A stretch of 63,997 nt of DNA, the filler included, from Candidatus Woesearchaeota archaeon (lineage in GTDB: Archaea > Nanobdellota > Nanobdellia > Woesearchaeales > B72-G16): NCBI GenBank assembly GCA_003650545.1. It is 21 parts of 21 records of this genome, joined end to end, with 100 filler letters (N's around TTAATTAATTAA, not from the genome) between each part and the next. Parts side by side here need not be neighbours in the genome. Positions count along the whole stretch, not along the records: positions 10,050 to 13,266 come from QMQO01000109.1; 20 more parts are not named here. One strand, written 5' to 3'. The notes beneath the pieces were generated by a model. The model worked only from the letters and a program-made list of their open reading frames with translations, ran no database searches and was not told the DNA's origin. Positions 1-63,997 of the stretch are shown one piece after another; positions within the stretch are counted from its first letter, which is position 1, and each line of letters starts with the position of its first letter. The position numbers and the translations under genes are program-made.

Positions 1-546
1 ACTTTGTATATGCTATATGAACCATTGCCTTATGAAGATAAGGAATATGACCTAGCATTTGTTGGTTATTGCTGGTGGAGAAAGGGATGCGATTTATTTA
101 AGAGGGTATGCAGGGAATTGGATCTGAGATGCTGGATGACTGGAGACTATAGAAAATATAGCATGTATGAGTTGATAAACAGACTTAGGAAAACAAAATA
201 TCTATGGTGGATCTCATTATCAGAGGGCTTCGGACTACCTCTTATGGAGGCCCAGGTTCTAGGAGTAATACCATTATGTCTTAGAGCACATACTAGCCTA
301 GACTATTGCTTTACATGTGAATACGATAACAACTTATGCATTGAACCTGTAGGGGAAGAGATAAGGCTTGATAGTGTAGGTCTTAGACACAGGGTATGGA
401 TTCCTAGATACAAAGATGTTATTAGAGTTATCAGGTATGCACTATCATTAGATGAAGAGGAATACAATAGAGTATCAAGGTATGTCTATGAAAAGTCTAG
501 AAAACTTATATTTGAGACGTTTTCTAGATTTATAAATAGTATATGA
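1..546 (+). CDS. GT-B/GT4-like glycosyltransferase, C-terminal part (5' truncated), probably from an archaeal virus
   Basis: FVG...RKG motif and SLSEGFGLPLMEAQVLG, the EGFGLPxxEA donor-binding signature. Confidence 0.8.
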   Translation, partial: TLYMLYEPLPYEDKEYDLAFVGYCWWRKGCDLFKRVCRELDLRCWMTGDYRKYSMYELINRLRKTKYLWWISLSEGFGLPLMEAQVLGVIPLCLRAHTSLDYCFTCEYDNNLCIEPVGEEIRLDSVGLRHRVWIPRYKDVIRVIRYALSLDEEEYNRVSRYVYEKSRKLIFETFSRFINSI

Positions 547-1353
547 GTGGGTGATAAGGGCATGTCGATAAGGGTTGAATTGGATACAAGTAAGTTATTG
601 AAACCAGTATACGATAATATAGCACAGAATAGTGTATATAGCATTAAGTTATGGAAGTACTTTAGATTAGGATATGGTAAAAACATAATCAACAGCGGTA
701 GTGTAGGGGCATCATCATTTGCTGACAATATTATAACTTTTGATAGACCAGCTATTGTACAGTTTGCACAGTTAAAGTTTACAACAATTGGAGAAGTAGA
801 CTTGCTAGCATGGATACTTGCAAGGAAGAAAGGATATAAGAATATGTTAATTCTTAGTGTCGATAAAAGTACTAGTCCAAACGCAGTTTTCAACAATGTA
901 TTGCTTGTAAATGATGAAGTAGAAATTGATCTACTTGCAGAAAACCCAGATTCAGTAACACATAATTATATATATGGTTTACAATATATTGAAGTAGATG
1001 CAGATGTTATAGTAGAACATCGAGAAGGTACTGTACCAGCTAGTAGTACACTTGATATAGACATACAAGATGATATATTATTGTTTGCAGTAGGTGGAAC
1101 AGTTAAAGGATTAGCAAGTGGATCAAAAGCACAAATAATAATTACTGATGGCACAAATGAGCTTATAGTAGCTGAGTCAATCTACGACACATTATCAAAA
1201 AGGCCATACGTTAGCAACTTTTACGCAGATACATTATTACTTAAACAAATACCGATACCATGCACGAAAGATGTGTGGATAAGGATAAGATTAATTAATA
1301 CACAAACAGTAGATAACGATTATAAGGTAATGTGGATAGGTGTTGTACCATGA
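547..1353 (+). CDS. Beta-rich hypothetical protein, possibly virion structural
   Basis: 268-aa ORF tightly packed in an operon; alternating hydrophobic beta-strand pattern; no catalytic motif recognised. Confidence 0.4.
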   Translation: MGDKGMSIRVELDTSKLLKPVYDNIAQNSVYSIKLWKYFRLGYGKNIINSGSVGASSFADNIITFDRPAIVQFAQLKFTTIGEVDLLAWILARKKGYKNMLILSVDKSTSPNAVFNNVLLVNDEVEIDLLAENPDSVTHNYIYGLQYIEVDADVIVEHREGTVPASSTLDIDIQDDILLFAVGGTVKGLASGSKAQIIITDGTNELIVAESIYDTLSKRPYVSNFYADTLLLKQIPIPCTKDVWIRIRLINTQTVDNDYKVMWIGVVP

Positions 1354-2534
1354 TAGATGTGTATTGGTCTAAATTATCAAAATACATGCTTGAATGGTTG
1401 ATTAAGAAATATGTTAGTGCTAGTGGCTTTGGTAGTGAAGCAATAGATCCAGATACTGGTAGCGGTGAAAGTTCAGCGTATTATAGTAAGTTACACAAAA
1501 ATACTATAGCATCAATTGAACTTAAAAGTGAGTACTCAATAAAATACATTAAAGCACTTGAAACATATAATGCAGGAATAAAAACAGATCATGGCATAGG
1601 AGCGTTATTATATGCATTATACTATCTTTATGATAAACTTGGCGATAAAAATGCATACGATACAGCAATTAATTACATAAATATAATTAAGAACAATCTA
1701 GCATCATCAGGACTACCATACGGACAATATGACTTGGATGCAGGTACACCAGTTACATCAGCCATCAATGTCAGAATCAGTTATTTAATGCATCTTATTG
1801 GTGCAATATCACTATTCGACAATGATTTTGCAAAAACATTATATGGTAAAATACCAAAAGTTAATGAAATACTAGCACCAGCTATAGACGTAACTACAGG
1901 TTCAGCAAGTTATACAGAGGATGATATGTTTGCTATATATCTTGCACCAGCAATAATGTATCATGCATATCTAGTTAACCAAGATGTATTTTGGAAAACA
2001 GAATCAGAATCACAAAGCGACTTATTATTACAGTATGGTTGGGACGGTACAACTATTAGAATATTTGATCCATCAACTCTAACCCAGATCACGAATCAGT
2101 ACTTCAATGTATATGAACTATATTTTGCGAGATACTTAGCATTAAGGTATCAATATACGGGCGATGATAGTTTTCTTGATAAGGCAAAGAAAATAACAAT
2201 GTATGCTATACATAATAACGTAATCGATGGTTATATAATAGAGAGATCAGGTTACAATTCAACAACTGTATATAAGCCACTACCTGAACATTTTGATGCA
2301 CTCCACCATCTATATATTGTAACATTGGATGAAAGATTCAAAGCACTATCTAGATCATTGATATGGACTATTTGGACACAACTCAGGCGTTCATACGATA
2401 TAGCAGACTATGACGGTACAGCGTACAGTAGCAATGGCTATAGTACAGAAACACTATTAATAAACTACATGATTGAAAACGATATAAAAGCAACTTATGA
2501 TCTATTTACAGAAATGATTATCCCATTACAATAA
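1350..2534 (+). CDS. (alpha/alpha)6-barrel glycoside hydrolase/AGE-like protein
   Basis: Repeated helical-hairpin motifs (LYYLYDKLGDKNAYDTA, RYQYTGDDSFLDKA, HLYIVTLDERF); ATGA overlap with the upstream stop suggests a start at 1350. Confidence 0.5.
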   Translation: MIDVYWSKLSKYMLEWLIKKYVSASGFGSEAIDPDTGSGESSAYYSKLHKNTIASIELKSEYSIKYIKALETYNAGIKTDHGIGALLYALYYLYDKLGDKNAYDTAINYINIIKNNLASSGLPYGQYDLDAGTPVTSAINVRISYLMHLIGAISLFDNDFAKTLYGKIPKVNEILAPAIDVTTGSASYTEDDMFAIYLAPAIMYHAYLVNQDVFWKTESESQSDLLLQYGWDGTTIRIFDPSTLTQITNQYFNVYELYFARYLALRYQYTGDDSFLDKAKKITMYAIHNNVIDGYIIERSGYNSTTVYKPLPEHFDALHHLYIVTLDERFKALSRSLIWTIWTQLRRSYDIADYDGTAYSSNGYSTETLLINYMIENDIKATYDLFTEMIIPLQ

Positions 2535-2565
2535 CTCATTTTTTGATAATATTAAGGTGTAACTA

Positions 2566-2922
2566 ATGGTTGAAAAAACGTTATCTGGTCAGGTACTGGA
2601 TGAAGAAGGTAATGTTATTGGTAGTGTTAGTGGATCGTATATTGATGAGTATCAAGACTCGACAAGTGAACAAATAGAGTCAAGAACAATAAGTATCAAT
2701 GTTGTTGATGAAAACGGTAACAGTGTAGGCTCTGGTCAATTACAGTACGACGACTATATAACATATAATGATGGTGGAACCAGAACAATAGATCTAAGCG
2801 GTGATGTAAAGGATGATGAAGGTAATATTATTGGCAGTGCTAACGGTAGTCTTGAGGATCAGTATGGATCTGTTTCTGCCAAGATACCCACTAAGCTAGA
2901 GATAACCATTACTCCATTGTAG
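2566..2922 (+). CDS. Acidic protein with three internal D(E/D)(E/N)GNxxGS repeats
   Basis: VLDEEGNVIGS / VVDENGNSVGS / VKDDEGNIIGS. Confidence 0.6.
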   Translation: MVEKTLSGQVLDEEGNVIGSVSGSYIDEYQDSTSEQIESRTISINVVDENGNSVGSGQLQYDDYITYNDGGTRTIDLSGDVKDDEGNIIGSANGSLEDQYGSVSAKIPTKLEITITPL

Positions 2923-2971
2923 TTAAATTTAAATCTTTTTTTTTACATAACTATTCTAATTGGTGATATAT

Positions 2972-3280
2972 ATGGGAACTCGTACAGTTCAGGTAGAGGC
3001 TATATTAACAGATAGTGATGGAAACCCATTGAGCGGTAAAGAAGTCTATCTATACTATAGACTTAGTGGAGAAACTACATGGAATGATATAGGAACTAAT
3101 CCGCATACTACAGATTCAAATGGCAAGGCAACCGATACAATAGACCTATCAGTACCAAATGATTATGATTTCAAGGCAGAGTTTCAGGGAGACGCAGACT
3201 ATGAAGCTAGTTCAGATGAATTACTGAATCAACGCATAAAAGATAAAACACTAATAAGCATAACTGTTTTACCACAGTAA
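2972..3280 (+). CDS. Ig-like beta-sandwich protein
   Basis: LTDSDGNPLSGK...TTDSNGKA...YDFKAEFQGDADYEASS, typical of archaeal Ig-like repeats; GGTGA RBS before ATG 2972. Confidence 0.65.
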   Translation: MGTRTVQVEAILTDSDGNPLSGKEVYLYYRLSGETTWNDIGTNPHTTDSNGKATDTIDLSVPNDYDFKAEFQGDADYEASSDELLNQRIKDKTLISITVLPQ

Positions 3281-3300
3281 TAGGGTTATGTATAATGACT

Positions 3301-3400
3301 NNNNNNNNNNNNNNNNNNNNNNNNNNNNNNNNNNNNNNNNNNNNTTAATTAATTAANNNNNNNNNNNNNNNNNNNNNNNNNNNNNNNNNNNNNNNNNNNN
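3301..3400. other. Artificial contig linker, first of 20. Others start at 6629, 9950, 13267, 16557, 19826, 23071, 26315, 29413, 32446, 35465, 38484, 41440, 44378, 47257, 50129, 52954, 55779, 58587 and 61383
   Basis: Identical N44-TTAATTAATTAA-N44 spacer with stops in all frames; composition and gene content change abruptly at each one; contig lengths decrease along the window. Confidence 0.99.
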
Positions 3401-3606
3401 AGAAATTCTTATGAAACCTTATTACCTATAGAAGGTTAAGCCTATTATATATTAAGAGATTTTCAATTTTTTTATTCTTTAAAGGCCTTATATTCTTTTC
3501 CTGTCAAAATTTCAGACGCATCCAAAATTTCTATAGAAGAATAGAGAGAGATTTTAATGTAACTGCAATATTCTTAATCTGTATTCCCCTCATCTTATCT
3601 CCTCGT

Positions 3607-5187
3607 CTACTTATTGGTATCTTCTCCATACAGAACAACTTTATTTCTACCTGTCTGCTTTGCTTGATAAAGAGCAGAGTCTGCTTGGTTTATTAAATCT
3701 TTATCTTCTAAGGCATCTGTAGGAAAAGAACTTATTCCTGCGCTAACCGTCACTTTTGTAGTCTTACCTTCATAGGAAAAAATAATCGTTTCAATATTTT
3801 TGCGGATCCTTTCTGCTAAAACAAAAGCTCCTTCCCTGTTTGTTTCAGGTAAAATTATAGTAAACTCATCGCCTCCCCAACGGCAGGGTATATCTTCATT
3901 TTTCCGGATAGACGAACTAATAACAGAAGCTATTTTCTTTAAAATAAAATTACCCATTAAGTGGCCTAACCGGTCATTACACTCTTTAAAGCGGTCTATA
4001 TCTATTATAACTACAGAAACAAAAGAAGAATAACGCCGTGCTCGGGAAATTTCTTCTTTAAGGCGCTGGTCAAAATACCTGTGTACAAAAAAACCTGTCA
4101 AACCATCAGTGATGGCCAACTCATATAAGCGGGCATTAAGCACAATCATAATTAATTGTCCTGTCAAACTCAAAAATAAATTTACATTTTCTTCCGTTAA
4201 GGTTTCTCCTATCTTTTTAGTCAATCCCACAGCACCAACAATATTCTCCTTCTGGATAAACACTACACGATAAAACCAATAATACTTATTCCCAACTTCA
4301 TCTAAAAATAAATCTCTTTCTTGTGGTAGACTATCTTTAGGATAAAAAAAGGCTAATTTGTCAGAGATTGAATGAAGTGCCCGGTTTACCATTCCATCTG
4401 TATCTTTCCCTTTTAAAATAATTTCTTTTCTTTTCTCATCTAATTCGCGGGAGACAAAAAAGAGTACAGACTTATTTTCTCTTAAGATAATTATAAAACC
4501 TGAGAATGCTCCAAGCATCTTAATTAAAATCCCTAATACCATATCTAAAAGAATCTCTGCTTCTAAACCAGAATTTATTGCTGCCGTTATTTCATTAAAA
4601 ACTGTAAGCTCCTCTACATGCCTCTGTAATTTTTTAAAGAAATTAGCATTCTCTATAGCTACTCCTGCTTGATTAGCAAAAGCAAAAAGTAAACTTTTAT
4701 CTTCTGCTGAATACATCTCTTGATTAAGCTTCCTACCTATCAAATATACCCCTCTTAACTCCTTCCTTAAAAACATAGGAACAACCAGTTCTATATTTAA
4801 AGCGGTTAATTCTTTTTTGATCTCTACATCTTCAATCTCCCCAACAAAAAAACCGTCTTTTTTTTCTTTTACTGCAGGATAAATTTTTTCCAACTTAAAC
4901 TTTATTTTCTCTATCTTCTCCTTAAATCCTTCGTCTTCTCCTGCTACATATACAGGCTTATCACCATCAAAGATAATCAAAGCTAATTTTTCCGTTAAAA
5001 AAAGACCTGTTACTGCATAGCTAAAGACCTCTATAATCTTTTCTGTATCTAAGTCTAAACTTAAATTTAAATCCTTTAACACATCACTTAAGGTCAATAA
5101 CTCAATGAGTTTGCGCTTAAATTTTTTTTCAAAGTCGTTTGTCTGCATTCTTTCCTTACTCCTATTTGGTCTCAGAGATAGCTTCAT
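3607..5187 (-). CDS. GAF-GAF-GGDEF diguanylate cyclase (true start may be slightly downstream of 5187)
   Basis: AITDGLTG, IIDIDRFK, RWGGDEF, ADSALYQAKQTGRN; GAF signature FANQAGVAIENA. Confidence 0.92.
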   Translation of the reverse strand: MKLSLRPNRSKERMQTNDFEKKFKRKLIELLTLSDVLKDLNLSLDLDTEKIIEVFSYAVTGLFLTEKLALIIFDGDKPVYVAGEDEGFKEKIEKIKFKLEKIYPAVKEKKDGFFVGEIEDVEIKKELTALNIELVVPMFLRKELRGVYLIGRKLNQEMYSAEDKSLLFAFANQAGVAIENANFFKKLQRHVEELTVFNEITAAINSGLEAEILLDMVLGILIKMLGAFSGFIIILRENKSVLFFVSRELDEKRKEIILKGKDTDGMVNRALHSISDKLAFFYPKDSLPQERDLFLDEVGNKYYWFYRVVFIQKENIVGAVGLTKKIGETLTEENVNLFLSLTGQLIMIVLNARLYELAITDGLTGFFVHRYFDQRLKEEISRARRYSSFVSVVIIDIDRFKECNDRLGHLMGNFILKKIASVISSSIRKNEDIPCRWGGDEFTIILPETNREGAFVLAERIRKNIETIIFSYEGKTTKVTVSAGISSFPTDALEDKDLINQADSALYQAKQTGRNKVVLYGEDTNK

Positions 5188-5512
5188 CTAAAGTACTGTA
5201 TATAGGGATAATCCTGTTTACGCCTAAAACCTCTAAAACTTCTCTCACATATTCATTAACCGCAACCAATTTAAGAAATCCCCCTTTCTTCTTCGTTTTA
5301 TTAAAACAATGCAAAAGACTACAAACGCCGGAGCTATTAATATATTCTAAATTACTTAAATCAGCGATCAAAAAGAAGTTCCCTTCTTCAAATAGGGAGT
5401 TTACTCGTCCCATCAGTTTTTTACTCCCCAGAATATCCAGCTCTCCTTTTAATTTTATTAATTTTAAAGAAGCATGGTGGGGAAGATTATTTATCTCGAT
5501 TTCTATTCCCAT
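5162..5512 (-). CDS. STAS-domain anti-sigma-factor antagonist (RsbV/SpoIIAA-like)
   Basis: LKGELD...DLSNLEYINSSG with the phospho-acceptor Ser. Confidence 0.9.
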   Translation of the reverse strand: MGIEIEINNLPHHASLKLIKLKGELDILGSKKLMGRVNSLFEEGNFFLIADLSNLEYINSSGVCSLLHCFNKTKKKGGFLKLVAVNEYVREVLEVLGVNRIIPIYSTLDEAISETK

Positions 5513-6011
5513 TTCCTTCGCCTGGCTTTGGTGCTTTCTGTGGCTTTGATGCTTTTTTAAGAATAATCACGGTAGTATCATGGGGGGTAGTTTTAATATC
5601 TAATTTATCAACTAACTTCTGCACAATAATAAAACCTCTCCCCCTACGGAAAGGGTCAATTTTTCCTGAGGAAATCTCCTCTTGAAATAATCTCACATTG
5701 CGCTCGAATACCTCTCTGATGTCAAACTTTCTTCCTATGGCATTTTTTACCATTAATTCCATTCTGCCTTTCTGGAATTTACAATTAAGGATTACCTTTT
5801 TATCTTCTCCTGGCTTGCCATGCTCTATAGCATTATTACATACTTCATCTACCACTGTTTCTATCTGATAAGTTTCCCGATCATTAAAACCAAAATGAGA
5901 GGCAATACGGGCAATGCAAATCCTTACCCCCGGGACAAAGATATAATCCACTGGAATCTGTATCTTTATTTCTTTTACTCGTGCCACCTTTCCTCCTATG
6001 TTCATTGTCAA
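5487..6011 (-). CDS. RsbW/SpoIIAB-like anti-sigma factor Ser kinase (HATPase_c_2)
   Basis: VVDEVCNNAIEHG and RGRGFIIVQKLVD. Confidence 0.88.
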   Translation of the reverse strand: MTMNIGGKVARVKEIKIQIPVDYIFVPGVRICIARIASHFGFNDRETYQIETVVDEVCNNAIEHGKPGEDKKVILNCKFQKGRMELMVKNAIGRKFDIREVFERNVRLFQEEISSGKIDPFRRGRGFIIVQKLVDKLDIKTTPHDTTVIILKKASKPQKAPKPGEGNGNRNRDK

Positions 6012-6044
6012 TAACTACCCCTTCCTCTGGAAAATCACTTAAAA

Positions 6045-6428
6045 TTACTGCTCAAGGGTTGTTTCTTGTTCTACTTCTGGGGTATAAATACTATCTATTG
6101 CCTCTTCTATCTCCTTATATACCTCTAATAATTTAAGCGCACCGCTAATTTCCATTATCTCATAGACAGTCTTAGTGAGATTAACTATTTTAAACCCACC
6201 ATTTTTCCTTTTAGCCTTTATATGGTATCTTAGAAGCAAAACAACCCCTACAGTATTTATATAGCTTAATTTACTGCAATCAATAATGATAAATCCCTCT
6301 TCACTCTCAATTAAAGGATTTAAAACCTTTTCTGTTTCGGCAATTGCCAATGTATCAAGTGCACCTTCTATCTCCACTAATGTCATCTTTTTTGCACCGG
6401 ATATGTCCTTTGTCCTTATTTTTACCAT
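6045..6428 (-). CDS. Second STAS-domain protein, with Thr-Val in place of the usual Ser-Ser
   Basis: IEGALD...IDCSKLSYINTVG. Confidence 0.85.
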   Translation of the reverse strand: MVKIRTKDISGAKKMTLVEIEGALDTLAIAETEKVLNPLIESEEGFIIIDCSKLSYINTVGVVLLLRYHIKAKRKNGGFKIVNLTKTVYEIMEISGALKLLEVYKEIEEAIDSIYTPEVEQETTLEQ

Positions 6429-6728
6429 TTTTACCTCACAGTTTTAAAAAATATAAACAAAAAAATTATATAGGAGTATAGATAAAATGTCAAGGAGAGT
6501 AGTATTTTGGAGTTTCCCCAAAATTTTTAAGTCAGTAAGGGGAAGAGGAAGAGCTGTTTTCCGTTACTTTGCTTTTTCTTCTTTCCCCATGGCCATCTCC
6601 ATCTTGTATTAAACAGAATTCTAAATATNNNNNNNNNNNNNNNNNNNNNNNNNNNNNNNNNNNNNNNNNNNNTTAATTAATTAANNNNNNNNNNNNNNNN
6701 NNNNNNNNNNNNNNNNNNNNNNNNNNNN

Positions 6729-7438
6729 ACTATTACTGGCTTATACGATGTGATTTTGGACCCTATTTTTAATAACTTTGAACCTTGGCCTTCACGTAAT
6801 CCCTCGATGTATAACGCTATTACTTTTGTTTCATCATGCTCTAGTAATATGCTCATTAACTCTTCTTCCCCTACATCAACACGGTTACCTAGACTAGCAT
6901 AGAAGCTTACACCAACACCACGCCGTGATAGTATTTCAGCTAAAGCGGTAAGATACGCACCACTTTGACCAAGTAATGCTACACTTCCAGGACTAAATAC
7001 CTCTTCAAAGCTAGCGTGGAGTCCTATACCAGGTATACTTATGCCAGCACAATTAGGTCCTATAATCCTTACACCTCCTCTTCTTGCACGACGTAGTATT
7101 TCCTCTTCCAAATCCTTCCTACCAGCCTCTGAGAAACCAGCTGATAACACTACTATTGCGTTTACTCCTTTATCAACTGCATCATCAACAACACTAGGTA
7201 CAGCTTCTGCTGGAACAGCTACAACAACTAAATCGACCTTACCTGGTATATCTCGAAGTGAAGGATAAGTCTTTAACCCTAGAATTTCATTATATCTCGG
7301 ATTAACAGGATATATCTTACCCTTAAATCCAGCACGTAGTAAATTCTCGACTACCAACCTACCAATCTTCCCTTCCTTAGGCGTAGCACCTACTACTGCA
7401 ATGCTCTCTGTCTTTAGAATAGACGATAGCATTGACAT
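6729..7438 (-). CDS. NDP-forming acyl-CoA synthetase alpha subunit, CoA-binding domain (3' truncated)
   Basis: SIAVVGAT, IYPVNP, SAGFSE, RIIGPNCAG, SLGNRVD, ALYIEG. Confidence 0.92.
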
Positions 7439-7524
7439 AGACTACCCCGTGATACGATAAGAATACTATTAGGATAAAACTATTTTGCGGTCATCCTTAA
7501 TTATTCAAATCAAGGTATTAAATT

Positions 7525-8394
7525 ATGCGTGTAGGTGTTCTAGGATTAGGCAACATGGGTACAGCTATAGCGTTAAGACTAGTTGAAAAAGGATTCAAGG
7601 TCCGTGTATGGAACCGTACTAAAAGTAAGGCAGAGAAAATAGCCCAAGAACATAACCTAGCAGTTGAAGAAACCCCTAAAAAACTAGTAGAGAACACATA
7701 CACTACTATAGTAATGATATCCGATGATAAAGCATTCAGAGAAGTCTTTTACGATAACAATGGGATACTACAAGGAATAAGACCTAACTACATACTGATA
7801 AACTCTTCAACTACTACGCCTATGCTTAGCATTGAATTAGCTTCAGTTTTACGTAAACATAAGGCCTTCTTAATTGAAGCCCCAGTACTCGGAGGACCTA
7901 AGGTAGCCCGAAAAGGAGAACTTATAATAATGGTTAGTGGACCTCAAGAACAAGTTGAAAATATAAAAGAGGTACTTTCTGCCTTAGGAGAAATAGTGTA
8001 TGTATCTAATCATATAGGAGATGCAATGGTCCTAAAGCTAGCATTCAATGCTCTACTAATATCAAATCTACAATTACTATCAGAGACGCTAGGTTTAGTT
8101 GAAGCATGGAATATTGATACTATCAAAATTAAAGAAATACTAAGTAAAACAATATTCAAACCAATAATAGAGAAATACTATTCAAGGCTATTAGCTGAAA
8201 GCTATCCTGTAAGCTTTAGGCTAGCATTAGCGGTTAAAGACCTGGAGTACGCCAGAAAGACAGCTGAGGAAAAGAACCAACCAGTACCATTGATATCAAC
8301 TGCTGCGACAATATTTAGACTAGCCGCAAATCACGGCTATGGAGAAGAAGATTATAGTAGGATATCCCTATTCATTAGGAGGCACAAAAAGTGA
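7525..8394 (+). CDS. NAD(P)-dependent beta-hydroxyacid dehydrogenase (3-hydroxyisobutyrate/6PGD family)
   Basis: VGVLGLGNMG, WNRT, EAPVLGG, catalytic K in LKLAFN, KDL. Confidence 0.92.
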   Translation: MRVGVLGLGNMGTAIALRLVEKGFKVRVWNRTKSKAEKIAQEHNLAVEETPKKLVENTYTTIVMISDDKAFREVFYDNNGILQGIRPNYILINSSTTTPMLSIELASVLRKHKAFLIEAPVLGGPKVARKGELIIMVSGPQEQVENIKEVLSALGEIVYVSNHIGDAMVLKLAFNALLISNLQLLSETLGLVEAWNIDTIKIKEILSKTIFKPIIEKYYSRLLAESYPVSFRLALAVKDLEYARKTAEEKNQPVPLISTAATIFRLAANHGYGEEDYSRISLFIRRHKK

Positions 8395-8864
8395 TCAACA
8401 ATAAGAAGGTATTTACCATAGGTCACAGTAATAGGAATATGAATGAATTCATAGAAATACTATTAAAATACAAGATAAAAACCTTAGTAGATGTACGTAG
8501 ATTCCCTAAATCAACACGTTATCCCCACTTTAATAAAGAGGTATTAGAACAAGCTCTTCAGAAGATAGGTATCAAATACATATGGATGGGTGAAAACTTA
8601 GGAGGCTATTGTAACGGCGGCTATGAAGAGTACATGAAAACCGAAAAGTACTTAGGAGGAGTAAACAAACTTATCGAAATAATAGGTAATTCTCCTGGCC
8701 CTATTGCGATAATGTGTAGTGAAAGATTGTGGTTTAAATGTCATAGAAAATTCATAGCTGATACTCTCGTAGAAAAAGGTTACGAAGTAATACATATAAT
8801 AGATAAGGATAAGATACAAATACATAAACCTAGAAAAAATAGTAAACTTCTGGAAAAGCTGTGA
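8391..8864 (+). CDS. DUF488 family protein
   Basis: FTIGHSNR, LVDVRRFP, IMCSE...CHR. Confidence 0.9.
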   Translation: MINNKKVFTIGHSNRNMNEFIEILLKYKIKTLVDVRRFPKSTRYPHFNKEVLEQALQKIGIKYIWMGENLGGYCNGGYEEYMKTEKYLGGVNKLIEIIGNSPGPIAIMCSERLWFKCHRKFIADTLVEKGYEVIHIIDKDKIQIHKPRKNSKLLEKL

Positions 8865-8933
8865 TGAACCCAGCGGGGACTTACACTTAATGAATATAAA
8901 TGTGGATGAAGAAAACGTCCACCGACTGAGCCC

Positions 8934-9728
8934 CTATAGAATAGATATTTTCACAATATGTCCTTCTACCTCTATTACGTCGATTATATTGGGTTTACAA
9001 GTATTAAACCCTTTATCTAATAATGAGTCATAAACAGTACTGCTTGTAACAACAACTAAGTCTCCCTTACATAGATATCCTATACTATAATACCTCCTTT
9101 TGTCTCCGCTAAAATGCTCCCAATCTTCGATAATATATACATTACTTGTTGAATTGTTAATGAATAGTATTAATGAGTTAATCGATGTTCTTACAGCTTT
9201 TTTCCTAAGTAATACATTGATAGTATTCCTTATGGCTTCGACTATATTACCGTGTTTAACATATTCTCTAATCAGTAACTTGAAGTACATGTATGTATCA
9301 GATACCTTATCTAAATCTCCTTTGTATCCTATTTCTTCAGCTACGACATATTTATCTATACCACCATTGTGAGCTAGAGCCAGTATTGAATCATCTATAT
9401 TACTAATGAATGGGTGAGCATATAGTAATCCTAAAGGTTCGCTCTTACTAGCTTTCCTTACATGAATTATACCTTTACATGGACATCTAAGTGAACGTAT
9501 AAGTCTTTCAAGAATTCTAATTTGAGAGTAAAGTGGTTCACCCGACTTATAATATAGTACCCCGCCTAATCCTTGATCGTATATACTAAGCCCCCAGCCA
9601 TCACTATGTCCTCCTACAACTTTACCAGGTAATAACGGATCATAACGAGAAACGCTAACTAGTGGACCAAGAATTTCATGTAACCCATCAATATTCCTTG
9701 ACAATTTAAAGCCTATTAGTCTACACAA
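8934..9728 (-). CDS. Class II glutamine amidotransferase (Ntn; YafJ/EgtC-like)
   Basis: N-terminal MCRL, HSDGWG, HVRKAS, HPF, AHNG, SDT. Confidence 0.88.
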   Translation of the reverse strand: MCRLIGFKLSRNIDGLHEILGPLVSVSRYDPLLPGKVVGGHSDGWGLSIYDQGLGGVLYYKSGEPLYSQIRILERLIRSLRCPCKGIIHVRKASKSEPLGLLYAHPFISNIDDSILALAHNGGIDKYVVAEEIGYKGDLDKVSDTYMYFKLLIREYVKHGNIVEAIRNTINVLLRKKAVRTSINSLILFINNSTSNVYIIEDWEHFSGDKRRYYSIGYLCKGDLVVVTSSTVYDSLLDKGFNTCKPNIIDVIEVEGHIVKISIL

Positions 9729-9814
9729 GACTAAATATCCCTACCCCAAAAATAACATAATTCTGGAATAAATATTATTGTAGAGTACACACAAATGAAA
9801 CAGGTCTAAGTACT

Positions 9815-9949
9815 ATGGAAGTATATGTTGGTACAAGTGGCTGGATGTATGACTGGAACCCTGATGGTTTTGAATGGTTTATAAAGTATAGTGAGCTAAA
9901 TGCTGTGGAACTTAATGCAAGTTTCTATCGATTTCCTTATCCTAATCAA
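9815..9949 (+). CDS. DUF72 family protein (3' truncated)
   Basis: YVGTSGWMY and VELNASFYRFP. Confidence 0.88.
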
Positions 9950-10049
9950 NNNNNNNNNNNNNNNNNNNNNNNNNNNNNNNNNNNNNNNNNNNNTTAATTA
10001 ATTAANNNNNNNNNNNNNNNNNNNNNNNNNNNNNNNNNNNNNNNNNNNN

Positions 10050-10486
10050 CTGACAGTTGTCGCGAGTCGTGCGATCTGGCGCTCTGTCGCGCTCGCACTG
10101 CGGGAAAGTTCATTGAAGAGTTGTTGACCGAGACGAGTACGAGGCAGGATTAACGCGAGGGCTGTGCCCGCGGCGACCAAAGCCATACGGTAACGGCGGA
10201 AAGAATTAGAAGTCTCCTTTACCGCTCTGTCGACTTGCTGCAGAGATCTCTCGGTTTGGCGCGTTTGTTGTTGGAGACGCTCGGTTGTTTCGGCCGCTTG
10301 TTGTACTGATCGCGTAAGTTGTGAAGCACCTTTCCCCGTTTGCTCGAGTTGACGAGAAAGGTTAGTGGAGAGGCGAACGAGGGATTGAGATAGCGCGTTC
10401 AGACTCCGAACTGTGCTCTGGATGGACTCGTTGAGCGCTTGGAGCTCTTCCGCGCCAATAACTTGGATGTCGACTGTTTCTTTCAT
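10050..10486 (-). CDS. Phage tail tape-measure protein, N-terminus (truncated)
   Basis: Long Q/T/S/A-rich amphipathic helix; canonical position after the tail tube and chaperone genes; ATGA-type overlap. Confidence 0.7.
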
Positions 10487-10812
10487 TTGCCAACAATCCT
10501 AACTGGTAACCCCTTTTGCATCGCCCTTTTAAGCTGCTCTTTGAGATCACTTCCTTCTTTTCCTCCTTCTTTTATCTCCGCACCCAACAACCTCGCCCAA
10601 AATTCTTTCTCTCGCCTGATCCGCTTAACCGCGGAACGTAACAAGTGCTCCAACTCCTTGCGGGTGCGGCCTAGCACCTGTTCCGGCGTCCACCCGTACT
10701 CGTGACAAAAGAAGTCGATCAGATCGACTCCAGAGAACTCGTCGTCACTTACCTGCCTAGCGCGTTGGTCATCCCGTCGCTGATCTTTCTGAAAGTTTTC
10801 AAGGACAAAGGG
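10483..10812 (-). CDS. Tail assembly chaperone extension ('T' part), probably reached by a -1 frameshift
   Basis: The -1 frame is open from the slippery heptamer to 10483 and encodes DLIDFFCHEYGWTPEQVLGRT; no strong RBS/ATG of its own. Confidence 0.7.
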   Translation of the reverse strand, partial: PFVLENFQKDQRRDDQRARQVSDDEFSGVDLIDFFCHEYGWTPEQVLGRTRKELEHLLRSAVKRIRREKEFWARLLGAEIKEGGKEGSDLKEQLKRAMQKGLPVRIVGK

Positions 10813-11126
10813 AGAATCACGTTTATCATGTCCTCGGCGCTCAGATTCTCTTCAACCCACTTCTCGTCCTTCCCGAGAAAGAGAGCAGCGATCTTTGACA
10901 TCACGTCGCCAAACTCGGTTAGCAACCTCATAGCCGCTTTCGGGCTAATCGGTTGATCCGGACTCGCGTCCTCAGGCAGAGCTTTTTCCATTACTTCGGA
11001 AAGGAGCTTGTAAATCTTGAGCTCCTTTCCCCAAGCGAGTTTCGGAATCGTGATACGTTCTCCATTGGAAAGTTCAATCTCTCTTCCTTCCTCTACGAAA
11101 GCGTCAATGGGTTTCTCTTTAGGCAT
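10749..11126 (-). CDS. Phage tail assembly chaperone ('G' part)
   Basis: 125 aa, GGAGGTG RBS, lies between tail tube and tape measure. Confidence 0.72.
   Translation of the reverse strand: MPKEKPIDAFVEEGREIELSNGERITIPKLAWGKELKIYKLLSEVMEKALPEDASPDQPISPKAAMRLLTEFGDVMSKIAALFLGKDEKWVEENLSAEDMINVILPLSLKTFRKISDGMTNALGR
10806..10812 (-). promoter_or_regulatory. -1 ribosomal slippery site C CCU UUG
   Basis: In-frame X XXY YYZ heptamer (CTC CCT TTG) near the end of the chaperone ORF. Confidence 0.65.
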
Positions 11127-11182
11127 GTTTTCACCTCCTCGAAGGAAGTTGTGCTCCTAAAAGGAGTCATCAGGAGCTTCTT

Positions 11183-11507
11183 TTAGAAGCTCCCGAGCAA
11201 GTCAATTCGGCACAACCGTTCCGTTGAGCTGAGCGGGTTGCCAGCCCAGTCGGTGGTGGCGGTAAGAGCGCTGAACTCGTACGGGAACTCGTGAGGCTCG
11301 TCGCCGAAGGTGATGGTGATCTCACCAGAACCCTGCGCCCTCCACAAGTACACAATCACGGTCCCGCCAGAGGGCATCTGGTGCACGAACTTAACCGCAA
11401 CTTCAGTGATGTTCATATCACCACCGAAACCGAGCTTCTGGCCCCCGGTGATGCTCTCCACCACACCAGCACCAAGAGCGTACTTCAGGTTATCGAGGTT
11501 CCACTCG
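11183..11507 (-). CDS. Major tail tube protein, last exon
   Basis: After splicing it reads (L)EWNLDNLKYALGAG...VYLWRAQGSGEITITFGDEPHEFPYEFSAL...*, in frame with the exon at 12552-12691. Confidence 0.75.
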
Positions 11508-12480
11508 CAATGGACTGTCGCATCAACTCGGTTGAACCCGAGTTGCCGCCGCGCTCAGTCTCTTCAGGTGAGCCGGAAATCTCCAAGTAACGTTGGTAAA
11601 TTTTGCTCTTTATGTCCTGGCGCCTTCTCCCGATCGGCATTGCTAAGAACACCGTGGCGAGCTCCTTCTTTTTGTCCGACAACAGGTCCAAGCACCTCTC
11701 CAAGACCCTTTTCAGCTTCCTCCCTTTCACCTTCTCACCCAGCGCACTCCGGAATTGCTGTGGAACGTACAACACCATTTCATAGGCCGGATTCTGCGCC
11801 GGACTCTCGTGTTTGTACATCACCAACTTGCCCTGCTCCACAGCTTGCGCCAGGACTTCAGGTGCAACGGAGATTCGCGGCCCTTCCTGTGTGTTGGCAT
11901 CCAATGGACGCAGTTGCCATTTGTACCTGAAGCACTTAAACACCGGCTCTCCAATGTACTGCAAGAAATCGTTAACCCACTCAGGTAAAACCTTCACCAT
12001 TGCCTTCCCCTCATAAATCCACACCACCGATTCAATCCCTATCCCTTTCAGTTGGTCCACAATCCTTTGGTTTTCGTCCTCACCAAAGCACATCGTGTAC
12101 AACCAAATCGCTTCAGGGTATCCATGTGCTCCAACCCTCAGGTGGCCATCCCCACAATATAGCACGTTCAGGACCAACGGGGTGATCTCAAAATCATCCG
12201 GTAACCTTTTCTTTCCCCTCTCATCATACCACCTTTCTCGAAACTCCCCAAAGAACTTCTTGTTGTACACTTCCACACGGTACATCGTCCTTTTCACCCC
12301 AAAGCCTTCTCCTCTGGTCCTCCCGAAGTAGGTCTTGAACCCTTCCGAGCGATACAGCTCGTGCACCTGTTTCGCGTACTCTTTGTGCGTGGTGTTCAAG
12401 GTCAGAAAGCACTTTTTGGTCACATGACCATCGCTGGCAACCAACCCCTCTGTGATTTCCCAAATTCTGTTGTTGCCCAT
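11485..12480 (-). CDS. Intron-encoded double-motif LAGLIDADG homing endonuclease with a C-terminal extension
   Basis: ITEGLVASDGHV and LNVLYCGDGHL motifs; TMCFGEDE and FLQYIGEP..CFRYKW resemble the LAGLIDADG_2 family. Confidence 0.85.
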   Translation of the reverse strand: MGNNRIWEITEGLVASDGHVTKKCFLTLNTTHKEYAKQVHELYRSEGFKTYFGRTRGEGFGVKRTMYRVEVYNKKFFGEFRERWYDERGKKRLPDDFEITPLVLNVLYCGDGHLRVGAHGYPEAIWLYTMCFGEDENQRIVDQLKGIGIESVVWIYEGKAMVKVLPEWVNDFLQYIGEPVFKCFRYKWQLRPLDANTQEGPRISVAPEVLAQAVEQGKLVMYKHESPAQNPAYEMVLYVPQQFRSALGEKVKGRKLKRVLERCLDLLSDKKKELATVFLAMPIGRRRQDIKSKIYQRYLEISGSPEETERGGNSGSTELMRQSIASGTSIT

Positions 12481-12551
12481 TGGATGCGTCCACTTTGATC
12501 AGCGGCGGTTTTTAACTGTACCTCACGGTACAGTGGGCCCGAGTGGACTCA
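11508..12551 (-). ncRNA. Group I intron 2 (1044 nt) in the tail tube gene
   Basis: P1 GGGCU|UGAG-UCCA-CUCGGGCCC with U.G at the 5' site; P10 CCACUCG pairs with 3' exon CGAGUGG; P2 CUGUACC-GUGA-GGUACAG; P3 CCGCCGC/GCGCGGCGG; P5 GCAUCCAAUGG/CCAUUGGAUGC; P7 GAGACUG/CAGUCC; P8 CAACUCGG/CCGAGUUG; terminal G at 11508. Confidence 0.88.
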
Positions 12552-12691
12552 AGCCCCCTAACGGTGAGTCGCACGGACTCAGTCGTAACCCACTGCTTGA
12601 TGAGCTGGCGTGGAGAGCCCTGGTAAACTTCCAAACGCTCGCGTGAAAAAGCGAGCTCAGCACCGGACCGGACTGCTCCGACGTCTACGGT
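12552..12691 (-). CDS. Major tail tube protein, internal exon (140 nt)
   Basis: TVDVGAVRSGAELAFSRERLEVYQGSPRQLIKQWVTTESVRLTVRG; bounded by the terminal G of intron 1 and the U.G site of intron 2. Confidence 0.78.
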
Positions 12692-13266
12692 CACTAACCC
12701 GACTCTTTCGAGCCGGAGTGGACTATACCACCATCCGGAGGTCATATCACTTGGTAAATCCCCCGGATGCTCCGCGTATTGCGACCGAGCACCTCCTTTA
12801 CCAGAGAGGTGAGTCGATCGCCGCCCGAGGAACTCTGGAAGTACTCCCTCGCAAAAAGAACGCTCATGTGCATGTGCAACCTCATGTGCTCGGCGTTCTT
12901 CAATACCAATAAATTGTGCCTGCGGCAATCAAACGGATCTCCGTTGATATGGTGCACCACCTCACCCCTTTTTAAAGGTCTTCCCAGTGCCTTCTCCGCA
13001 ACCATAACGTGCACGAACCTACAATCGGAATTTCTTCCGTTCTTTGAAGCCGTCGGAACGTAGTGAATGTAACCGCCTTTGGTTCTTTGTTTAGCTACGC
13101 TCAGGCCTTTTGACACCACATCGAGGTCTTCCTTATCGATCTTGAGTTCGAACCGTCCATACTTTGACTTGATCGGGAGTACCACCCAGTCTTCCTCGGG
13201 GAAGTCTCTGCAGGGCTTCGACCCTCTCGGGTCTAACCCCTCAGGGTTACCATGCCCCGTATCGGC
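12692..13266 (-). ncRNA. Group I intron 1 (5' part beyond the contig edge)
   Basis: Q-like GGUAACCCUGAG, R-like CUGCAGAGACU, S-like GGUAUAGUCC, P9 CCGGCUC-GAAA-GAGUCGG, P9.0 ACU/AGU directly before the terminal G at 12692. Confidence 0.85.
12742..13185 (-). CDS. Intron-encoded HNH homing endonuclease
   Basis: VHVMVAEKALGRPL..GEVVHHINGD..DCRRHNL...EHMRLH; lies between the two P7 strands. Confidence 0.88.
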   Translation of the reverse strand: MVLPIKSKYGRFELKIDKEDLDVVSKGLSVAKQRTKGGYIHYVPTASKNGRNSDCRFVHVMVAEKALGRPLKRGEVVHHINGDPFDCRRHNLLVLKNAEHMRLHMHMSVLFAREYFQSSSGGDRLTSLVKEVLGRNTRSIRGIYQVI

Positions 13267-13366
13267 NNNNNNNNNNNNNNNNNNNNNNNNNNNNNNNNNN
13301 NNNNNNNNNNTTAATTAATTAANNNNNNNNNNNNNNNNNNNNNNNNNNNNNNNNNNNNNNNNNNNN

Positions 13367-14530
13367 GATTAGGGCAGATGATCTGTATTTGGTTATCTTT
13401 TCACTGACTAGGTTCGCAATAATCATGCTGATCAACAGGCCAACATAGATGTAACTCACAGTATAATGGGAAAGAATGAGCATGATACCAAAAATTATGA
13501 AGAATGTTTTTTTTGAGGCTTTGGTCAGTGCATTGTCAAAGAATACAAGTAGTGATAGGACAAAAAACAGCAAGGCAATCTCATTTCTTGCTATTGTCAC
13601 AAATAGTGAGAATATCTCTATGCTTGAAAAGAATAATGCAGATAAAAATGCATAAAGCGATGAAGTGTATCTGCGCATCATCAAAAAGATTATTAGAGGG
13701 CATAATGCAAAAAGAACCTGAAAGAGTATGGTGAATATTTGTTCACCTGCTATGCCTGTGATCGAATTATAGACTACAGGCAATAATGTTATGCTCAGGC
13801 ATGGATTATATGAATAAACATTAGGCTCCCAGTGCAGATTATCTTTTGTCAATTGGTAGACAAAATACTCTCCGTGGACATCACAGCCAAATATATGCCC
13901 TGACCTTAATGATACCATAAACAATAGGGAAAGAGCTATCATGAAAATTGCCAATGCAAACACGTTTTTTGATATGTTCCATCTTCTGTAAAAGACTGCA
14001 AGGGCGAGAGCATATATTGACATCACTGTAATCAATAACATCGGGATTATGCTTTGTCCAGCAGAATCAAGGTGTCTTGCTCCAAGTATAGCCAGGATAG
14101 GAAATAAAAAAGGAATTGCAAAAAGAACCTTGCTTTTTGATGGGAATCCATGCTTTTGCAGAAAGATTATGTTATCTTTGTTTTTGTCATACGTAATTTT
14201 CCATATCCCTAATATCAACAGGTCGAGACAGGCCACTAAATAAACAGGTGCCAGAGGGTTTGGTATGCCCAGAGAGTGCAGCAATTGGTTGATGAGAATT
14301 CCTCCAAGCATCAAAAATGATATGCTCAGTCCTGTAGAATAGACCAAAAATTTCCAAAAATCAGGATTCTCTTGCTTAAACCAAAACAATATCAGCAGCC
14401 CAGGAATTATTGAGAAAACTATAAATCCAAACACCTGCTGTAGAACAGGAATATTGAACAGAATAAACAGATTTGTTAGCGCTAATAAAATCAGAGTCCA
14501 GTTCAGTATTTTTTTGGTTTGTATTTCCAT
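13367..14530 (-). CDS. DUF2206-like polytopic membrane protein (GT-C-like), 3' truncated
   Basis: About 12 TM segments; GCDVHGEY, CLSITLLP, ARNEIA, SHYT motifs. Confidence 0.75.
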
Positions 14531-14531
14531 C

Positions 14532-15710
14532 TTATCTGTTGTCTAAAACAGCGATCTGCTTATCTACAGCTTTTATCACGTCTTTGACAGCAACAGGAGG
14601 TGTTTGTTTTAGTTCTGCATTGATGTCCATGTAGCCGTTCCAGTGAGGATTGTCAGGAGAAGCATTGGTAAGTGCAGTATGCCCTTTCCCATACGGACCC
14701 CATCTTTTTGGATTTACATATCCCATTAACGCTATTACAGGAGTTTTAACTGCAGCAGAGATATGCATTGGCGCAGAATCGTTGCAGATAAAAAGGTTAC
14801 ATTTTGTTATTAGTGCGGCCATTTGGTTTAGGGTATTTTTTCCAGCAATATTGGCAGCATTCTTTTTTGAAAGTTTGATTATTCTGCTGTTTAATGAGCA
14901 TTCATCAGATGATCCGATTAAAATGAAATTGACACTATGTTTGATTGAGATACGTTCGATTAGCTTTGCGAAGTTTTCTTTTGGCCATCTTTTTATCATC
15001 CAATCTGGATTTCCACCAGCATGCACAGCAATCAGCTTACGCTTTTTTGAAAAACCGTTCTTTTTGAGAATCTGGTCTGCATATTGCCTGTCTTTTTTTG
15101 AAATGTTAAACTCCAGTTTTTTATTTTTCGTCTTAATACCTATCAAAGAAATCAAATCTATGTACAAGTCCAGCTCATGCCTATTGTCCTGAAAATAAGG
15201 TGTTGTGTGTGTGAATAAATCCTTACGATGATTGTAGCCTATGTCAGCTCCTATTCTGGTGTCTGCTCCTGAAATGAACGCTAAGAATGCGCTGAATGTG
15301 GAGTATGACTCAAAGTCAATTGCAATGTCAAATTTATGCTTCTTAACTTCGAGTATCAGTTTTATCATGTTTACTGAAGTGTTTACTGCACTTTTAACCA
15401 GGTTCTTGTTTTCAACTAGATCTATTGTGATTATTTTATTAAAATAATGATATTGTTTATACAGTCCTTTTGTCCTGTTGGATGTGACCATCACCATTCT
15501 TGCTTTTGGAAAGTGCTTTCTTGTGGCCCTGATTGCAGGGATTGTAAGAACTGCATCGCCTATGTTACCAAATTTTATGATTAGTATGTTTTTGACATCT
15601 TTTTTACCCAAATGTTTTCGAGGTGATTTTTTGGTTATTCTGCTCAGCAACAATACAAAAGATGACCCTATTGTCTTATCTATCTTTTTTATAACCGGGA
15701 ATGCCCTCAT
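14532..15710 (-). CDS. GT9 family glycosyltransferase (heptosyltransferase-like)
   Basis: ILIIKFGNIGDAVL, KRWP, ICNDSAPMHISAAVKTPVIAL, RWGPY. Confidence 0.9.
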   Translation of the reverse strand: MRAFPVIKKIDKTIGSSFVLLLSRITKKSPRKHLGKKDVKNILIIKFGNIGDAVLTIPAIRATRKHFPKARMVMVTSNRTKGLYKQYHYFNKIITIDLVENKNLVKSAVNTSVNMIKLILEVKKHKFDIAIDFESYSTFSAFLAFISGADTRIGADIGYNHRKDLFTHTTPYFQDNRHELDLYIDLISLIGIKTKNKKLEFNISKKDRQYADQILKKNGFSKKRKLIAVHAGGNPDWMIKRWPKENFAKLIERISIKHSVNFILIGSSDECSLNSRIIKLSKKNAANIAGKNTLNQMAALITKCNLFICNDSAPMHISAAVKTPVIALMGYVNPKRWGPYGKGHTALTNASPDNPHWNGYMDINAELKQTPPVAVKDVIKAVDKQIAVLDNR

Positions 15711-16555
15711 TTTCTTTGCGCTCTTTCTTCAATCCTTGTTAATTTTTTTGTTATATTGTCGATGATCAAGCCTAATGAGAAAAACTGAGTTCCTAAGATC
15801 AGCGATAAGGTTGTTAATAGAGGATAATAAGGCCTACTGATAAGGCCTGTTGTGATATATTCTTTTAAGATAATTCCTCCGATAATAATCCCTATCAAAA
15901 ACAGAATAAAGCTAGGTATCATTATTGTTCTTGCTAGCAAGGTAGTCTCTGAATAACCAATATGGATCAGTGAAAATAGTATCTTGAACGGATCTTTTAT
16001 AGCATGAATCTTGCTTTTACCAACTCGTTTATTGTATCCTATTGGAATCTCTTTAATCTTATAACCCAGTTTTGCTGCCCTTGCTGTCGCTTTTGGCTCA
16101 TATTCTAATGATCTAGCCTTCACATTTATCTCTGGGAATATCTCTTTTCTAAATGCTCTTAGTCCACTTTGGCTGTCTGTAATCTCACTTGCAGATATAT
16201 AGCTGACAAGAGATGAAAAGAGCTTGTTTCCGAGTTTGTGTGAGAAACTCATACATTGAGGAGGTGCTGGCATGAACCTTGAACCAACTACAATATCTGC
16301 GCCTTTTTTGATCTCAGAAACAAGCTCTGGAAAATGGCAGGAGGGATATGTGCAGTCTGCATCAGTAAAAATAACAATGTCGCCTGTAGAGTGCTTTACT
16401 CCTGTATTCAGGGCAAAGGCCTTTCCGCGGTTTGTCTTGTGCCTGACCAGGATGATCGAGGGGCTTTTTGAATTCTTTTTGATGCTTTTGTATGTATTTA
16501 TGTAATTCCTGGCAATATCAAATGTCCTGTCTTTGCTTCCATCATCAACAATGAC
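15707..16555 (-). CDS. GT2 family (DPM synthase-like) glycosyltransferase with C-terminal TM hairpin, 5' truncated
   Basis: Frame is open upstream of the listed ORF: VDDGSKD, NRGK, TDADCTY, VVGSRF, TDSQSGLRAF. Confidence 0.9.
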   Translation of the reverse strand, partial: VIVDDGSKDRTFDIARNYINTYKSIKKNSKSPSIILVRHKTNRGKAFALNTGVKHSTGDIVIFTDADCTYPSCHFPELVSEIKKGADIVVGSRFMPAPPQCMSFSHKLGNKLFSSLVSYISASEITDSQSGLRAFRKEIFPEINVKARSLEYEPKATARAAKLGYKIKEIPIGYNKRVGKSKIHAIKDPFKILFSLIHIGYSETTLLARTIMIPSFILFLIGIIIGGIILKEYITTGLISRPYYPLLTTLSLILGTQFFSLGLIIDNITKKLTRIEERAQRK

Positions 16556-16656
16556 ANNNNNNNNNNNNNNNNNNNNNNNNNNNNNNNNNNNNNNNNNNNN
16601 TTAATTAATTAANNNNNNNNNNNNNNNNNNNNNNNNNNNNNNNNNNNNNNNNNNNN

Positions 16657-18000
16657 CCGCTGAAGTCGCTTGACCCAGTCGTCAAGGTGAGTAGCTTCCA
16701 GGAAGTCGCGCTAGCTAGCAAGCACTACGTGTTAGCTAACGCTATCTCCAGCAAGCCTGCGGAGGCTGTGGTACTTGAGGATCTAGTACTGGCTGCTTTC
16801 AGCAGTGGGCGCAGGAATTTCCTGCTCGTTGACCTAGGTACATCAACGATTGCGTATCAGGTAGTAGATTCTAGAGGAAGCCTGATTAGTGATGGCGCTC
16901 TGGTCAATCCGTGGCACAAGTATGGAGCCGACGTAATCACGGTAGCTACGAAGGCTGTGCGGGAGCCCCACCTCTACGAAAGGATGAGGGAGGAGTTAAA
17001 TAATGCCGTAGCATCACTAATGAATGAACAGGAGGCAGGTGTCGCGGTTATAGCGGGCAATAGCGTCATGGAGTCCGTGTTCATGGGCCTGCAGTTAAGT
17101 CAGCTCGTTGCTAAGCCGTTCCAGCCTCTAGCTAGGGGACCGTTCATATACTTGATACCTGGCGCGAACTACCCCTCAGTACTCCTACCGCTTCTCGCTG
17201 GCTTTGTTGGCGGGGATTCGTTCGCTAACTTACTCGCTGCTGAGTACCTAGGGCTCCCGAAGCCTTACCTCATCATTGATCTAGGAACTAATACTGAGGT
17301 GCTCCTAGCTACTGAGGACGGGTACTACGTAGGTAGCACTCCCGCAGGACCTGCTTTTGAAGGGCACGTAGCTAGCGGTACAAGCTTTGCTGTAGGCGGG
17401 ATTGAGGAAGTGAGGGTGAGCGGATTTAAAGAAGATGGAGCGCCCATATTTACCTACGTGGGCGAGCCCGTAGGTCTTCTGGGGTCCGGAATCATTAGTT
17501 TAGTTGCCGAGCTCGTTCGCTACGGCTTAGTAAGTAGGAGTGGGAGAATGATAAGGGGGTACAAGGTCGTAGGGGGGCTTAAGGCATTCGTTATAGCTAG
17601 CGAAGCTGAGCGAGGAAGCGTAGTTTTCACTAGCCGCGATCTGAGGGAGTTCCAGAAAGCTATGGCAGCAGTGAGGGCGGGGTGGCGGCTGATACTTGAT
17701 GCTGGTGGTGTCGACCTCACTGATTTGAGGTACGTTGTGGTTTGTGGAACCTTCGGCTCGAAGATAGCTCCTGAAGATGCTGCGCTACTCGAGATCATAC
17801 CTCCAGTAGATCTGAGTAGAATTATTGTAGCAGGGAATCTTGTTTTAAGTGGTCTCAGGGTGTACGTATTTGACAAGTACTCGCATGAGCTAGCTGAGGG
17901 GATACTAAGTAACTTAACTCACGTCAGCTTAGTAGGAACGGAGAAATTCACGAATCTTTGGATCAAGTCGCTAGAATTTAGCAGGGCTCCTGAACCTTAG
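16657..18000 (+). CDS. ASKHA ATPase of the RACo/RamA type (DUF4445; corrinoid reductive activator), 5' truncated
   Basis: VDLGTSTI, YGADVI, AGNSVM, GFVGGD, IDLGTNTE, STPAGPAFEG, GSGII. Confidence 0.85.
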   Translation, partial: PLKSLDPVVKVSSFQEVALASKHYVLANAISSKPAEAVVLEDLVLAAFSSGRRNFLLVDLGTSTIAYQVVDSRGSLISDGALVNPWHKYGADVITVATKAVREPHLYERMREELNNAVASLMNEQEAGVAVIAGNSVMESVFMGLQLSQLVAKPFQPLARGPFIYLIPGANYPSVLLPLLAGFVGGDSFANLLAAEYLGLPKPYLIIDLGTNTEVLLATEDGYYVGSTPAGPAFEGHVASGTSFAVGGIEEVRVSGFKEDGAPIFTYVGEPVGLLGSGIISLVAELVRYGLVSRSGRMIRGYKVVGGLKAFVIASEAERGSVVFTSRDLREFQKAMAAVRAGWRLILDAGGVDLTDLRYVVVCGTFGSKIAPEDAALLEIIPPVDLSRIIVAGNLVLSGLRVYVFDKYSHELAEGILSNLTHVSLVGTEKFTNLWIKSLEFSRAPEP

Positions 18001-18443
18001 TAGCTTGCGCTGGGATGAGCGCGCTAGTGTGTTAAGGTCAGCATATTAAGTCATGAAAATAATCTTCACCTGCTAGAATTGCTGGCTTAGCCGTGCCCCC
18101 GTAAACTACTCCTAGTACTGTCTTAGTGAACGCAAACATCCTGTAGTAGGTACCTAATACCTTCTTAAAGGCTTGCACTGCAATTACGGCGCACTTATGG
18201 TAGCTGTACGTAAAGTCGCGACGTAGAGAACGCTGTTGTCTTCGATGGGGTTTTCAGCAGGTAAAGTAAAGTATAGCGAACATTGCGCTCGGGTGCGAGA
18301 GTAATTTAACAGTAAGTTAGCTAGCTGTAACCTTCCTCTAGCGGTAATAAGCTAGAAGTGATCTACTCTAAGTACACAAAGCGCGAAACGGTTAAATATG
18401 GTGCACTCTTAATTATGTACGGTGCACACACCTGCGGGTGGTG

Positions 18444-18542
18444 ATGGTGGCGGGTAAGACCAGGTTAGCTCTAGTATTGGCTATTGCTCTAGTTGTTTTA
18501 GTTGTGATCATATCGTACTCAGCCGTAGCAAGGTTTATATGA
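18444..18542 (+). pseudogene. 5' stub of a secreted-protein gene, apparently cut by the IS insertion
   Basis: GGTGGTG RBS and MVAGKTRLALVLAIALVVLVVIISYSAVA signal peptide, then an abrupt stop in AT-rich sequence. Confidence 0.5.
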
Positions 18543-18565
18543 TTGTATATGTTTTTATATGTTCT

Positions 18566-18718
18566 TTATGGTTGTTCTTCTTCGATTACTGCTATAATCT
18601 TGACTTTCTTTCCCCTGTACTTTGATAGTTTTAGCTGGTATTCTTTTGGCGGGTATATGATTACTCTTCCTTTCCCATAGCTTAGTAGTGAGGCCTTGAA
18701 TACATATACTCTACTCAT
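18566..18718 (-). CDS. 50-aa basic protein (AbrB/swapped-hairpin-like) divergent from tnpB; not in the ORF track
   Basis: MSRVYVFKASLLSYGKGRVIIYPPKEYQLKLSKYRGKKVKIIAVIEEEQP*. Confidence 0.55.
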   Translation of the reverse strand: MSRVYVFKASLLSYGKGRVIIYPPKEYQLKLSKYRGKKVKIIAVIEEEQP

Positions 18719-18797
18719 TATACCATCTACTACATTATATAGCTAGAAAAACTTATAAGTATAGCTATCATAGAGTACATATGGGTAAAAAGCTCCG

Positions 18798-19825
18798 ATG
18801 AAGGGGAAGACCACCACAGTTAAGGCGGTTCCCCGAGGAGAGGGTATGCTAACACTCAAAGCTCAAGGAGTTCTCGTAGAAGACTCTCTAGAAGAATTGC
18901 GTGAAGAACTGTACCTTACACGAAGAGCTACACAGCATGTCATTGATTGTCTATGGGAGCTAGATAAGCTACCAAGTATTAACCAAGCACATCAGATGTT
19001 CTACAAAATACTTAGAGAGCAGGGATTCCGTGCACATCAAGCTAAGCAGATATACAAGTACGCTTTAGGAATAATTAGGTCAGCCAAGGAGAACGGCGGA
19101 AAGAAACCCGCACTTAGGAAGTTGTCTGCTAGACTGGACAAATACGATGCTAGGGTAGACCTTGAGAATCAGGTGGTCTCGGTAAAGTTTAGGAATAAGG
19201 TGTTCAGTATAAAGCTGCTGCATCGTAGGAGCTACATAGAGAAATTCAAAGGGAGGAAATGGTATGAGGTAATCATAAGCATTGACAGGCAGGATAGGAT
19301 ATGGATATGCATACCGTTCAGATGGGAATACAAACCATATAAGCCTAGAAGACTGATTTCCCTAGACGTAAACCTCAAGAAGATAGTAGCCTATAATGGA
19401 AGAAGAGTTAGGAGGATAGATACTAGGTTCACAGAAGCACTATACCTCAAGCACCGTGCTGAGGAGGTTCAGAAGAGACATAGTTATGCTTGGAGGAGAA
19501 ACAAGAAATGGCTGGAAATCATAAGGGCTCTTCATAGGAAGAGCAGGAACATAGTAATTGATTGGTCTCGTAAGTTCGCTAAGTACATAGCCCTAAAAGC
19601 TAAAAAGACAAAAAGTGCTATAGTCCTCGAAGACCTTGACAAGCTATGGTTTAATGCCTCTAGGAAGTCCTCCAGTCTAGCTGACAAGCTTTCACGTTTC
19701 GCTTACAGGAAATTATAGCAGGCAATCCTAACCAAGGTGATAGAGTATAACGTGCCAGTAATATTCATAGACCCAAGAAACACTTCATCCACATGTCCTA
19801 GATGTGGATACAAGTTATCCTATAA
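18798..19825 (+). pseudogene. tnpB: IS200/IS605-family TnpB with an in-frame TAG at 19716-19718 (3' truncated)
   Basis: RuvC-I ISLDVN, RuvC-II IVLEDL; after the TAG the same frame continues QAIL...IDPRNTSSTCPRCG (zinc finger). Confidence 0.88.
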
Positions 19826-20072
19826 NNNNNNNNNNNNNNNNNNNNNNNNNNNNNNNNNNNNNNNNNNNNTTAATTAATTAANNNNNNNNNNNNNNNNNNN
19901 NNNNNNNNNNNNNNNNNNNNNNNNNTATAATGAAGGCAAATGAAATTTTTACAATTCCTCCCCAGATTTAACAATGAAGATCTCTGTATATCTTAAGAGG
20001 TAAAGTGTTCGATATTCTAGACTATTATGTTTCAAGCTATAGTATTTTGTAGGACATAGTTATTAAATTCTA

Positions 20073-21995
20073 ATGGGAGGCTACATGGCTAAAGCTATGG
20101 TGTTGCTGTTTAAGGGTGCTAAGACTATAATTAGTGTTCTTTGCATTGTCCTAATTGCTTTACTGATAATGCAAATGCTGTATGCATCGCCATTGTTAGC
20201 AGAGGGTAGCATTACTCATACTGATAACTCCATATATGGTCTCTACACGATTCATAGATACGGAAATGTAACCCTGCTTCTACTAAATACGTCTGCTTTA
20301 AGGTATATGGACGGCTTCTGGATCGCTACATTAGGGGATGTTGATAGGATCGATATTGCTGAGAAGATCCTTAATATAGTTGGCGATAATGTTGTGCAAT
20401 GCGCAGACATCGTTATAGAGAATGGCGAGCCACGAACACTACGAGGCAACCTATCTAGAGATATCTCTAAGATCGTGACTATGCTTGTGAATGAGGGTTT
20501 GAAAAACGGCAAGCTCAGAATCAGTACTCTCAGCAGTGGCTCTCTATGGCTACGGATAGACCGTAGAAGCGTTAACGAGTTAGGTGTTGAGAGGCTCGTT
20601 AAAGCTATCACCGGTGCTGTTCCTGGGAAGAGAGTTATAGTTCAAGAGGTTGTTAGCCTCGGTAGAGCACCATCGTACTTCGATGCTCAGGATATGTATG
20701 AATCCTTTATAGCGATACCGTGCTTCACATCGCTTGCGGAAACACCTTATGGACTAGTAATAGTGTTCAACCAGAGATGCGCTCAGAGAATAGCAAACCA
20801 AACCAATACCTCTCTGGACCAGGTTGTAGAAGATATAGTGGGTAAGCTACGGGATGCAACACCGCTACTGAGAAGATACATACCCTGTAAGGAATTCCTA
20901 GTGATCTTCACAAACGTATATCCATCAATACCTCTAGTTGCAGAACCAAGAGATATTGCAAAGGTTAAGACAGAACCAGGCAATGAAACTAATGGTGAAA
21001 CCTATACTGCTGTAATCAGTGAGCAAAACCGTTTAAAACCATGGATAATTAACGATTATGGAAGCCTCGTTGTTATCAGAGTGAATAGGTCAATGTTTAA
21101 AAACCTCGGTAATGGCTTCTGGCTGATTGTGCTACCCGACATGAAGTATAGTGAATTTGATGATATAGCACTTAACCAGGTAGAACCATACCTCGACACA
21201 GGAGGGGCAGGGGCAGAGGTTATACTTCATGTGATATGGTCAGGGGAGACCTATGTTGTTAAGGTTAACGAGACTAGAAGCTCAAGCAGAGATCTTGAGG
21301 AGATTCATAAACGTATCAAGGAGTTCTTAAATGACCTTAGCTGTAGGGGTCTAACATCGGCAGAGATGAAGTTGTTTATCAAAGACAACATCACCCACAT
21401 ATTAGTTGGGGGCATTGGCGAGCTAGGTATTGATGAGTTTGCTAAGCTAGCTCATCAGTACTTTAAGGACTTTAGCAAGAGAATTATTGTTGTGGAGAAA
21501 TTTGGTTGGCTACCGCCTGGAAGCCCCTATCAGCGTATTGAAATGCTTGAGACTCTAGGTAAGGTTCCGTGCTTCTTCTCTTTCGGTGAAGCAGTATATG
21601 GTACATCAATAATATTCAACGCTACATGCATTAAGGAACTAGCTGAGAAGAACAATACGGCCTTCAATGAAGCTGTAGAGTACATTGTTGGGGAGGTAAA
21701 GGAGTTGGACCCGCTGATAAGGAGGTATCTGCCATGGCAGGAAATACTCATACTGGTAGCTAAAACACCAAAACTAATAATGCCTGTAGGTACAACATCA
21801 ACTAATACAAGCAAGCCATCATCTGAAGTACAAGTAGAAACCGCGCAGACGGAGAAGCAACCGCAAAACGCCACAGCTACAACAACTCAACATAAAGAAG
21901 GATATACAATACCTCACCAGTTAATGCTGATTACGCTACTAATGATCGTAACAGTAAGTATTATTACGGCAGTCGTAATTAGATATAAATCGTGA
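20073..21995 (+). CDS. Secreted or membrane-anchored protein with two tandem homologous domains, a Thr-rich linker and a C-terminal TM
   Basis: Duplicated motifs GFW...PCF.S..E..YG..I.FN..C...PL.RRY.P..E.L. Confidence 0.7.
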   Translation: MGGYMAKAMVLLFKGAKTIISVLCIVLIALLIMQMLYASPLLAEGSITHTDNSIYGLYTIHRYGNVTLLLLNTSALRYMDGFWIATLGDVDRIDIAEKILNIVGDNVVQCADIVIENGEPRTLRGNLSRDISKIVTMLVNEGLKNGKLRISTLSSGSLWLRIDRRSVNELGVERLVKAITGAVPGKRVIVQEVVSLGRAPSYFDAQDMYESFIAIPCFTSLAETPYGLVIVFNQRCAQRIANQTNTSLDQVVEDIVGKLRDATPLLRRYIPCKEFLVIFTNVYPSIPLVAEPRDIAKVKTEPGNETNGETYTAVISEQNRLKPWIINDYGSLVVIRVNRSMFKNLGNGFWLIVLPDMKYSEFDDIALNQVEPYLDTGGAGAEVILHVIWSGETYVVKVNETRSSSRDLEEIHKRIKEFLNDLSCRGLTSAEMKLFIKDNITHILVGGIGELGIDEFAKLAHQYFKDFSKRIIVVEKFGWLPPGSPYQRIEMLETLGKVPCFFSFGEAVYGTSIIFNATCIKELAEKNNTAFNEAVEYIVGEVKELDPLIRRYLPWQEILILVAKTPKLIMPVGTTSTNTSKPSSEVQVETAQTEKQPQNATATTTQHKEGYTIPHQLMLITLLMIVTVSIITAVVIRYKS

Positions 21996-22154
21996 TTTTA
22001 TTAGAACCGAATAATACGTGCTAAATTCATCGCTATTACACATGCTTTACTACTTAGTCATGAATTCGTGTTGACTCTATGAGTGTTCGAGGTTTCCGAC
22101 ATTTACGTTCTAAGAACTAGGTTTTACAGATAGGTTGTCTAAGTTTATCTTGGA

Positions 22155-23070
22155 GTGACAATAATGTTAAGGTATGTTATTGCCTTAGTTTTTATAGTGT
22201 TAGTTGCCTTAGCCAGTGTAGTGTACTATTACTATTCACAGCATAGTATTAACCAAGTAACATTCCCTATTAATGAGAGTGTTGAATCTGGGACCACTGC
22301 ACAGAGCGATGGGGCTTGGTACGATGATGTCGCAGTAAGGATTAATTACACCGTTATTGATGATCCTGAAACACTATCGATTACTAGGGAATTCATTAAG
22401 GCATCTCTTCCGCTTCCGACACATCTTGATAAGAAGAGGGTAATTGATTGGCTTAATACAGACATAGCCGTTCTAAAGGTGATTGTGGAACTTGTTAACA
22501 ATGGCGATAAGCCTATATACTACATAACTAATGCTTTTTGCGAAGTATGCTTTAATGCTACAGTACGTGATCATAGATTTGAGCCTGTTACATGGAAAGT
22601 TGAAGACCCAATTACATTACTAAATATCACTACAGAAGAAGGTGACATATTCCCATTAACTATATCATGTACACTAGATCTAAAGTATAAGAAAGTAGTA
22701 CCCAAGTCAAGTATTGCTAATGAGTTCTACTACATAGTCACAAACCATTCAGAGGAATAATAAGAGCTCTAGCAACTATATGCCCCGAACCATTCAGTAA
22801 TGAATGCAGAACGATAGAGAGTTATGTACCTGTATACGTAGCTAATGCTAGTAGTATTGATGTTCCCGGACTAGTTGGAAGAATTAATGATTTCACGTTG
22901 AATTTGTATGGTGTGTTTCTAGAGAAGTATTGGAGTAGAAACGTCGTGGTATCTCCTTTCAATGTCTACGTAGCGTTAACGTTACTTTATGAGGGTGCTA
23001 ATGGGAGTACTAGGGAGGAGTTAGGTAGTGTTATGGGTTTAACTAACGTTAGTGTGCATGAAGCTTACCA
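22155..23070 (+). CDS. Membrane-anchored domain plus serpin domain, split by a frameshift at about 22724-22757 (3' truncated)
   Basis: The -1 frame is open from about 22724 into INDFTLNLY...NVVVSPFNVYVALTLLYEGANGSTREEL, a serpin N-terminal signature. Confidence 0.65.
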
Positions 23071-23170
23071 NNNNNNNNNNNNNNNNNNNNNNNNNNNNNN
23101 NNNNNNNNNNNNNNTTAATTAATTAANNNNNNNNNNNNNNNNNNNNNNNNNNNNNNNNNNNNNNNNNNNN

Positions 23171-23293
23171 TCTGGTAATGGTAATGATGTGAGTCAGGGT
23201 GTCCGTAGTTTAAGTCCGTTGTATCGTAGAGGGGTATTGAATGGTCGAGGGGTATTGGAGTTTGTTCAGGTGAATAATCGGATACGTCGGACA
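23171..23293 (+). repeat. 123-bp exact direct repeat, copy 1 (copy 2 at 26192-26314); period 3021 bp = 1007 codons
   Basis: Both contig ends read tctggtaatggtaatgatgtgagtcagg...gatacgtcggaca. Confidence 0.95.
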
Positions 23294-26200
23294 GGTTTTA
23301 GTGATTTTCCTGTTGATGAGTTGAATGTGTATATGGTGTTACGTACGAGTGATAGTGGTGATGGTATATTGTCATATGCGGTGAGTGGTAGTGATAATGA
23401 GTATTTATTATTTAACAGTTCGAATGTGAATATATATGTGAATAGTAGTAATGTGTCTAGTGGAGTAGCTGTGAATGATAATAGTTGGCATATATTGGGC
23501 ACGAGTTGGCGTAGTAGTGATGGAAGGATAAGGTTGTATTTGAATGGAGGTTGTCGTTATGAGGGTAGTGGTTCGAGTAGTTCGTTGAGTAGTGGGGGTT
23601 GTTTAGCGTTAGGTGGGGAGCAGGATGCGGTGGATGGTGGTTATAGTAGTACACAGGATTATGATGGTTATATGGGCGAGGTGATACTATATAATCAGGA
23701 GTTGAATGATGCTCAGCGGGTGATAGTGGAGAATTATTTAAGTTCGAAGTATGGTATAAGTTTGGATAGTAATGATGTGTATAGTTTGGATAGTTTGTAT
23801 GGTAATGATGTAGCAGGGATAGGGGATGCAGGGGGTATATCGAATAAGCATTTACGTGCGCAGAGTGGAGGGATGTTGCTGGTGAGTAGTCCGAGTGCAT
23901 TGGATAGTGGAGAGTATTTATTGTTTGGTCATAATGATAGTAGTTTGAGTGAGTGGGATAGTGTGCTGAGTCCTTCTAATAGTGCGATGTTGAAGCGGGT
24001 GTGGCGGATGGATGAGACGGGAGATGTAGGTTTGGTGAGTATAACGGTTGATACGTTGTTATTTCCTAGTCGTCCGAATGGTAGTAGTGATTATGTGGTG
24101 TTATTGGATGGTGATGGAGATTTTAGTGGTGGTAGTGAGAAGTATTTATTGAGTTATGATGTGGGTAGTAGTTATCGTGTGGATGGAGTTGATGTATGGG
24201 ATAGTGTGTATGTAGGGATAGGAGTATTGTTACCGGAGGTAAATTTTAGGTTGAGTAGTTCGAATGGTAGTGAGGGAGTGAGTCCAGCGTATATAGAGGT
24301 GGAGTTGAGTGATGCGTTGAGTGGTACGGTGAGTGTGAGTTATCAGGTGGTGGGAGGTAGTGCGACGGGAGGTGGAGTGGATTATAGTTTGAGTAGTGGT
24401 AGTGTTGTATTTTTGCCGGGTAGTGTGTTGGAGACGGTGAGTGTAGTGATAGAGGAAGATGTTGAGATAGAGTTAGATGAGACGATAGAGATAGGCTTGA
24501 GTGGAGTGGTGGGGGCTCGTTTAGGTAGTGATAGTGTACATGTGTATACGATAAATGATAATGATGAGGTAGGGAGTGTAGGGCCAGGGGGTGTAGGTGA
24601 TAGTAGTAATTTATTGTTATGGTTACGGGGAGATGATTTGAGTGATTCGAGTGATGGGTCTGGAGTGGGTTTATGGCCGGATACCTCAGGTAATGGGAAT
24701 GATGCGGTGCAGTTGACAGCTGGTTATCGGCCGGTTTATAAGGATACGGTGTTAAATGGTCATGGGGTGGTACGGTTTGGAGGTACTGATGATCGTTATG
24801 AGGATATATTTAGTTTGAGTAGTCAGAGTATGACGATATTTACGGTATTTAGTCATGATATGTTGAGTGGTGGGACAGGTAGTGAGAATGGTCCTGTGTG
24901 GCAGTTAGATAAGGTGAATGGGAGTGGTTTTTTTCCGTATTGGACGGATGGTAATCAGTATTTGCATTATGGAGGGGATTGGTTGAGTAAGGGTTCGGAG
25001 TTTAATCGAGGTGAGTGGTATATAGGTATGGTACGTTATGGTACGGATACGACGGAGTTATGGAAGGATGGGGTATGGAATGATGGTATAGGTAGTAATA
25101 CGGTTAGTTTAGGGGATTTTCAGTTGGGTTGTCGGGTGAGTAATGGTGATTATTATAAGGGAGATATAGCGGAGGTGATATATTATAATCGGTATTTGAA
25201 TGATGCTCAGCGTGTGTTAGTGGAGAATTATTTATCGAGTAAGTATGGTATAGTGATAGGTGGAGATGATCGTTATGCGTTTGATACGTTGTATGGGGAG
25301 GGAGTAGCAGGTATAGGTCATGCGGGTGGTAATTCATATCATACGTCGGCTTGGAGTGGAGGAGGGGTGTTGCGGTTGAGTAATGCGAGTGATTTAGATA
25401 GTAGTGAGTATTTATTGTTTGGTCATAATGGAGATAGTTTGAGTAGTTGGAGTAGTGTTGGGGCGCCGTCAGGAGTACGTTTGTTATTGAGTCGGGTATG
25501 GCGGTTGGATGAGACAGGAGATGTGGGTCGGGTGACGGTTACGTTGGATACTAGTTTGTTACCAGCTCGGCCTAGTAAGTCAACGGATTATGTGTTGTTG
25601 TTAGATAGAGATTTAGATTTTAGTATAGGTGCGGTGGAGTCAGTATTTAGTTTGGATAGTGGTAGTATATATAGTGTGGATAATGTAGAGGTATGGGATT
25701 CGTTATATATGCGGATAGGGGTATTAGTTCCTGAGGCGAGGTTTAAGCTGAGTAGTGGTAGGGGTTGGGAGTCAGTAAGTCCAGTGAAGGTGGAGGTTGA
25801 GTTAAGTTCAGGTTATAGTGATACGGTGCGTGTGGTGTATGGTGTGAGTGGAGGTAGTGCGACGGGTGGAGGGGTGGATTATAGTTTATTGGGTAGTGAT
25901 ACATTAGAGTTTGTACCGAGGGATATATCGGAGACGTTGTATATAAGTATAGTGAATGATGATAGTTTAGAGATAGATGAGACGATACGTTTAACGTTGT
26001 TGGAGGTGGTAGGAGGAGTGATAGGTTTAGGTAGTGATACGGTGTATGAGTATACGATACGAGACAATGATAATCCAGGTTATGTAGGCCCTGGAGGAGT
26101 GGGAGATAGTATGATGAATGTGTTGTGGTTGCGAGGTGATGATTTAAGTGATTCTAGTGATGGTGATACGATAGGTGTGTGGTATGATACATCTGGTAAT

Positions 26201-26314
26201 GGTAATGATGTGAGTCAGGGTGTCCGTAGTTTAAGTCCGTTGTATCGTAGAGGGGTATTGAATGGTCGAGGGGTATTGGAGTTTGTTCAGGTGAATAATC
26301 GGATACGTCGGACA
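23171..26314 (+). CDS. Internal part of a giant repetitive surface protein (LamG/pentraxin plus Calx-beta units); no start or stop on the contig
   Basis: Pentraxin-like LALGGEQD; Calx-beta GSATGGGVDY...D..E.DETI...YTI.DND; two homologous units of about 500 aa. Confidence 0.85.
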
Positions 26315-26674
26315 NNNNNNNNNNNNNNNNNNNNNNNNNNNNNNNNNNNNNNNNNNNNTTAATTAATTAANNNNNNNNNNNNNNNNNNNNNNNNNNNNNN
26401 NNNNNNNNNNNNNNGCCACACAGATCTCATTTTCAATATATTTTTATAGAGGATGTGCTCCTCCTCTATGCTTTGTATTTCTTAAAAGAAGCTGTATAAC
26501 GATATGTTAAGCGTGATTGCGTATAGCAGGCAACTGCACTTCTAACGCTACATAGCATGGTTATTACTCACATCGATTTAGGTTATATTTATCACTCCTT
26601 AATTTAAGCCTAGTGCTAAGACTTGATTATAGACTAGCGGTGGTAACATGTTGTCAATAAATAATGATACAGTA

Positions 26675-27028
26675 CTAGTCATAGACCTCTATGTGTTCGT
26701 GTTCTATGACTACGAGTAGCCCAGACTTTGGCTCTAGCTGTTTGGCTATAGAGGCTATTCTCTTAGCTAGTCTTGATATTTCACCTCTAGAAGGTTGGTA
26801 TGAAATGTAGATCACTCCATTTCTTGCCAGGGATAGAAGGCTTGGCGTAGTAAAATCAGAATCTCTTGTCAGTATTGTTCGTCTAAGCTCATTTGCCGTA
26901 TTAATTAACTCTTTATCGCTAATGCCTCTTAAGTCTAAGTCTTGCAGTCGTATAGTATCCACGTTAAGCTCCTTTAAAATGGTTGCCAGCTTCCTTGGTA
27001 TATTTTCATCCACTAAGAGTCTCAGCAA
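26675..27028 (-). CDS. DUF5615 PIN-like toxin (VapC45-like)
   Basis: LLVDENIP, SDKELI, ILTRDSDF. Confidence 0.88.
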   Translation of the reverse strand: MLRLLVDENIPRKLATILKELNVDTIRLQDLDLRGISDKELINTANELRRTILTRDSDFTTPSLLSLARNGVIYISYQPSRGEISRLAKRIASIAKQLEPKSGLLVVIEHEHIEVYD

Positions 27029-27263
27029 CTACCATAACCCTCTTTAACGCCTTAGACGCGAACTTCAATGCCTCATACACTGCTTCTAAAGGTATCTCAA
27101 ACTCCTCAGCAACCTCCTCGGGTTTCCAGCCAACAGCAAGCATCTCTAGAATATCGTCAACAGACACTCTCGTACCTTTAACAGTAGGCCTACCGCCACG
27201 TCGGCCAGGAACGATCTCGAGCCACTTATAGCCAGGTAATACAACCATTTCAACCACCGCCAA
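27006..27263 (-). CDS. DUF433 antitoxin
   Basis: PGRRGGRPTVKGTRVSVDDIL..LA.G...EEVAEEF; overlaps the PIN gene. Confidence 0.9.
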   Translation of the reverse strand: MAVVEMVVLPGYKWLEIVPGRRGGRPTVKGTRVSVDDILEMLAVGWKPEEVAEEFEIPLEAVYEALKFASKALKRVMVVAETLSG

Positions 27264-28139
27264 GTAGTGTTATCAGATGCTATCCTTTTATTCATTTGGT
27301 TTTAAGGAAGGGTTCGACCAATCTTTAACCCAGTATTATTTCCTTAAGAATTACTATTTAAGATTCCAAATCTCTTTTCTTACCTAGTATTTCTGAAAAG
27401 CATGCCTAAATGGCTCACTCCTTGGTATAATCTATCTTGTATGTCTTAGTGCTAGCTTCATCTACACCTCTTTACGCTGGACTTTTTAAGGATTTTACGA
27501 CTTCCATAGCTATACATTCGGTATGTACATGGTTAGCTGTCCCAACTATCTAGAGTATGAAAACTATGCCTAACTGTCTTAGATTACTATCAGTTAATGA
27601 GACATAAGAGCTGGTTTCCGGAGCCAGAGACCCCTAGACCCAAATCCCCGCAAGCCCACCACCTTAAACACCTCTTTTAAGTCTTGTCCTCAGATATTTA
27701 TACCGCCTTGGTCGCTTATCTCACGATGTCCACGTGCTTACCGTTGTACTTCCACAACACCATCTTGCCGCCCGCAACTTAGCAACTACGCTGCCATCAT
27801 GAGCATAATCTAGACACTTATCACTACACTATAACTATAGACTGTTACCGCATCACTTAACATGTTATACATGCCCGCACTGCTACCATTAAACATGCGA
27901 AATAGTAGCCTAGGCTGGTATAGAGTTAGTGAGCCTTCTTTATAATGATTCTTCTGTTTTATGTAGAAATATACTGTTTGTTTATCTATTTTTATCTAGT
28001 CAACTCTTTCATTTTATTCTATTATTATTGTGTAGAGCATCATGAATTTATATAGCTACTTAAATAAGCAAAATAATCCAAAGCAGGGCATAAAACTAAT
28101 TTGCGACAATTACTATTGGTCATTAAAGGGCAATAGGCA

Positions 28140-29275
28140 ATGACGTCTAGGCTAATAATAGTATCCAACCGCCTCCCTATACGTGTTTTGAGAAAGAATG
28201 GAGAAATAATGCTTGAGCATAGTACTGGTGGTCTCGCTACAAGCTTAGCGGCTTTGCATTCAAGAAAACCTAGTATCTGGATACATGGAGAAATGAAATA
28301 CTACGGGGCCTCCTAGGTGCAGATCTCATAGGCTTTCATGCATATGATTACGTCAGGCATTTTCTTAGTTCTGTTCGCCGTTTATTAGGTATAGAGAATA
28401 CCCTTGGTAGAATACATTTCGATGGTAGAGTGGTGCTCGTTGATGCTTTTCCCTTAGGAATAGATTTTGAGCACTTTACTAAAATTTTAACAGAAGAAAG
28501 GGTTAAAAAGAAGGTTAAAGAGTATCATGAGGCTTTCAAGAACCTTTATGTGATATTCCCGTTAGATAGGCTTGATTATACAAAGGGCATACCTCAGAGA
28601 CTTAAAGCCTACGAGTTATTCCTGGCAAAATACCCTAATTATCGGGGCAAGGTTGTGCTTGTACTAGTTATTTCACCTTCTAGGACGGGCGTTAAGGAGC
28701 ATACCGTATTGAAAAAGGAAATAGATGAACTCGTAGGTAAGATTAATGGTAAATATTCAACGCTGAATTGGAATCCTATAATATATATGTATAAGTACAT
28801 ACCATTCGAAGATTTATTAGCGCTTTACCAGATCGCGATGTAGCTTTAATAACACCGCTACGGGATGGCATGAATCTGGTATCAAAAGAATATGTGGCAG
28901 CCAAGACTGATGGAAGAGGTAGCTTAATTCTAAGCGAAGGAGCAGGTGCTGCATCAGAGCTTGTAGAAGCCATAATAGTAAACCCAAATAATATCAATGA
29001 GGTTACTGAGGCAATACGCCAAGCTCTAGAAATGAATGATAAAGAAAGAGTTATGAAAATGCTTGCAATGCGGGAACGGATACGCCGATACAACGTTTAC
29101 CGATGGGCTGAGGGCTTTCTTGAAAGACTGAATGAAATTAAGAAAGAGCAAGTGAAGCTAAGGGCAAGAGTATTAACTAGTAAGGTAGTGAAAGATATTA
29201 TACGAGACTACTGTAAGGCAAAGAATAGGCTTATACTACTAGACTACGACGGAACACTAGTGCCTATACAAGACA
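28140..29275 (+). pseudogene. Degraded bifunctional trehalose-6-phosphate synthase/phosphatase
   Basis: RLIIVSNRLP..GGLA, then a large deletion, GLLGADLIGFH, DRLDYTKGI, frameshift at about 28830, RDGMNLVSKEY, and HAD motif LDYDGTL cut off at about 29275. Confidence 0.85.
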
Positions 29276-29412
29276 CCGTTCGCCCGAGGGCGGTAGGTTA
29301 GGGTGTTTTGGGGTCATTTAAGGGTGTTGCTCTCGGGTTTATCATGGTCTCCGTCGACCCCTTTACCGCCCTCCTTGAGCGGTTCTCGAAAACACGGGGT
29401 CACTAAGCATGA
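29276..29412 (-). mobile_element. Probable 3' end of an inserted element (IS200/IS605-like right end or omegaRNA region)
   Basis: GC-richer foreign sequence interrupts the phosphatase domain; complementary segments GAGGGCGGTA/TACCGCCCTC; resemblance to crenarchaeal tnpB 3' ends is from recall only. Confidence 0.4.
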
Positions 29413-29512
29413 NNNNNNNNNNNNNNNNNNNNNNNNNNNNNNNNNNNNNNNNNNNNTTAATTAATTAANNNNNNNNNNNNNNNNNNNNNNNNNNNNNNNN
29501 NNNNNNNNNNNN

Positions 29513-30387
29513 CTCTTTGGTGGTATGTCGGCCACCATTAAATAACGATCCTCTTGGTAAGAGGGAACAAAATGCAGAGGATCTGAGTCGCAGCGCGCCG
29601 ACTTGGATGACTTCGCGTCCAGAGTTGGATAGTCCATTTGGTTAAACCACTCTTCCAGCGTGATCCAAGGGCAAAGGCCGTCTTCAGGTATCTCAGCGTG
29701 CGTTGGTCGGGGTAAAGGCAATAAACCCTGTGTTTCGGTTTGCTTGACACACGGTTCGTCCGCCCGAATAGCAACGAGAATGGCTCGATTGCGATCCTGG
29801 GGCACTCCATAGTCCGCCATTTGAACGAGCGTTGAAAAGATGCGATACTCTGACCCCAAACTACGCTCGAAGATTTCCACGAGTTCGCGAGGCTCCTCAC
29901 TTTCTTCAATACACACTACTCGCTGCAATACTTGTGGTACGTTCTCGACCACTGTCATCCTGGGTTTCAGTTCCTTTATTACGGGAATGGAGGCCAGCAA
30001 AAGCAAATTGCGCTCGTCATTTGTACTGGGATCCTTGACCTTGCCACGGCTGGGGTTCGAACTGCTCAAGCCCTGGCAAGGCGGGGTAACGCTGACGAGC
30101 GCTGGAGGCTTTTGGGTTCGCTCTTGGTACTTAGAGACCACCTCCTCCCAAGTCTTCCAAAGATCGCCTATCACACAAATAGAGTCGGGAAAGTTTCTAG
30201 TGCAAAGTTCGGCTCTGTTCGGTTCGAGTTCCGAATGCACCAAGAATTGGAAGCCAGCCAGTTCATACCCGAGGTCGCTCAGACCAGCGCCGGAAAAAAG
30301 AGAAATGGCTGGGAGCTTTTTGTATTGGTCAGATTCGCGCTCTCGAAACAAGAAGGAACGTGCGCTTGGTACTTGGGATCTAGACAT
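29513..30387 (-). CDS. DNA (cytosine-5) methyltransferase (3' truncated)
   Basis: Motif I SLFSGAG, IV PPCQGLS, VI VENV, VIII YGVPQDRNR. Confidence 0.93.
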
Positions 30388-30470
30388 TGACCTTCCTTTC
30401 GAGTCCGTTTCTACTTTCTGTTGAAAGCATACTGTGACTGATGGGCTTGTCGAACCTCTACCGAGCTTCC

Positions 30471-32411
30471 TCAGACTACTCCCTCACCGAGTTCTTCGTC
30501 TACCCTTTCGAGTGCCTGGATTCGCGGGTCTTCTCGTGGAGCCCGACTTTTCGCGATGTCCAAGATGTACTCGTGCAATTGCTTTGTGGTGCGCACGAGG
30601 GTATCCCAGGTTACTACGCGAATGTCCGAATTAGCAAGTTCCCCTATAAGCAGTTCGTCGTTCTCGCTATACTTAGAGACGATTAGTCGGCCCGACACGT
30701 GACTTCCGAATTTTGGGTCAGTAGTTCGAGCCAAATGTCGCCTAAGATAGTGAACGTAATCTTGATGCCGTCTGATTTCCTCCCTAGTAACCGTCCTGCT
30801 AGGTCGCTTAATCTCGACTACCACTACCCGCATCGTGTCTGCGAAACAGAAGAAGTCAAGCCGTCGTCTCCCCTCGACGGTACCTTCTTGGTCTAGCTCG
30901 TATGCCTCCCGGAGAACGTTATCGAGAGACTTTTCGTGCTTTAGCGTCATCCAGCCTGGCTCGATCAGCCACGGGCGTTCTTTCAAGAAATCGTGCATGT
31001 CAGGCACTTCTGGAACACCGGCTTGGACCATTTGGTCAAACTTCTCGATGATCTCTATTCGGCCCCTGACAATCTGCGCCGTGTGTACTGCCTCCAACAC
31101 GTCCCACTCGACGAAGAGGCGCAGTATTTCTTGTTGTGCAGATTCGTCTATCGCGTTGAGCGCTCGAATCAGATCCATAAAGTACTCGTTTTCGTAAGCC
31201 TTTAGTAGAAACTCGACTATCTCTTCAAAACGATCCTGTGGTATGTCCTCTATTGTCGCGAGTTTGTTGATAGCCTTTCGTAGTTCCGTGCGTTCTCGTC
31301 TAGGGAATTTCTCAATGCGTTCGCGGTACTGTGTATTTCGGCGCAGTCGCTTTTTTCTATTTTCGGCTCGCTTCTCAGCCCACCTAGTCAGGAGACTGCG
31401 CAGCTTTGTCTGACCCCAATTGAGGAGGGGTTGAGCTTTTGGATCTTCCCACAACACGGACGCGCGCCCCGTAGCGATCAAATCAGTGTCCTCTTCGTCG
31501 AGACCATCCGCGTGTACCTCGCCAACCATGTACTGCATACCGTGTTGTCCGTAAACACCTCCTCTGAGGTCAAAGAAGAACGGCTCCTGAGCCAGACGTC
31601 CTCTTACCATCACGGCGATGCCTCGCGCGTCCTCGTACTGCACAGGTTTGGCAGTGAACCCGACCCACCACTTTATCGTTCCTACGCCGCTTACGTCTTC
31701 CGTATTCATCCCGCTTGTTGGAAAGCGAAACTCGTAATCAAGTTCCTGTGGCGTCAAGAGCTCTCCGTTGATGAAAACCTGAAACTCCTTTGACAAAACT
31801 GCAAATCGCCGGGCCATGCTTGCTCGAAACCTATCCTCGTTGATAGCGCGTTTGAGTTGGATCCGTCTTAGGATGACGAACGTCCCGTCAGGTTCATCTG
31901 CAGATTCGTCTCGAAGCACCTCCGGCTCGTAGGGAGCAACCATTTGCCCCTTGCTGTGACGCAATATACTGTCGTAATCCATGCGAAAGTGGGTGAGCCA
32001 CTTATCCTTGACGCTGCGCACTTCGATTATCTCCGCTATGCCAAAGCAACCAAGCTTTCCGAGCCCCTTGTGTCCCATCACCGGACGATCACCGTCGGTA
32101 TAATGACCTTCTTCTCGACGACGATCTCGGCCGACCACGAGAAATTTGTCATTGCAGTCCTCGAAGCTCATACCAATTCCATCGTCCTTGACGGAAATCG
32201 TAGATTGTGGAGTCCACGATTGTCCAAGAGGAATTTCAATTTCTACTCTTTGAGCATCAGCGTCCCAAGCGTTGGCAATTAGTTCCGCGATTGCGGGCGT
32301 CGCGCCAGAGTACATGTGCAATCCGAGGTGTTTCACGAGCCCACCAGCAAACTGCATTTTCAGTTTTCGTGACTTCTCCACGTCACTGGGCATTTTCATT
32401 CCTTTCCCCAT
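30471..32411 (-). CDS. MORC-type GHKL ATPase fused to a C-terminal PD-(D/E)XK nuclease
   Basis: ELIANAWDADA, DDGIGM, GHKGLGK, GT; C-terminal RLDFFC...VVVEIKRP. Confidence 0.85.
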   Translation of the reverse strand: MGKGMKMPSDVEKSRKLKMQFAGGLVKHLGLHMYSGATPAIAELIANAWDADAQRVEIEIPLGQSWTPQSTISVKDDGIGMSFEDCNDKFLVVGRDRRREEGHYTDGDRPVMGHKGLGKLGCFGIAEIIEVRSVKDKWLTHFRMDYDSILRHSKGQMVAPYEPEVLRDESADEPDGTFVILRRIQLKRAINEDRFRASMARRFAVLSKEFQVFINGELLTPQELDYEFRFPTSGMNTEDVSGVGTIKWWVGFTAKPVQYEDARGIAVMVRGRLAQEPFFFDLRGGVYGQHGMQYMVGEVHADGLDEEDTDLIATGRASVLWEDPKAQPLLNWGQTKLRSLLTRWAEKRAENRKKRLRRNTQYRERIEKFPRRERTELRKAINKLATIEDIPQDRFEEIVEFLLKAYENEYFMDLIRALNAIDESAQQEILRLFVEWDVLEAVHTAQIVRGRIEIIEKFDQMVQAGVPEVPDMHDFLKERPWLIEPGWMTLKHEKSLDNVLREAYELDQEGTVEGRRRLDFFCFADTMRVVVVEIKRPSRTVTREEIRRHQDYVHYLRRHLARTTDPKFGSHVSGRLIVSKYSENDELLIGELANSDIRVVTWDTLVRTTKQLHEYILDIAKSRAPREDPRIQALERVDEELGEGVV

Positions 32412-32557
32412 AGTCTAAACGACGCGGTGTCGAAATATTATACCANNNNNNNNNNNNNNNNNNNNNNNNNNNNNNNNNNNNNNNNNNNNTTAATTAATTA
32501 ANNNNNNNNNNNNNNNNNNNNNNNNNNNNNNNNNNNNNNNNNNNNAGGAGGAATCGC

Positions 32558-33193
32558 ATGCATAAGTGTAGCACAACTTTGCCGGTCTGGCACATGCCAG
32601 ACATCGCCCAGGCCCTAGCCGAACACGAACGGCTGGTGCACTGGGTGGTCCGCTGCCAGTGGCTGGGAGAACTCTCCTACGCCGAGGCACTGCAAGTAGG
32701 CCGCATCGCCTTGTGGCGGGCGCTGCGGGGATATGACCCCCAGCGGGGAACGGTCTTCTCGACCTATGCGGTGGCGGCCATTGAGCGCGCCATCTGGCGG
32801 GCGGTGGCACAAGCACAGCCGCGTGCACAGGAGGTGCTCACGCCACATCCTCCCCAAGCTGCACCGGACCTGGACGAGATCGTGGAGGCCAGCTTGGTCT
32901 GGGAGGCACTCTATCGCCTGGTCGCACGGCTGCCTGACCCGCTGTACACGGTCATCGTGGCCCGCTACGGCCTGAACGGAGACGCGCCGCAGACCTTTGC
33001 GGCGATCGGGCGGATGTTAGGGGTGACCCGTCAGCGTGCGCATCAACGGCACGTCGAAGCACTCTTCTGGCTCGCTCACCCAGCACACTCCAACGTGGTG
33101 CGTCGGCTCTTGGGCCGCAACACGGTGGCCGACTACCAGGACTATCTGCTCCGCCTGCGCACGTGGTTGCGTGACAGGAGGGGCAAGCGATGA
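32558..33193 (+). CDS. Sigma-70-family factor-like protein (regions 2 and 4, no region 3)
   Basis: AGGAGG RBS; ALQVGRIALWRALRGYDPQRGTVFSTYA (region 2); VIVARYGL...TFAAIGRMLGVTRQRAHQ (region 4 HTH). Confidence 0.85.
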   Translation: MHKCSTTLPVWHMPDIAQALAEHERLVHWVVRCQWLGELSYAEALQVGRIALWRALRGYDPQRGTVFSTYAVAAIERAIWRAVAQAQPRAQEVLTPHPPQAAPDLDEIVEASLVWEALYRLVARLPDPLYTVIVARYGLNGDAPQTFAAIGRMLGVTRQRAHQRHVEALFWLAHPAHSNVVRRLLGRNTVADYQDYLLRLRTWLRDRRGKR

Positions 33194-34863
33194 GCCACGA
33201 ACGCCATGTACAGACCGCCACGCGCAAACGCGCCTCCCATCCCGACTTTGTGTCCACCTTTTCCGTGTACGCCCTGCAGGACCGCATTCCGCTGCGCTTC
33301 CCCGTGCCCGAGGATGTGCCTCCCTCCCCCAAGCGTCGCTACCGGTCCGCCTATCGGTACCTGGGTGACGACGGCCTACTCGAGCGCACCTCTCTTGCTC
33401 ATCTGACATCCTTCCAGGTGGTCCTGCGCCTGATCGACTTTTCCTCCTTGCGCACCTACTTGGCCCACTGCTACTATGCCCAGAGCGCCAAAGGGCAGAC
33501 GCCCTTCGACCCGGTCTCTCTCTTCCTGTGCGTCTGCTTGCGTCGCGAACTGAACCTCAGCTGGCGCGCGCTGGCCAAGCTGCTGGCCGGTGAGCACGGC
33601 GCTGGATGGCGACGGCTCTTTGGCTTCCAAGAGGGAGAAACCCCTTCGCCCTCGGGCCTGCGGTACTTTTTCAACTCCCTCGGCGCAGCGCTCTTTGACG
33701 AACTCTGTCCCCTGTTCACCGACCTGCTGCACGAGGCGGGTCTGCTGCCCACACACAGCACCTTTCCCGGTGACTCCGCGCAGCACGGGGTCTCGATCAG
33801 CCACGACATCATGCTCCACCACGCACACGCCCGGATGCACTGCGCCCAGGTCACCGACACCTGCTACCAGCCCGCACCGCGCCCCTGCCCGGCCAAGGAA
33901 GCGAGCCCAGAAGAGGCTGCCCCGACCACGCCGAGGGGATGTGACTGCACCACCGAGGCTTGTGCACAGGTGTGCCAACACGCGACCCCCGCCGACAAGG
34001 AAGCACGCTACATCTACTACGCCGGACGCAACAAGAGAGCCGACCTCCTTTCCTCACAAGAGCAGCCAGACTCACACACCGCGAGGGGACGACACGTCTA
34101 TGGCTACGCATCCAATCCCGACCGCATCCTCGACGACCGCTTTGCCTGTGCCTGGACCATCCGTACGGGCTTACATCCGGCCAACATCGATGAACGTGCC
34201 CTCTTCCCGCGCAGCTTTGCTCAGCTCCGCGCGCGGTTCCCTTACCTCCAGATCGGCGAAGTGCTCGCCGACGCGGCTCTCGGTTACCAGTGCTGTCTGG
34301 ACCCCATCTGGGAGGCAGGCGCTCTGCGCATGGTCGACATCCGCGCCGCACAAGGCGATGACGACCCAGACACGCAGCTACGGCGCGGCTACAACGAGAA
34401 AGGCCATCCCCTCTGCTTCCACGGCTATGAGATGCGTCCCAACGGCCACGACTATCGCCGCCGTCGCACCAAGTGGTGCTGTGAGAAAGCGTGCTTGACC
34501 CCCCCAGCCGAGGACACAGCCCAAGACACGCGACGCCCGCTGCCGGACTGTCCGTACCAACAACCGCAGCACAAGCACGGTCAGGTCATCAATGTCGCTC
34601 GCACCTTGCCCGATGGTTGCCTGCGCCTGGCACGTGAGGTGCCCTATGGCTCTCCTGCTTGGCGCAAACGCTACGGAAGGCGCAACCTCTCTGAGAGCCG
34701 CAACGGCTTACTGGAACAGATGGGCCTCAAACGTCTACCCTCCTCTGGCCTGACCCGGGGCTTCAAAGAGGTCGCCATCGCGGACTTGCTGGAGAACCTG
34801 CGCACTTTAGGCCGCCTGGTCTTTGAAGCCACTACGCTGGCCTTGAGCAACGTCGCTCACTGA
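33190..34863 (+). mobile_element. DDE transposase (IS5/IS1182-like) with Cys-rich insertions
   Basis: DUF772-like GQTPFDPVSLF and TPSPSGLRYF; candidate triad HDIM / LADAALG / Y.RRNLSESRNG. Confidence 0.75.
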
Positions 34864-35322
34864 GGGCCAGACCACAACGGACCCGTGCTTATCCCCCTGT
34901 CAGGCATCTTCTTGACCGGGCCGTTGCCCCCTGCCTGCTGTGCGTCTGCCCTCCTCTTCCCCTCTATTCAACACCTTCTCTCCGACGCGCCTACCCTCTC
35001 ATTCACCCTCCAGCTCCACTCGCTGCGCATCTGCATCCCACCTGCTGCCCACCCCGACTCCAGAAACGCGTTCCCCTGCAACCACCAACCCCACCCCGGA
35101 CACGTTGTCCCCCTATCCCTAGCGGTCTCCCACTCTCCTATCCCCTTCCTTTGTCCTTGGTCGCTCTCACCTGCTGCGCAAGCCCACACGCCCGTTGGGC
35201 TTGACAAGCTCCTCTAACCTTGCTAAGATGGGGGGCATGCTGACGTTGATTGCGGCCGGACGGTAGCCCGCGCGTCATCCAGTTTCGCGTGCCCCGGGCA
35301 GCGCGCACGAGACAGAGGAAAT

Positions 35323-35464
35323 ATGAACGTACCAACCTACCACTGCAAATACACGCCAAGACCGATCGCGCTGAGCGGCAGACTGGACGATCCGGCCTGG
35401 CAGTCGGCCACTGCTGTGAGCCTGGTGCGCAATCAGGATGGGGCCCGCCCGCGCTTTGCCACCA
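35323..35464 (+). CDS. CBM9-like sugar-binding protein, N-terminus (truncated)
   Basis: PIALSGRLDDPAWQSA resembles the CBM9 motif P.IDG.LDD..W. Confidence 0.6.
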
Positions 35465-35687
35465 NNNNNNNNNNNNNNNNNNNNNNNNNNNNNNNNNNNN
35501 NNNNNNNNTTAATTAATTAANNNNNNNNNNNNNNNNNNNNNNNNNNNNNNNNNNNNNNNNNNNNGACGAGTACTATACTGACTTTAAACAGCCGCTTGTT
35601 TTTAGGAAGGGGAGGCTTGTAAGCAAGCATGAAAAGGTTATTCCGGCAACACCTAAGAGTGTAAGGTCTGTTATCGGAGGCACCAGA

Positions 35688-35894
35688 GTGGGAAGAGGAA
35701 TTTACAAGGCTTACAATGGAATATGGGTTTTAAGGAGAAACTACGCTGTACTGTTCAAGCACAGCGGAGACGCTGAAGGATACCGGTACGATGGAGGATA
35801 CTTCTACTATGAATGCGACACTAAAGAAGCACTTGATAGGGTAGGTGTTAAAAGCATTAGCGAAGCAATTGCAAAAGCAATAGTTTCAACATAA
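35688..35894 (+). CDS. Small hypothetical protein
   Basis: GGAGG RBS; codirectional with the cluster. Confidence 0.5.
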   Translation: MGRGIYKAYNGIWVLRRNYAVLFKHSGDAEGYRYDGGYFYYECDTKEALDRVGVKSISEAIAKAIVST

Positions 35895-35921
35895 TAATAT
35901 TTTTCTATCGGGGGTTAAATT

Positions 35922-36146
35922 ATGAGGAAGGTTAATCTTACAGTTATTATTGAGCCTATAATGGATATTGAGGACTTAGCCGATTTAGATATTGATAACT
36001 GTTTAGTTTGCGGTAGATTCGCAGACCCATTTAAAGACAAAATATACATTGTTAGCACTCCTTTCGAAAGACTGCCACTACACGGTAAATGCCTAGATAA
36101 ATTCATAGACAGAATTAACGAATGGAACAAGCTGTACTCCGATTAA
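35922..36146 (+). CDS. Small putative Zn-binding protein
   Basis: CLVC ... HGKC; GGGGG RBS. Confidence 0.55.
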   Translation: MRKVNLTVIIEPIMDIEDLADLDIDNCLVCGRFADPFKDKIYIVSTPFERLPLHGKCLDKFIDRINEWNKLYSD

Positions 36147-36180
36147 AAACAAAACAACATCTTTTTTCTCGGGGGATAAA

Positions 36181-37290
36181 ATGAGGGTAACTGAGATACT
36201 TAGTGTTCCTCTTAAAAAGCTGGACAGAGTTCTTCTTCTTGGGCCGCCGGGTATCGGTAAAACCGAAATTATTTATCAGAAGGCTGTTGCCGAAGCTGAA
36301 AAGGAGAAAAGAGTTTTCGTTGACCTTAGGAAGGCTAGTCTTGAGCAGCTTGAGGAAATATATCATCACCCGGAAAAGTACTTTGTTTATCTGAGGCTAA
36401 TAGCGACACATATTTTCCCGGAGGACGTAAGCATTCCTAGGGAGGTTAACAGGTTGGCTGTAATATTTAAGACACCGATGACAATAGCTGTTCTAACGAA
36501 GCCGGAAATAAAGGGCGTGTTGTTCATTGACGAGCTAACCAACATTCAGAGGACGGATCAGAGAGTGCTTTTCTACAGTCTTATTCAGGAGAAGGAGATT
36601 GGATGGAACGTTAAGCTGTCAGACGATATCGTGGTTGTTGCGGCAAGTAATCCTCCGGAGTGGAGTGCTGACGCCTCTCTTCTAGCTAACCCGCTAATAA
36701 ACAGGATGACGGTTGTTAATGTTGAGCAGCCAACGATTGACGAATGGTACAACTATATGAATAGGAGGTTTGAGGACGCATGGGATAAGAGGGTTTACGC
36801 ATACCTTAAAATGTACCCTGAGGACTTCATTAGGAGACCGGACGATGTTGAAACGCTTGAGAACTTCCCAACACCTAGGGCTTGGACAAGGCTTGCAACA
36901 ATAATCAGCGGCATAAACAGCTTCAACATAGTGTCCGAGTACGCGTTTGGAACAGTCGGTAAGCAGGCTGGGGCAAAGTTCGCCGCATTCCTTAAAACAG
37001 AGATACCGTCTGTTGAGGAGTTCCTGAATAAGTTTGCGGAGTACTGGGAGTACTTCGGAATGGAGCAGAAGTTCCTTATGACATACAGTGTTGCACAGAA
37101 GGCGGGAAGAATGCTTACAAACGCTAAGCTACAGAGGTTCCTAAGGTACCTTATGGACTACGAGAGGGAAATGCTGATGCTACTCATACTTATGATGCCG
37201 AAGGGGCACAGGATCAAAATGCTTAACACTAAGGGAACCAAGGAAATAATAATTGAGCTTGCAGATAAGCTCAAAAACTACATTGTCTAG
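36181..37290 (+). CDS. MoxR-like AAA+ ATPase
   Basis: GPPGIGKT, LFIDEL, AASNPPE, PLINRM, FPTPRAW. Confidence 0.9.
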   Translation: MRVTEILSVPLKKLDRVLLLGPPGIGKTEIIYQKAVAEAEKEKRVFVDLRKASLEQLEEIYHHPEKYFVYLRLIATHIFPEDVSIPREVNRLAVIFKTPMTIAVLTKPEIKGVLFIDELTNIQRTDQRVLFYSLIQEKEIGWNVKLSDDIVVVAASNPPEWSADASLLANPLINRMTVVNVEQPTIDEWYNYMNRRFEDAWDKRVYAYLKMYPEDFIRRPDDVETLENFPTPRAWTRLATIISGINSFNIVSEYAFGTVGKQAGAKFAAFLKTEIPSVEEFLNKFAEYWEYFGMEQKFLMTYSVAQKAGRMLTNAKLQRFLRYLMDYEREMLMLLILMMPKGHRIKMLNTKGTKEIIIELADKLKNYIV

Positions 37291-37319
37291 CAACACACTT
37301 TATTTTTCGGGGGAGCACT

Positions 37320-38483
37320 GTGAAGGATGTTGTTGAGAAGTTCAGGAACATTCTTAGCTCACTCATGTTCAACCATGTATTCTACGGTCTTCTTCTCAAA
37401 AGGCTGAGAGTTGTTTACATTAACGACGAGAACATGCCTCCGTGTGGTGTAAACAAGAGGGAAATAATTTTGTCGCCGAAGTTCTTCAGGTACAATAACT
37501 GTGTTCAGCAGTACATTCTAGCCCACGAGGCAATGCATGTCGCCCTTTCACACCCGGAGAGGATGAGGAGGTTTGCTGAAAGATTCAAAATACTGAATAT
37601 TAACGTGTTGTTCAATGTTGTTGCAGACGGCAAAATAAACGATGTTTTAGATGAGGAGTTCGAGTGTGCACCTGACGGAAGAATCACCATTAGCCGTGTT
37701 GCTATGCTTCTCGACATTGACGTTGAAACTTTGAGGAAGCTTTCAGTTGAGGAAATACTGCTGAGAGCAATAAAGAAAGGAAGTAAAATGGCTGTTAAAA
37801 TAGATGAAATAGTGTCTGAGCCTACAAACGATATTTCACCCGAAACAGGGAAAGGTCAATGTGAAAAATCCGGGAAGAAAGTTGTTGTTCTAAACGAAGG
37901 CGACAGGGAAATAGAGAAGGCAAAGGACGATAAGGAGCTTGAGAAGATTAAGAAGAAAATACTTGCAGAAGTCCTTGTTTCCTCGAAGTCAATTGGCAGG
38001 GCGCCTTTAGGTGTTGAAAGAATAGTTAGCGGAATGCTTAAGCCAAAGGTTGACTGGAGAAGAATAATTAAGTCGGCAATGGAGAAGGCTTTAGGTAACG
38101 ACGTTAGGAAAACATGGAGTAGGAGCTCAAGGAAGAACCCTGACTACCCTGCGAAATACACTATTGGCGTCAACAAGGTAATTATTCTAGCAGACACGTC
38201 CGGAAGCATAAGCCAGAAACAGCTTAGGCAGTATATTGGTGAAATATTTTCAATATCGAAGATTGCTAGGAAAATAATTGTTGTACCTTGGGATGTTGAA
38301 GCATACAAGGAAATAGTTGTTAGAAGCAGAGCAGACATCAGGAAGGTTAGGGTTGGTCTTAGAGGCGGAGGAGGAACACTAATACATGATGCCTTAAAGA
38401 AAGCGCTAGACATTATGTCTAATGGCGACATAGTTGTTATTCTAAGCGACTACTACATAGGAGACCTGTACGGTGGTGGTGTA
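37320..38483 (+). CDS. DUF2201-type metallopeptidase plus VWA protein (3' truncated)
   Basis: LAHEAMHVALSH, N..AD..IN, MIDAS DTSGSI, GGGGT, LSD. Confidence 0.88.
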
Positions 38484-38583
38484 NNNNNNNNNNNNNNNNN
38501 NNNNNNNNNNNNNNNNNNNNNNNNNNNTTAATTAATTAANNNNNNNNNNNNNNNNNNNNNNNNNNNNNNNNNNNNNNNNNNNN

Positions 38584-38971
38584 ATATAAGAGAGATTGCT
38601 ACTGCAAAAATTATAAAATATATTGATTTAGGCAGGATTGTATTAAATGTTATAAATAATGCTATTGCAACTACAACAAAAAACCAGATTCTAAGCATAA
38701 AATCTATTTTAAATTTAGTCAAAAGAAAAAGAATCAGAACTGCAATTATGAATGCAAAAACTATTGAACCAAAATAAATTCTAAAATCAGATTGCTCCTG
38801 AATTTCTGGGGGTTCAATCCATGATAAACTTGGATTTTTTATAATCTCAGTTGTTCCATTAACTTCTGTTTTTATGTGAAAAGGGTCTGAATGTATAATA
38901 TACAATCCTATAAGCTGCGTAGTTACAAACATAAGTAACAGAACTAATGTTATTTTGATATTATGTTTCAA
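38584..38971 (-). CDS. Presenilin/SPP-like membrane protease, N-terminus (DPANN-type; truncated)
   Basis: MKH...MF..TQLIGL N-terminus and TM pattern; catalytic motifs lie beyond the contig edge. Confidence 0.5.
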
Positions 38972-39034
38972 TTTAGATATTACCTCTTTATGATTAAATG
39001 AAAAAGAGGTTTTTAAAGTTTTAAAAATCCAAAT

Positions 39035-39808
39035 TTATTTGCATTGGTATACACGTGTCCCAACCGGCCATCCGTATACATCACAATATCTTGGATTACT
39101 TTCGTAGGATAGCAGACATTGATTATATGGTGAACAAGATTCTCCTATTGTCGGAGACCCTGCATCACAAGATTCGCATCCGAGAGATTCACTGACCAAA
39201 TCACAACGTAAACAGATTCCTTCATCAACTAATTGCCAAGTACACTCCTGAGTATTGCATTCTCGTGTTTCTGAATAATTAACACAATCTGTTCCAACAC
39301 AGCAGGTTTTGGTTCTTGTTTGTGTGCCACCACCACAAGAAACAGAACACTCGCTCCACTCTGACCATTTTACTAAAACATCATTATCAATCGCTTCCTG
39401 CAAACTCATTGATTCTCCGTCAATTGCCACTTCAATTTCATTTGCATAATGATAGGCTTTGCTTTTATCCCTTGGCCCAGAATAAGAAGTTGTTGTAGCA
39501 TTTCCACAAAGTCCTGTTAGTGATAATGCATTAATTAAATTATTTTCAACTCCATCCACAGAAACCCAAATTCTATCTGCACTATGTTCCCCTCCTAAAA
39601 CAGAAGAAGGCAAACTATAGGCATGATTACCATTGAGCAAGTTTTCATCAATTGCTTCCTGCAGTGTTTTTTCAGAACCATCTACTAAAATTTTGATAGT
39701 ATTATCAGGATGCCATGCTTTTGCTGTATCAACAGTAGCATTTACTATAAGAAATCCTACAATTAATAGTCCAATAATGATATAAATTTGCCTCTTTTTT
39801 ATAATCAT
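39035..39808 (-). CDS. Secreted protein with three H..xxI.V..DG.E..L repeats, a TSP1 motif and a Cys-rich tail
   Basis: Signal peptide; WSEWSECSVSCGGGTQTRTKTC...ETRECNTQEC. Confidence 0.75.
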   Translation of the reverse strand: MIIKKRQIYIIIGLLIVGFLIVNATVDTAKAWHPDNTIKILVDGSEKTLQEAIDENLLNGNHAYSLPSSVLGGEHSADRIWVSVDGVENNLINALSLTGLCGNATTTSYSGPRDKSKAYHYANEIEVAIDGESMSLQEAIDNDVLVKWSEWSECSVSCGGGTQTRTKTCCVGTDCVNYSETRECNTQECTWQLVDEGICLRCDLVSESLGCESCDAGSPTIGESCSPYNQCLLSYESNPRYCDVYGWPVGTRVYQCK

Positions 39809-39846
39809 TAATTAATTAAGAATTTATTATTTTTAAATTTTGTTTC

Positions 39847-41439
39847 TCATCTCAATCTTAGGGTTTCTAAAATTCGGGGCACATTTGTTTCCACTCTATT
39901 AAGTTTGTAAAGAGACGATGCTAAATCCAAACATTTTGAAACCTCCCCATGATTAATTATTATTCTTTTTGATTTTGGCCTCATATTATTAAAAAAAGAT
40001 AATAGTTCGTTTCTACCTGCATGTGCGCTGAACCCAGTAATTGTATAAACCTCCATTTCTACTTTTATTATTTCTTCTTTTCCGTCAACAATCATCTTTA
40101 TTTCTTTAACACCATCCTGAACCTGTCTTCCTAAAGAACCAACACCCTGATAACAGACAAATATTATAGAATTGTTTTTATTTCCTGCAAATTCTCTGAA
40201 ATATTCAACTGATGCTCCTCCAACCAGCATACCTGATGTAGCAAGAACAATGCAGGGTCCTCCTTCAATAACATTCTTTCTTTCTCTAGGTGAACCCACA
40301 CGGGAAAAAAATTCAGACACAAACGGATTTTTATCCTGAAAAATGTCTGACCTCGCCTTACTCCCTAAAAAATCAGGATAAGCAGTATGGATAGCATTAA
40401 TATCCCAAATCATACCATCAATGTATATTGGGGCCTTCTTTAATCGTCCGGAATTCATAGCATCTTCTAGAATTAACATTGTTTCCTGTGCTCTTCCTAA
40501 CCCTAGTTCAGGAATTAGAACTTTTCCTTTTCTTTCAATTGTTTTGTTAACCAATCCAACAAATTTATCTTCTATTTCTTTTCGTGGGGGGAAGGAATCT
40601 GTCTTTGCCCCATAAGTTGATTCTGTAACAACAGATTCTATTCTTGGAAAAGATGCAATTGCAGGGTCTAATAATCTTGAGCGTGCATATTTGAAATCTC
40701 CTGTATAAAGAAGATTATGCAGCCCGTTTCCTATGTTAAGATGGACTAATGCCCCCCCAAGCACATGTCCTGAATTGTAAAATGTGAGCCTAATATCAGG
40801 AGTTATATCTGTAACTTCATTATAATTTAAACAAATGCTGTGCTTAACCATTTCTTTAATATCTGAAGAATCAAACAAAGGTTTTGCTGCCTGCTTATAT
40901 GCTACCCCTATAAAATCCAAGGAAAGCAATGCTGCAATATCTCTGGTAGGGGGGGTCATATAAACCGGACCTTTGTAACCCATCTTGTATAAATATGGAA
41001 GCAGACCAACATGGTCAAGGTGTGCATGGCTAATTATTATTGCATTTAACTGGTTTAAATCAAACTCTGGAATATTAAGATATGGGAATTTATCCTGGCC
41101 TTGTGAAGCAATATCAATTCCACAATCAATAAGAATTTTTGAATTTGGTGTCTGCAATAACAGGCAACTTCTCCCAACCTGCCTTGCCCCCCCTAAAAAA
41201 GTCAGCCTGACCCATTCATCAACTTTTTCTGGGTTCCATTCTTTGTATATTTTTTTCCCTATTGAATTCAAAAATCTCCGCCTATAATTATTATTAGCAT
41301 AAAGAACTCCTCTTACATTCTCAGTAATCTTACTTTTTATTGCAGGACTTCTCTGTACTTGCGGTGTCCAAAAAGTGGAGTTTCTTATTTCATTTAAAAT
41401 GCTCCCATGCTTCCCTATCACCATGCCTGGCTTTTTTGC
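39847..41439 (-). CDS. fttA: Archaeal beta-CASP ribonuclease aCPSF1/FttA (5' truncated)
   Basis: KPGMVIGK KH remnant, GGARQVGRS, SHAHLDH, SGHVLG, YTGD, ESTYG, GFSAH, NHGE, ETLRLR C-terminus. Confidence 0.93.
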   Translation of the reverse strand, partial: AKKPGMVIGKHGSILNEIRNSTFWTPQVQRSPAIKSKITENVRGVLYANNNYRRRFLNSIGKKIYKEWNPEKVDEWVRLTFLGGARQVGRSCLLLQTPNSKILIDCGIDIASQGQDKFPYLNIPEFDLNQLNAIIISHAHLDHVGLLPYLYKMGYKGPVYMTPPTRDIAALLSLDFIGVAYKQAAKPLFDSSDIKEMVKHSICLNYNEVTDITPDIRLTFYNSGHVLGGALVHLNIGNGLHNLLYTGDFKYARSRLLDPAIASFPRIESVVTESTYGAKTDSFPPRKEIEDKFVGLVNKTIERKGKVLIPELGLGRAQETMLILEDAMNSGRLKKAPIYIDGMIWDINAIHTAYPDFLGSKARSDIFQDKNPFVSEFFSRVGSPRERKNVIEGGPCIVLATSGMLVGGASVEYFREFAGNKNNSIIFVCYQGVGSLGRQVQDGVKEIKMIVDGKEEIIKVEMEVYTITGFSAHAGRNELLSFFNNMRPKSKRIIINHGEVSKCLDLASSLYKLNRVETNVPRILETLRLR

Positions 41440-41539
41440 NNNNNNNNNNNNNNNNNNNNNNNNNNNNNNNNNNNNNNNNNNNNTTAATTAATTAANNNNN
41501 NNNNNNNNNNNNNNNNNNNNNNNNNNNNNNNNNNNNNNN

Positions 41540-41652
41540 CAGTACTTACACCTGAGGTTACATCTTCCCGAAGCCCATGCTGTAAACTCTGTTACACGGC
41601 TTGGAACATATTGTAGTGCATAAGGCGGGAAATCAACATCAAGCCTGTACAT
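41540..41652 (-). CDS. Radical SAM enzyme, N-terminus (truncated at the contig edge)
   Basis: ...WASGRCNLRCKY followed by TG at the edge, consistent with CxxxCxxC; overlaps the upstream gene. Confidence 0.78.
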
Positions 41653-42070
41653 TTGTTTGCCTTCTTTGCCTAGGCTCAATCCTCACACCCTTGAACTCCT
41701 CATTAATGCTTGGAAGCCTTGGTTGAACTTGTAGTTGTTGCGGTCTTTGCTGTACCATAGGATACTGTTGTTGCATTGAACCTAGTATCTGTGATACAAC
41801 CTGATTAACGATCACAGGGATCGTCTGCATAAGAACATTGGTAACCGCATTAGAAATAGTAACAGCTAGATCATGTTGCCGGATCTGTGGTTGTATCTGT
41901 GGTTGCAATGGTTGTTGGATCGGTATCTGCTGCTGCACCACACCAGATTCACAACTATAGCATAATTGGCATGTTTCACAAGTTCCTTCACACCTTACAC
42001 AAGACTGGCATGAATAACAGTTCTGGCAACTATAACATATATTGCATGGGAGATTAGACATGTAGTCCAC
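41639..42070 (-). CDS. Cys-repeat (11 Cys) protein with a Gln/Pro-rich tail
   Basis: MSNLP-CNICYSCQNCYSCQSCVRCEGTCETCQLCYSCES, then QQQIPIQQP... Confidence 0.75.
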   Translation of the reverse strand: MDYMSNLPCNICYSCQNCYSCQSCVRCEGTCETCQLCYSCESGVVQQQIPIQQPLQPQIQPQIRQHDLAVTISNAVTNVLMQTIPVIVNQVVSQILGSMQQQYPMVQQRPQQLQVQPRLPSINEEFKGVRIEPRQRRQTNVQA

Positions 42071-42112
42071 CTAACACATTATATAATTTTAAATCCTTAA
42101 AAACTGTTTGTT

Positions 42113-42688
42113 TTACAGATAAAAGATCTCACATCTGACACATACTTGGCAATAATAGCATAATTGGCATACATCACAATCCTCACAGCTATAGCATGTA
42201 TAACATCCAGTGAAACAGGCTTGGCAACCATAGCATGTTTGACATGAATCACACTTCATACACGCATAGCATGTTCCTTGGCAAGTAAAGCATACTTGGC
42301 ATCCATAACAGCTATAGCAACTATAGCATGAATAGCATGATGAATAGCATCTTTGGCAAGTATTACAGCTTTGACATCCTACACAAACTTGGCATGACTC
42401 ACATGTTCCATAACACGATACACATGATTGGCAAACATTACAGCTATAGCAACTATAGCATGAATAGCATGATGTATTGCACTTTTGGCAAGTATTACAG
42501 CTTTGGCAACCAATGCATGATTGACAGCTCTCACATGTCCCGTAGCAAACGTTACAAGATTGGCATGCATTGCATACTTGGCAACCATAGCACGAGTAGC
42601 ATGAGACGTTACATCTCTGGCATGTTACACAGCTTTGGCAACTATAGCATATTTGGCAAGCATAGCATGTTCTAAGATTTATAGCCAT
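42113..42688 (-). CDS. Cys-every-third-residue repeat protein (58 Cys in 191 aa)
   Basis: GGTGATAGGTG RBS; 7-aa leader MAINLRT; 22-aa units of Cxxx plus six Cxx. Confidence 0.85.
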   Translation of the reverse strand: MAINLRTCYACQICYSCQSCVTCQRCNVSCYSCYGCQVCNACQSCNVCYGTCESCQSCIGCQSCNTCQKCNTSCYSCYSCYSCNVCQSCVSCYGTCESCQVCVGCQSCNTCQRCYSSCYSCYSCYSCYGCQVCFTCQGTCYACMKCDSCQTCYGCQACFTGCYTCYSCEDCDVCQLCYYCQVCVRCEIFYL

Positions 42689-42700
42689 ACACCTATCACC

Positions 42701-43288
42701 TCACTCATATTGGCATGTAAAGCACCTTTGACATGAATCGCATTTTTGACATCCAAAACAGCTCTGGCACGACTGGCATGAAGCTTGGCAAATATTGCAT
42801 AGCTCACATAGTTGGCATATCTGACAATAATAACAGTCATAACATGAAACATTGCACTTTTGGCATGTGTTACATGATTGGCATCCTACACAGCTTTGAC
42901 AACTTTCACATGAACCATAGCATGATACACAGGATTGGCAAGTATTACAGCTTTCACATGAATAGCACGAGTAGCATGAAGCATTACATTTTTGACACGA
43001 TACACAAGATTGGCATGTTACACAGCTTTGGCATGACTGACATGATCCGTAGCATGATACGCATTTTTGGCAAGTATTGCAGAGTTCACATGAATAGCAA
43101 CTGTAGCAGGATGAATAACAGCTCTGGCATGTATTGCACTTTTGGCATGTTACACAGCTCTGGCAGGACTGGCATGAACCGTAGCACGTGACGCATGTTT
43201 CACATGTCTCGCATACCTCGCACCTGGCGCATTCCCTGTCCCTCAGGTTAGCCGTTTTCTCAGCATATCTCCTGGTATCTATGCTCAT
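42701..43288 (-). CDS. Cys-every-third-residue repeat protein (56 Cys in 195 aa)
   Basis: ATGA overlap with the upstream gene; leader ...TANLRDRE; same 22-aa/7-Cys period. Confidence 0.85.
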   Translation of the reverse strand: MSIDTRRYAEKTANLRDRECARCEVCETCETCVTCYGSCQSCQSCVTCQKCNTCQSCYSSCYSCYSCELCNTCQKCVSCYGSCQSCQSCVTCQSCVSCQKCNASCYSCYSCESCNTCQSCVSCYGSCESCQSCVGCQSCNTCQKCNVSCYDCYYCQICQLCELCNICQASCQSCQSCFGCQKCDSCQRCFTCQYE

Positions 43289-44376
43289 CTCCTGACACCC
43301 CATACTTCAAGTAGCTTGTTGTAAGCCGTCCCGCTGTCACTATATATCTTTACGTGTATTGTATGGATCCCGTCTCCCAGATCACTTATATCTACTTCAC
43401 CAGCTACAAGCGTCTCGCTAGTGCTTGTGGTTGAAAGGGTGAGCCTCGGCGAAGCCTCGTCATTGATATAGACCTTGAGGTAAGCGGTGCCCGAAGTAGT
43501 CCATAGGCTGGCGAGAACGATCAGCCTGCTGATAGGCTCGTAGGTTGAGTGCTTGGCGAAGCGAGCATACTTCACTTCTGTTTCACTTGTTCCCGCTGAA
43601 ACCAGCGTATCATCCCAGATAATTGGAACCCTGACACCATAGACATCGCCATCAACGAACAAAGAGCCGGCAAAGTGCCCGTTCCGCCACCTAAGTGTCT
43701 CACTCCCTATGTCGAGTGCATTATCATTTGCTGGCAGTAACCTACCTTTCTGTGTGACTTCGCCTGTATGACTTACTTTCCATACCCAACTTTTTGTTAC
43801 AAGTCTTTCACCGATACCCCAATAATTTGCACCGATACCCCATACATTAGTACCAACTACAAATGTGTAACCAGCTTTACTTGATGGTGGGTTACCAAAT
43901 AATGTTACCTGCGGTATAAACGCTATGCTAGCCTCGTTACCGCTGGGATTACCTATCTGTAACTGTCCGCAACCAAAATCACTTGACTTTATCACAACTT
44001 TACTACCCACACCAGGAGTCCCGAACCCTACCGGAAGCCCAGTCTGAAGCGAACCACTTAGATATGCATTCCTCCATCTATAATTAATGCTACCTATGTC
44101 GAAGGCGTTGTCACTACCTGGTAGGAAATGCTCCCATACTTTCACATAATTATTCACTAAGGCTTGGAATACTGTCTTCCAGTCGGTGCCACCAGCTGTC
44201 TGGGTAATTGCTATCCTGACGTCTCCATTCCCAACCATAAGTTCCGCTGACTTACGCGTACTGTCTGGTATAGTGTCGGTGAAGAAGTCGTAGTTATAGA
44301 CTAACCTAGTCCAAAATACATCATTTTTCTGCACCCCACCAAGACCATCCCATATATTTATATGATTGCTTGGATG
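43285..44376 (-). CDS. Tail-fibre-like viral protein (5' truncated)
   Basis: Duplicated LP..DNA.DIGS...RWRN....G motif typical of fibre shafts; beta-rich C-terminal domain. Confidence 0.6.
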   Translation of the reverse strand, partial: HPSNHINIWDGLGGVQKNDVFWTRLVYNYDFFTDTIPDSTRKSAELMVGNGDVRIAITQTAGGTDWKTVFQALVNNYVKVWEHFLPGSDNAFDIGSINYRWRNAYLSGSLQTGLPVGFGTPGVGSKVVIKSSDFGCGQLQIGNPSGNEASIAFIPQVTLFGNPPSSKAGYTFVVGTNVWGIGANYWGIGERLVTKSWVWKVSHTGEVTQKGRLLPANDNALDIGSETLRWRNGHFAGSLFVDGDVYGVRVPIIWDDTLVSAGTSETEVKYARFAKHSTYEPISRLIVLASLWTTSGTAYLKVYINDEASPRLTLSTTSTSETLVAGEVDISDLGDGIHTIHVKIYSDSGTAYNKLLEVWGVRR

Positions 44377-44534
44377 CNNNNNNNNNNNNNNNNNNNNNNN
44401 NNNNNNNNNNNNNNNNNNNNNTTAATTAATTAANNNNNNNNNNNNNNNNNNNNNNNNNNNNNNNNNNNNNNNNNNNNGCACGGATCGACACTAGCGCTAA
44501 AAGTAATATCTTTTTTTATTTTTATCTATTTTTC

Positions 44535-44608
44535 ATCTAACACAAAAATAGCTGCCCGCCGAAGCCCCGAAGGGGCGAAAGAAAATCCGCTGAAATGCCT
44601 TGTTATGC
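44535..44608 (-). other. Possible integron attC-like site
   Basis: Minus strand GCATAACAAGGCATTTCAGCGGA ... central hairpin GCCCCTTCGGGGC ... GTTAGAT; L-box pairing is imperfect. Confidence 0.35.
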
Positions 44609-45130
44609 AATTATAATTTTTTTATACGTAGAAGCATTTCCTTATATACCTTAGGCCTCCAGGAAACATGCTGGCTCATCCTCAAGAATATGGATGATTG
44701 GTCTTTTCAGCAGCATCAAACAATATCAACAATATTATCACACTACAAGAACACTATCATTGAAGATATCCTTATCCTGAAGCAAAAAATAAGAGACTTC
44801 TTCTTAGATTTTCAATCCCAAGAAGAAGCTTACGCCAGAAGAGACGAACTGTTAAGCGAAAACTGGCATCTAAAGACTAAGCATTTTGTTAACATTATGA
44901 AATTCTTAAACTCTTCTTATTATTTTAAATATATGGCTGCTTATTTAAGCCATCCGCAGATTCCTAAAACTACCAATTCAGAGAATATCATACAGGCTTG
45001 GAGGCAAATGGAGAAAGTAAGATATGGCTTCAAATCTGACAAAGGTCGCCTTGATCATTTGAAGTTGTACCAGGTAAAAAGGTACCTGAACAACGAAATT
45101 TAGTCCAGTGCACAAAATTTTAATAGAACC
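44600..45130 (+). mobile_element. 3' remnant of an ISL3-like transposase with a terminal inverted repeat
   Basis: PKTTNSENII...K.RYGFKS; sequence ends ...TAATAGAACC (reverse complement GGTTCTATT, an ISL3-type IR start). Confidence 0.55.
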
Positions 45131-45387
45131 TATTGATAGTCAGTGTCTTATATAAAGACCTTGCAACAAAGTTGAGAAAGCTCCAAAAAATTTAATATCT
45201 TCTCTCCTCCTTTCCTGTCACTATATGAAGTTTTGCCTTTAGGCGCTTTCTTCTCTCCTGCAACAAGCGGGCAATGTTTTTCTGCCGGCGGGTTATCTTT
45301 TGTTTTGCCATTACCTTCCTCCTGCTGTCTCAAAACTCCCTAAGGAGCAGCCGACTTCTGCTCCCTTCTATAGATACCTCCCGAAAC

Positions 45388-45699
45388 CTAAGGTTTCATC
45401 AGCCCTGCTATCAGACTGATGACCGCCATAAGCAGAAGCATACACCGCAGGGGAGGAAGAATCTGCGCTTTCATCCGCTCGCCCCAGTCAGCCAGGCGTT
45501 TCAGCCCCATTTTGCGGCGCAGTTTTATGCCTACATCGTACAGCGGCACAATCGCAAAAGAGGCAATAAACCACAGAGAGGCAAAAGCCAGAAAGAACCA
45601 CAAAGGCTGATTTAATTTCTTTGCGCCGAACATAGGGATTATCCAGGACGAACCTATTCCCATAAGAAGTGGCCACCACAGATTGAATTTAAATCCCAC
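45388..45699 (-). CDS. Small three-TM membrane protein
   Basis: AGGAGG RBS; hydrophobic segments; directly downstream of the GH10 gene. Confidence 0.55.
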   Translation of the reverse strand: MGFKFNLWWPLLMGIGSSWIIPMFGAKKLNQPLWFFLAFASLWFIASFAIVPLYDVGIKLRRKMGLKRLADWGERMKAQILPPLRCMLLLMAVISLIAGLMKP

Positions 45700-45712
45700 G
45701 CCTTCCTCCTTT

Positions 45713-47113
45713 TTAGCGTTTAGTCAAGTGCACTACCACACGGCGCGGCATATGAGAGTAGAGGTTAAATTTTACAGGGCGGTAGCCGGACACGCTCGCC
45801 TCATATTCGCCGAAAAAGGCGCGCAGCTTCACCCTGCCTCCCTCCAGCCTGCCCTGCCATTTTGTGTTCCAAGTAGACTTAAGCAGTTTCTTTAAGGCGT
45901 AGTAGTTGGGTTTCTTCTTCCCCTCTACTGTTACTAACCCTCCGTCAATGGCGTTGCCACCGCAGCCGTCTACCACGAACCAGCGGGTAAGCTGGTGGAT
46001 GTATGGCTTAGAAAAAATCAGGGTGTAATAGTTTACGGTCCAGGCGGCTATTTCCTTATCCATGAGGCGGGGCTGCGGCCCTTGGTGTTTTTTCATACGG
46101 GAAGGAGGATTATATTCCGTAATATGTATGGGCTTGCCTAAGGCGGCAAGATTGTCCAAACAGTCGCTTATAACCTTCATAGTAAAGGCACCTTCTCCGG
46201 CCTGAGGGTGGCCCCTGCTTATAGGCATACGTCCCCCGCCGTAGAAGTGGCCCTGAAAACCTACTACATCCACGGGGGCGCCTTCCTCAATTACTTGTCG
46301 GTAATATTTATACACTTTCCGGTAATGGGGATTTTTTAATGTACAAAGGTGTGTCTCAAGCATAACCAGCTTTGCCTGAGGCAGGTATTTATCAGCGATG
46401 TTAAGTATCTTTGCGGCGTTTTTGGGGTCGGCCAGGGTGGGGAAAAGAGGATTGTGTTTGTCTGCCCATTTAAGGTTCATAATCATTTCGTTTATGATGT
46501 CGTATTCATAAATTATCCTGCCGTATTTAGAGGCTACGTCCCTAATCCTCTTCTCAATTAGCGGCCACCACGCCTCTTCTGATTTAATCTGCTTATACCA
46601 CTTGGGGACAGCGTAGTACATATTGTAAATAACACAGTGGTAGCGCATCTGCTTATGATGCGCCAGCGCCCACTCTACCTCCTCGTCCGTAGGAGCCCAG
46701 TTAAGCGGACCACCTCTTTTTGGCTCCTCAATAGACCAGAAGTGTCCCACCCGCACCAAAGAAAACAGTTCGTCAATCACCTCCAGCGCAACTCTCCGGG
46801 CAGGATGATCGGAGGGAAGCCTTAACACAGGCGAAAGATTTGCCCCGAACTGAAACTGGTGGCGCACAAGCCTAATCCGGGCCGAAGCCGTTACCGGCGC
46901 GCCGGATTCATCTACAAAGGTTATGCTGAAAGTGCCTTTACGGATTCTTTCTATACGCCGGCGCGCTTCCTCCATTACCGGCTTGCTTGCTTCATCCACG
47001 CCGTCAAAACAGAAACTTCCCCAGATATTAAAGGCGAGGGTAAAAAAAGAAAGAACAAAAATTCTAAAAATAGGACGCGGCCTGAATCTCCCTCTGAGCT
47101 TCACTATCTTCAT
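45713..47113 (-). CDS. GH10 family glycoside hydrolase (endo-xylanase-like), secreted
   Basis: RIERIRKG, HQFQFG, YDIINE (acid/base), GFQGH, PIHITEY (nucleophile), KKPNYY. Confidence 0.88.
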   Translation of the reverse strand: MKIVKLRGRFRPRPIFRIFVLSFFTLAFNIWGSFCFDGVDEASKPVMEEARRRIERIRKGTFSITFVDESGAPVTASARIRLVRHQFQFGANLSPVLRLPSDHPARRVALEVIDELFSLVRVGHFWSIEEPKRGGPLNWAPTDEEVEWALAHHKQMRYHCVIYNMYYAVPKWYKQIKSEEAWWPLIEKRIRDVASKYGRIIYEYDIINEMIMNLKWADKHNPLFPTLADPKNAAKILNIADKYLPQAKLVMLETHLCTLKNPHYRKVYKYYRQVIEEGAPVDVVGFQGHFYGGGRMPISRGHPQAGEGAFTMKVISDCLDNLAALGKPIHITEYNPPSRMKKHQGPQPRLMDKEIAAWTVNYYTLIFSKPYIHQLTRWFVVDGCGGNAIDGGLVTVEGKKKPNYYALKKLLKSTWNTKWQGRLEGGRVKLRAFFGEYEASVSGYRPVKFNLYSHMPRRVVVHLTKR

Positions 47114-47356
47114 TACACTTTTACTATACGCCGCTTATCATTTTAAGGTTTCTCATAATGAGAGGCAAGATTTTTGTTATGAAAACTTTGCCCTCTTGAC
47201 ACCGAGAGGAAAAGCAGCAAAAACATTTCTTAGCTTTAAAACTATTCATTGGCTGCNNNNNNNNNNNNNNNNNNNNNNNNNNNNNNNNNNNNNNNNNNNN
47301 TTAATTAATTAANNNNNNNNNNNNNNNNNNNNNNNNNNNNNNNNNNNNNNNNNNNN

Positions 47357-47586
47357 GGATATAGGGGGAACGATAATCACTTGCGGGTGCACCCGGGGCC
47401 TCGGGCGGGTTCTTTTCTCGGCGGCCTCGGCGGGAGCCGGCGGCGTTTTCGGGCGGCGGCCTCGAGGTTTTCGGGGGCCGGTTTCGGCGGCTCGGCGGGT
47501 GCACCTTTTAGTGTTTTCGAGTCAAAATTTTCGGGAAAAGAGCTTTGTTGAAAAAGTTTTTGGGCTTAAAAAACTGTTTTGGGTTT
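47357..47586. repeat. GC-rich non-coding end region with CGGCGG(C)CTCG and TTTTCGG repeats and the 12-bp palindrome CGGGTGCACCCG
   Basis: Read directly; much higher GC than the rest of the contig. Confidence 0.6.
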
Positions 47587-47829
47587 TTAGATTGGTTTTT
47601 TCTCGGCTTCCTCGAGTTTCTTCTTGTTAACGTCAATACTTCTTACGAGTTTTTCTATTATCTTGTTAAGAAACGATTCTATGCTTAGGAGAGCGTCTAA
47701 TACGTCTGGGTTATTAATATATTTCTTTTCAAGACTTCTTATCTCATGGATAATGGTCTGATACGCTCTCAATCTACGATAACTTAGTCTTAGTCTGCGC
47801 TCTATCTTCTTAGTGTCAACATGTTTCAT
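47587..47829 (-). CDS. Small basic coiled-coil protein
   Basis: MKHVDTKKIERRLRL...; helical and K/R-rich. Confidence 0.5.
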   Translation of the reverse strand: MKHVDTKKIERRLRLSYRRLRAYQTIIHEIRSLEKKYINNPDVLDALLSIESFLNKIIEKLVRSIDVNKKKLEEAEKKPI

Positions 47830-47948
47830 GGCGGGGGCCCCCGGTGCACTAGAGTATTTTTCTTCCTTCAAGGCACATTATTATGCAGAGCTCTATTGCG
47901 TCGGGTGCACCATATATTCCTTTGCAGAGATCCCTGCATATTTTGAGC

Positions 47949-48272
47949 TTAACAGGGTCGTACTTCGTAGTCTTTTGCAAGATCCTCGCCCCACATAGTT
48001 ATTACTACACATATCTTGTCCCCGGTTCTATGCTCCCACAACGTCATTAATTGTTGGGCGAGTTTCTCAGAGAGTACTCTAAACGTCTTCTTAGTGGGTG
48101 CACCGTCTTCCTCTAATACATCCCATTCCAATGCCCTAACCGTCTTGGTCATTTTTGTCTTTGGATCACGGATAGCGTATTCTACTATTCTTGGATTTGT
48201 TAATACTAGTCTCTTAGGCTTCCCCGGCTCAAGATACACGTAATTAGCGAGTATTCGTGCGGGTAAAGGCAT
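47949..48272 (-). CDS. Beta-rich hypothetical protein (possibly OB-fold)
   Basis: GAGGTG RBS before ATG 48272. Confidence 0.5.
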   Translation of the reverse strand: MPLPARILANYVYLEPGKPKRLVLTNPRIVEYAIRDPKTKMTKTVRALEWDVLEEDGAPTKKTFRVLSEKLAQQLMTLWEHRTGDKICVVITMWGEDLAKDYEVRPC

Positions 48273-48302
48273 AGGGTGCACCTCACATAATTATTAGCTT
48301 AT

Positions 48303-48791
48303 TCATGGAATATATCCATACTCCCTCAAGATAGGATCAAGCCATGGCGGGTGATATACTTCGAAAACAATCCCCTTAGCCTTGCACAATGCCTCAAGGT
48401 TCTCGTCATGACGCCAATACACAAGCTTAAGAACTATTGGTCTCGGCAAGAACTTCTGCAGATCGGGATCCTTATATGCTAGAATTCTATAAAATTCTAA
48501 TTGGCTAATACCCTTCATGGGGTCGTGCACCTTGAACTCGATCAGCTCTATACGGTCTTCGAAGACGCATACAGCGTCAACGTATGGATTATAGACTCTG
48601 AGTGCACCATGCGGGATCCCCGGATGCATAGCCTGCAGCTGCTTAGACGTAGGGCCTAGTCTTTTATGTGCGGTGCGGTATATAGCGTTGGTGCACCTAG
48701 TAACAAGATATTCTAAAACCATACGTCTCTCAACCATCCTATAGGGTCTTCTATTTCCTTTCCTGAGATTACGCCATTCAAAAGAACTCAT
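48303..48791 (-). CDS. PD-(D/E)XK-family nuclease
   Basis: E...PYVDAV.....LIEFK......SQL..Y. Confidence 0.65.
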   Translation of the reverse strand: MSSFEWRNLRKGNRRPYRMVERRMVLEYLVTRCTNAIYRTAHKRLGPTSKQLQAMHPGIPHGALRVYNPYVDAVCVFEDRIELIEFKVHDPMKGISQLEFYRILAYKDPDLQKFLPRPIVLKLVYWRHDENLEALCKAKGIVFEVYHPPWLDPILREYGYIP

Positions 48792-48905
48792 AATATACAC
48801 CTATTCCGATGTGGTGCACCTGTATAAAAATATGCGTAAACTACTACTTATGTATTCATGAATAATATTCATGTACAAAAAACTACTCGGAGGTGAAGGG
48901 GTAGA

Positions 48906-49337
48906 ATGGTAAGCCTCAGACCCCTAGAAAAGATAATCGAGAAATGGAAGAATAGAGCAGTCGCTGCGCAAGGAGACTACCAGTTCGGAATACAGAATCC
49001 CTTGAAAGACTGGGCAACTAACGCAGCAGCCGCACAAGACGCATGGGCCGCAGGAGTACAAGACGCTATCAGCAGGGGAGCATTCGGTAAGGGAGTAAAG
49101 AAAGTCGGCACCGAAAAATGGCAGAGGAAAGCCATGCAATTAGGTGCACCTCGTTATGCACAGGGAGTACAAGCAAGCGATGTAGACTATAGAGCTGGAT
49201 TCGAGCCATACTATGAGGCTCTCAGCAGATTAACACTACCGCCAAGAGGCCCAAGAGGCGATCCAAGAAACCTAGAAAGAGTCCGTATCATTATGGAGAC
49301 TCTCAGAAAGATCAAGACAAGCCAGGGCGGAGGCTAA
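48906..49337 (+). CDS. Basic helical repeat protein, candidate viral nucleocapsid/major capsid protein
   Basis: Strong GGAGGTGA RBS; repeats KWKNRAVAAQGDYQFGIQ / DWATNAAAAQDAWAAGVQ / KWQRKAMQLGAPRYAQGVQ; followed by a T-run. Confidence 0.45.
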   Translation: MVSLRPLEKIIEKWKNRAVAAQGDYQFGIQNPLKDWATNAAAAQDAWAAGVQDAISRGAFGKGVKKVGTEKWQRKAMQLGAPRYAQGVQASDVDYRAGFEPYYEALSRLTLPPRGPRGDPRNLERVRIIMETLRKIKTSQGGG

Positions 49338-49399
49338 TAAACATAGTTTTTTTACAAAATAATCCCCTATTCCAAATCCCATGTATAGGGTGGTAGGGT

Positions 49400-50128
49400 A
49401 TGAAGTATTATAAGCTTGATAAAATATTCGTAGCAAATACGGACTATAGAGCTGAGGACGACAAATTATATGTTATAACCAAGATAGGGACTGATCTATC
49501 AGATGTAAAACCAGCGGTAGCCGGTCAAAAAATAGGTGCACTTTCAAGCGACTTCGCACCACTACATAAGACTTCTAGCAACTTGTTAGGCCCATTTGAT
49601 CTCAAGGACTTATACATAGTGGTACCCCCGAGAAAGATACTGAGATTTGAATCAAGCTCTAGCGGTAAGGTAAGGGCGATTGGTAAGATTATCGAGTTAG
49701 CCCCCGGCGAAGGAATACCAAACGATCTCATGGCGAGATACGAGGCCCACGGCAAAAACTACTATACATATAGCATGGGGACTAAAAGCCTCGACACAGA
49801 TGAAGCATTAACCGCTGATCAAGAAGTAGAAGTATTAAGTCTTAAACCAACGACAATTGAGAAATTCGTGTTTGACAATATTTTAATGCTAGCAATAAGC
49901 GGCGGATCATTCAACGAGGGCGATCTAGCTCTTAGAATCTATGTTGATGATAAACCACTCGACATACTCGAAAGTGCAATGGGTAAGAAAGGAATTGACG
50001 CCTTAAGCATTCCATACCCGCCCGCCGACACAAAAGAAGAAATACCATTCACACTTAACGATATGCCGATCGAGATCCCCGGCGATCACACCATTACGTT
50101 CAAAGTAGTGAATACAAGCGGCGGATCA
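49400..50128 (+). CDS. Beta-rich hypothetical protein, possibly virion structural (truncated)
   Basis: Long ORF following the candidate capsid gene. Confidence 0.4.
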
Positions 50129-50228
50129 NNNNNNNNNNNNNNNNNNNNNNNNNNNNNNNNNNNNNNNNNNNNTTAATTAATTAANNNNNNNNNNNNNNNN
50201 NNNNNNNNNNNNNNNNNNNNNNNNNNNN

Positions 50229-50865
50229 GCATTAATGCTAATTTAATCGCGATATCCATTGATACTACTGAAGACTTGTGCCATAGTGGATCCTCGGGCA
50301 TTAATATTATACCATCAGATCGTAGGCTTATTGGCAAATAACCATGCACCATAATGGATGTACTCACAAATCCGCTTCCTCCTGTAGTCGATATTCCAGT
50401 TGAAACTGTCCTATTGTTTAGTTCATCGATTATTGGAAGGCTCTTATAAGCATATCTCTGGAGAGTCTCTACTATTTTTCTTAAATCTAATTTGAATACA
50501 TGACATAAATCTTTCCCAGCTCCATTCTTCAGCGGGAGCCTCAAGAACAAATATATAACTGCCCTTCCAGCATCAACAGCAACAATGGGTAAACCACTAG
50601 AATCCCTTTCAACCACTATTATCCGGCGACCAAGATACTCCATTAACCCCTCAATCTCCTTTCCATTAAGAAACACCAGTAATACTGTCACCCCCTTATC
50701 TCGATTCTTAGGAGAGAGCCCAGCTAAATATTGATACAAAGCTGCATTTCTCTGTAACCGAGTACTTGTAATAAAGGTACTCATCCAAACGGGCAAGCTC
50801 CTTGTACGAAGCCACCCCAGTAATTCATGAAGCCCTAATGTTTCACGCTCTGACAATCGAATCAC
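50229..50865 (-). CDS. Hypothetical protein (truncated)
   Basis: Long ORF immediately downstream of the coiled-coil gene. Confidence 0.5.
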
Positions 50866-50868
50866 CTC

Positions 50869-51300
50869 TTAAAAACCATCAAATAAACCCCCTTTACGTT
50901 CAGCCCCCCTAACGGCTAAGATAACTAAATTCTGTACATTATCAACGCTTTTCCTTATGTCATCAATCTCCCTTCTCAATTCCTCAGTAAATTTCTCCAT
51001 GTCAGTCTTCGTTTCCTCAAACACTTCAGAAACCTTACTTATGAGCCCCTCAACCCGCTCTATTAACTCATTTACTCTTTCAAAACCAGTAATGATCTCC
51101 GAAATCTGCTCATTCAAACCATTTAACTTGTCAATCACATTACGCATTGCCTCAATAACTTGCGATAATTGCTGCTTAAAATCTAAAACAACTTCGCTTA
51201 AGCTCTGCTGTAAAACCACCACCTTCTCCAAAAATTGCATGGTTTGCTTATTTTGAAATTCTAAAATTTGGAGCAATTCGGATGTTTTCAAAGCACACAC
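50869..51300 (-). CDS. Coiled-coil protein
   Basis: Heptad pattern over about 120 aa. Confidence 0.6.
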   Translation of the reverse strand: MCALKTSELLQILEFQNKQTMQFLEKVVVLQQSLSEVVLDFKQQLSQVIEAMRNVIDKLNGLNEQISEIITGFERVNELIERVEGLISKVSEVFEETKTDMEKFTEELRREIDDIRKSVDNVQNLVILAVRGAERKGGLFDGF

Positions 51301-51458
51301 CCCGCTACTTACCTAATCTATATACTGTGTATGAAAGAGTATTTAATTTTTACTCTTTATGAGTAAAAAAGGTCTCTTTATAATTCAACTAATTTGAGTT
51401 TTTACTCAACAAGAAAACATTTAAATGAGATCAAAAATTATTAATTAAGAAGACAGCA

Positions 51459-52454
51459 TTGGGTGTTTCTCAAATGAATATAAATGAGAATGAGTTAACT
51501 GAATGGATCGAGGCGGGACGCTACGTCTCTCGAATATTTGGACATGAAAGACGAATTAAAACGCTGTATGCACTGTATTTTAATACCCCTATAGTAAGTC
51601 CCAGCATTATAAGTCGTGAAAGTTACGAACTCCAGAGACATGGATTATTAATGCGTACCAAGACGAGGAAATGGGAATTTACAGAATTTGGTAAATGGGT
51701 TATCGTCACAATAGCGAAAATTGGTGAAGAATTATTAAACACTTATGGAATAGATTCGCTTAAGACCACTAGAACTATAGAGGAAGAGAAAATTAGCTTA
51801 GAACACGAAGATCCAGATTTCTTCATTAAAGTGAGAGTAGGCTTAGGATTCCTCTTAGGCATCTTTTGGCGAGACCCTCGGTTAGTGCGTTACTCAACAT
51901 TATTGGCTATAAAATTTGCAACAAATTCAGACGGAGTAATTAGAGAGGAATTAGAAGAATTCATAATAGAGAGGTTAGAGATCCCCGTATCAAAAATTTA
52001 TATCACACGGGCAATAGAGCGCTTACGAACATGTTCTCAAGACGAATATGAAAAAAATGTAGAATATATTCTTAGATGGGCAGACATGAATTATAAAGAA
52101 CTGGATAAAGTAAAGTACGGATTAATCCTAGTACACTTAAAACCAGATACAAAAAAGGGTATAGCATATAAGTTAACAGAACTAGGAGAACGAACTCTTG
52201 AACTAATCATAAATATCTACAGAGAACGAAAAAAGAGAGAACCAATGCCTACGCTAGAAATCCCAATAAAAACAAATACCACTAAACTTGAAGACTTAGA
52301 TGAAATGGCATGGGAAATAGTAGAATACATAGAGAACTTAGAACTCACGAAACTATACGAGATATCAGCAAAAATAAGAACTCTAAACCCGCTCCAAATC
52401 TCGGAACTATTAATTAAAATATACAACAAGATCAAGGAAAAATTAGAAGAATAA
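51459..52454 (+). CDS. Protein with two winged-helix-like motifs (plasmid/virus regulator or Rep-like)
   Basis: GLL...WEFTEFGK and GLI...YKLTELGE wing motifs. Confidence 0.5.
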   Translation: MGVSQMNINENELTEWIEAGRYVSRIFGHERRIKTLYALYFNTPIVSPSIISRESYELQRHGLLMRTKTRKWEFTEFGKWVIVTIAKIGEELLNTYGIDSLKTTRTIEEEKISLEHEDPDFFIKVRVGLGFLLGIFWRDPRLVRYSTLLAIKFATNSDGVIREELEEFIIERLEIPVSKIYITRAIERLRTCSQDEYEKNVEYILRWADMNYKELDKVKYGLILVHLKPDTKKGIAYKLTELGERTLELIINIYRERKKREPMPTLEIPIKTNTTKLEDLDEMAWEIVEYIENLELTKLYEISAKIRTLNPLQISELLIKIYNKIKEKLEE

Positions 52455-52458
52455 GTCT

Positions 52459-52953
52459 ATGGAGGAGGAGCTCATGACTCCGAATGAAGAAATAAGAATC
52501 ATCGCGTATATAAGCAGGGAGCCAGACGATCCTGAAAATAAATTCTACATACCCCAATTAGAAAATGAAGAACAATTACTAGTGATAAGATTCGAAGTAG
52601 AGAAAGGCGTACCAAGTGATAAAAAAATTATAGCAAAGATAGATATCGACAGAATAAATTTTTGCTACACAACTTTGAGTGGGAAAAAACAAACTTATTC
52701 ACTCTTAGAAATATTCAATAAGGTCTACATAACTTCAAAAAACTTATACGAAGGCACTGAAATAGAAAAATGGTACTCACTTAACATAGCTGAAAATGCG
52801 ACTAATCCATTATTAATATTCAGAGGCATTAAGCCAATCAAAGACCTGTCAAAGAAACTTCTAAGTGATTTGAGAACCCAGAAAGAAAAAAGAATTATCG
52901 GTGAAATAATCTTCCCAGAACTGGAAATAGAGAGAAAAGAACCTATGATAGGC
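52459..52953 (+). CDS. Hypothetical protein (truncated)
   Basis: Open to the contig end; tightly spaced after the upstream gene. Confidence 0.5.
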
Positions 52954-53053
52954 NNNNNNNNNNNNNNNNNNNNNNNNNNNNNNNNNNNNNNNNNNNNTTA
53001 ATTAATTAANNNNNNNNNNNNNNNNNNNNNNNNNNNNNNNNNNNNNNNNNNNN

Positions 53054-53838
53054 ACTATGAAGAAGCTAAAATATACCATCGGAAGTACGACAAGGGGGTC
53101 TGGAAGCTCTACTTCAAGGTCTGGCTGAGTCTCTATGGTAGGGTCGCTAGGGATAACCCATTCGAAACAGTGGATGCAGTAATGGCTAACTCGAAGTATA
53201 TTGCTAGGTTGATAAAGATGCTTTGGAAGGGGGATGCCTTAGTTCTCAATCCACCTGTTAAGGTTAAGGACTTCGAGCCCTACGGTAATAAACCCTTCGA
53301 GGAGAGGGATGACGCTGTAGTTATGGTCGGCAGGATATCGCCGGAGAAGAGGGTTGAGGTAGTTATTGATGCCTTAGTTCTCACCGACACAAAGCCAACG
53401 CTGAAAGTGATTGGCGGACTTATCCCTACAACCATGCTATATAAGGAATCATTAGAGAAGCGAGCTAAGGAGAAGGGTGTTAAGGTGGAGTTCTATCCCA
53501 ACGTGTCTAGGGAGGATTTGGTGAAGAGGGTGGCCTCATCTAAGGTGTTTGTACATGCTACGGTTGGGGAGCACTTCGGGATAGCGGTTGTCGAGGGGAT
53601 GGCTGCAGGTTGTCCGGTAATCGTTCATAGGAGCGGAGGACCTTATGAAGACATAACCGATTATGGGAAACATGGTCTAGCGTTTGAAAATAAAGAGGAG
53701 TTAGCAGAATTCATCGACAGGCTCATTACACAGAGAAAAACCTGGGAACATTACCATAAACTATCCCTTCAAAGAGCACCCATGTTTAGCGAGGAGGGGT
53801 TCTCCAGAAAACTTCTAGACATTATAGAGCATACATAA
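53054..53838 (+). CDS. GT4 glycosyltransferase (Alg11-like), 5' truncated
   Basis: ANSKY, VGRISPEKR, EHFGIAVVEGMAAG, SGGP. Confidence 0.9.
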
Positions 53839-53888
53839 GAATTTGTTAAAGAAGCCGACTTTTCTCCAAAGAAAACTTTAATGAGAGC

Positions 53889-54995
53889 TTAGGGTTTAAA
53901 GTCTTCGATTCTGTGGAATATTCTGCTGAATTCATTTTTATGCCTCAGGTATATAAGGGGTACTAAGGGCAACATGTATATGCTATATAGCTTGAATTTG
54001 AGAGAACTGAAAACTGCATGCCAAATGCTTCTACACTTGATCAATCGTAACCTCGATATGTATAAAGACGATATAGTTGCATAGAGCATGGTAAAGGCCA
54101 ATCCCAACGGCCAGCTTACAGGGTTAGTAAGCATCACTAATCCTAAGACCAGCGCAAGTATCTTAGTGACGTGAAACAGCATTCTTAAACCGCTTCTACT
54201 TGCTAAGAAAGTATACATCGTTTTAAACAGACTACCCCTATAGAAGGTGAATGTTGTGGCAAACGCCTTTTTATATAACCCACGAAGATAATCTCTAACA
54301 CTCATACGAGCATATATGTCACCTCTCTTAGGCAGGTTTACGTCGTATGCTAGGTCGATATTGGCACTGACCAAGAAAATTTTGTATCCTTTCCTCCAGA
54401 CGTTATATCCATAAAATTTATCTTCCGCAAACGTCATATCTTCATCAAATTTAACACAACGTGCGACTTCTGCATGTATTAGGGTCAAACCCATTGCACA
54501 CCAAGGAATAGCGTTAACTTTGACATCTAGCTTATCATCGCTCACATCCGACTCTATAATGCTATTGGCAAATCGTTTAAGCTCTTCTAGATTTTTAAAC
54601 ATTCTAGCTGGTCCGCTTGCACTAATTACACAAGGTCCATATTTTCTCTCGTATCCTATTAGCCTGGTTAGTATCTGCTTGTCCTTTATAACCATATCAG
54701 AGTCCACGAAGAATATATAGTCAACATTTTTCTCAAGTGCTCTAGTCATATACTCGTTTCTTCCTTCCGGTATATTGCAAGGCTTAACTACGATTTTATA
54801 TCTCAATCCATAATAGTTGAGTATTCTCCTCGCTATATCCACGGTATTATCGTTGCTACCGCCGTCGACTATTATAACGGTCAACTTGTCCTTAGGATAC
54901 TTGAGCAGAGCAATACTTTGAAGCACATATTCAATTGTTGTACAAGCATTTTTACAAGTTAAACATACAGCAACTAACGGTTTACTATCGATCAT
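53889..54995 (-). CDS. GT2 glycosyltransferase with C-terminal TMs
   Basis: VDGGSNDNT, FVDSD, AED. Confidence 0.88.
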   Translation of the reverse strand: MIDSKPLVAVCLTCKNACTTIEYVLQSIALLKYPKDKLTVIIVDGGSNDNTVDIARRILNYYGLRYKIVVKPCNIPEGRNEYMTRALEKNVDYIFFVDSDMVIKDKQILTRLIGYERKYGPCVISASGPARMFKNLEELKRFANSIIESDVSDDKLDVKVNAIPWCAMGLTLIHAEVARCVKFDEDMTFAEDKFYGYNVWRKGYKIFLVSANIDLAYDVNLPKRGDIYARMSVRDYLRGLYKKAFATTFTFYRGSLFKTMYTFLASRSGLRMLFHVTKILALVLGLVMLTNPVSWPLGLAFTMLYATISSLYISRLRLIKCRSIWHAVFSSLKFKLYSIYMLPLVPLIYLRHKNEFSRIFHRIEDFKP

Positions 54996-55163
54996 CCTTT
55001 AATCAACTCCCGATTCTTTTGTTTGAATACGTAAGGTTTTAGGAAGCTCTCGTCTCTACCCGCTATCACAATAATCACCCTCAAGTACAGCTTCTAACTA
55101 GTCATATGCATAATCGTCTATAATTATTTAAAAATTTTTATTAAAAACTCCTTTAAGATGTCG

Positions 55164-55499
55164 CTACCATCTTATTTTCATAAATCTGCAACCGACGTTT
55201 CTAGCGCCTAACTCGTCGTTGAATCTATCCCCTATGAACAATACTCTAGCAGGTTGCGTTCCTAGACAAGCTATCACATGTCTCAGTTGTTCTGCTCTGT
55301 CGAGGCTGTATTCTCTTGTTACGATTATCTTGAACTTTATCTTGAGTAAAGGAAGTATCTGGTTTACGACTTCGGGGCCTTGCATCGTTACGAGAGCCTT
55401 GTCGACGGTTCTTAAAGGTACGACCCGGTCTAGGAGCTTGAAAAGCTCACCAACCACCTTGACCGCCTCATCCATGCTCTCCGAGGTAGTCGAAAACAA
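55164..55499 (-). CDS. HAD-like hydrolase, C-terminal part (5' end looks disrupted)
   Basis: LFIGDRFNDELGARNVG motif IV; no DxD motif I in frame. Confidence 0.55.
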   Translation of the reverse strand: MFSTTSESMDEAVKVVGELFKLLDRVVPLRTVDKALVTMQGPEVVNQILPLLKIKFKIIVTREYSLDRAEQLRHVIACLGTQPARVLFIGDRFNDELGARNVGCRFMKIRW

Positions 55500-55565
55500 G
55501 CCATACCTCTGAACACTTTTTCTAGCTCCTATATACTAATAATGACGGGAAGGCAGAGATTCAAC

Positions 55566-55778
55566 CTAAATGGTTATCCCGAAGGCTTTAGCAAACCTCT
55601 CCACCTTAGCGAACTCCTTCAAGAACTCCACCCCTCGATTTGTTATCCCGTATAGTGTTCTATCGCCGTCTTTAGCCTCTTCGACTAGTCCAAGTTCCAT
55701 GAGCCGGGTAAGATGCCTCATAAGCCTGTCGTAGGATAGGTTCGCGCAGTAGAGTATCCGGGTGGGGCCGACCCTTCC
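55566..55778 (-). CDS. Archaeal winged-helix regulator (5' truncated); not in the ORF track
   Basis: PTRILYCANLSYDRLMRHLTRLMELGLV...YGITNRGVEFL. Confidence 0.8.
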   Translation of the reverse strand, partial: GRVGPTRILYCANLSYDRLMRHLTRLMELGLVEEAKDGDRTLYGITNRGVEFLKEFAKVERFAKAFGITI

Positions 55779-55878
55779 NNNNNNNNNNNNNNNNNNNNNN
55801 NNNNNNNNNNNNNNNNNNNNNNTTAATTAATTAANNNNNNNNNNNNNNNNNNNNNNNNNNNNNNNNNNNNNNNNNNNN

Positions 55879-56284
55879 CGTTAGACTCAGTCGTGGGTGT
55901 GAACCTAGAAGTGAGATGTATGGCGAACAGTTTGATCGCTTCATCCCTCTCTGGTACGAAGTCTTGTGGTTCTGCGCGCTTTATCTCCTCTTCGATTTGA
56001 CTGAAGATTTCGTGCAGTGCTTGAGGGACTCGTTCTTTGTTAAAACGCTTAACACAATACTGAGCGTAGTTCGATTGGATCCACGTGACGTCTCCTAACT
56101 TTTGGTACACATGAGCGACTTTGTCGACGGAACCAACGCGACGAAGCGTTTGCAAGATTTCTTCTTTGCGCTTCAGAAAAGCGTCACGGAACGTAACAAA
56201 AACCCCCAACCCAATTCCGCGGGGACACACAAATGAGGTGATCCTGGGGTTGACGTTCTTTGGCGCAACTACAATTCCTTTCAT
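55879..56284 (-). CDS. Phage hypothetical protein (truncated)
   Basis: GGAG RBS; codirectional cluster. Confidence 0.5.
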
Positions 56285-56315
56285 GTCTCCATTTTTTACG
56301 CGATGGTCCGGGAAG

Positions 56316-56543
56316 TCAAGTTTCCTCGTCCGCCAACGCTTTCAAAATTTCCGCGTAGTGTATTATTTTGTCCATGTCTTTCTTTGAGATTGGGCGCCCG
56401 AGTTGCGAGCGGTTACGAAAAGCGTACTTAATGATGTTACCGATACAAAAATCCCGAAGCATACCCCCGCTTCGCATCAGATCAATCGGTTCGACCCCAT
56501 CCACCTTATAGTGCTCAGAACCCTTCTGCTTTAGGTGCTCCAT
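56316..56543 (-). CDS. DUF3310 phage protein
   Basis: HY..G.EPID......FCIGNIIKYA.R......D..K...Y; GAGGAGG RBS. Confidence 0.85.
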   Translation of the reverse strand: MEHLKQKGSEHYKVDGVEPIDLMRSGGMLRDFCIGNIIKYAFRNRSQLGRPISKKDMDKIIHYAEILKALADEET

Positions 56544-56985
56544 CTTTACCCTCCTCTTGTGCTGTGTGATCAATGCAAATTCTGCGCGCACCGCAATTGG
56601 GGCAGACTATAGCAGGTGGGTGAGGTGCTCCCTTCCACCCGCACGACAAACACTTTTGCATGTGGAGACCTCCCTCAGGGTGAACCCAACCGCGGTCAGC
56701 CTTAAACTGGAGATACTCACCACAGTGTACGCACCTCCTTTGCTTCGGTACTTCAATGGGGTGTTCCACCGGTACTACCTCGAGAATCTCTCCTTCGCCG
56801 AGCCATTCCCAAAACTTTTCTTTTGTCATCCAAACGTAAAAGGACTGTTCCCCTTTTTTCCTGATGCACACTTCGACTTTCTCTCCGTCTTTGGTTGTGT
56901 TGAGGAGACAAAAGGTAGAGTATTCGTTATCTGACGTCCACTTCAGGTAGGTGACTCTGGGGCGTATTTTCAGCGTTTCACTCAT
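56515..56985 (-). CDS. Zn-ribbon protein
   Basis: CVHCG, CLSCG, CPNCG. Confidence 0.6.
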   Translation of the reverse strand: MSETLKIRPRVTYLKWTSDNEYSTFCLLNTTKDGEKVEVCIRKKGEQSFYVWMTKEKFWEWLGEGEILEVVPVEHPIEVPKQRRCVHCGEYLQFKADRGWVHPEGGLHMQKCLSCGWKGAPHPPAIVCPNCGARRICIDHTAQEEGKDGAPKAEGF

Positions 56986-57950
56986 CTCTCACGAAGGCGC
57001 TCCCTTATGTGTTGCTCGATCCACCTGTAGGTTCTCTCAATCCCCACCTTTAGAGGTGTGGAGGGCGCCCAACCCAGGACTTGCTTGATTTTGGTGTTGT
57101 CAGAGTTCCTCCCTCTGACCCCTTGTGGTTTCGAGAGGTCGTATTTTAGCCTGAGTTTTTTCCCCGAGATCTCGATAATCATTTTTGCGAGGTCTTCGAT
57201 CGTGACTAACTCGTCCGACCCGATGTTCAGTGGTTGGTCGTAGTCCGAGTTCATGAGCCTCCAAATCCCTTCCACACAGTCATCGATGTAACAGAAGGAA
57301 CGCGTTTGCTTTCCGTCTCCCCAAATCTCAATCTCGTCGCCGTCCCTCGCTAGCGCCACTTTTCTACACAAAGCCGCAGGTGCCTTCTCCCTACCACCCT
57401 CGTAGACTCCGTAGGGACCGTAAATGTTGTGGAACCTCGCCACGCGCACATCCAAGCCTTTGTCCCTTTTATAGGCTTCACACAATTTCTCTGTGAAGAG
57501 CTTTTCCCACCCGTAAAATTGATCGGGCTGTGCAGGTATTGCGTCTTCTTCCTTCAACGCGGTGACATTGGGATCAAGTTGTTTGTACTCCGGATAAACA
57601 CACGCGGAGGACGAAAAGAAAAAGCGTTTAACACCGTTTCGAGTGGAGGCTTCCAGCATGTTGATGTTGATGAGCGCGTTGTTCTTCATTATGTCCGCAC
57701 CCACTTGGGTGATGTATCCGATTCCACCCATGTCGGCGGCCAACTGAAAAACCCAGTCGACACCTTTGGTGAGCGCATCACAAACCTCGAACTCACGTAA
57801 GTCACCTGTGATTTTCTCGTGACAGAAGGGTTCTGGGATAAAGCCGTCCCACTTGATGTCAACCGCAATCACATAGAGACCCTTTTTGTACAGGAACTTT
57901 GCGAGGTGACCTCCGATAAAACCGCCCGCACCGCAAACTAAAACCTTCAT
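56982..57950 (-). CDS. GDP-mannose 3,5-epimerase-like extended SDR
   Basis: GAGGFIG, LAADMGGIGYI, SSACVYP, YGWEK, RFHNIYGP, GGREKAPAALCRK, PQGVRGRNSDN. Confidence 0.9.
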   Translation of the reverse strand: MKVLVCGAGGFIGGHLAKFLYKKGLYVIAVDIKWDGFIPEPFCHEKITGDLREFEVCDALTKGVDWVFQLAADMGGIGYITQVGADIMKNNALININMLEASTRNGVKRFFFSSSACVYPEYKQLDPNVTALKEEDAIPAQPDQFYGWEKLFTEKLCEAYKRDKGLDVRVARFHNIYGPYGVYEGGREKAPAALCRKVALARDGDEIEIWGDGKQTRSFCYIDDCVEGIWRLMNSDYDQPLNIGSDELVTIEDLAKMIIEISGKKLRLKYDLSKPQGVRGRNSDNTKIKQVLGWAPSTPLKVGIERTYRWIEQHIRERLRER

Positions 57951-57963
57951 GTGCGCACCTCCT

Positions 57964-58134
57964 TTACGCTGTCGCCTCGTACTGGTCTTCGAGAATCTCT
58001 ACTTCCAGTCGAACCTTTGCGATTGGTTTCCCGTCAAACTCTCTGACCAAGACGTACTTGTCCTCTTCCTCGTCGTCCTCCTTTAGGGTATAACCCTCAG
58101 CGACAACAAAACAAAGAACGCTTTCGACCTTCAT
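57964..58134 (-). CDS. 56-aa acidic hypothetical protein; not in the ORF track
   Basis: MKVESVLCFVVAEGYTLKEDDEEEDKYVLVR...; fills the gap exactly and overlaps the upstream stop. Confidence 0.55.
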   Translation of the reverse strand: MKVESVLCFVVAEGYTLKEDDEEEDKYVLVREFDGKPIAKVRLEVEILEDQYEATA

Positions 58135-58586
58135 CATAAGGTCTCCTTTTGGTCTGCTATTTGAGGTGGGTCGTAAAGGAAGGCGTGATGAACGATGCGA
58201 TCATCGTCTGTGATTTGCAGTACACAGCCTCCAATATCAGGTTGCATTCGGCCGTACAAACGAAGGTAAACTTTGTTGGGTACCCACGCGCACCAACAAG
58301 GTACATGGAGCATGTATTGTTTGTTTTGTTCCATGTACAAATAAAAGTGTCTGTGCGCTTTCACAATCACATGTATAGGTGGAATTTTTCCTGTTCCAAT
58401 TGCGGCGTTCACAAACAGATTCTCTCTATCGAGGGACGTTGCGCGGTAGATGACCCCGCCACCCGTTCCGTGGAGAATGAGGAAAACCTTCTGTGAGGGC
58501 TTAAACTGACACACAGATACCAACCCCTTCCACTCGCCTGCCAAAAGTTGTACGACCATATGGTCCGTGCTTATTCCCCCGGGTAA
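58134..58586 (-). CDS. Metallophosphoesterase-like phage protein, C-terminal part
   Basis: ILHG and VKAHRH motifs. Confidence 0.5.
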   Translation of the reverse strand, partial: LPGGISTDHMVVQLLAGEWKGLVSVCQFKPSQKVFLILHGTGGGVIYRATSLDRENLFVNAAIGTGKIPPIHVIVKAHRHFYLYMEQNKQYMLHVPCWCAWVPNKVYLRLYGRMQPDIGGCVLQITDDDRIVHHAFLYDPPQIADQKETL

Positions 58587-58732
58587 NNNNNNNNNNNNNN
58601 NNNNNNNNNNNNNNNNNNNNNNNNNNNNNNTTAATTAATTAANNNNNNNNNNNNNNNNNNNNNNNNNNNNNNNNNNNNNNNNNNNNAAAGATAAAATAAG
58701 GCAGATAACGTAGTTTAGAATAGGTGGGATAA

Positions 58733-59077
58733 ATGAGCGTTAGGGTTTGGTCTCCGGAAATTAAAATAACGGTTTACCCGGCAGTTGTAAGGGTTGTTTC
58801 AGTAGATATTAGTGCTGATAGAACGTCTATTATGGCTGGGGAATCAGTTAACTTCACAGTAACCGCTAATTTCGAGAAGCCATTGCCTTGGAATGGTGTT
58901 GTTGAAATAGGTGTTGCAGTATTCGACGAAGCCGGAAACACTATTGCAGATAAGGGGGAGCCTATTGAGGTTTCAGCCGGAGCCACAAGTGCTAAAGCAA
59001 ATATTTCACTGGTTTTCAACAATCCTAACGGCTTCACCGTGAAAGGTTGGGCTTCGGAAACCGTTTCTCCAAAGTAA
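58733..59077 (+). CDS. Ig-like beta-sandwich protein
   Basis: ISADRTSIMAGESVNFTVTA pattern. Confidence 0.55.
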   Translation: MSVRVWSPEIKITVYPAVVRVVSVDISADRTSIMAGESVNFTVTANFEKPLPWNGVVEIGVAVFDEAGNTIADKGEPIEVSAGATSAKANISLVFNNPNGFTVKGWASETVSPK

Positions 59078-59086
59078 AAAAAGAGT

Positions 59087-59446
59087 TTATTTTTTCTCTT
59101 TTAACTTCTTAGCTGCATAAACTATTGCTGCACCTGAAGCAACCGTTCCAATAACTAACGCTAGCGTTTTAGGTTCGACAACACTTATTTCAGCAAGTGT
59201 TTTCAGAACATGTTCTCCCTCGTCAAGCATAGTTGTTATAACATATCTTCCATCACTTGAAGTGTAAACCTCCCCTTTAGGCTCCCCGTTAACGTAAAGA
59301 GTTACTTTAGCACCGGCCACCGGTGATCCATCAAGGGTTACCTCGCCGGTTACCTGAAAAGGTGTTTTGGCATATACTTTATCCGGTACCTTGATTGTTA
59401 TCTTGTAGGGCACGGTTTTCACCCTGCGATTATACTCTGCACCCAT
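59087..59446 (-). CDS. Ig-like protein with a C-terminal TM anchor and basic tail
   Basis: PVAGAKVTLYVNG...TSSDGRY; LALVIGTVASGAAIVYAAKKLKEKK. Confidence 0.65.
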   Translation of the reverse strand: MGAEYNRRVKTVPYKITIKVPDKVYAKTPFQVTGEVTLDGSPVAGAKVTLYVNGEPKGEVYTSSDGRYVITTMLDEGEHVLKTLAEISVVEPKTLALVIGTVASGAAIVYAAKKLKEKK

Positions 59447-59511
59447 AGTTTAAATTGTTTTCCAGAGTAAAAAACTTAAACTTGCATTGCAAATTTTTAA
59501 GCGGTGGAAAA

Positions 59512-59715
59512 ATGAAGTGGAACTTTAGAAACCTACTTGCAATATTCATGCAGTCAGCTATACTGCTGTTCTGGAGCCTCCAAGGAATTGGGTTATTGCA
59601 GAATGTGCCCGGGGAAATAAATGGTGCGTTAATATCTGCTTTCACGTTAATAACGCAATTCTACTTTAGAAAGAAGCCTAGTGCCGAAGCACCTGAGAAT
59701 TCGCAAGGAAAATAA
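59512..59715 (+). CDS. Small two-TM protein (holin-like)
   Basis: MKWNFRNLLAIF...AFTLITQFYFRKK. Confidence 0.5.
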   Translation: MKWNFRNLLAIFMQSAILLFWSLQGIGLLQNVPGEINGALISAFTLITQFYFRKKPSAEAPENSQGK

Positions 59716-59732
59716 AAAGTGAAAAATATTTT

Positions 59733-60524
59733 TTATTTTGGCAAAATTATTTTCTCCATTGTTTTAGGTGTTCTCCTGCCCTTATGCATCCACTTGTGAG
59801 GTATCCACTTACCTGCTTCAACGTAGTCAATCATTATCTTTATTAAGTCCTTGTATGCTTCAACGTATTTTTCATCAAGCCCTAAAATCTCATAGTCTTT
59901 ATCTATTCTATATGCTTCTTTCGAGTTGAAAAAGTATACTGGTACAAGATATGTTGGATTCCACACATACCATACCGACTGTGAAACAGCCGACTCTAGC
60001 GTTGACTCCAGCCACAACCATCCATCGTAGAACCTCGGCTCCGGCCTGTAAATAACCCATCCATGACCGTAGACCTGCCTACTGTACGGGTCAACATAGA
60101 ATCCCAAGCAAGCGTAGGCTTCAGCATCACGCTTAAACCCAAGAATAGCCGACTCAAGAAGAAACGATGTTCCCTCGCAGTCGGCACCTAAGCTCCAAGC
60201 CTCATTCGGCAACTCCCAGAACTCTGGAACATTAAATACCGGGTCGTCCCCCCTATACTTCACCTTAACGTTTACAACGTTCCAGAGCTCCTTGACAACC
60301 ATGTTGTCTAGTCCAATGATTTTCTCGATTTTCCTAGCGTAGTCTGGGTTCTCGGCGAAGAATTTGCTGAGTCTACCCCAAGCATAAGCGAAAATCTCGT
60401 GGGAAGCTAGAGAATTCGGTATGATGAAGTCTGAGAGGTAGAAGTCGCCAAAGTCAATTTCCCTGTTGTTTAAGTGGACTACTCTTTTACGTTTCGCCAC
60501 GTAGTGCATTTTCCAACACCACAC
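59733..60524 (-). CDS. Transglutaminase-like cysteine protease
   Basis: FWELPNE....GADCEG, GHGWV, LEST. Confidence 0.7.
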   Translation of the reverse strand: MWCWKMHYVAKRKRVVHLNNREIDFGDFYLSDFIIPNSLASHEIFAYAWGRLSKFFAENPDYARKIEKIIGLDNMVVKELWNVVNVKVKYRGDDPVFNVPEFWELPNEAWSLGADCEGTSFLLESAILGFKRDAEAYACLGFYVDPYSRQVYGHGWVIYRPEPRFYDGWLWLESTLESAVSQSVWYVWNPTYLVPVYFFNSKEAYRIDKDYEILGLDEKYVEAYKDLIKIMIDYVEAGKWIPHKWMHKGRRTPKTMEKIILPK

Positions 60525-60754
60525 TATATCGGTATCTCCTCTACCTCATACCCCTTAGCCCTAAGCTCCTCTACCTCTTCGGGGTCGAGCTCTACTGGTT
60601 CGCTAAACGGAATCTTAATAACCCTACCTTTGCTTGTCCTTATTGTCTTGTATATTCTGTATATTTTAGGTGGCGGAGTGTAATGCGGGAGTGGTGTGTT
60701 GTCTTCCACGAACTTCTTCTCTCCAGTTCTAACATTTACAATATAGCCTTTCAC
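60524..60754 (-). CDS. Small hypothetical protein, possibly fibre-associated
   Basis: IVNVRTGE; overlaps its neighbours. Confidence 0.5.
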   Translation of the reverse strand: MKGYIVNVRTGEKKFVEDNTPLPHYTPPPKIYRIYKTIRTSKGRVIKIPFSEPVELDPEEVEELRAKGYEVEEIPI

Positions 60755-61380
60755 GGCGACTTCACCCTGCAGAGAATAAATCTACTACCTGCACCTATTC
60801 CTCCTGCTTGTGTTGTTTGTATTCTTATGCTTGTAATGTTCGATACTGTAAAAACTGTTACATCTGTTCCTACAGTCAATCTTACTGCGTCGGGAGTATT
60901 CCAGCTCATTAGCCTTAATGTTCTTGCATGTCCAGTAGGATCCCGCATAACCCATATTACAGCAAAGCATTCTGATCCAGCTGGTACGTATGGCCCTCCT
61001 GGATTGTTTCCTCTACCGCCTATTATTGATGTTCCATTTGCTTCAATATACTGATTGTAATAGTTAGTATCTGTCATGTTTCCATTGATGTATATGCGAC
61101 AGCCAGCTCCAGATTCTGTAGGGTTCTTTATATCAGCTAAGATTATGTATGCTCCATCACGGTTAATGTCTAGCCCTGTCCATTCAACGTAGTCGCAATC
61201 AGAATCTACTGTTAAATCGCTTATTACCTCGAATAAGTAGGGCTTATCTGGAATGTTACCCCAGAACGGTGAGCTGAATAGATCTGATATCCAGCTCCTG
61301 CTGAACGGAGATGCTACTAAGTCGCTGATGTCCCTCGGGAAGTTGCCAGCAATTCTGCTCCAGTCAATGTTCGGGATTCT
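60751..61380 (-). CDS. Tail-fibre-like protein, C-terminal part; frame open to the contig edge
   Basis: Repeats ISDLVASPF / ISDLFSSPFWGNIPDKP, then a beta-rich domain ending ITSIRI...IGAGSRFIL. Confidence 0.55.
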   Translation of the reverse strand, partial: RIPNIDWSRIAGNFPRDISDLVASPFSRSWISDLFSSPFWGNIPDKPYLFEVISDLTVDSDCDYVEWTGLDINRDGAYIILADIKNPTESGAGCRIYINGNMTDTNYYNQYIEANGTSIIGGRGNNPGGPYVPAGSECFAVIWVMRDPTGHARTLRLMSWNTPDAVRLTVGTDVTVFTVSNITSIRIQTTQAGGIGAGSRFILCRVKSP

Positions 61381-61931
61381 TGNNNNNNNNNNNNNNNNNN
61401 NNNNNNNNNNNNNNNNNNNNNNNNNNTTAATTAATTAANNNNNNNNNNNNNNNNNNNNNNNNNNNNNNNNNNNNNNNNNNNNCGGACCAATATACGCGGT
61501 TGCGGACGCATACAGGGAATGGCGCGATCTAACCGACGAAGAAGTCATGGAAATCTTAGAGGAAATTCGGAAAAGTCGAAAGCGTTGATGCGGGGGGTGG
61601 GATTTCTGCTTAAATATATGGGTGGAATTCTTGTGCTTTTATGGGTATAAGCAAGCTTCAAGGTATAATGTTGCGAATAGGAATATGGCCAAGCTACGAT
61701 AAAGCTCAAGAAACCCGTAGGCTATGGGCTAGTTACATGATCAGATTCCTATCAAAGCGAGAAGCGTTTCAAAAACGGTAAGCGTGAAAAACAAGAATTT
61801 CTCATCCCGCTATGGATACTCCACGATTCAATGATGTTAACGACAGCAACTTCAAAGGTCTTTCTTATCACTACTATTACAGTTTAATAAGCCTTAATAA
61901 AGGGCATTTATACAAGGTATAAGCAGGTAAC

Positions 61932-63230
61932 ATGCAAGATATGTATCGAAATTTTCTATTTAGAATAGGCTCACTAAAAGCAATGAACTGGGGACCTATA
62001 TCAGAAGCCGATTTGACTTTTGGAGATGTAACACTTTTAGTAGGTCCACAAAATTGTGGAAAAACATACCTCGCACTCCTTACTTCGTTACTACAAGAGC
62101 TATTCGAGAGTAGTGTATTACATGTCTCGTTGCCAAATAGTATTGTGGAATGTTTGAAGAATAGCGGATTCAAAGGTTATGTCTCGAGGGATCTTTTGGC
62201 AGATTTTATCAAAGATAACATTGATGATATAATAGATTCCATGAAGTCATATGTATCAAAACGAATTTCGTACCCCTTACTAAACAATCTTACTCTCAGG
62301 TACTATTCGATTCCAGTTGACGAACTCGTACGCTACGGTGAAGAAGACGCTCTCATCGGGATTACTTTTAAAGATGGGAATGTAACAATTTTACGTCTCA
62401 ACATTCGTATTGATCGGCGGAAGATTGTGGAAGTGACTCTTGATATTTCTCCAAAAATGATTTTGAGTTGGTTAGAAGCTTTTAACCCAGAAATCACAAT
62501 TCATGAAAGGGGCTGGAGTCTATCTTTTGCCGAAAGATATAGTTTTACTCCTAGAGGATCCCTATACATTCCTGCTGAGAGAGTTGCTTTATTTCCAATG
62601 CTAACAGAGGTAACAAACCTTATCATGAGCATTCTAAGAGAGCTTCAGGAATATGGAATAGGAAGAGTATATAGGATTAGAGAGCCGATCTTTAGATATC
62701 TACAAATACTTAATCATGTGCTTCGACGAAGACAATTGAGATGCGAAATTTTAGACTATGGAGAGCTTGTAATATCAGGTGAAAAACTAACATATCATGA
62801 TTTCGTTAAAGGAGCTGAGATCCCCATTAGTTGTGCTGGTTCCGGCATAATGCAAATTGCTGGAATAATATTACCTGTAAAGTTCTCGAATCCAAGTTTA
62901 ATTATCGTTGAGGAGCCTGAAATTAATTTACATGCTGATGCTCAATTAAAAGTTTCAGAATACTTAGCAGAACTTTCTAAAAGGGCTCAATTATTAATAA
63001 CAACTCACAGTCATTATTTGTTAGCAAAGTTAGCAAACTTGTATGCTAAAGGAGAGATTACTAACTTTATGCCTTACTTTATAGACGTAATATCGGGGAA
63101 AACGAAAAAATTAGAAGTGTTAAAGGAAACAGGCGAAGTGGAACTTCCTTCAAGTATAAAAGAAGCATTGGATGCCTTAGCAAAAGAATCTATCGAGATT
63201 TCAGAAAAAATTTATGGTAGGGAGACCTAA
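61932..63230 (+). CDS. ABC-type ATPase (AAA_15/AAA_21, AbiEii/OLD-like)
   Basis: GPQNCGKT, YIPAER, AGSG, IIVEEPEINLH, ITTHS. Confidence 0.88.
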   Translation: MQDMYRNFLFRIGSLKAMNWGPISEADLTFGDVTLLVGPQNCGKTYLALLTSLLQELFESSVLHVSLPNSIVECLKNSGFKGYVSRDLLADFIKDNIDDIIDSMKSYVSKRISYPLLNNLTLRYYSIPVDELVRYGEEDALIGITFKDGNVTILRLNIRIDRRKIVEVTLDISPKMILSWLEAFNPEITIHERGWSLSFAERYSFTPRGSLYIPAERVALFPMLTEVTNLIMSILRELQEYGIGRVYRIREPIFRYLQILNHVLRRRQLRCEILDYGELVISGEKLTYHDFVKGAEIPISCAGSGIMQIAGIILPVKFSNPSLIIVEEPEINLHADAQLKVSEYLAELSKRAQLLITTHSHYLLAKLANLYAKGEITNFMPYFIDVISGKTKKLEVLKETGEVELPSSIKEALDALAKESIEISEKIYGRET

Positions 63231-63602
63231 ATGTCTGAGAAAAAGCAATTTGACATAATTTATCCTGAAAAAGAATTTGGAAAGGGATGCGATATTGCCG
63301 CCGTAAATCAAAAAATAGCTTATCTAGTAGAGTTTAAGAAATGCAACCTTTCTATAGGTGATGCCAAAAAAGCAGCTAGGCAAATTCAGTTCACGGAGGA
63401 AAAGTTAATTGTTAACAATAAGATTTCCTATAATGATACTTTAGTAAGGATAGTATTGCATGACGACCGTGGCGGGTGTCGTGTTTATTCTCAAGCTCAA
63501 ATAGAATTAGAGCGAAGAAAAATTAGGCGCCAGCCACTAAGTTCGGCTCCAAAATTTTTAAGACGCCTATACAACCTCTATAAAAATTGTGTTAAGAATT
63601 AA
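63231..63602 (+). CDS. Small PD-(D/E)XK-like protein coupled to the ATPase
   Basis: CDIAAV....YLVEFK......A..QI; starts immediately after the ATPase stop. Confidence 0.55.
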   Translation: MSEKKQFDIIYPEKEFGKGCDIAAVNQKIAYLVEFKKCNLSIGDAKKAARQIQFTEEKLIVNNKISYNDTLVRIVLHDDRGGCRVYSQAQIELERRKIRRQPLSSAPKFLRRLYNLYKNCVKN

Positions 63603-63997
63603 CATGAGTATGCAGCATCTTTATTCTGACTTCTTCGGCATGCTTTGCATTCATTTAAGGTCTACCTCAAAGTCTAGCATGTTCCAAGTTAACTATTGGT
63701 CGATCATAGCGAATCTTCCAAGAAATACTTATATAACCTGATGAGCTACGAGTTATAAGTCTCTAAATGTTCAGTGCTGAAAAATTCATGGAATTTTGGG
63801 GGCGGGATTTTACAAATTCGTAGACCGTGTGTATTGCGTACATCAATAATAACATCGGCTATTAGGAATGAAGGATTAGTAACCTTACTTTTTCTCGGCT
63901 GTTATGAGTTTTTCGTATTTTTCGAGGATGAGATAGCGTATCGCCTCACTATTTTTCCTTATGCCGAGAACCTTCTTGATATAACGAAGCTTATCAG

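Follow-up and report, generated by a model that had tools for sequence, protein, structure and literature searches.

We consider it probable (roughly 85%) that the contig at positions 10050–13266 of the window, the whole 63,997-nucleotide stretch of DNA analysed here, is part of a siphovirus-type phage from hydrothermal-vent or sediment metagenomes, and that two or more mobile group I introns split its tail-tube gene. The first lies between codons 28 and 29, and its HNH endonuclease gene would be placed between P7 and P3′; the second lies within the Leu75 codon (CU/C) and would carry a LAGLIDADG endonuclease gene. The features are listed in Table 1.

The contig is 3217 bp long and has all of its genes on the minus strand. 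Its GC content is 52.7%, compared to 34% for the bin, and it is therefore probably misbinned. A blastn search of the contig against the remaining 132 contigs of the bin gave no match, and neither did a search of positions 11183–13266 against 50,697 phage records. The contigs that make up the window are chained by N44-TTAATTAATTAA-N44 linkers; the present one ends at position 13266 and so lacks exon 1 and the 5′ portion of intron 1.

Table 1. Features of the interrupted tail-tube gene and its neighbours (positions in the window)
Feature	Position	Strand	Remarks
Tape measure protein gene, start only	10050..10486	−	cut by contig end; weak matches to tape measure PHROGs and Pfam TMP_N/TMP_2
Tail assembly chaperone gene	10749..11126	−	phrog_1442, 5.3e-5; downstream of tail-tube gene
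Tail-tube exon 3	11183..11507	−	325 nt including stop; C + EWNLDNLKYALG...; matches residues 77–181 of homologues
Tail-tube exon 2	12552..12691	−	140 nt, 46 codons + 2 nt; TVDVGAV...LTVRG + CT; matches P0004 residues 30–75
Intron 2, LAGLIDADG-type group I	11508..12551	−	1044 nt; helices and covariation in L004, L087, L088, L089 and compact family A2
Intron 2 P1	12535–12556	−	includes 5 exon nt; guide sequence 12535–12546
Intron 2 P2	12515–12534	−	
Intron 2 P3	12502–12508 with 11546–11552	−	7 bp
Intron 2 J3/4	12495–12501	−	UGAUCAA
Intron 2 P4	12491–12493 with CAC in 11889–11893	−	GUG; weak, 3 bp
Intron 2 P5	12477–12487 with 11897–11907	−	11 bp
Intron 2 P6	11869–11883 with 11570–11584	−	15 bp, one mismatch
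Intron 2 P7	11556–11560 with 11513–11517	−	5 bp
Intron 2 P8	11524–11545	−	8 bp; J8/7 11518–11523
Intron 2 terminal G	11508	−	
LAGLIDADG homing endonuclease gene (predicted)	11485..12480	−	331 aa; PF03161 5.9e-14, 52.8 bits (cut-off 25); phrog_11023 1.2e-25 over aa 5–189
Intron 1, HNH-type (probable group I)	12692..13266	−	5′ part lost at contig end 13266; alignment A4 with L009
Intron 1 P4′	13241–13246	−	
Intron 1 P6a hairpin	13220–13233	−	
Intron 1 R/P7 5′ strand	13202–13211	−	
Intron 1 P3′	12770–12775	−	
Intron 1 P8	12732–12769	−	
Intron 1 P7 3′ strand	12720–12726	−	AUAGUCC
Intron 1 P9	12699–12716	−	GAAA loop
Intron 1 terminal G	12692	−	
HNH homing endonuclease gene (predicted)	12742..13185	−	147 aa; PF13392 HNH_3, 1.3e-11, 44.4 bits (cut-off 24.8)

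The tail-tube gene

When positions 11508–12551 are taken out by coordinates with a script, the 140-nt and 325-nt exons join in frame to give 465 nt with one stop codon, which is terminal; the exon and intron coordinates and the in-frame join given in a preliminary description of this DNA are therefore right. The joined product aligns with residues 30–181 of P0004, the closest intact homologue, in one ungapped block with 99 of 152 residues identical (65%), and its alignment with P0005 is likewise free of gaps. In four further homologues the gaps are confined to near query residues 60–72, with none at residue 47, where the junction lies. Five intron-less relatives read ...G(M/L/H)EWN... uninterrupted through the intron 2 site. 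Both the continuity of homologues across the exon 2/exon 3 junction and the existence of intron-less relatives, which had been put forward as checks, are thus found.

Exon 3 has 149 homologues, mostly of about 180–190 amino acids, and the intact tail-tube homologues that were aligned are 182–190 amino acids long. The public gene call for exon 3 is a 93-residue fragment (P0003) that begins at GTG 11464, 14 codons inside the exon.

The AlphaFold2 model of P0004 has a pLDDT of 95, and Foldseek matched it to the solved phage tail-tube proteins 9n71_A (E 2.6e-9), 8zdj_S, 6xgr_A, 9fkb_AM, and 7t2e_A. The modelled fold of the intact homologue is thus that of a tail tube, to which the joined product of the window is linked by alignment. 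The structural comparison agrees with the identity first proposed for the gene, as does its position before chaperone and tape measure genes; this position and the fold, the latter via P0004, are the features of a siphovirus-type tail tube. A Pfam scan of the tail-tube protein matched no family. Three of the four homologues scanned match phrog_2175 (8.5e-8 to 2.5e-10), P0012 being without a match. Related loci were sought with P0004 as the sole query; a protein-pattern search of viral contigs with exon 3 found no relative.

Structure of intron 2

The P1 hairpin GGGCU/UGAG-UCCA-CUCGGGCCC (the slash marks the cut) contains seven Watson–Crick and two G·U pairs, with a U·G at the cut in which U12552 is paired with G. 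All seven pairs of P10 form (CCACUCG with CGAGUGG). Together with the terminal G, these are the group I junction rules that had been claimed for the gene, and they are present at intron 2; only one register combines a U before the cut, a terminal G, and an unbroken frame. A check by script found perfect or near-perfect pairing in all of the helices. Of the perfect inverted repeats in the intron, P5 is the longest (11 nt), and P6 appears as a repeat of 13 nt at 85%, which can be extended to 15 bp. P3 and P7 form a pseudoknot with P8 between P3′ and P7′, which is the canonical order.

P4 consists of 3 bp (GUG:CAC), compared to 4–5 bp in the related loci L004, L087, and L088. No P9 was found in intron 2, where CAUUG (5 nt) alone separates P7′ from the splice site; the same three relatives have P9 hairpins. 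P9 is a peripheral element, outside the group I catalytic core. Because P4 is so short and P9 is missing, the ribozyme may be weak or dependent on protein.

Covariation and the intron family

Helices P3, P5, P6, and P8 of intron 2 covary in four relatives and in a compact family of 14 members. In the order intron 2, L004, L087, L088, P3 is CCGCCGC:GCGGCGG, CCUCUGC:GUAGAGG, CCUCCGC:GCGGAGG, and CCCCUUC:GAAGGGG, while P6 is GGGCCG:CGGCUC, CAGUUCGC:GCGAACUG, GCGGU:ACCGC, and GGUGGACUU:AAGUCCACC. P5 is 11, 9, 13, and 4 bp long with a different sequence in each, and the sequence of P8 also differs among the four. Within the compact family (alignment A2, n = 14), 97.8% of cells pair, compared to 35–44% when the strands are slid; both sides have changed in 22 of the 29 pairs, and none of 500 shuffles attained the observed value. 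P7 was fixed by the search pattern and is therefore invariant across the family, so that it contributes no covariation. The conserved R element is read as PEETERGG in intron 2 and as LQRLSVED in L004, that is, in different reading frames; its conservation therefore acts at the RNA level.

The family core AGAGACUGAGCG..CGACAGUCC was found in 39 viral-contig loci, and P3 has the context AAA-P3-UGA in 28 of 31 distinct cores. A further pattern, AAAACCNCNGCTGATCAA, occurs in 35 loci, five of which again belong to the L004 phage group; L051 has R/S-like motifs at +156 and +199, and the remaining loci look like chance matches. Related introns occur at no fewer than four positions within the first 75 codons of the tail-tube family (codons 15–17, 28/29, and 75), and their guide sequences match each insertion site across the family.

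A covariance-model check had been suggested, with the absence of a match named as a refuting outcome, and formally this outcome arose for the window: three scans of the window with Rfam RF00028 (9990–13270, 11490–11720, and 12680–12880) gave nothing at E ≤ 10. Matches were seen only in homologues, all below the gathering score of 50: L009 (23.8 and 25.6 bits, the two matches to Intron_gpI jointly spanning P1–P7 and P8′–P9), L013 (31.5 bits), and L040 (21.7 bits). Rfam matches fall on the family core in just two loci, L013 and L040; four other matches are separate neighbouring introns. The loop insertions of intron 2 (570 and 285 nt) would be longer than any covariance-model window. We judge the absent match to be a failure of sensitivity caused by reading-frame insertions of 0.5–1 kb, the fold itself being present.

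Intron 1 and its HNH gene

The contig ends before P1–P3 and the 5′ splice site of intron 1 are reached, and the architecture of this intron was read from alignment with L009, with which it has long identical core stretches in common. Compensatory changes between the two occur in P6a (GACCC/GGGUC vs. GAUUU/GAAUC), P8 (CAUCCGG/CCGGAUG vs. CAUCCGU/ACGGAUG), and P9 (CCGGCUC/GAGUCGG vs. CUCAUC/GAUUGAG). The claim of two group I introns therefore stands insofar as both have group I architecture and covariation in relatives; “two” has to be read as a minimum, because intron 1 is incomplete.

The 5′ strand of P7 and P3′ flank the HNH gene, the 3′ end of which extends over P3′ and the 5′ strand of P8. 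Its product matches 15 PHROG families, 14 of them annotated as HNH endonuclease, and a homologous ORF is present at L009 4462–4995. The Pfam assignments of the two intron-encoded proteins confirm that the introns contain two different kinds of homing endonuclease.

The closest relative, L086 (93% identical), is without intron 1 and reads ...STP VIDIGAV... unbroken at the site; it has an additional intron at codon 16. Searches with 20-nt and 19-nt intron 1 patterns returned only L009 again and L091, with no match in genome contigs. These two are the only relatives that show the 5′ flank of intron 1, which reads KRLN*LGP with codons 13–28 missing. A canonical in-frame splice was sought for the 5′ flank of L009 and L091 and for L088, and none was found.

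The LAGLIDADG protein

The reading frame in intron 2 threads L5, L6, and the core: its AUG lies within P5 and its stop codon is 23 nt into exon 3. Fungal mitochondrial introns contain ORFs threaded to a comparable degree. The protein consists of a double-motif nuclease domain (aa 1–185, in L5) and a further domain, here called X (aa 205–302, in L6). Alignments A3 and A5 show no variation in the two LAGLIDADG motifs, ..GLVASDGH.. and ..LYCGDGH.., each of which has an acidic residue, and the AlphaFold2 model has two αββαββα halves, in keeping with a predicted LAGLIDADG homing endonuclease. The pLDDT falls below 50 at aa 186–203 and 305–331, and the codons of both segments sit on core helices. 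Viral contigs searched with a protein pattern of this LAGLIDADG enzyme yielded no relative.

Domain X has no Pfam family and no Atlas match, and a word search found just three close relatives. It is always located in L6 directly before P7, even in L088, whose nuclease domain has moved behind P7′, and this placement hints at a conserved RNA–protein partnership. One could imagine that intron 2 is a protein-assisted group I intron, in which the LAGLIDADG+X protein has a second role as maturase and stabilises the weakened core; we regard this as rather unlikely. Because the stop codon is in exon 3, the complete protein can be made only from unspliced RNA.

Splicing and alternative explanations

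We infer that the introns splice, that they do so by self-catalysis, and that both nucleases are active. Each transcribed intron would fold into a group I core, and a guanosine cofactor would then attack behind the U of the U·G pair in P1. The 5′ exon released in this way, held by P1 and P10, would in turn attack behind the terminal G and join the exons, allowing synthesis of the full-length tube protein. In co-infecting relatives, alleles that lack the introns would be cut by the nucleases, and the introns would be copied into them. The presence of related introns at several different codons of the same gene family fits with such homing.

It might be argued that the inserts are derived from group I introns which have lost splicing, and that the tail-tube gene has become a pseudogene within the decaying remnant of a phage or prophage. 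The weak P4 and missing P9 of intron 2 would agree with this, as would the lack of an Rfam match in the window and the state of the homologous gene in L009, which has an in-frame TAG besides lacking codons 13–28. We nevertheless find it distinctly unlikely, since neither exon 2 nor exon 3 has a stop or frameshift relative to P0004, at 65% identity, the HNH and LAGLIDADG frames are both intact, and the helices have kept their pairing. Moreover, near-identical copies are present in at least 10 DNA runs of separate studies (word share ≥0.2). The strain differences listed are for the most part transitions, and the variant 12525 A>G leaves P2 with a GNRA loop, GCGA in place of GUGA. The contigs X1–X4 from runs with this sequence continue for 76–137 nt past position 13266. 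In the four DNA runs compared, the introns are present in the contigs of all four, with no joint that skips either intron and no intron-less allele of the same strain; no listed piece covers the whole stretch, and the listed sequencing runs that hold it include no RNA run.

Very unlikely, in our view, is that the nuclease genes are free-standing insertions and that the tube gene is split into pieces which are translated separately and then assemble, as exemplified by the split nrdA of phage Aeh1 in the account of PMC3045599. Possible start codons exist for such pieces, namely GTG 11464 in exon 3, which the gene callers used, and a GUG at 12692–12694 immediately before exon 2. However, translation of exon 2 would meet a stop after 12 codons of intron 2 and give a 46-residue piece of a β-sandwich, GTG 11464 is well within exon 3, and a free-standing gene would need neither P1 and P10 guides that match the exact junction nor a covarying core. 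Inteins, which would be removed at the protein level and which too can contain LAGLIDADG and HNH nucleases, a point in their favour, are a practically negligible explanation, as neither nuclease is encoded in the frame of the exons on either side, the reading frame of exon 2 ends at the stop just mentioned, and the Pfam scan showed no intein splicing blocks.

Comparison with known systems

The preliminary description considered group I introns to be uncommon in structural genes. This is overstated, given the precedents described for phage Twort and the Cluster J mycobacteriophages. In Twort, three group I introns interrupt the tail-tube gene orf142 (Landthaler & Shub, 1999, as cited in PMC11878797 and PMC10136302). 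By these descriptions, orf142 resembles the present gene in that a tube gene contains several group I introns with short exons between them, so that multiple splicing events are needed. Twort is a myovirus that infects a low-GC Gram-positive bacterium, whereas here we have a siphovirus-type tube protein from vent metagenomes; and Twort introns 2 and 3 are both described as IA2 and flank a 23-nt exon, whereas the introns here belong to two different families. The tail-tube gene with two introns is thus a well-supported new example of the kind known from Twort.

In the Cluster J mycobacteriophages, spliced introns are reported in the capsid gene of LittleE and in a minor tail gene of BAKA and Optimus, with proof by RT-PCR (PMC3706429). 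As here, the account is of group I-type introns in virion structural genes, with exon 1 ending in U and the intron in G, and one of them has a LAGLIDADG-like gene. As described there, each gene has a single intron, the nuclease of LittleE is encoded on the opposite strand, and the intron of BAKA lacks an ORF; in contrast, the introns studied here have sense-strand ORFs that overlap the ribozyme core.

Such overlap of ORF and core, as in the T4 td intron with I-TevI, has been termed “core creep”, with listed overlaps of 0–81 nt (PMC3073962). The td intron as described there is similar in that a nuclease ORF in a peripheral loop enters core helices and translation signals are buried, here the AUG in P5. 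In comparison, the ORF of intron 2 starts in P5, fills L5, crosses P5′, P4′, and P6, fills L6, and then crosses P6′, P7, P3′, P8, P7′, and the 3′ splice site.

Group I introns of the Bastillevirinae similarly give partial Rfam matches that flank a long loop with a homing endonuclease, and one of them carries a LAGLIDADG_2 protein of phrog_11023, the same PHROG family as here (PMC11878797). As reported in that paper, the majority are in DNA polymerase genes and they occupy only core nucleotide and DNA-metabolism genes (rNDPLs, DNA polymerases, and terminases), with none described there in a tail gene.

Implications

An abundant and essential virion protein of a vent phage would need RNA splicing to be made, and automatic annotation yields just a 93-residue fragment of it. 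The general Rfam group I model misses a widespread phage intron family, whose core is present in 39 viral-contig loci. For a phage, the overlap of ORF and ribozyme is extreme here, with a single ORF that runs through two loops and all of the 3′ core. If the LAGLIDADG+X protein did act as a maturase, nuclease and tube protein would be mutually exclusive products of each transcript, and translation would time splicing. The tail-tube family provides a compact natural system in which the retargeting of group I introns can be studied.

Gene content of the contig

The window, of 63,997 bases, is built of about 20 short contigs of 2.8–3.3 kb each, linked by N44-TTAATTAATTAA-N44 (for example at 9950-10049 and 13267-13366). 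The split gene lies on contig C109 (window 10050-13266; 3217 bp, 52.7% GC), in a bin of 133 contigs and 1.64 Mb that is mostly of 33–37% GC. A blastn search of C109 against the remaining contigs of the bin gave no match, and the likeliest reading of C109 is a phage fragment placed in the wrong bin. Several further small contigs of the bin also have a GC content of 45–64%. All genes of C109 are on the minus strand, as listed in the Table. The contig ends at 13266, within the upstream insert, so the open boundary "13266+" in the preliminary description marks a real truncation. Two other runs carry a strain variant in the stretch that separates the tube gene from the start of the chaperone gene: one nucleotide, at 11128, is deleted.

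Table. Genes of contig C109 and RNA elements of intron 2, in window positions
Feature	Position	Strand	Sequence, match or remark
HNH endonuclease ORF	12742-13185	minus	PF13392, 44.4 bits
140-nt coding piece	12552-12691	minus	tail-tube gene part
Intron 2	11508-12551	minus	1044 nt
LAGLIDADG ORF, 331 aa	11485-12480	minus	PF03161, 52.8 bits; phrog_11023, 1.2e-25 over aa 5-189
325-nt coding piece	11183-11507	minus	tail-tube gene part
Tail assembly chaperone	after 325-nt piece	minus	phrog_1442, 5.3e-5
Tape measure protein, start only	after chaperone	minus	
P1			GGGCU/UGAG-UCCA-CUCGGGCCC (slash, cut); U12552.G at cut
P10			guide 5' part CCACUCG with first exon 3 bases CGAGUGG; 7/7 paired
P2			ACUGUACC-GUGA-GGUACAGU
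J2/3			UAAAAA
P3	12502-12508, 11546-11552		CCGCCGC with GCGGCGG
J3/4			UGAUCAA
P4			GUG with CAC; 3 bp only
P5	12477-12487, 11897-11907		GCAUCCAAUGG with CCAUUGGAUGC; longest perfect inverted repeat of intron 2
P6	11869-11883, 11570-11584		GGGCCGCGAAUCUCC with GGAGAUUUCCGGCUC
R-like element and P7			AGAGACUGAGC; its GACUG pairs with CAGUC
P8			CAACUCGG-GUUCAA-CCGAGUUG
J8/7			AUGCGA
Intron 2 3' end	G11508 (terminal G)		CAUUG

Exon joining and fold of the tail-tube family

A profile-free search with exon 3 against 1.84 billion representatives gave 149 matches at E ≤ 0.001, of which 98 passed E ≤ 1e-10. The majority have a length of roughly 180–190 aa, with exon 3 corresponding to their residues 77–181; one of them, P0003, is a 93-aa fragment called on C109 itself. 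The proposed in-frame joining of the 140-nt and 325-nt exons is borne out by a scripted join of the coordinates, which gives 465 nt with a single terminal stop. Over the join the window has the sequence ...SVRLTVRG-L-EWNLDNLKY...; the corresponding sequence of P0004 (182 aa), its closest intact homologue, is ...SVKLEVHGMEWNLENLKY.... Homologues are continuous over the junction: the joined product aligns without gaps to residues 30–181 of P0004 (99/152 identical) and to a second homologue, P0005, while four others show gaps near residues 60–72 and none at junction residue 47.

The AlphaFold2 model of P0004, made with 49 relatives, has a pLDDT of 95 and matches solved phage tail-tube proteins (9n71_A at E 2.6e-9; others are those of Douge, JBD30, YSD1 and HFTV1, and lambda gpV), in support of the tail-tube identity. 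A Pfam search with the tube protein found no family; PHROGs gave phrog_2175 in three of the four homologues scanned (P0012 was without this match), plus weak major-tail matches. Three database proteins (P0019, P0038 and P0040) start exactly at LEWNL (site 75) or (S)TDVGAV (site 29), and these starts suggest that further genes, putatively split by introns, have been annotated in pieces.

RNA structure of intron 2

The pairings of intron 2 were confirmed by script, and the group I junction features described for it (U.G in P1, a 7-bp P10 and a terminal G) are all present. P9 is absent from intron 2; because P4 is weak and P9 missing, protein-assisted splicing is a possibility. The first intron bases UGAGUCCACU (12542-12551) show a 10-nt, 90% complementary pairing with the P4 5' region AGUGGACGCA (12485-12494), which would compete with P1/P10 and P4, and may be either fortuitous or an alternative fold. 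A strain variant in other runs, 12525 A>G, converts the GUGA loop of P2 into GCGA, also a GNRA loop. The runs listed as carrying this stretch include no RNA run; in four DNA runs, the contigs are all intron-containing.

The family core AGAGACUGAGCG..(25-55 nt)..CGACAGUCC occurs at 39 viral-contig loci, representing about 30 distinct cores. Among 31 distinct cores examined, the window's included, 28 have a 7-nt P3' partner in an AAA-P3-UGA context. The 14 compact, ORF-less members align well (alignment A2), and RNAalifold predicts P3, P4, P5, P6 and P8 from them. Once P7 is included, the share of cells that pair is 97.8%, compared to 35–44% for slid partners; both partners vary in 22 of the 29 pairs, and the observed value was not reached in any of 500 shuffles. 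P7 is invariant in the family because the search pattern fixed its sequence. Close relatives retain P3, P5, P6 and P8 with differing sequences. The R element translates as PEETERGG in the window and as LQRLSVED in the viral-contig relative L004, and is therefore conserved as RNA, not as protein.

The preliminary description had looked to a match with group I covariance models; Rfam gave none in the window. On the family core, Rfam matched one of 19 loci in a first set (L013, 31.5 bits) and one of 11 in a second (L040, 21.7 bits): its general group I model is nearly blind to the intron 2 family. The L040 alignment places P3, P4, P5, P6 and R exactly as assigned here.

Separate group I introns lie close to family members, at most a few hundred bases away, at L023 2240-2450, L031 1204-1414, L027 1866-2134 and L019 1297-1484, and three of the four are above the gathering cut-off of Rfam (81.9, 81.9 and 54 bits); those genes therefore also hold several introns. 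Many family members are apparently in ribonucleotide reductase active-site codons (..NPC..).

The LAGLIDADG ORF

The ORF of intron 2 is threaded through the ribozyme core. It starts at an AUG within P5 and encodes the double-motif nuclease domain in L5; from there the frame runs through P5', P4' and the 5' strand of P6, and L6 encodes a domain of about 100 aa (domain X). The last 33 codons run over P6', P7, P3', P8, P7' and the splice site, to a stop 23 nt into exon 3. The AlphaFold2 model of the 331-aa protein (5 sequences) has a mean pLDDT of 72.7. Two long stretches with pLDDT below 50 (aa 186–203 and 305–331) are encoded by codons over core helices, and two shorter low-pLDDT stretches (aa 114–121 and 285–287) by codons that are not. 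Domain X shows protein-level conservation with third-position variation, and had no match in Pfam or Atlas.

The ORF position is the same in the close relatives L004 (viral contigs) and L087 and L086 (metagenome contigs), and is rearranged in L088 and L089. In these two (L088 1234-2735), P4-P5 is compact, L6 encodes domain X alone, and the LAGLIDADG domain and a second X-like domain follow P7', in a single 465-aa frame, X-LAGLIDADG-X'. At the L088 exon junction, no in-frame register meets both group I end rules (U before the cut, terminal G).

Intron 1

Intron 1 carries its ORF between the 5' strand of P7 and P3'; the P8 loop holds the end of this reading frame. A relative on a viral contig, L009, has a homologous HNH ORF immediately upstream of tube residues 30–182, and gives two partial matches to RF00028: 4321-4606 (23.8 bits, E 1e-3, P1 to the R element) and 4784-4986 (25.6 bits, E 3e-4, P8' to P9). 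Intron 1 shares long identical core stretches with L009, and has compensatory changes in P6a, P8 and P9. Contigs of other runs reach beyond 13253, where the sequence resembles the P4/P5 region of L009.

The LAGLIDADG protein of L086 is 93% identical to that of the window, with an identical intron 2 guide. Its tube exon is uninterrupted over the intron 1 site (...VLYLGPAGSTPVIDIGAVRSGAE...), which puts the point of insertion between codons Pro28 and Thr29 and therefore the 3' splice site after G12692, in agreement with the original assignment.

L009 (4299-4346) and a second, independent viral contig, L091 (1389-1436), have the same 5' flank, M N T P T Y N T K R L N (stop) L G P, followed by the intron; tube codons 13–28 are missing from L009. 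For this HNH-type intron, no in-frame register combines a U ahead of the cut with a terminal G. The flank could correspond, at the level of DNA, to the skipping of an exon that lies between two introns, or could reflect a non-canonical splice site.

Insertion sites and known systems

Introns occur in the tube-gene family between Pro15 and Gly16 (L004, L087), at one or two positions within codons 16–17 (L086, L088, L089), between codons 28 and 29 (the window, and the 3' side of L009) and at Leu75 (the window, L086); L001, L002 and L003 have a tube gene without an intron. The introns at these several sites are related, and the gene family is a hot spot. L087, from the same sample set as C109, has a different tail-tube gene start (MNVPTYNVERISFGP, ending at the cut) with a same-type LAGLIDADG intron at codon 15/16, and its contig breaks off right past P7'. 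Possibly this is the missing upstream portion of a related phage; no link between L087 and C109 was found.

According to the passages on it in PMC11878797 and PMC10136302, Twort orf142 is a tail-tube protein gene with three group I introns and a 23-nt internal exon; it has group I introns in the tail-tube gene in common with the window. Introns in virion structural genes are likewise shared with Cluster J mycobacteriophages, where PMC3706429, in its account of them, describes introns spliced in genes for capsid and minor tail proteins. PMC3073962 documents ORFs that overlap the core ("core creep"), and the overlap in intron 2 is larger than the 0–81 nt of the examples in the table of that paper. 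On sequence grounds, the split tail-tube gene, with its predicted splicing, is a well-documented new case of an already known kind. What is unusual in the window is in the details: an ORF threaded through the core, the lack of P9 and a family with several insertion sites.

Follow-up and report, generated by a model that had tools for sequence, protein, structure and literature searches.

The window, a stretch of 63,997 nt, consists of 21 short contigs joined at 20 junctions by artificial N44-TTAATTAATTAA-N44 spacers, and the feature described here corresponds to exactly one of them, the 2,838-bp contig C119 (G000:C119; window positions 41540–44377). Since these spacers flank C119, its neighbours in the window are not its physical neighbours. 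Five genes, all on the minus strand, are directly observed on the contig and reach its ends on both sides, which an earlier note on this DNA could not see:

41540..44377, no strand: whole contig C119, also returned as metagenome locus L305
43285..44377 (ORF 43285–44334), minus strand: fibre-like gene, 349 aa from the GTG at 44334, with two DIGSxxxRWRN motifs
42701..43288, minus strand: Cys1, 195 aa with 56 Cys in (Cxx)6Cxxx repeats
42113..42688, minus strand: Cys2, 191 aa with 58 Cys, a paralogue of Cys1
41639..42070, minus strand: Cys3, 143 aa, with an N-terminal 11-Cys CxxC block and a Q/P-rich tail
41540..41652, minus strand: 5′ end of a radical SAM gene, 37 codons from the ATG at 41652

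On re-analysis of C119, the coordinates and the residue and cysteine counts of the earlier note proved correct, as did its description of a fibre gene that carries a duplicated DNA.DIGS..RWRN motif and overlaps the first Cys gene by ATGA (the Cys1 ATG together with the fibre stop codon). Upstream of the GTG the fibre-like frame continues without a stop as far as the contig end (363 codons in all), so 5′ truncation of the gene is possible. Its two motif copies, DN-A-x-DIGS-x3-RWRN, lie at about residues 74–94 and 202–222, and its C-terminal domain of approximately 110 aa is common to other virus fibres. This is the only tail-module gene on C119 itself, with weak PHROG matches (phrog_36881, E 5e-4; tail fibre phrog_7121, E 1e-3), and a search of IMG/VR found no relatives of the protein. 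P0007 (522 aa) is 90% identical to it over 47% of the query, in the C-terminal part. P0007 is encoded on a 35-kb contig, and a metagenome scan with it returned C119 (as L305), L304 and two others; L304 is a 14-kb tail block that lacks Cys and enzyme genes and comes from a record with the same prefix. A 263-aa ORF of L304, considered as a TFB-like factor, was rejected for want of Pfam support. A 548-aa fibre-like ORF on another contig of the bin, C67, has a DIGS/RWRN-type motif in common with the C119 protein (E 4.5e-7).

Cysteine makes up 28.7% (56/195) of Cys1 and 30.4% (58/191) of Cys2. Successive cysteines are spaced by three residues 48 times and by four seven times in Cys1, and 50 and seven times, respectively, in Cys2, almost always in the order 3333334. 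This corresponds to a 22-residue (Cxx)6Cxxx unit, each stutter of which yields a CX2CX2CX3C string, and the regularity is far outside chance. At the DNA level, the Cys genes hold 2.3–2.6 copies of a 132-nt (44-aa) repeat with 77–79% identity. Nearly all of both sequences consists of C-[Q/E/D/N/Y]-[S/T/V] triplets; at the position that follows Cys in Cys2, Tyr ranks second in frequency (16 of 50 positions). Cys2 starts 12 nt past the end of Cys1 and is up to 77% identical to it over repeat blocks. The first 22 residues of Cys1 are Cys-free; residues 1–66 are 48% identical to a 68-aa protein of the related locus L136, and Cys2 is 53% identical to a 65-aa protein of the same locus. Both match phrog_15341 (E 3.5e-10 for Cys1, 1.5e-10 for Cys2), and Pfam and NCBIfam gave no match of the Cys proteins (195, 191 and 143 aa) to RiPP precursor, ferredoxin, metallothionein or zinc-finger families. 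Structure prediction yielded no reliable model: AlphaFold2 with an eight-row alignment gave a mean pLDDT of 40 for Cys2 and was not used, and the ESM Atlas model of Cys2 resembles 22–23-residue solenoids (TM 0.33–0.58), which that of Cys1 does not.

Cys3 may begin at the GTG (143 aa) or at an ATG at 42061 (140 aa). Eleven Cys lie within its first 40 residues, followed by the Q/P-rich tail, and it is 52% identical over 27 aa (E 5e-9) to the N-terminus of the L136 enzyme; in 11 of 11 relatives its counterpart is an N-terminal extension of the enzyme itself, whereas Cys3 is free-standing. The radical SAM ATG overlaps the Cys3 stop by 14 nt. On C119 the start of this gene covers 37–46 codons (37 from the ATG at 41652, ending ...WASGRCNLRCKY at the contig end), and the cut falls after ...GRCNLRCKY, with the first two Cys of the CX3CX2C motif present (C-N-L-R-C-K-Y) and the third beyond the contig end. 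The rest of the gene was not found in the bin, which gave only weak matches to other radical SAM genes. In four runs the Logan contigs were short, the enzyme-end piece beginning exactly at 41540, and no RNA dataset was listed as containing the C119 stretch. We assign the putative class of the C119 enzyme from its relatives and from a 19-column match of the 37-codon fragment to the clade profile described below (positions 77–95; probability 88.6%, E 2.7e-6), and the SPASM region is seen in the relatives only, that part being absent from the cut gene.

The related full-length enzymes are radical SAM/SPASM proteins of the maturase type proposed in the earlier note, and their nearest families are PapB and CteB rather than QueE, NrdG or MoaA, the housekeeping families with which that note had contrasted its proposal. 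Their best NCBIfam match is PapB (NF047865; E 5e-68, model positions 6–327 of 330) and their best solved-structure match CteB (5wgg; E 4e-70), followed by anSME (2e-34); SPASM families that form cyclophanes (YhhB, GrrM/OscB, XyeB and FxsB) are also among the matches (1e-16 to 1e-18). The cluster motif is CX3CX2C in nine of 11 relatives and CX3CX3C with an inserted Pro in the other two (L142 and L156), while all 11 share seven invariant Cys, four in the SPASM motif CX2CX5CX3C and three outside it (C293, C311, C354, C357, C363, C367 and C386 in L136 numbering). The L001 enzyme passes the SPASM model TIGR04085 (30.8 bits versus a cut-off of 27). Three relatives that were compared with the curated family cut-offs all score below them: 187–230 versus 340 bits for PapB, 121–149 versus 425 for TIGR03974 and 94–148 versus 350 for TIGR04115. 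By these scores the clade enzyme is a neighbour, not a member, of the PapB, SCIFF (CteB-type) and CXXX-repeat maturase families, so its chemistry could differ. Against CteB, the profile alignment starts at CteB residue 96; in place of the preceding part the relatives have one to five CxxC[Y/F][T/S/H]C motifs, and C119 has a separate protein. Searches with general family models reported no domain, leader-recognition (RRE) or other, N-terminal of the radical SAM core in the relatives.

The clade was defined with an HMM built from three related enzymes and run over 80 IMG/VR radical SAM loci, with a score of at least 260 bits as the threshold; Cxx-repeat loci were sought by scanning DNA with a degenerate (Cxx)7C pattern. 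Every one of the 12 IMG/VR contigs that reach the threshold has Cxx-repeat ORFs directly upstream of the enzyme gene on the same strand, separated from it by anything from an overlap to 100 nt. Two pairs of loci are near-copies (L144/L150 and L148/L149), so approximately 10 distinct viruses in approximately six deep lineages are represented. By comparison, none of the 80 nearest cellular enzymes from GTDB species genomes has a Cxx-repeat ORF within 8-kb flanks, and their top clade-HMM score is 224 bits. Within the clade, the co-occurrence that the earlier note had proposed to check is seen directly. In a 140-row tree, 11 clade enzymes form one group (one change; SH-like support 83), within which an inner set of eight has a support of 100. 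The closest relative, L136, is syntenic with C119 (fibre C-domain, 68-aa Cys protein, 65-aa Cys protein and an enzyme with a CxxC N-terminus), with identities of 48–53%, and the 127-aa ORF that precedes its Cys genes is 50% identical to the fibre-like protein over 110 aa. When 50,697 GenBank phage records were searched by tblastn, a 292-aa Cys protein and a 994-aa tail protein had no match, and the clade enzyme had matches below 30% identity only. L004, considered as a related locus, was a false lead caused by an out-of-frame DNA repeat.

Other viral proteins with Cys at every third residue had no clade-enzyme HMM match within 8 kb on each side, so the Cxx repeat can exist without the clade enzyme. 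Those of L024, L032, L058 and L074 have an N-terminal ‘RW-DENNN-W’-type domain followed by CSDCSNC-like repeats, and some members of this family (P0037, P0041, P0062 and P0065) are weak phmmer matches of Cys2. The earlier note had regarded Cys proteins lacking a radical SAM neighbour as a point against its reading; the linkage is complete within the clade, but these remote repeats have no match to the clade enzyme in the 8-kb flanks.

Among the relatives the module always lies inside the tail gene block. Tape-measure proteins are encoded upstream of it in L150, L149 and L307, tail-fibre families directly before it (L141) or after it (L149, with an S74 chaperone domain), and the same genomes encode a P22-type coat protein (L141), a terminase (L137) and a T4-type portal and Gp23 (G005). 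This setting supports the claim of a virus-borne operon. That the repeat can be part of a tail protein is also observed directly: in nine of 12 loci it forms the last 95–290 residues of an 819–1025-aa protein, which comes after the tape-measure protein and a Dit-sized protein. A phmmer search of 1.84 billion representatives gave a similar result, the five best matches of Cys2 being 933–1021-aa proteins with a C-terminal repeat, and the tail-protein N-domain is present in 10 of 59 matches. The Cys proteins of the relatives range from 65-aa proteins to domains of 1025-aa proteins. In C119 and L136 the Cys proteins are free-standing, so their location in the virion is extrapolated from the fused forms. 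None of the 12 loci contains a protease or exporter gene.

C119 is a compositional outlier in its bin: its GC content is 43.4% compared with 36.2% for the genome (33–64% among the bin's small contigs), and its tetranucleotide distance from the large contigs puts it in 45th place among 51 small contigs. Cys2 has no match in 400 other genomes of the bin's order, and the bin holds no spacer-like matches to C119 or to four related genomes. Placement in a Woesearchaeales bin is treated here as weak evidence of the host. The closest relative, G001, encodes an Hjc resolvase (E 4e-7) and a Sulfolobus-virus coat domain (Sulf_coat_C, E 3e-22), and G002 encodes RadA/Rad51 with HHH_5, PolB, ERCC4 and C2H2 fingers, while G005 is a bacteriophage with DnaB, PolA, RecA, Amidase_3 and Gp23. 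Judged by these genes, the module is carried by archaeal-type viruses, as in the closest relative, and also by clear bacteriophages. A search for MCM in five virus records found nothing, but the control was positive in all 14 control genomes, bacteria included, so this search carries no weight. An archaeal host, which the earlier note had called probable, is no more than moderately supported, by the Hjc and Sulfolobus-type coat of the closest relative; other carriers are plain bacteriophages and C119 is an outlier in its bin. One complete carrier genome encodes NrdD/NrdG, and the run with 94% of the sampled words of C119 is listed as a sediment metagenome, although this run may be the source sample. 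Both suggest an anaerobic setting for the carriers, which we count in favour of the explanation that follows.

We consider it probable that C119 belongs to the tail block of an as yet uncultured member of the Caudoviricetes (tailed viruses), likelier archaeal than bacterial, that encodes a fibre, poly-Cys substrates and a dedicated CteB/PapB-type (ranthipeptide) radical SAM/SPASM thioether maturase, and whose product is a stapled tail repeat. Cys1 and Cys2 would be translationally coupled to the fibre protein, and Cys3, a small adaptor-like protein with the same motif as Cys1 and Cys2, or the N-terminal extension of the relatives, would be the substrate-docking part. In the infected anoxic cell, [4Fe-4S]/SAM radical chemistry would link Cys sulfurs to carbons of neighbouring residues, and many such thioether bridges would turn the repeat into a rod or solenoid, covalently stapled and redox-insensitive, that sits at the distal tail end or itself forms that end. 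We infer this chemistry, the docking role, the presence of the Cys proteins in the virion and the host from sequence comparison. Comparative genomics supports the core of the earlier note, in which a radical SAM maturase and its large poly-Cys substrates are virus-encoded and neighbour the fibre gene; for the note's further suggestion that the appendages are heat-stable, we found nothing in support.

The repeats could instead be a metal-binding ladder (Zn, Fe or Fe-S) along the fibre, with an enzyme that does something else or only assists, much as iron-binding HxH repeats occur at the tip of the T4 long tail fibre. The Cys content of 29–30% with CxxC spacing, the CX2CX2CX3C string at every stutter, the D/E/N/Q residues beside Cys, which could be extra ligands, and the related repeats in other phages without such an enzyme nearby would all suit a ladder, but strict linkage to a clade-specific SPASM maturase and the lack of matches to metal-binding families make it unlikely. 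It is compatible with thioether formation, as leftover thiols could bind metal. That the same enzyme–substrate pair carries out other chemistry, either anSME-like oxidation of Cys to formylglycine or C–C cyclophane links on Tyr-x-Cys triplets, seems improbable to us. The position of anSME as the second-best solved relative, the cyclophane-forming families among the matches, the frequency of Tyr after Cys in Cys2 and the failure to reach any curated cut-off are consistent with it; however, the thioether formers PapB and CteB match far better, and Tyr after Cys is not conserved in the clade, where Q/D/E/N are.

Known ranthipeptides are small released peptides, and a virus-borne RiPP cluster might likewise release a toxin, signal or anti-competitor rather than build virion parts. 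Although the L136 Cys proteins are only 65–68 aa long and the Cys-free N-terminal stretch conserved between the L136 protein and Cys1 is leader-like, the absence of protease and exporter genes, the confinement of the module to tail gene blocks and the fusion of the repeat to tail-protein C-termini, in the best database matches as well, render this quite improbable. Still further from what we observe is an ordinary chromosomal cluster of the DPANN archaeon whose bin holds C119. The binning itself and the motif shared with the C67 ORF point that way, but the composition of C119, the broad GC range of the small contigs, the lack of Cys2 matches elsewhere in the order and the viral nature of all contigs that carry relatives leave it very improbable.

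The thioether maturase that we favour finds its nearest parallels in ranthipeptide systems (CteB with SCIFF CteA; PapB with PapA, freyrasin). These share with the clade a radical SAM core and SPASM, the best profile and structure matches, a Cys-rich substrate gene directly upstream, and acidic or amide residues near each Cys as possible acceptors; in the clade the residue following each Cys is mostly Q/D/E/N. Residues of these kinds are the acceptors for PapB, QhpD and NxxcB. The chemistry of PapB is described in PMC12373016. The clade differs in that its enzymes fall below every curated cut-off, its substrates are 65–292-aa proteins or domains of approximately 1000-aa tail proteins with 14–89 Cys rather than peptides of approximately 45 aa, and its carriers are virus genomes with the genes in tail modules. 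In the QhpD/QhpC system, a SPASM enzyme installs Cys-to-Asp/Glu thioethers in a subunit that is kept in quinohemoprotein amine dehydrogenase, with three bridges in one small cellular subunit. The QhpD model TIGR03906 is the second-best NCBIfam match of the L005/L136 enzyme (E 1e-44), but at 153 bits against a cut-off of 453; the clade has no dehydrogenase context and has dozens of potential sites in its repeats. The CXXX-repeat maturase (TIGR04115), CefB (NF038107, Cys at every fifth residue) and CcpM (TIGR04068) also pair a SPASM maturase with a regularly spaced poly-Cys precursor, and all three are in the match lists of the clade (94–148 bits versus cut-offs of 350–600), whereas the clade spacing is every third residue with a 22-residue stutter and no precursor model matches the Cys proteins.

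Braced virion parts are represented by the HK97 capsid, with its isopeptide chainmail, and by the tip of the T4 gp37 fibre, with its HxH iron ladder; like the proposed module, they have covalent cross-links or ligand residues in regular succession along a fibre. Their bracing is autocatalytic or simple metal binding; neither is known to involve a virus-encoded radical enzyme or Cys repeats, and to our knowledge virion proteins are cross-linked only autocatalytically. Radical SAM/SPASM maturases, for their part, are known to act on small released peptides and on one cellular enzyme subunit. Two viruses from anoxic habitats (of methanogens or methanotrophic archaea) have tail spikes that rank near the top of their proteins in Cys content, and a huge virus encodes 15 radical SAM enzymes; the available text of the report (PMC9723712) gives no repeat pattern, does not link the two observations and offers no maturase hypothesis. 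The accessible portions of the literature, PMC11705971, PMC11529989 and PMC12801897 included, describe nothing like a tail module of poly-Cys proteins and a maturase.

The poly-Cys and radical SAM module may represent a means of bracing virus tails that has not been described before. It is possible, at somewhat less than even chances in our view, that bacterial and archaeal tailed viruses alike staple their own tail tip, a (Cxx)n rod that is fused or separate, with a private radical SAM enzyme that installs dozens of thioethers and for which the CxxC extension or Cys3 replaces the leader-recognition domain. This would be the first RiPP-style covalent maturation installed by an enzyme on a structural protein of the virion, and would provide a redox-proof stand-in for disulfides in anoxic habitats. 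Because related contigs supply complete enzyme–substrate pairs, the stapling idea is directly testable. A conserved enzyme clade that is specific to viruses and linked to poly-Cys tail domains would connect the fields of RiPP maturases and virions, and suggests a new virus-particle chemistry, a new class of very large thioether-enzyme substrates with 14–89 Cys each and a possible route to very stable repeat scaffolds.

The stretch (window 1-63997) consists of 21 contigs of approximately 2.8-3.3 kb each, joined by N44-TTAATTAATTAA-N44 spacers, and window 41540-44377 corresponds exactly to one of them, C119 (2,838 bp), from a 1.64-Mb, 133-contig bin that is 85% complete. Since the window joins separate contigs, the genes adjoining C119 there are not its true neighbours, and GC content varies from 32% to 59% per 2-kb block across the window, which shows the bin's small contigs to be heterogeneous. 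The earlier note had described five codirectional genes on C119, with Cys-rich proteins and the start of a radical SAM gene; this was borne out by the ORF coordinates and Cys counts (56, 58 and 11), with all genes on the minus strand:

43285-44334, minus strand: fibre-like ORF, 349 aa from GTG
42701-43288, minus strand: Cys1, 195 aa with 56 Cys, its ATG overlapping the fibre stop codon as ATGA
42113-42688, minus strand: Cys2, 191 aa with 58 Cys, starting 12 nt past the end of Cys1
41639-42070, minus strand: Cys3, 143 aa from GTG (alternatively 140 aa from an ATG at 42061)
41652 (ATG), minus strand: start of the radical SAM gene, in a 14-nt overlap with the Cys3 stop

The fibre-like frame is open up to the contig end (363 codons), so this ORF may be truncated at its 5' end; it carries two copies of a DN-A-x-DIGS-x3-RWRN motif. 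For Cys3 the ATG at 42061, behind AGGTGG, is the more likely start, and the 11 Cys all lie within residues 1-40, ahead of a Q/P-rich tail. The radical SAM gene runs for 37 codons to the contig end (last residues ...WASGRCNLRCKY). Pfam and NCBIfam gave no significant match for any of the five products, while PHROGs yielded phrog_15341 (function unknown) for both Cys1 and Cys2 (E 1e-10) and weak fibre matches for the first gene.

A search of IMG/VR contigs with Cys2 yielded four true relatives; a fifth locus, L004, was rejected as an out-of-frame DNA repeat. Three of the four (L001, L003 and L005) have a full radical SAM gene directly after the Cys genes, and the contig of the fourth, L002, ends ahead of that position. 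IMG/VR was scanned with an alignment of these three enzymes, the best 80 of 122 relatives were taken, and all ORFs of these loci were scored with an HMM of the three enzymes, a score of 260 bits or more defining what we call the clade. Twelve of the 80 contigs reached this score, and in every one of them Cxx-repeat ORFs lie immediately upstream of the enzyme gene on its own strand, at distances ranging from overlap to 100 nt. Near-copies among them (L144/L150 and L148/L149) mean that the 12 loci represent approximately 10 viruses and approximately six deep lineages. The remaining 68 loci mostly lack a Cxx-repeat ORF (60 of 68); four (L153, L155, L198 and L199) have another kind of poly-Cys protein upstream of the enzyme, three (L206-L208) have one approximately 7 kb distant and one (L194) has an opposite-strand ORF of 61 aa with 9 Cys.

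As a cellular control, an alignment of 11 clade enzymes was run against 185,579 prokaryote species, one genome each. Among the best 80 of 582 relatives, none scored above 224 bits and none had a Cxx-repeat ORF in its 8-kb flanks, against 12 of 12 clade contigs; within the clade, the co-occurrence of Cys repeats with radical SAM genes in IMG/VR, which the earlier note had offered as a check, holds. One branch of a FastTree built from 140 enzymes separates the 11 clade members from the rest with SH-like support of 83 (100 for the inner eight), and L136, L137 and L141 are long branches at the clade base. The 37 residues of the C119 enzyme match the first strand and cluster motif of the clade profile (probability 88.6%, E 2.7e-6, 19 columns). 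Because the pairing is strict and clade-specific, it is very likely, judging from gene content, that the clade enzyme and the Cxx-repeat proteins are enzyme and substrate.

The proposed virus setting is supported by the relatives, which lie among tape-measure, fibre, coat and terminase genes. The usual order is a long tape-measure protein, a 254-368-aa protein, an 819-1025-aa tail protein ending in 95-290 residues of Cxx repeats, a free-standing 105-292-aa Cxx-repeat protein, the enzyme and a fibre-like protein of 415-612 aa. Family searches identified tape-measure proteins in L150, L149 and L307, and tail-fibre families adjoining the module directly before it in L141 and after it in L149, the latter with an endosialidase-chaperone domain. 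L137 encodes a Laminin_G_3 virion protein and terminase, L141 a P22-type coat protein, and the complete 98-kb carrier genome G005 a T4-type portal, prohead protease and Gp23 capsid protein; the tail protein of G005 has 848 aa and its Cys protein 115 aa. Among 1.84 billion representative proteins searched with phmmer, only 59 matched Cys2 at E 1e-3 or below; the top five are 933-1021 aa long and carry the repeat C-terminally, and the tail-protein N-terminal domain is present in 10 of the 59.

The contig closest to C119, L136 (the 18-kb carrier genome G001), has the same gene order: a fibre C-domain of 127 aa (50% identity to the C119 fibre over 110 aa), Cys proteins of 68 and 65 aa (48% and 53% identity) and then the enzyme. 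In L304 the tail genes are present and the Cys and enzyme genes absent, which makes the module look like an addition to the fibre region. The fibres themselves are mosaic (L304 5463-8970 versus window 43285-44377): the database protein P0007, encoded on a 35-kb contig, is 83% identical to the L304 fibre over its N-terminal 400 residues and 90% identical to the C119 fibre over its C-terminal 165.

The best NCBIfam model for the three full-length relatives is the PapB ranthipeptide maturase (E 4.5e-55 to 5e-68, nearly the full model), followed by nif11, SCIFF, QhpD and CXXX-repeat maturases, all of these scores lying far under NCBI's cut-offs. Among solved structures, the clade profile matches CteB (5wgg, SCIFF maturase; E 4e-70) and then anSME (2e-34). 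Seven Cys of the C-terminal half, among them those of CX2CX5CX3C, occur without exception in the 11 clade enzymes and constitute the SPASM signature; the L001 enzyme passes the TIGR04085 cut-off. The assignment to radical SAM maturases stands on relatives nearest PapB and CteB and, for the 37 residues of C119, on the 19-column profile match, and a housekeeping enzyme (QueE, NrdG or MoaA), the counter-case named in the earlier note, does not apply. The canonical radical SAM cluster motif is CX3CX2C; L142 (7749-9305) and L156 (7839-9353) have CX3CX3C (C-N-L-S-C-K-Y-P-C and C-N-F-R-C-A-Y-P-C), with Pro inserted before the third Cys.

In all 11 relatives the core is preceded by an N-terminal extension, 59-180 residues long, in which the motif C-x-x-C-[Y/F]-[T/S/H]-C-[E/Q] occurs one to five times. 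The C119 enzyme has no such extension; Cys3 begins with a similar block, which shares 52% identity with the L136 enzyme's N-terminus across 27 residues, and on this likeness is best read as the split-off counterpart of the extension. CteB has a leader-recognition domain ahead of its core, and the profile match starts at CteB residue 96; Cys3 or the extension could be a docking or substrate-mimicking part that replaces this domain.

The Cys gaps in Cys1 and Cys2 follow an almost perfect 3-3-3-3-3-3-4 pattern, a 22-residue unit with seven Cys. In the DNA the repeat spans 132 nt, equal to two units, and is present in 2.3-2.6 copies that are just 77-79% identical, indicating that the repeats are old and maintained at the protein level. 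Contigs of four public runs show joints inside the Cys genes (window 41986-43200) that skip or repeat 154-592 bases; at the 85% likeness setting used these are not reliable, and may reflect either relatives that differ in repeat number or wrong joins made at the repeats. Across the clade the super-period is 18-22 residues, runs of 3 being broken by gaps of 4 to 7, which fits one solenoid turn. The ESM Atlas model of Cys2 resembles 22-23-residue LRR_5 solenoids (TM 0.33-0.58) and lends weak support to a predicted solenoid fold; the Cys1 model showed no solenoid resemblance and AlphaFold2 gave no usable fold for Cys2.

The nearest characterized enzymes, of PapB/CteB type, make bridges from Cys sulfur to carbon, and the acceptors of PapB, QhpD and NxxcB are residues of the Q/D/E/N kind. 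In Cys1 and Cys2 each Cys is mostly followed by Q, Y, E, N or V and then S, T or V, and clade-wide Q, D, E and N dominate the position after each Cys. Given the S-C bridging by those enzymes and the Q/D/E/N residues, the product we favour by analogy, with reasonable though far from complete confidence, is one in which the enzyme would install many short thioether staples along the Cxx repeat. The alternative that the Cys repeats form a metal ladder draws on a generic IMG/VR scan for (Cxx)7C (at least 127 stretches, 80 examined with flanks). The stretches listed were mostly out-of-frame repeats, and among them was a family of 110-230 aa proteins in which an 'RW-DENNN-W'-type domain at the N-terminus precedes CSDCSNC-like repeats, some with weak Cys2 matches and with up to three paralogues per contig:

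L024 7524-8216: RW-DENNN-W family, viral contig
L032 7896-8363: RW-DENNN-W family, viral contig
L058 7899-8510: RW-DENNN-W family, viral contig
L074 3504-8201: RW-DENNN-W family, viral contig, three paralogues

No match to the clade enzyme HMM was found within 8 kb on each side of these genes, so the Cxx repeat can exist without the enzyme, and the metal ladder stays alive as a reading. The earlier note had held that homologous Cys proteins lacking a radical SAM neighbour would count against its proposal; in the clade 12 of 12 contigs have Cys repeats next to the enzyme, and around the RW-DENNN-W genes the fetched DNA held no clade match.

If thioether staples are installed, the stapled repeat would form part of the distal tail, as the fusion of the repeat to the C-terminus of a tail protein suggests. 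A covalently stapled, redox-insensitive tip would suit viruses of anoxic habitats, where disulfides are unreliable. The anaerobic ribonucleotide reductase encoded by one carrier (G002) fits such a setting, as does the run holding 94% of C119's words, which is listed as a sediment metagenome, although C119 may have been assembled from that very sample. Parts of the fibre and Cys3 regions also turn up, as short error-free pieces, in contigs of runs that two other studies list as marine and sediment.

A second, independent pairing is found on viral contigs that also carry NrdD/NrdG-like genes (L153, L155 and L198/L199):

L153 6672-9263: second pairing
L155 6173-9221: second pairing
L198 1645-5362: second pairing

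Here tail genes are followed by a poly-Cys protein of 273-442 aa, which has a globular N-domain, the string SSCRGACTGLCVGTC and CSGC-type repeats with 41-86 Cys; next come a protein of 106-118 aa and a SPASM enzyme belonging to a different branch. The CSGC-repeat family is one of gut phages. The combination of a poly-Cys tail protein with its own SPASM enzyme has thus arisen at least twice, since this pairing is unrelated to the first. In L198 there is, in addition, a second radical SAM gene, next to which lies a third Cys-rich protein of 364 aa with 81 Cys. On another contig of the window (39035-39808, minus strand), an ORF of 257 aa has a signal-like N-terminus and includes the string W-S-E-W-S-E-C-S-V-S-C-G-G-G-T-Q-T-R, which resembles a thrombospondin type 1 repeat, unusual outside eukaryotes.

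The suggestion that C119 derives from a probably archaeal virus is partly upheld. Its GC content is 43.4% versus 36.2% for the genome, it comes 45th when the 51 small contigs are ranked by tetranucleotide distance to the large ones, and GC among the small contigs spans 33-64%; bin membership thus points only weakly to a host. No spacer-like matches to C119 or to four related genomes were found in the bin, and Cys2 had no match in 400 other genomes of the bin's order. On the archaeal side, G001 encodes an Hjc resolvase (E 4e-7) along with the C-terminal domain of a Sulfolobus-virus coat (E 3e-22), and G002 (complete, 114 kb) a RadA-type recombinase with HHH_5, a family B polymerase, an ERCC4 nuclease, C2H2 fingers and NrdD/NrdG. 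The C119 fibre shares modules with a 548-aa fibre-like ORF of the same-bin contig C67, as well as with database proteins P0008 and P0009, and this sharing also speaks for an archaeal virus. Against a purely archaeal picture, the carrier G005 is clearly a bacteriophage, with DnaB, family A polymerase, RecA, gp32, Amidase_3 (E 3e-43) and a lytic transglycosylase; in G004 a P22 coat occurs alongside a cyanophage Pam3-like protein, and L149 has a Peptidase_M15. The Pfam scans behind these assignments took in 92 of 177 ORFs of at least 90 aa (G001, G002 and G004) and 66 of 75 ORFs of at least 150 aa (G005), the other ORFs being short or already covered by the family searches of the loci. Archaeal-type genes in G001 and G002 together with bacteriophage genes in G005 place the module in tailed viruses of both domains, and for C119 itself an archaeal host has slightly better than an even chance.

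The carriers hold further gene sets. G002, which has terminal repeats, encodes three more radical SAM genes in a row (L311 13251-17320), two with Pfam SPASM, adjoining glycosyltransferases, sugar epimerases and a UbiA prenyltransferase, with NrdD/NrdG nearby. In G005, GTP cyclohydrolase I, a radical SAM protein and two QueC-like proteins stand in a row (L316 6698-12639), presumably a 7-deazaguanine DNA modification set.

Full-text literature searches found no account of a module of poly-Cys tail protein and SPASM enzyme, in line with the earlier note, whose reader knew of no described system of this layout. The nearest item reports tail spikes among the most Cys-rich proteins in two viruses of methane-cycling archaea, and 15 radical SAM genes in one huge virus (PMC9723712); its text draws no link between the two and describes no repeats, while its figures or supplements might show members of the C119-type Cys family. 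The text of a provirus paper on the bin's group mentions neither radical SAM nor such Cys proteins (PMC11705971).

A SPASM maturase with a Cys-rich substrate is common to the clade and to CteB/PapB-type systems; the clade differs in its virus tail setting, in repeat substrates with up to 89 Cys and in a CxxC extension that appears to replace the leader-recognition domain. The gene content supports the core of the earlier note's interpretation, a virus with its own maturase and poly-Cys substrates beside a fibre gene, with a putative chemistry and a less certain host; the module is a known pairing in a new setting. What is new is that a SPASM maturase and its probable Cys-rich substrates, with up to 89 Cys, would serve the tails of viruses.

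Follow-up and report, generated by a model that had tools for sequence, protein, structure and literature searches.

Gene organization and origin of the locus

The stretch of DNA analyzed here (the window, 63,997 nucleotides) consists of small contigs of one genome bin, G000 (1.64 Mb, 133 contigs), joined together. The Cys-repeat locus lies on contig C119, which spans window positions 41540–44377 (2,838 bp) and carries five tightly packed genes, all on the minus strand, in the order tail-fibre-like gene, Cys-repeat proteins A and B, a third Cys/Gln-rich gene (C), and a radical SAM/SPASM gene (Table 1). The fibre and A genes share an ATGA overlap, gaps of 12 and 51 bp separate A from B and B from C, and the enzyme gene overlaps the end of C. 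An earlier reading of the DNA (the sequence-only reading) had described two paralogous proteins here; A and B are paralogs, but it had missed a third one, C (11 Cys), and the truncated radical SAM gene.

Table 1. Features of contig C119, with positions counted along the window
Feature	Position	Strand	Description
Tail-fibre-like gene	43285..44377	-	363-codon open frame; 5' end cut by the contig edge
Cys-repeat protein A	42701..43288	-	195 aa, 56 Cys; 19-aa basic leader and six exact 22-aa units
Cys-repeat protein B	42113..42688	-	191 aa, 58 Cys; 7-aa leader and six exact 22-aa units
Protein C	41639..42061	-	140 aa; 11-Cys repeat head, then a Gln/Pro-rich region
Radical SAM/SPASM gene	41540..41652	-	first 37 codons; the contig ends within the CxxxCxxC motif

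The start of A at 43288 is the second Met of the full open frame (42701–43303); it overlaps the upstream stop in ATGA, has GGAG just upstream, and is most likely the true start. The ESM Atlas entry for A begins at residue 6 of the longer frame. The start of B is preceded by GAGGTGA.

The tail-fibre-like gene gave a weak PHROG tail-fibre match (E 0.0012), and its homologs, P0008 and the 389-aa and 607-aa genes of the related loci L059 and L062, match tail-fibre or minor-tail PHROGs at E 1e-7 to 1e-23. Its C-terminal domain is kept immediately 5' of the Cys genes in related loci. The C-terminal part of P0007 is 90% identical to it; P0007 and P0092, a longer relative of the enzyme, appear to share an origin, since both are on 35,125-bp contigs and show sequence identity. 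A further enzyme relative, P0093, comes from a 48.6-kb contig.

The composition of C119 differs from that of its bin. Its GC content is 0.434 versus about 0.34 for most large contigs of G000, and its tetranucleotide distance is 0.50 versus a mean of 0.20 and a maximum of 0.31 for pieces of the same size from the largest G000 contig (rank 114 of 133 among the contigs of the bin). A blastn search of C119 against the other 132 contigs found no overlap. The contig is probably foreign to G000 and probably viral. With a PHROG scan and PF03237, C119, L059, and L061 showed neither a capsid nor a terminase gene; these blanks carry little weight, as PF03237 found a terminase in one of four sequences and missed the L032 terminase seen by PHROGs. 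Searches of viral contigs with the fibre gene, a fibre alignment, and P0092 gave no matches, and a metagenome scan returned only C119 itself (L006). Contigs from run X1 span the A/B repeats with two mismatches, which argues against mis-assembly; this support is not independent, because X1 may be the source sample. Runs X2–X4 yielded short or divergent pieces only, and no RNA run was listed as containing the locus.

Many other short contigs of G000 have a GC content of 0.45–0.64, compared with about 0.34 in the main contigs, and the contamination figure of 3.9% for the bin likely understates how mixed it is. Contig C121 (window 47357–50128; GC 0.45) has small, tightly packed genes, including a basic 143-aa ORF (48906–49337) that we take to resemble an archaeal virus structural protein. 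On a contig with a GC content of 0.43, an AAA+ ATPase gene is followed by a metallopeptidase/vWA-type gene (window 36181–38531; labels by sequence reading).

The 22-residue repeat

Both A and B parse exactly as first described, into six full units of 22 residues and seven Cys, plus partial ends, with Cys gaps of 4,3,3,3,3,3,3. The probability that a shuffled gap order gives the exact period is 6.4e-8 for A and 5.7e-8 for B, and none of 200,000 shuffles of either protein did so. Cys makes up 28.7% of A and 30.4% of B. The two alternating unit types were also borne out: in A, units of the same parity share 10–18 of 22 residues and units of opposite parity 9–12. Across the window, L059, and L061, position 3 is Gly in 13 of 13 odd units (the criterion by which they were sorted), and position 4 is Ser in 11 of 12 even units.

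Codon divergence between units was counted as synonymous differences at identical residues, which occurred in 383 of the 779 codon pairs (233 of 462 for Cys codons). This synonymous divergence together with the fixed Cys, and a period of 22 kept in L059 A and in L061 A and B, supports selection on spacing at the protein level, as had been proposed; given the divergence and the conserved orthologs, an artefact of DNA slippage was rejected. The absence of His, Pro, and Trp, and of any CxxCH motif, was confirmed in A and B; with no His and no CxxCH, binding of haem was rejected.

Searches of Pfam and NCBIfam with A, B, and C gave nothing useful (no NCBIfam match at E ≤ 1), and A had no matches in viral contigs or annotated phages. 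The ESM Atlas search with A returned no usable feature match, and structure matches had a TM of at most 0.44 by query. A and B match PHROG 15341, which comprises pure Cxx-repeat phage proteins, at E about 1e-10; those proteins differ in being without regular longer spacers and in having the opposite x1/x2 composition (x1 and x2 being the first and second residues after each Cys). The match is probably compositional, and membership in this family of unknown function was dropped as an explanation.

The radical SAM/SPASM enzyme

The 37 enzyme residues encoded in the window are identical (37/37) to those of P0093, a 776-aa protein with a 372-aa intein, and 84% identical to P0092 (403 aa), the one match among three candidates in the search for longer relatives; P0093 is a cluster mate of P0092. 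Judged on these full-length relatives, the enzyme belongs to the radical SAM/SPASM proteins: P0092 matches PF04055, with C31/35/38, and has the seven-Cys SPASM pattern (C269, 287, 333, 336, 342, 345/346, and 365). In P0093 the intein sits at the last Cys of CxxxCxxC; one is apparently also present in L009 (13158–15479), and the L062 match (from 4173) is similarly split.

Among NCBIfam profiles, PapB gave the best match to P0092, followed by nif11, not-ScfB, SCIFF, and QhpD-type maturases, all under cut-off. The scores were 214 bits for PapB (NF047865, cut-off 340; five phage enzymes reached 187–230), 120 for the QhpD-type profile (cut-off 453), 104 for the TIGR04115 maturase (cut-off 350), and 72 for TIGR04463, the CrpC family (cut-off 525). 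The best PDB match was 5wgg/5why (E 2e-30), which is CteB in the accessible text of PMC10288494. The same text lists six catalytic-proximity residues of CteB; with a 3-residue numbering offset, and with CteB as the only enzyme compared, P0092 reads F-F-T-S-H-R and CteB F-F-T-S-H-Q (5/6 identical). The phage members read Y-F-T-S-Q-R.

Only 30 residues precede CxxxCxxC in P0092 and P0093, which leaves no fused N-terminal RRE. Protein C has stand-alone counterparts in L059, L061, and L062, and in L009, L010, L012, L014, and L018 a Cys-repeat N-terminus is fused to the enzyme; C likely corresponds to that fused part.

Recurrence of the module

A reciprocal search with the enzyme alignment gave 28 viral loci and 80 genome loci (the best 80 of at least 505). 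Among the matches listed, the nearest enzymes were those of L059 (with its near-copy L060), L061, and L062, with 44–51% identity. These loci lie in bins titled Thermoprotei archaeon, uncultured archaeon, Ca. Culexmicrobium, and "bacterium," and their contigs may be mis-binned like C119. The module of fibre gene, two Cys-repeat genes, C, and enzyme is present in all of them, and further tail-fibre-like genes lie upstream in L059 and L061. The A-type genes of L059, L061, and L062 have a leader similar to the 19-aa basic one of A.

A FastTree phylogeny of 99 rows was built from the loci L007–L141 with an enzyme match, after duplicates and fragments shorter than 230 aa, including L062, were dropped. 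One branch (SH 90) held 15 loci with Cxx-repeat genes, P0092, whose label was taken from the context of the window, and L064, which had no repeats within its 2.9 kb of visible flank. A run of at least 12 Cys of the Cxx type was found within 5 kb in none of the 82 rows outside the branch, many of which have short flanks. The linked enzymes form one clade and were retrieved with patterns drawn from linked enzymes, so the tree counts as one event. Two enzymes linked to Cxxx-type repeats fall outside the Cxx branch.

Spacing and mobility of the repeat in homologs

A phmmer search with the repeat over 1.84 billion representatives gave 85 matches, of which one, P0022, had at least two exact 22-aa units. 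The regular spacing that the sequence-only reading expected of homologs was found in part. The periods of L059 A are 22, 22, 22, 22, and 28, and those of L061 A and B are 22 four times each. L059 B is irregular; in L062 A a period of 16 occurs fourteen times, and the same two Cxxx types alternate there; L062 B has 16 and 31; and phage homologs have spacers of 5–8 residues. A fold that needs exactly 22 residues or seven Cys is therefore unlikely, and the period of 22 is a lineage-specific setting of a variable repeat, its frequency being known among the fetched proteins and loci. From 16 to 22 to 28, each period gains one Cxx-Cxx pair, and the alternation of the two Cxxx types persists; this would fit a two-sided fold with arms that lengthen in steps of six residues.

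P0022 (427 aa; a cluster of four, JGI/IMG) is probably a cellular secreted protein. Its exact 22-aa, seven-Cys period has a D/E-rich x1 and stands before a FlgD-Ig/T9SS-type C-terminal domain. In other proteins the Cys repeat is fused behind unrelated N-terminal parts (P0001, P0017, P0029, P0047, L032:6752-7513, and L036:6786-7496), which include an Ig-like-looking domain, long Ser/Thr/Asp-rich stalks, and small beta-rich heads. Fusion to such varied partners shows the repeat behaving as a mobile C-terminal module.

Fusion to baseplate hub proteins

In tailed phages this repeat type is fused to baseplate hub proteins. Among the top phmmer matches, in a scan of 36 proteins, nine proteins of 560–1100 aa match phrog_8917 and end in Cys repeats. 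The AlphaFold2 model of P0010 has a pLDDT of about 60–90 over residues 130–570, with the Cys tail unresolved, and matches the tail-tip hubs of T5, DT57C, Haloferax tailed virus 1 (HFTV1), and lambda (E 7e-19 to 1e-10). By position, the hub genes in viral contigs come after a tape-measure and a Dit-like gene.

A search with the hub alignment gave 22 loci. Six of them (L009, L010, L012, L014, L018, and L019; five distinct) combine a Cys tail on the hub with a free Cys-repeat gene followed by a PapB-like enzyme (187–230 bits), and these enzymes bear Cys repeats at their own N-terminus. In five others (L008, L013, and L015–L017; three distinct) the hub has a His-x-Asp tail of 13–35 motifs, and in the three of the five scanned the enzyme that follows has DynA or YhhB as its best match (71–77 bits). 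Five loci with tail-less hubs (L021–L023, L025, and L027; three distinct) showed no such enzyme, with at least 7 kb visible downstream only in L023 and L027. Of the remainder, L007 and L011 have a Cys tail on a contig that ends early, the hub itself is truncated in L020 and L026, and L024 and L028 are not hubs.

That repeat type and enzyme class switch in step is the strongest argument for the repeats being substrates, in a comparison with a small number of independent events. On one and the same baseplate hub, repeat and enzyme may form a cassette that can be exchanged between Cys-thioether and His-x-Asp cyclophane chemistry. The His cassettes lie at L008:5108-9092, L013:8924-13144, and L015:9986-15486 (also in L016 and L017), and the C-terminus of their enzyme has His-x-Asp motifs.

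Residue patterns and proposed chemistry

In all four enzyme-linked sets, x1 is D/E/N/Q in 60–68% and Y/F/V in 15–37% of the triplets, and x2 is S/T/G/A in 58–73% and D/E in 2–4%. In a contrast set of 14 pure-Cxx proteins (phrog_15341 type), D/E/N/Q occupy x2 in 61%. The x1 residue lies at i+4 of the preceding Cys, which is the PapB register. The CX3D/E rule fails: D or E is found at i+4 in 13 of the 124 window Cys (A, B, and C), in 40 of 195 in L059 and L061, and in 422 of 1232 in the phage sets. PapB so far needs acidic (Asp/Glu-type carboxylate) acceptors, in the available text of PMC12373016. With only 13 of 124 Cys so placed, the chemistry either differs from that of PapB or touches few Cys. 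The accessible part of PMC8326336 describes CteB as joining Cys to Thr at i+2 or i+5, and NxxcB as joining it to Asn; these acceptors would fit x2 and x1, respectively. CrpC installs ranthionine links in CrpA, a Cys-repeat protein, at motifs that include CAGM, CAVD, and CPLV (PMC13692751, main text as available). A solenoid with side-chain ladders could explain the bias at x1 and x2 equally well.

Among the options that the sequence-only reading offered for a Cys ladder, the thioether is now the best supported, because a PapB/CteB-like radical SAM gene follows directly downstream; the link between this gene and the repeats is one we infer. The reading was thus supported in part, for selection on spacing and, as the best-backed option, for the thioether; its metal or Fe-S chain found no direct support.

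We propose, with a probability of roughly 55%, that A and B are substrates of the enzyme, cross-linked from Cys to carbon by thioethers, and form a stiff part of a virion tail appendage (tip or fibre) of a probable virus. Because the enzyme has no room for an N-terminal RRE, it would dock on the short conserved N-termini of A and B, perhaps aided by protein C. It would then abstract a hydrogen from a side-chain carbon and join that carbon to a Cys sulfur, repeatedly along the chain. The acceptor would most likely be the residue after the next Cys (i+4; 60% D/E/N/Q and 37% Y/F/V) or a Ser/Thr at i+2 or i+5, and the product would be a rod on the particle that is non-reducible and withstands heat and proteases. 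The virion location of A and B, which are free-standing, is suggested by their neighbours and by the fusions elsewhere; a counterpoint is the exact 22-aa period of P0022, which is not a virion context.

Metal-stabilised phage fibre tips exist, and the Cys of A and B could for the most part stay unlinked and coordinate Zn, Fe, or Fe-S along the length of a virion fibre, while the enzyme modifies few residues or another protein. Seven CxxCxxCxxxC runs per protein, the 4-Cys blocks of which many phage homologs are built, and the few acidic acceptors in the window proteins would agree with this, and it is compatible with partial cross-linking. However, the Cys per block vary among homologs (4, 5, 7, and 9), unlike a fixed cluster stoichiometry, and the switch of enzyme class with repeat type is left unexplained. 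No CxxCxxCxxxCP motif was found and no Pfam ferredoxin (Fer4) match at E ≤ 1, as a bacterial-type ferredoxin or polyferredoxin would have, and we consider metal binding along the chain unlikely.

Rather improbable too is that A and B are substrates of a chemistry other than side-chain thioether formation, such as S-to-alpha-carbon links, Cys oxidation, or cross-links through Tyr. The poor CX3D fit, an x1 that tolerates Y, V, and F, and the R at the sixth proximity residue in place of the Q of CteB, shared by the phage members, could be read in this way, and some sactisynthases resemble ranthisynthases (PMC10288494, in the part available). The top profile matches are nevertheless thioether formers, and CrpC uses non-acidic motifs yet gives ranthionine-type fragmentation (PMC13692751, text as available).

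The sequence-only reading had suggested predicting the monomer structure. An AlphaFold2 model of A from a 7-row alignment had a pLDDT of 42 and was uninformative, with fold matches at background, and the solenoid shape is a low-confidence prediction of this model. It bears on whether A and B might be a disulfide-laddered beta-solenoid, as in beetle antifreeze protein (AFP), with the neighbouring enzyme acting on another target. The Cys number per unit is odd (7; 5 in L062 A), but the paired alternation makes it even per super-repeat; beta strands are present in the model, which matches beta-helices best (Z 6.4, rmsd 12.6), with Tenebrio AFP at Z 4.3 and rmsd 3.1 over 80 residues. A pLDDT of 42 and Z values below 8 both lie in the background range. 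The module contains no other recurrent candidate substrate, and in the available text of PMC13692751 a predicted beta-helix of CrpA conflicted with the measured cross-links. A disulfide solenoid seems unlikely as well.

The least probable reading casts A and B as RiPP-like precursors that merely happen to lie in the late operon and whose modified products act outside the virion, in host manipulation or competition. In its favour, they are free-standing genes with short conserved leaders, and the probably secreted P0022 has the same period. Against it, many relatives carry this repeat type joined to baseplate hubs or to other long N-terminal domains, and the PHROG scan of the L059, L061, and L062 modules recognised neither a protease nor a transporter gene.

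If thioether cross-linking of A and B is correct, the chemistry of peptide natural products is used for building virus particles, at a cross-link density far above that of characterised substrates (56–58 Cys per chain versus 6 in PapA). The enzyme itself would make thioethers without an RRE, likely processively and probably on non-acidic acceptors, and would be of use for protein stapling. More tentatively, and at somewhat less than even odds, viruses of bacteria, and probably of archaea, would encode their own radical SAM enzyme to close dozens of thioether rings along a tail protein of 190 residues, giving a covalent ladder polymer at the end that contacts the host, with the Cys-thioether and His-x-Asp cyclophane cassettes exchangeable on one hub. 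The matched swap on one hub family gives comparative support for the link between enzyme and substrate. In the literature covered, mostly titles and abstracts with few subscription papers, we met no account of virion tail proteins being cross-linked by a radical SAM enzyme.

Comparison with known systems

The A/B system is best read as working like CrpA/CrpC and ranthipeptide systems, but it falls below their membership cut-offs. In CrpA/CrpC of Methanococcus voltae (TIGR04463), a SPASM radical SAM enzyme likewise stands beside a protein-sized, Cys-rich tandem repeat; ranthionine links in non-acidic motifs have been shown there, and both systems have a low-confidence beta-helix prediction (PMC13692751, as far as available). 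It differs in its cellular cluster, its 17-aa repeat, and the RRE of CrpC. The main and supplement text of PMC13692751, in the portion available, makes no mention of phage, tail, or virion for CrpA/CrpC; its Figure S3 gives further archaeal Cys-repeat clusters, which may include similar repeats. In QhpD/QhpC (quinohemoprotein amine dehydrogenase), radical SAM thioether cross-linking also acts on a protein subunit and not on a released peptide, but with three links within an enzyme subunit (accessible text of PMC8326336 and PMC13692751).

PapB/PapA (freyrasin; NF047865) and CteB/SCIFF (5WGG/5WHY) are the best profile and PDB matches and share the SPASM cysteines with the enzyme studied here, which reads like CteB at five of the six proximity residues. 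Their substrates, like A and B, have a Cys-rich core after a short leader. The present system differs in its score under the cut-off, the absence of a fused RRE, the number of Cys, the few CX3D positions, and the tail-gene context. The CXXX-repeat system (maturase TIGR04115), whose target model we take to be TIGR04114, likewise has long Cys-periodic repeat proteins beside a SPASM enzyme, but the Cys spacing of A and B is 3 except for seven gaps of 4 per protein, and no tandem CXXX target is present. Phage examples of that system are L141:5065-5858 (Erwinia phage Caitlin) and L045:5578-6492, where Cxxx-type repeat frames lie beside radical SAM genes of a separate enzyme lineage.
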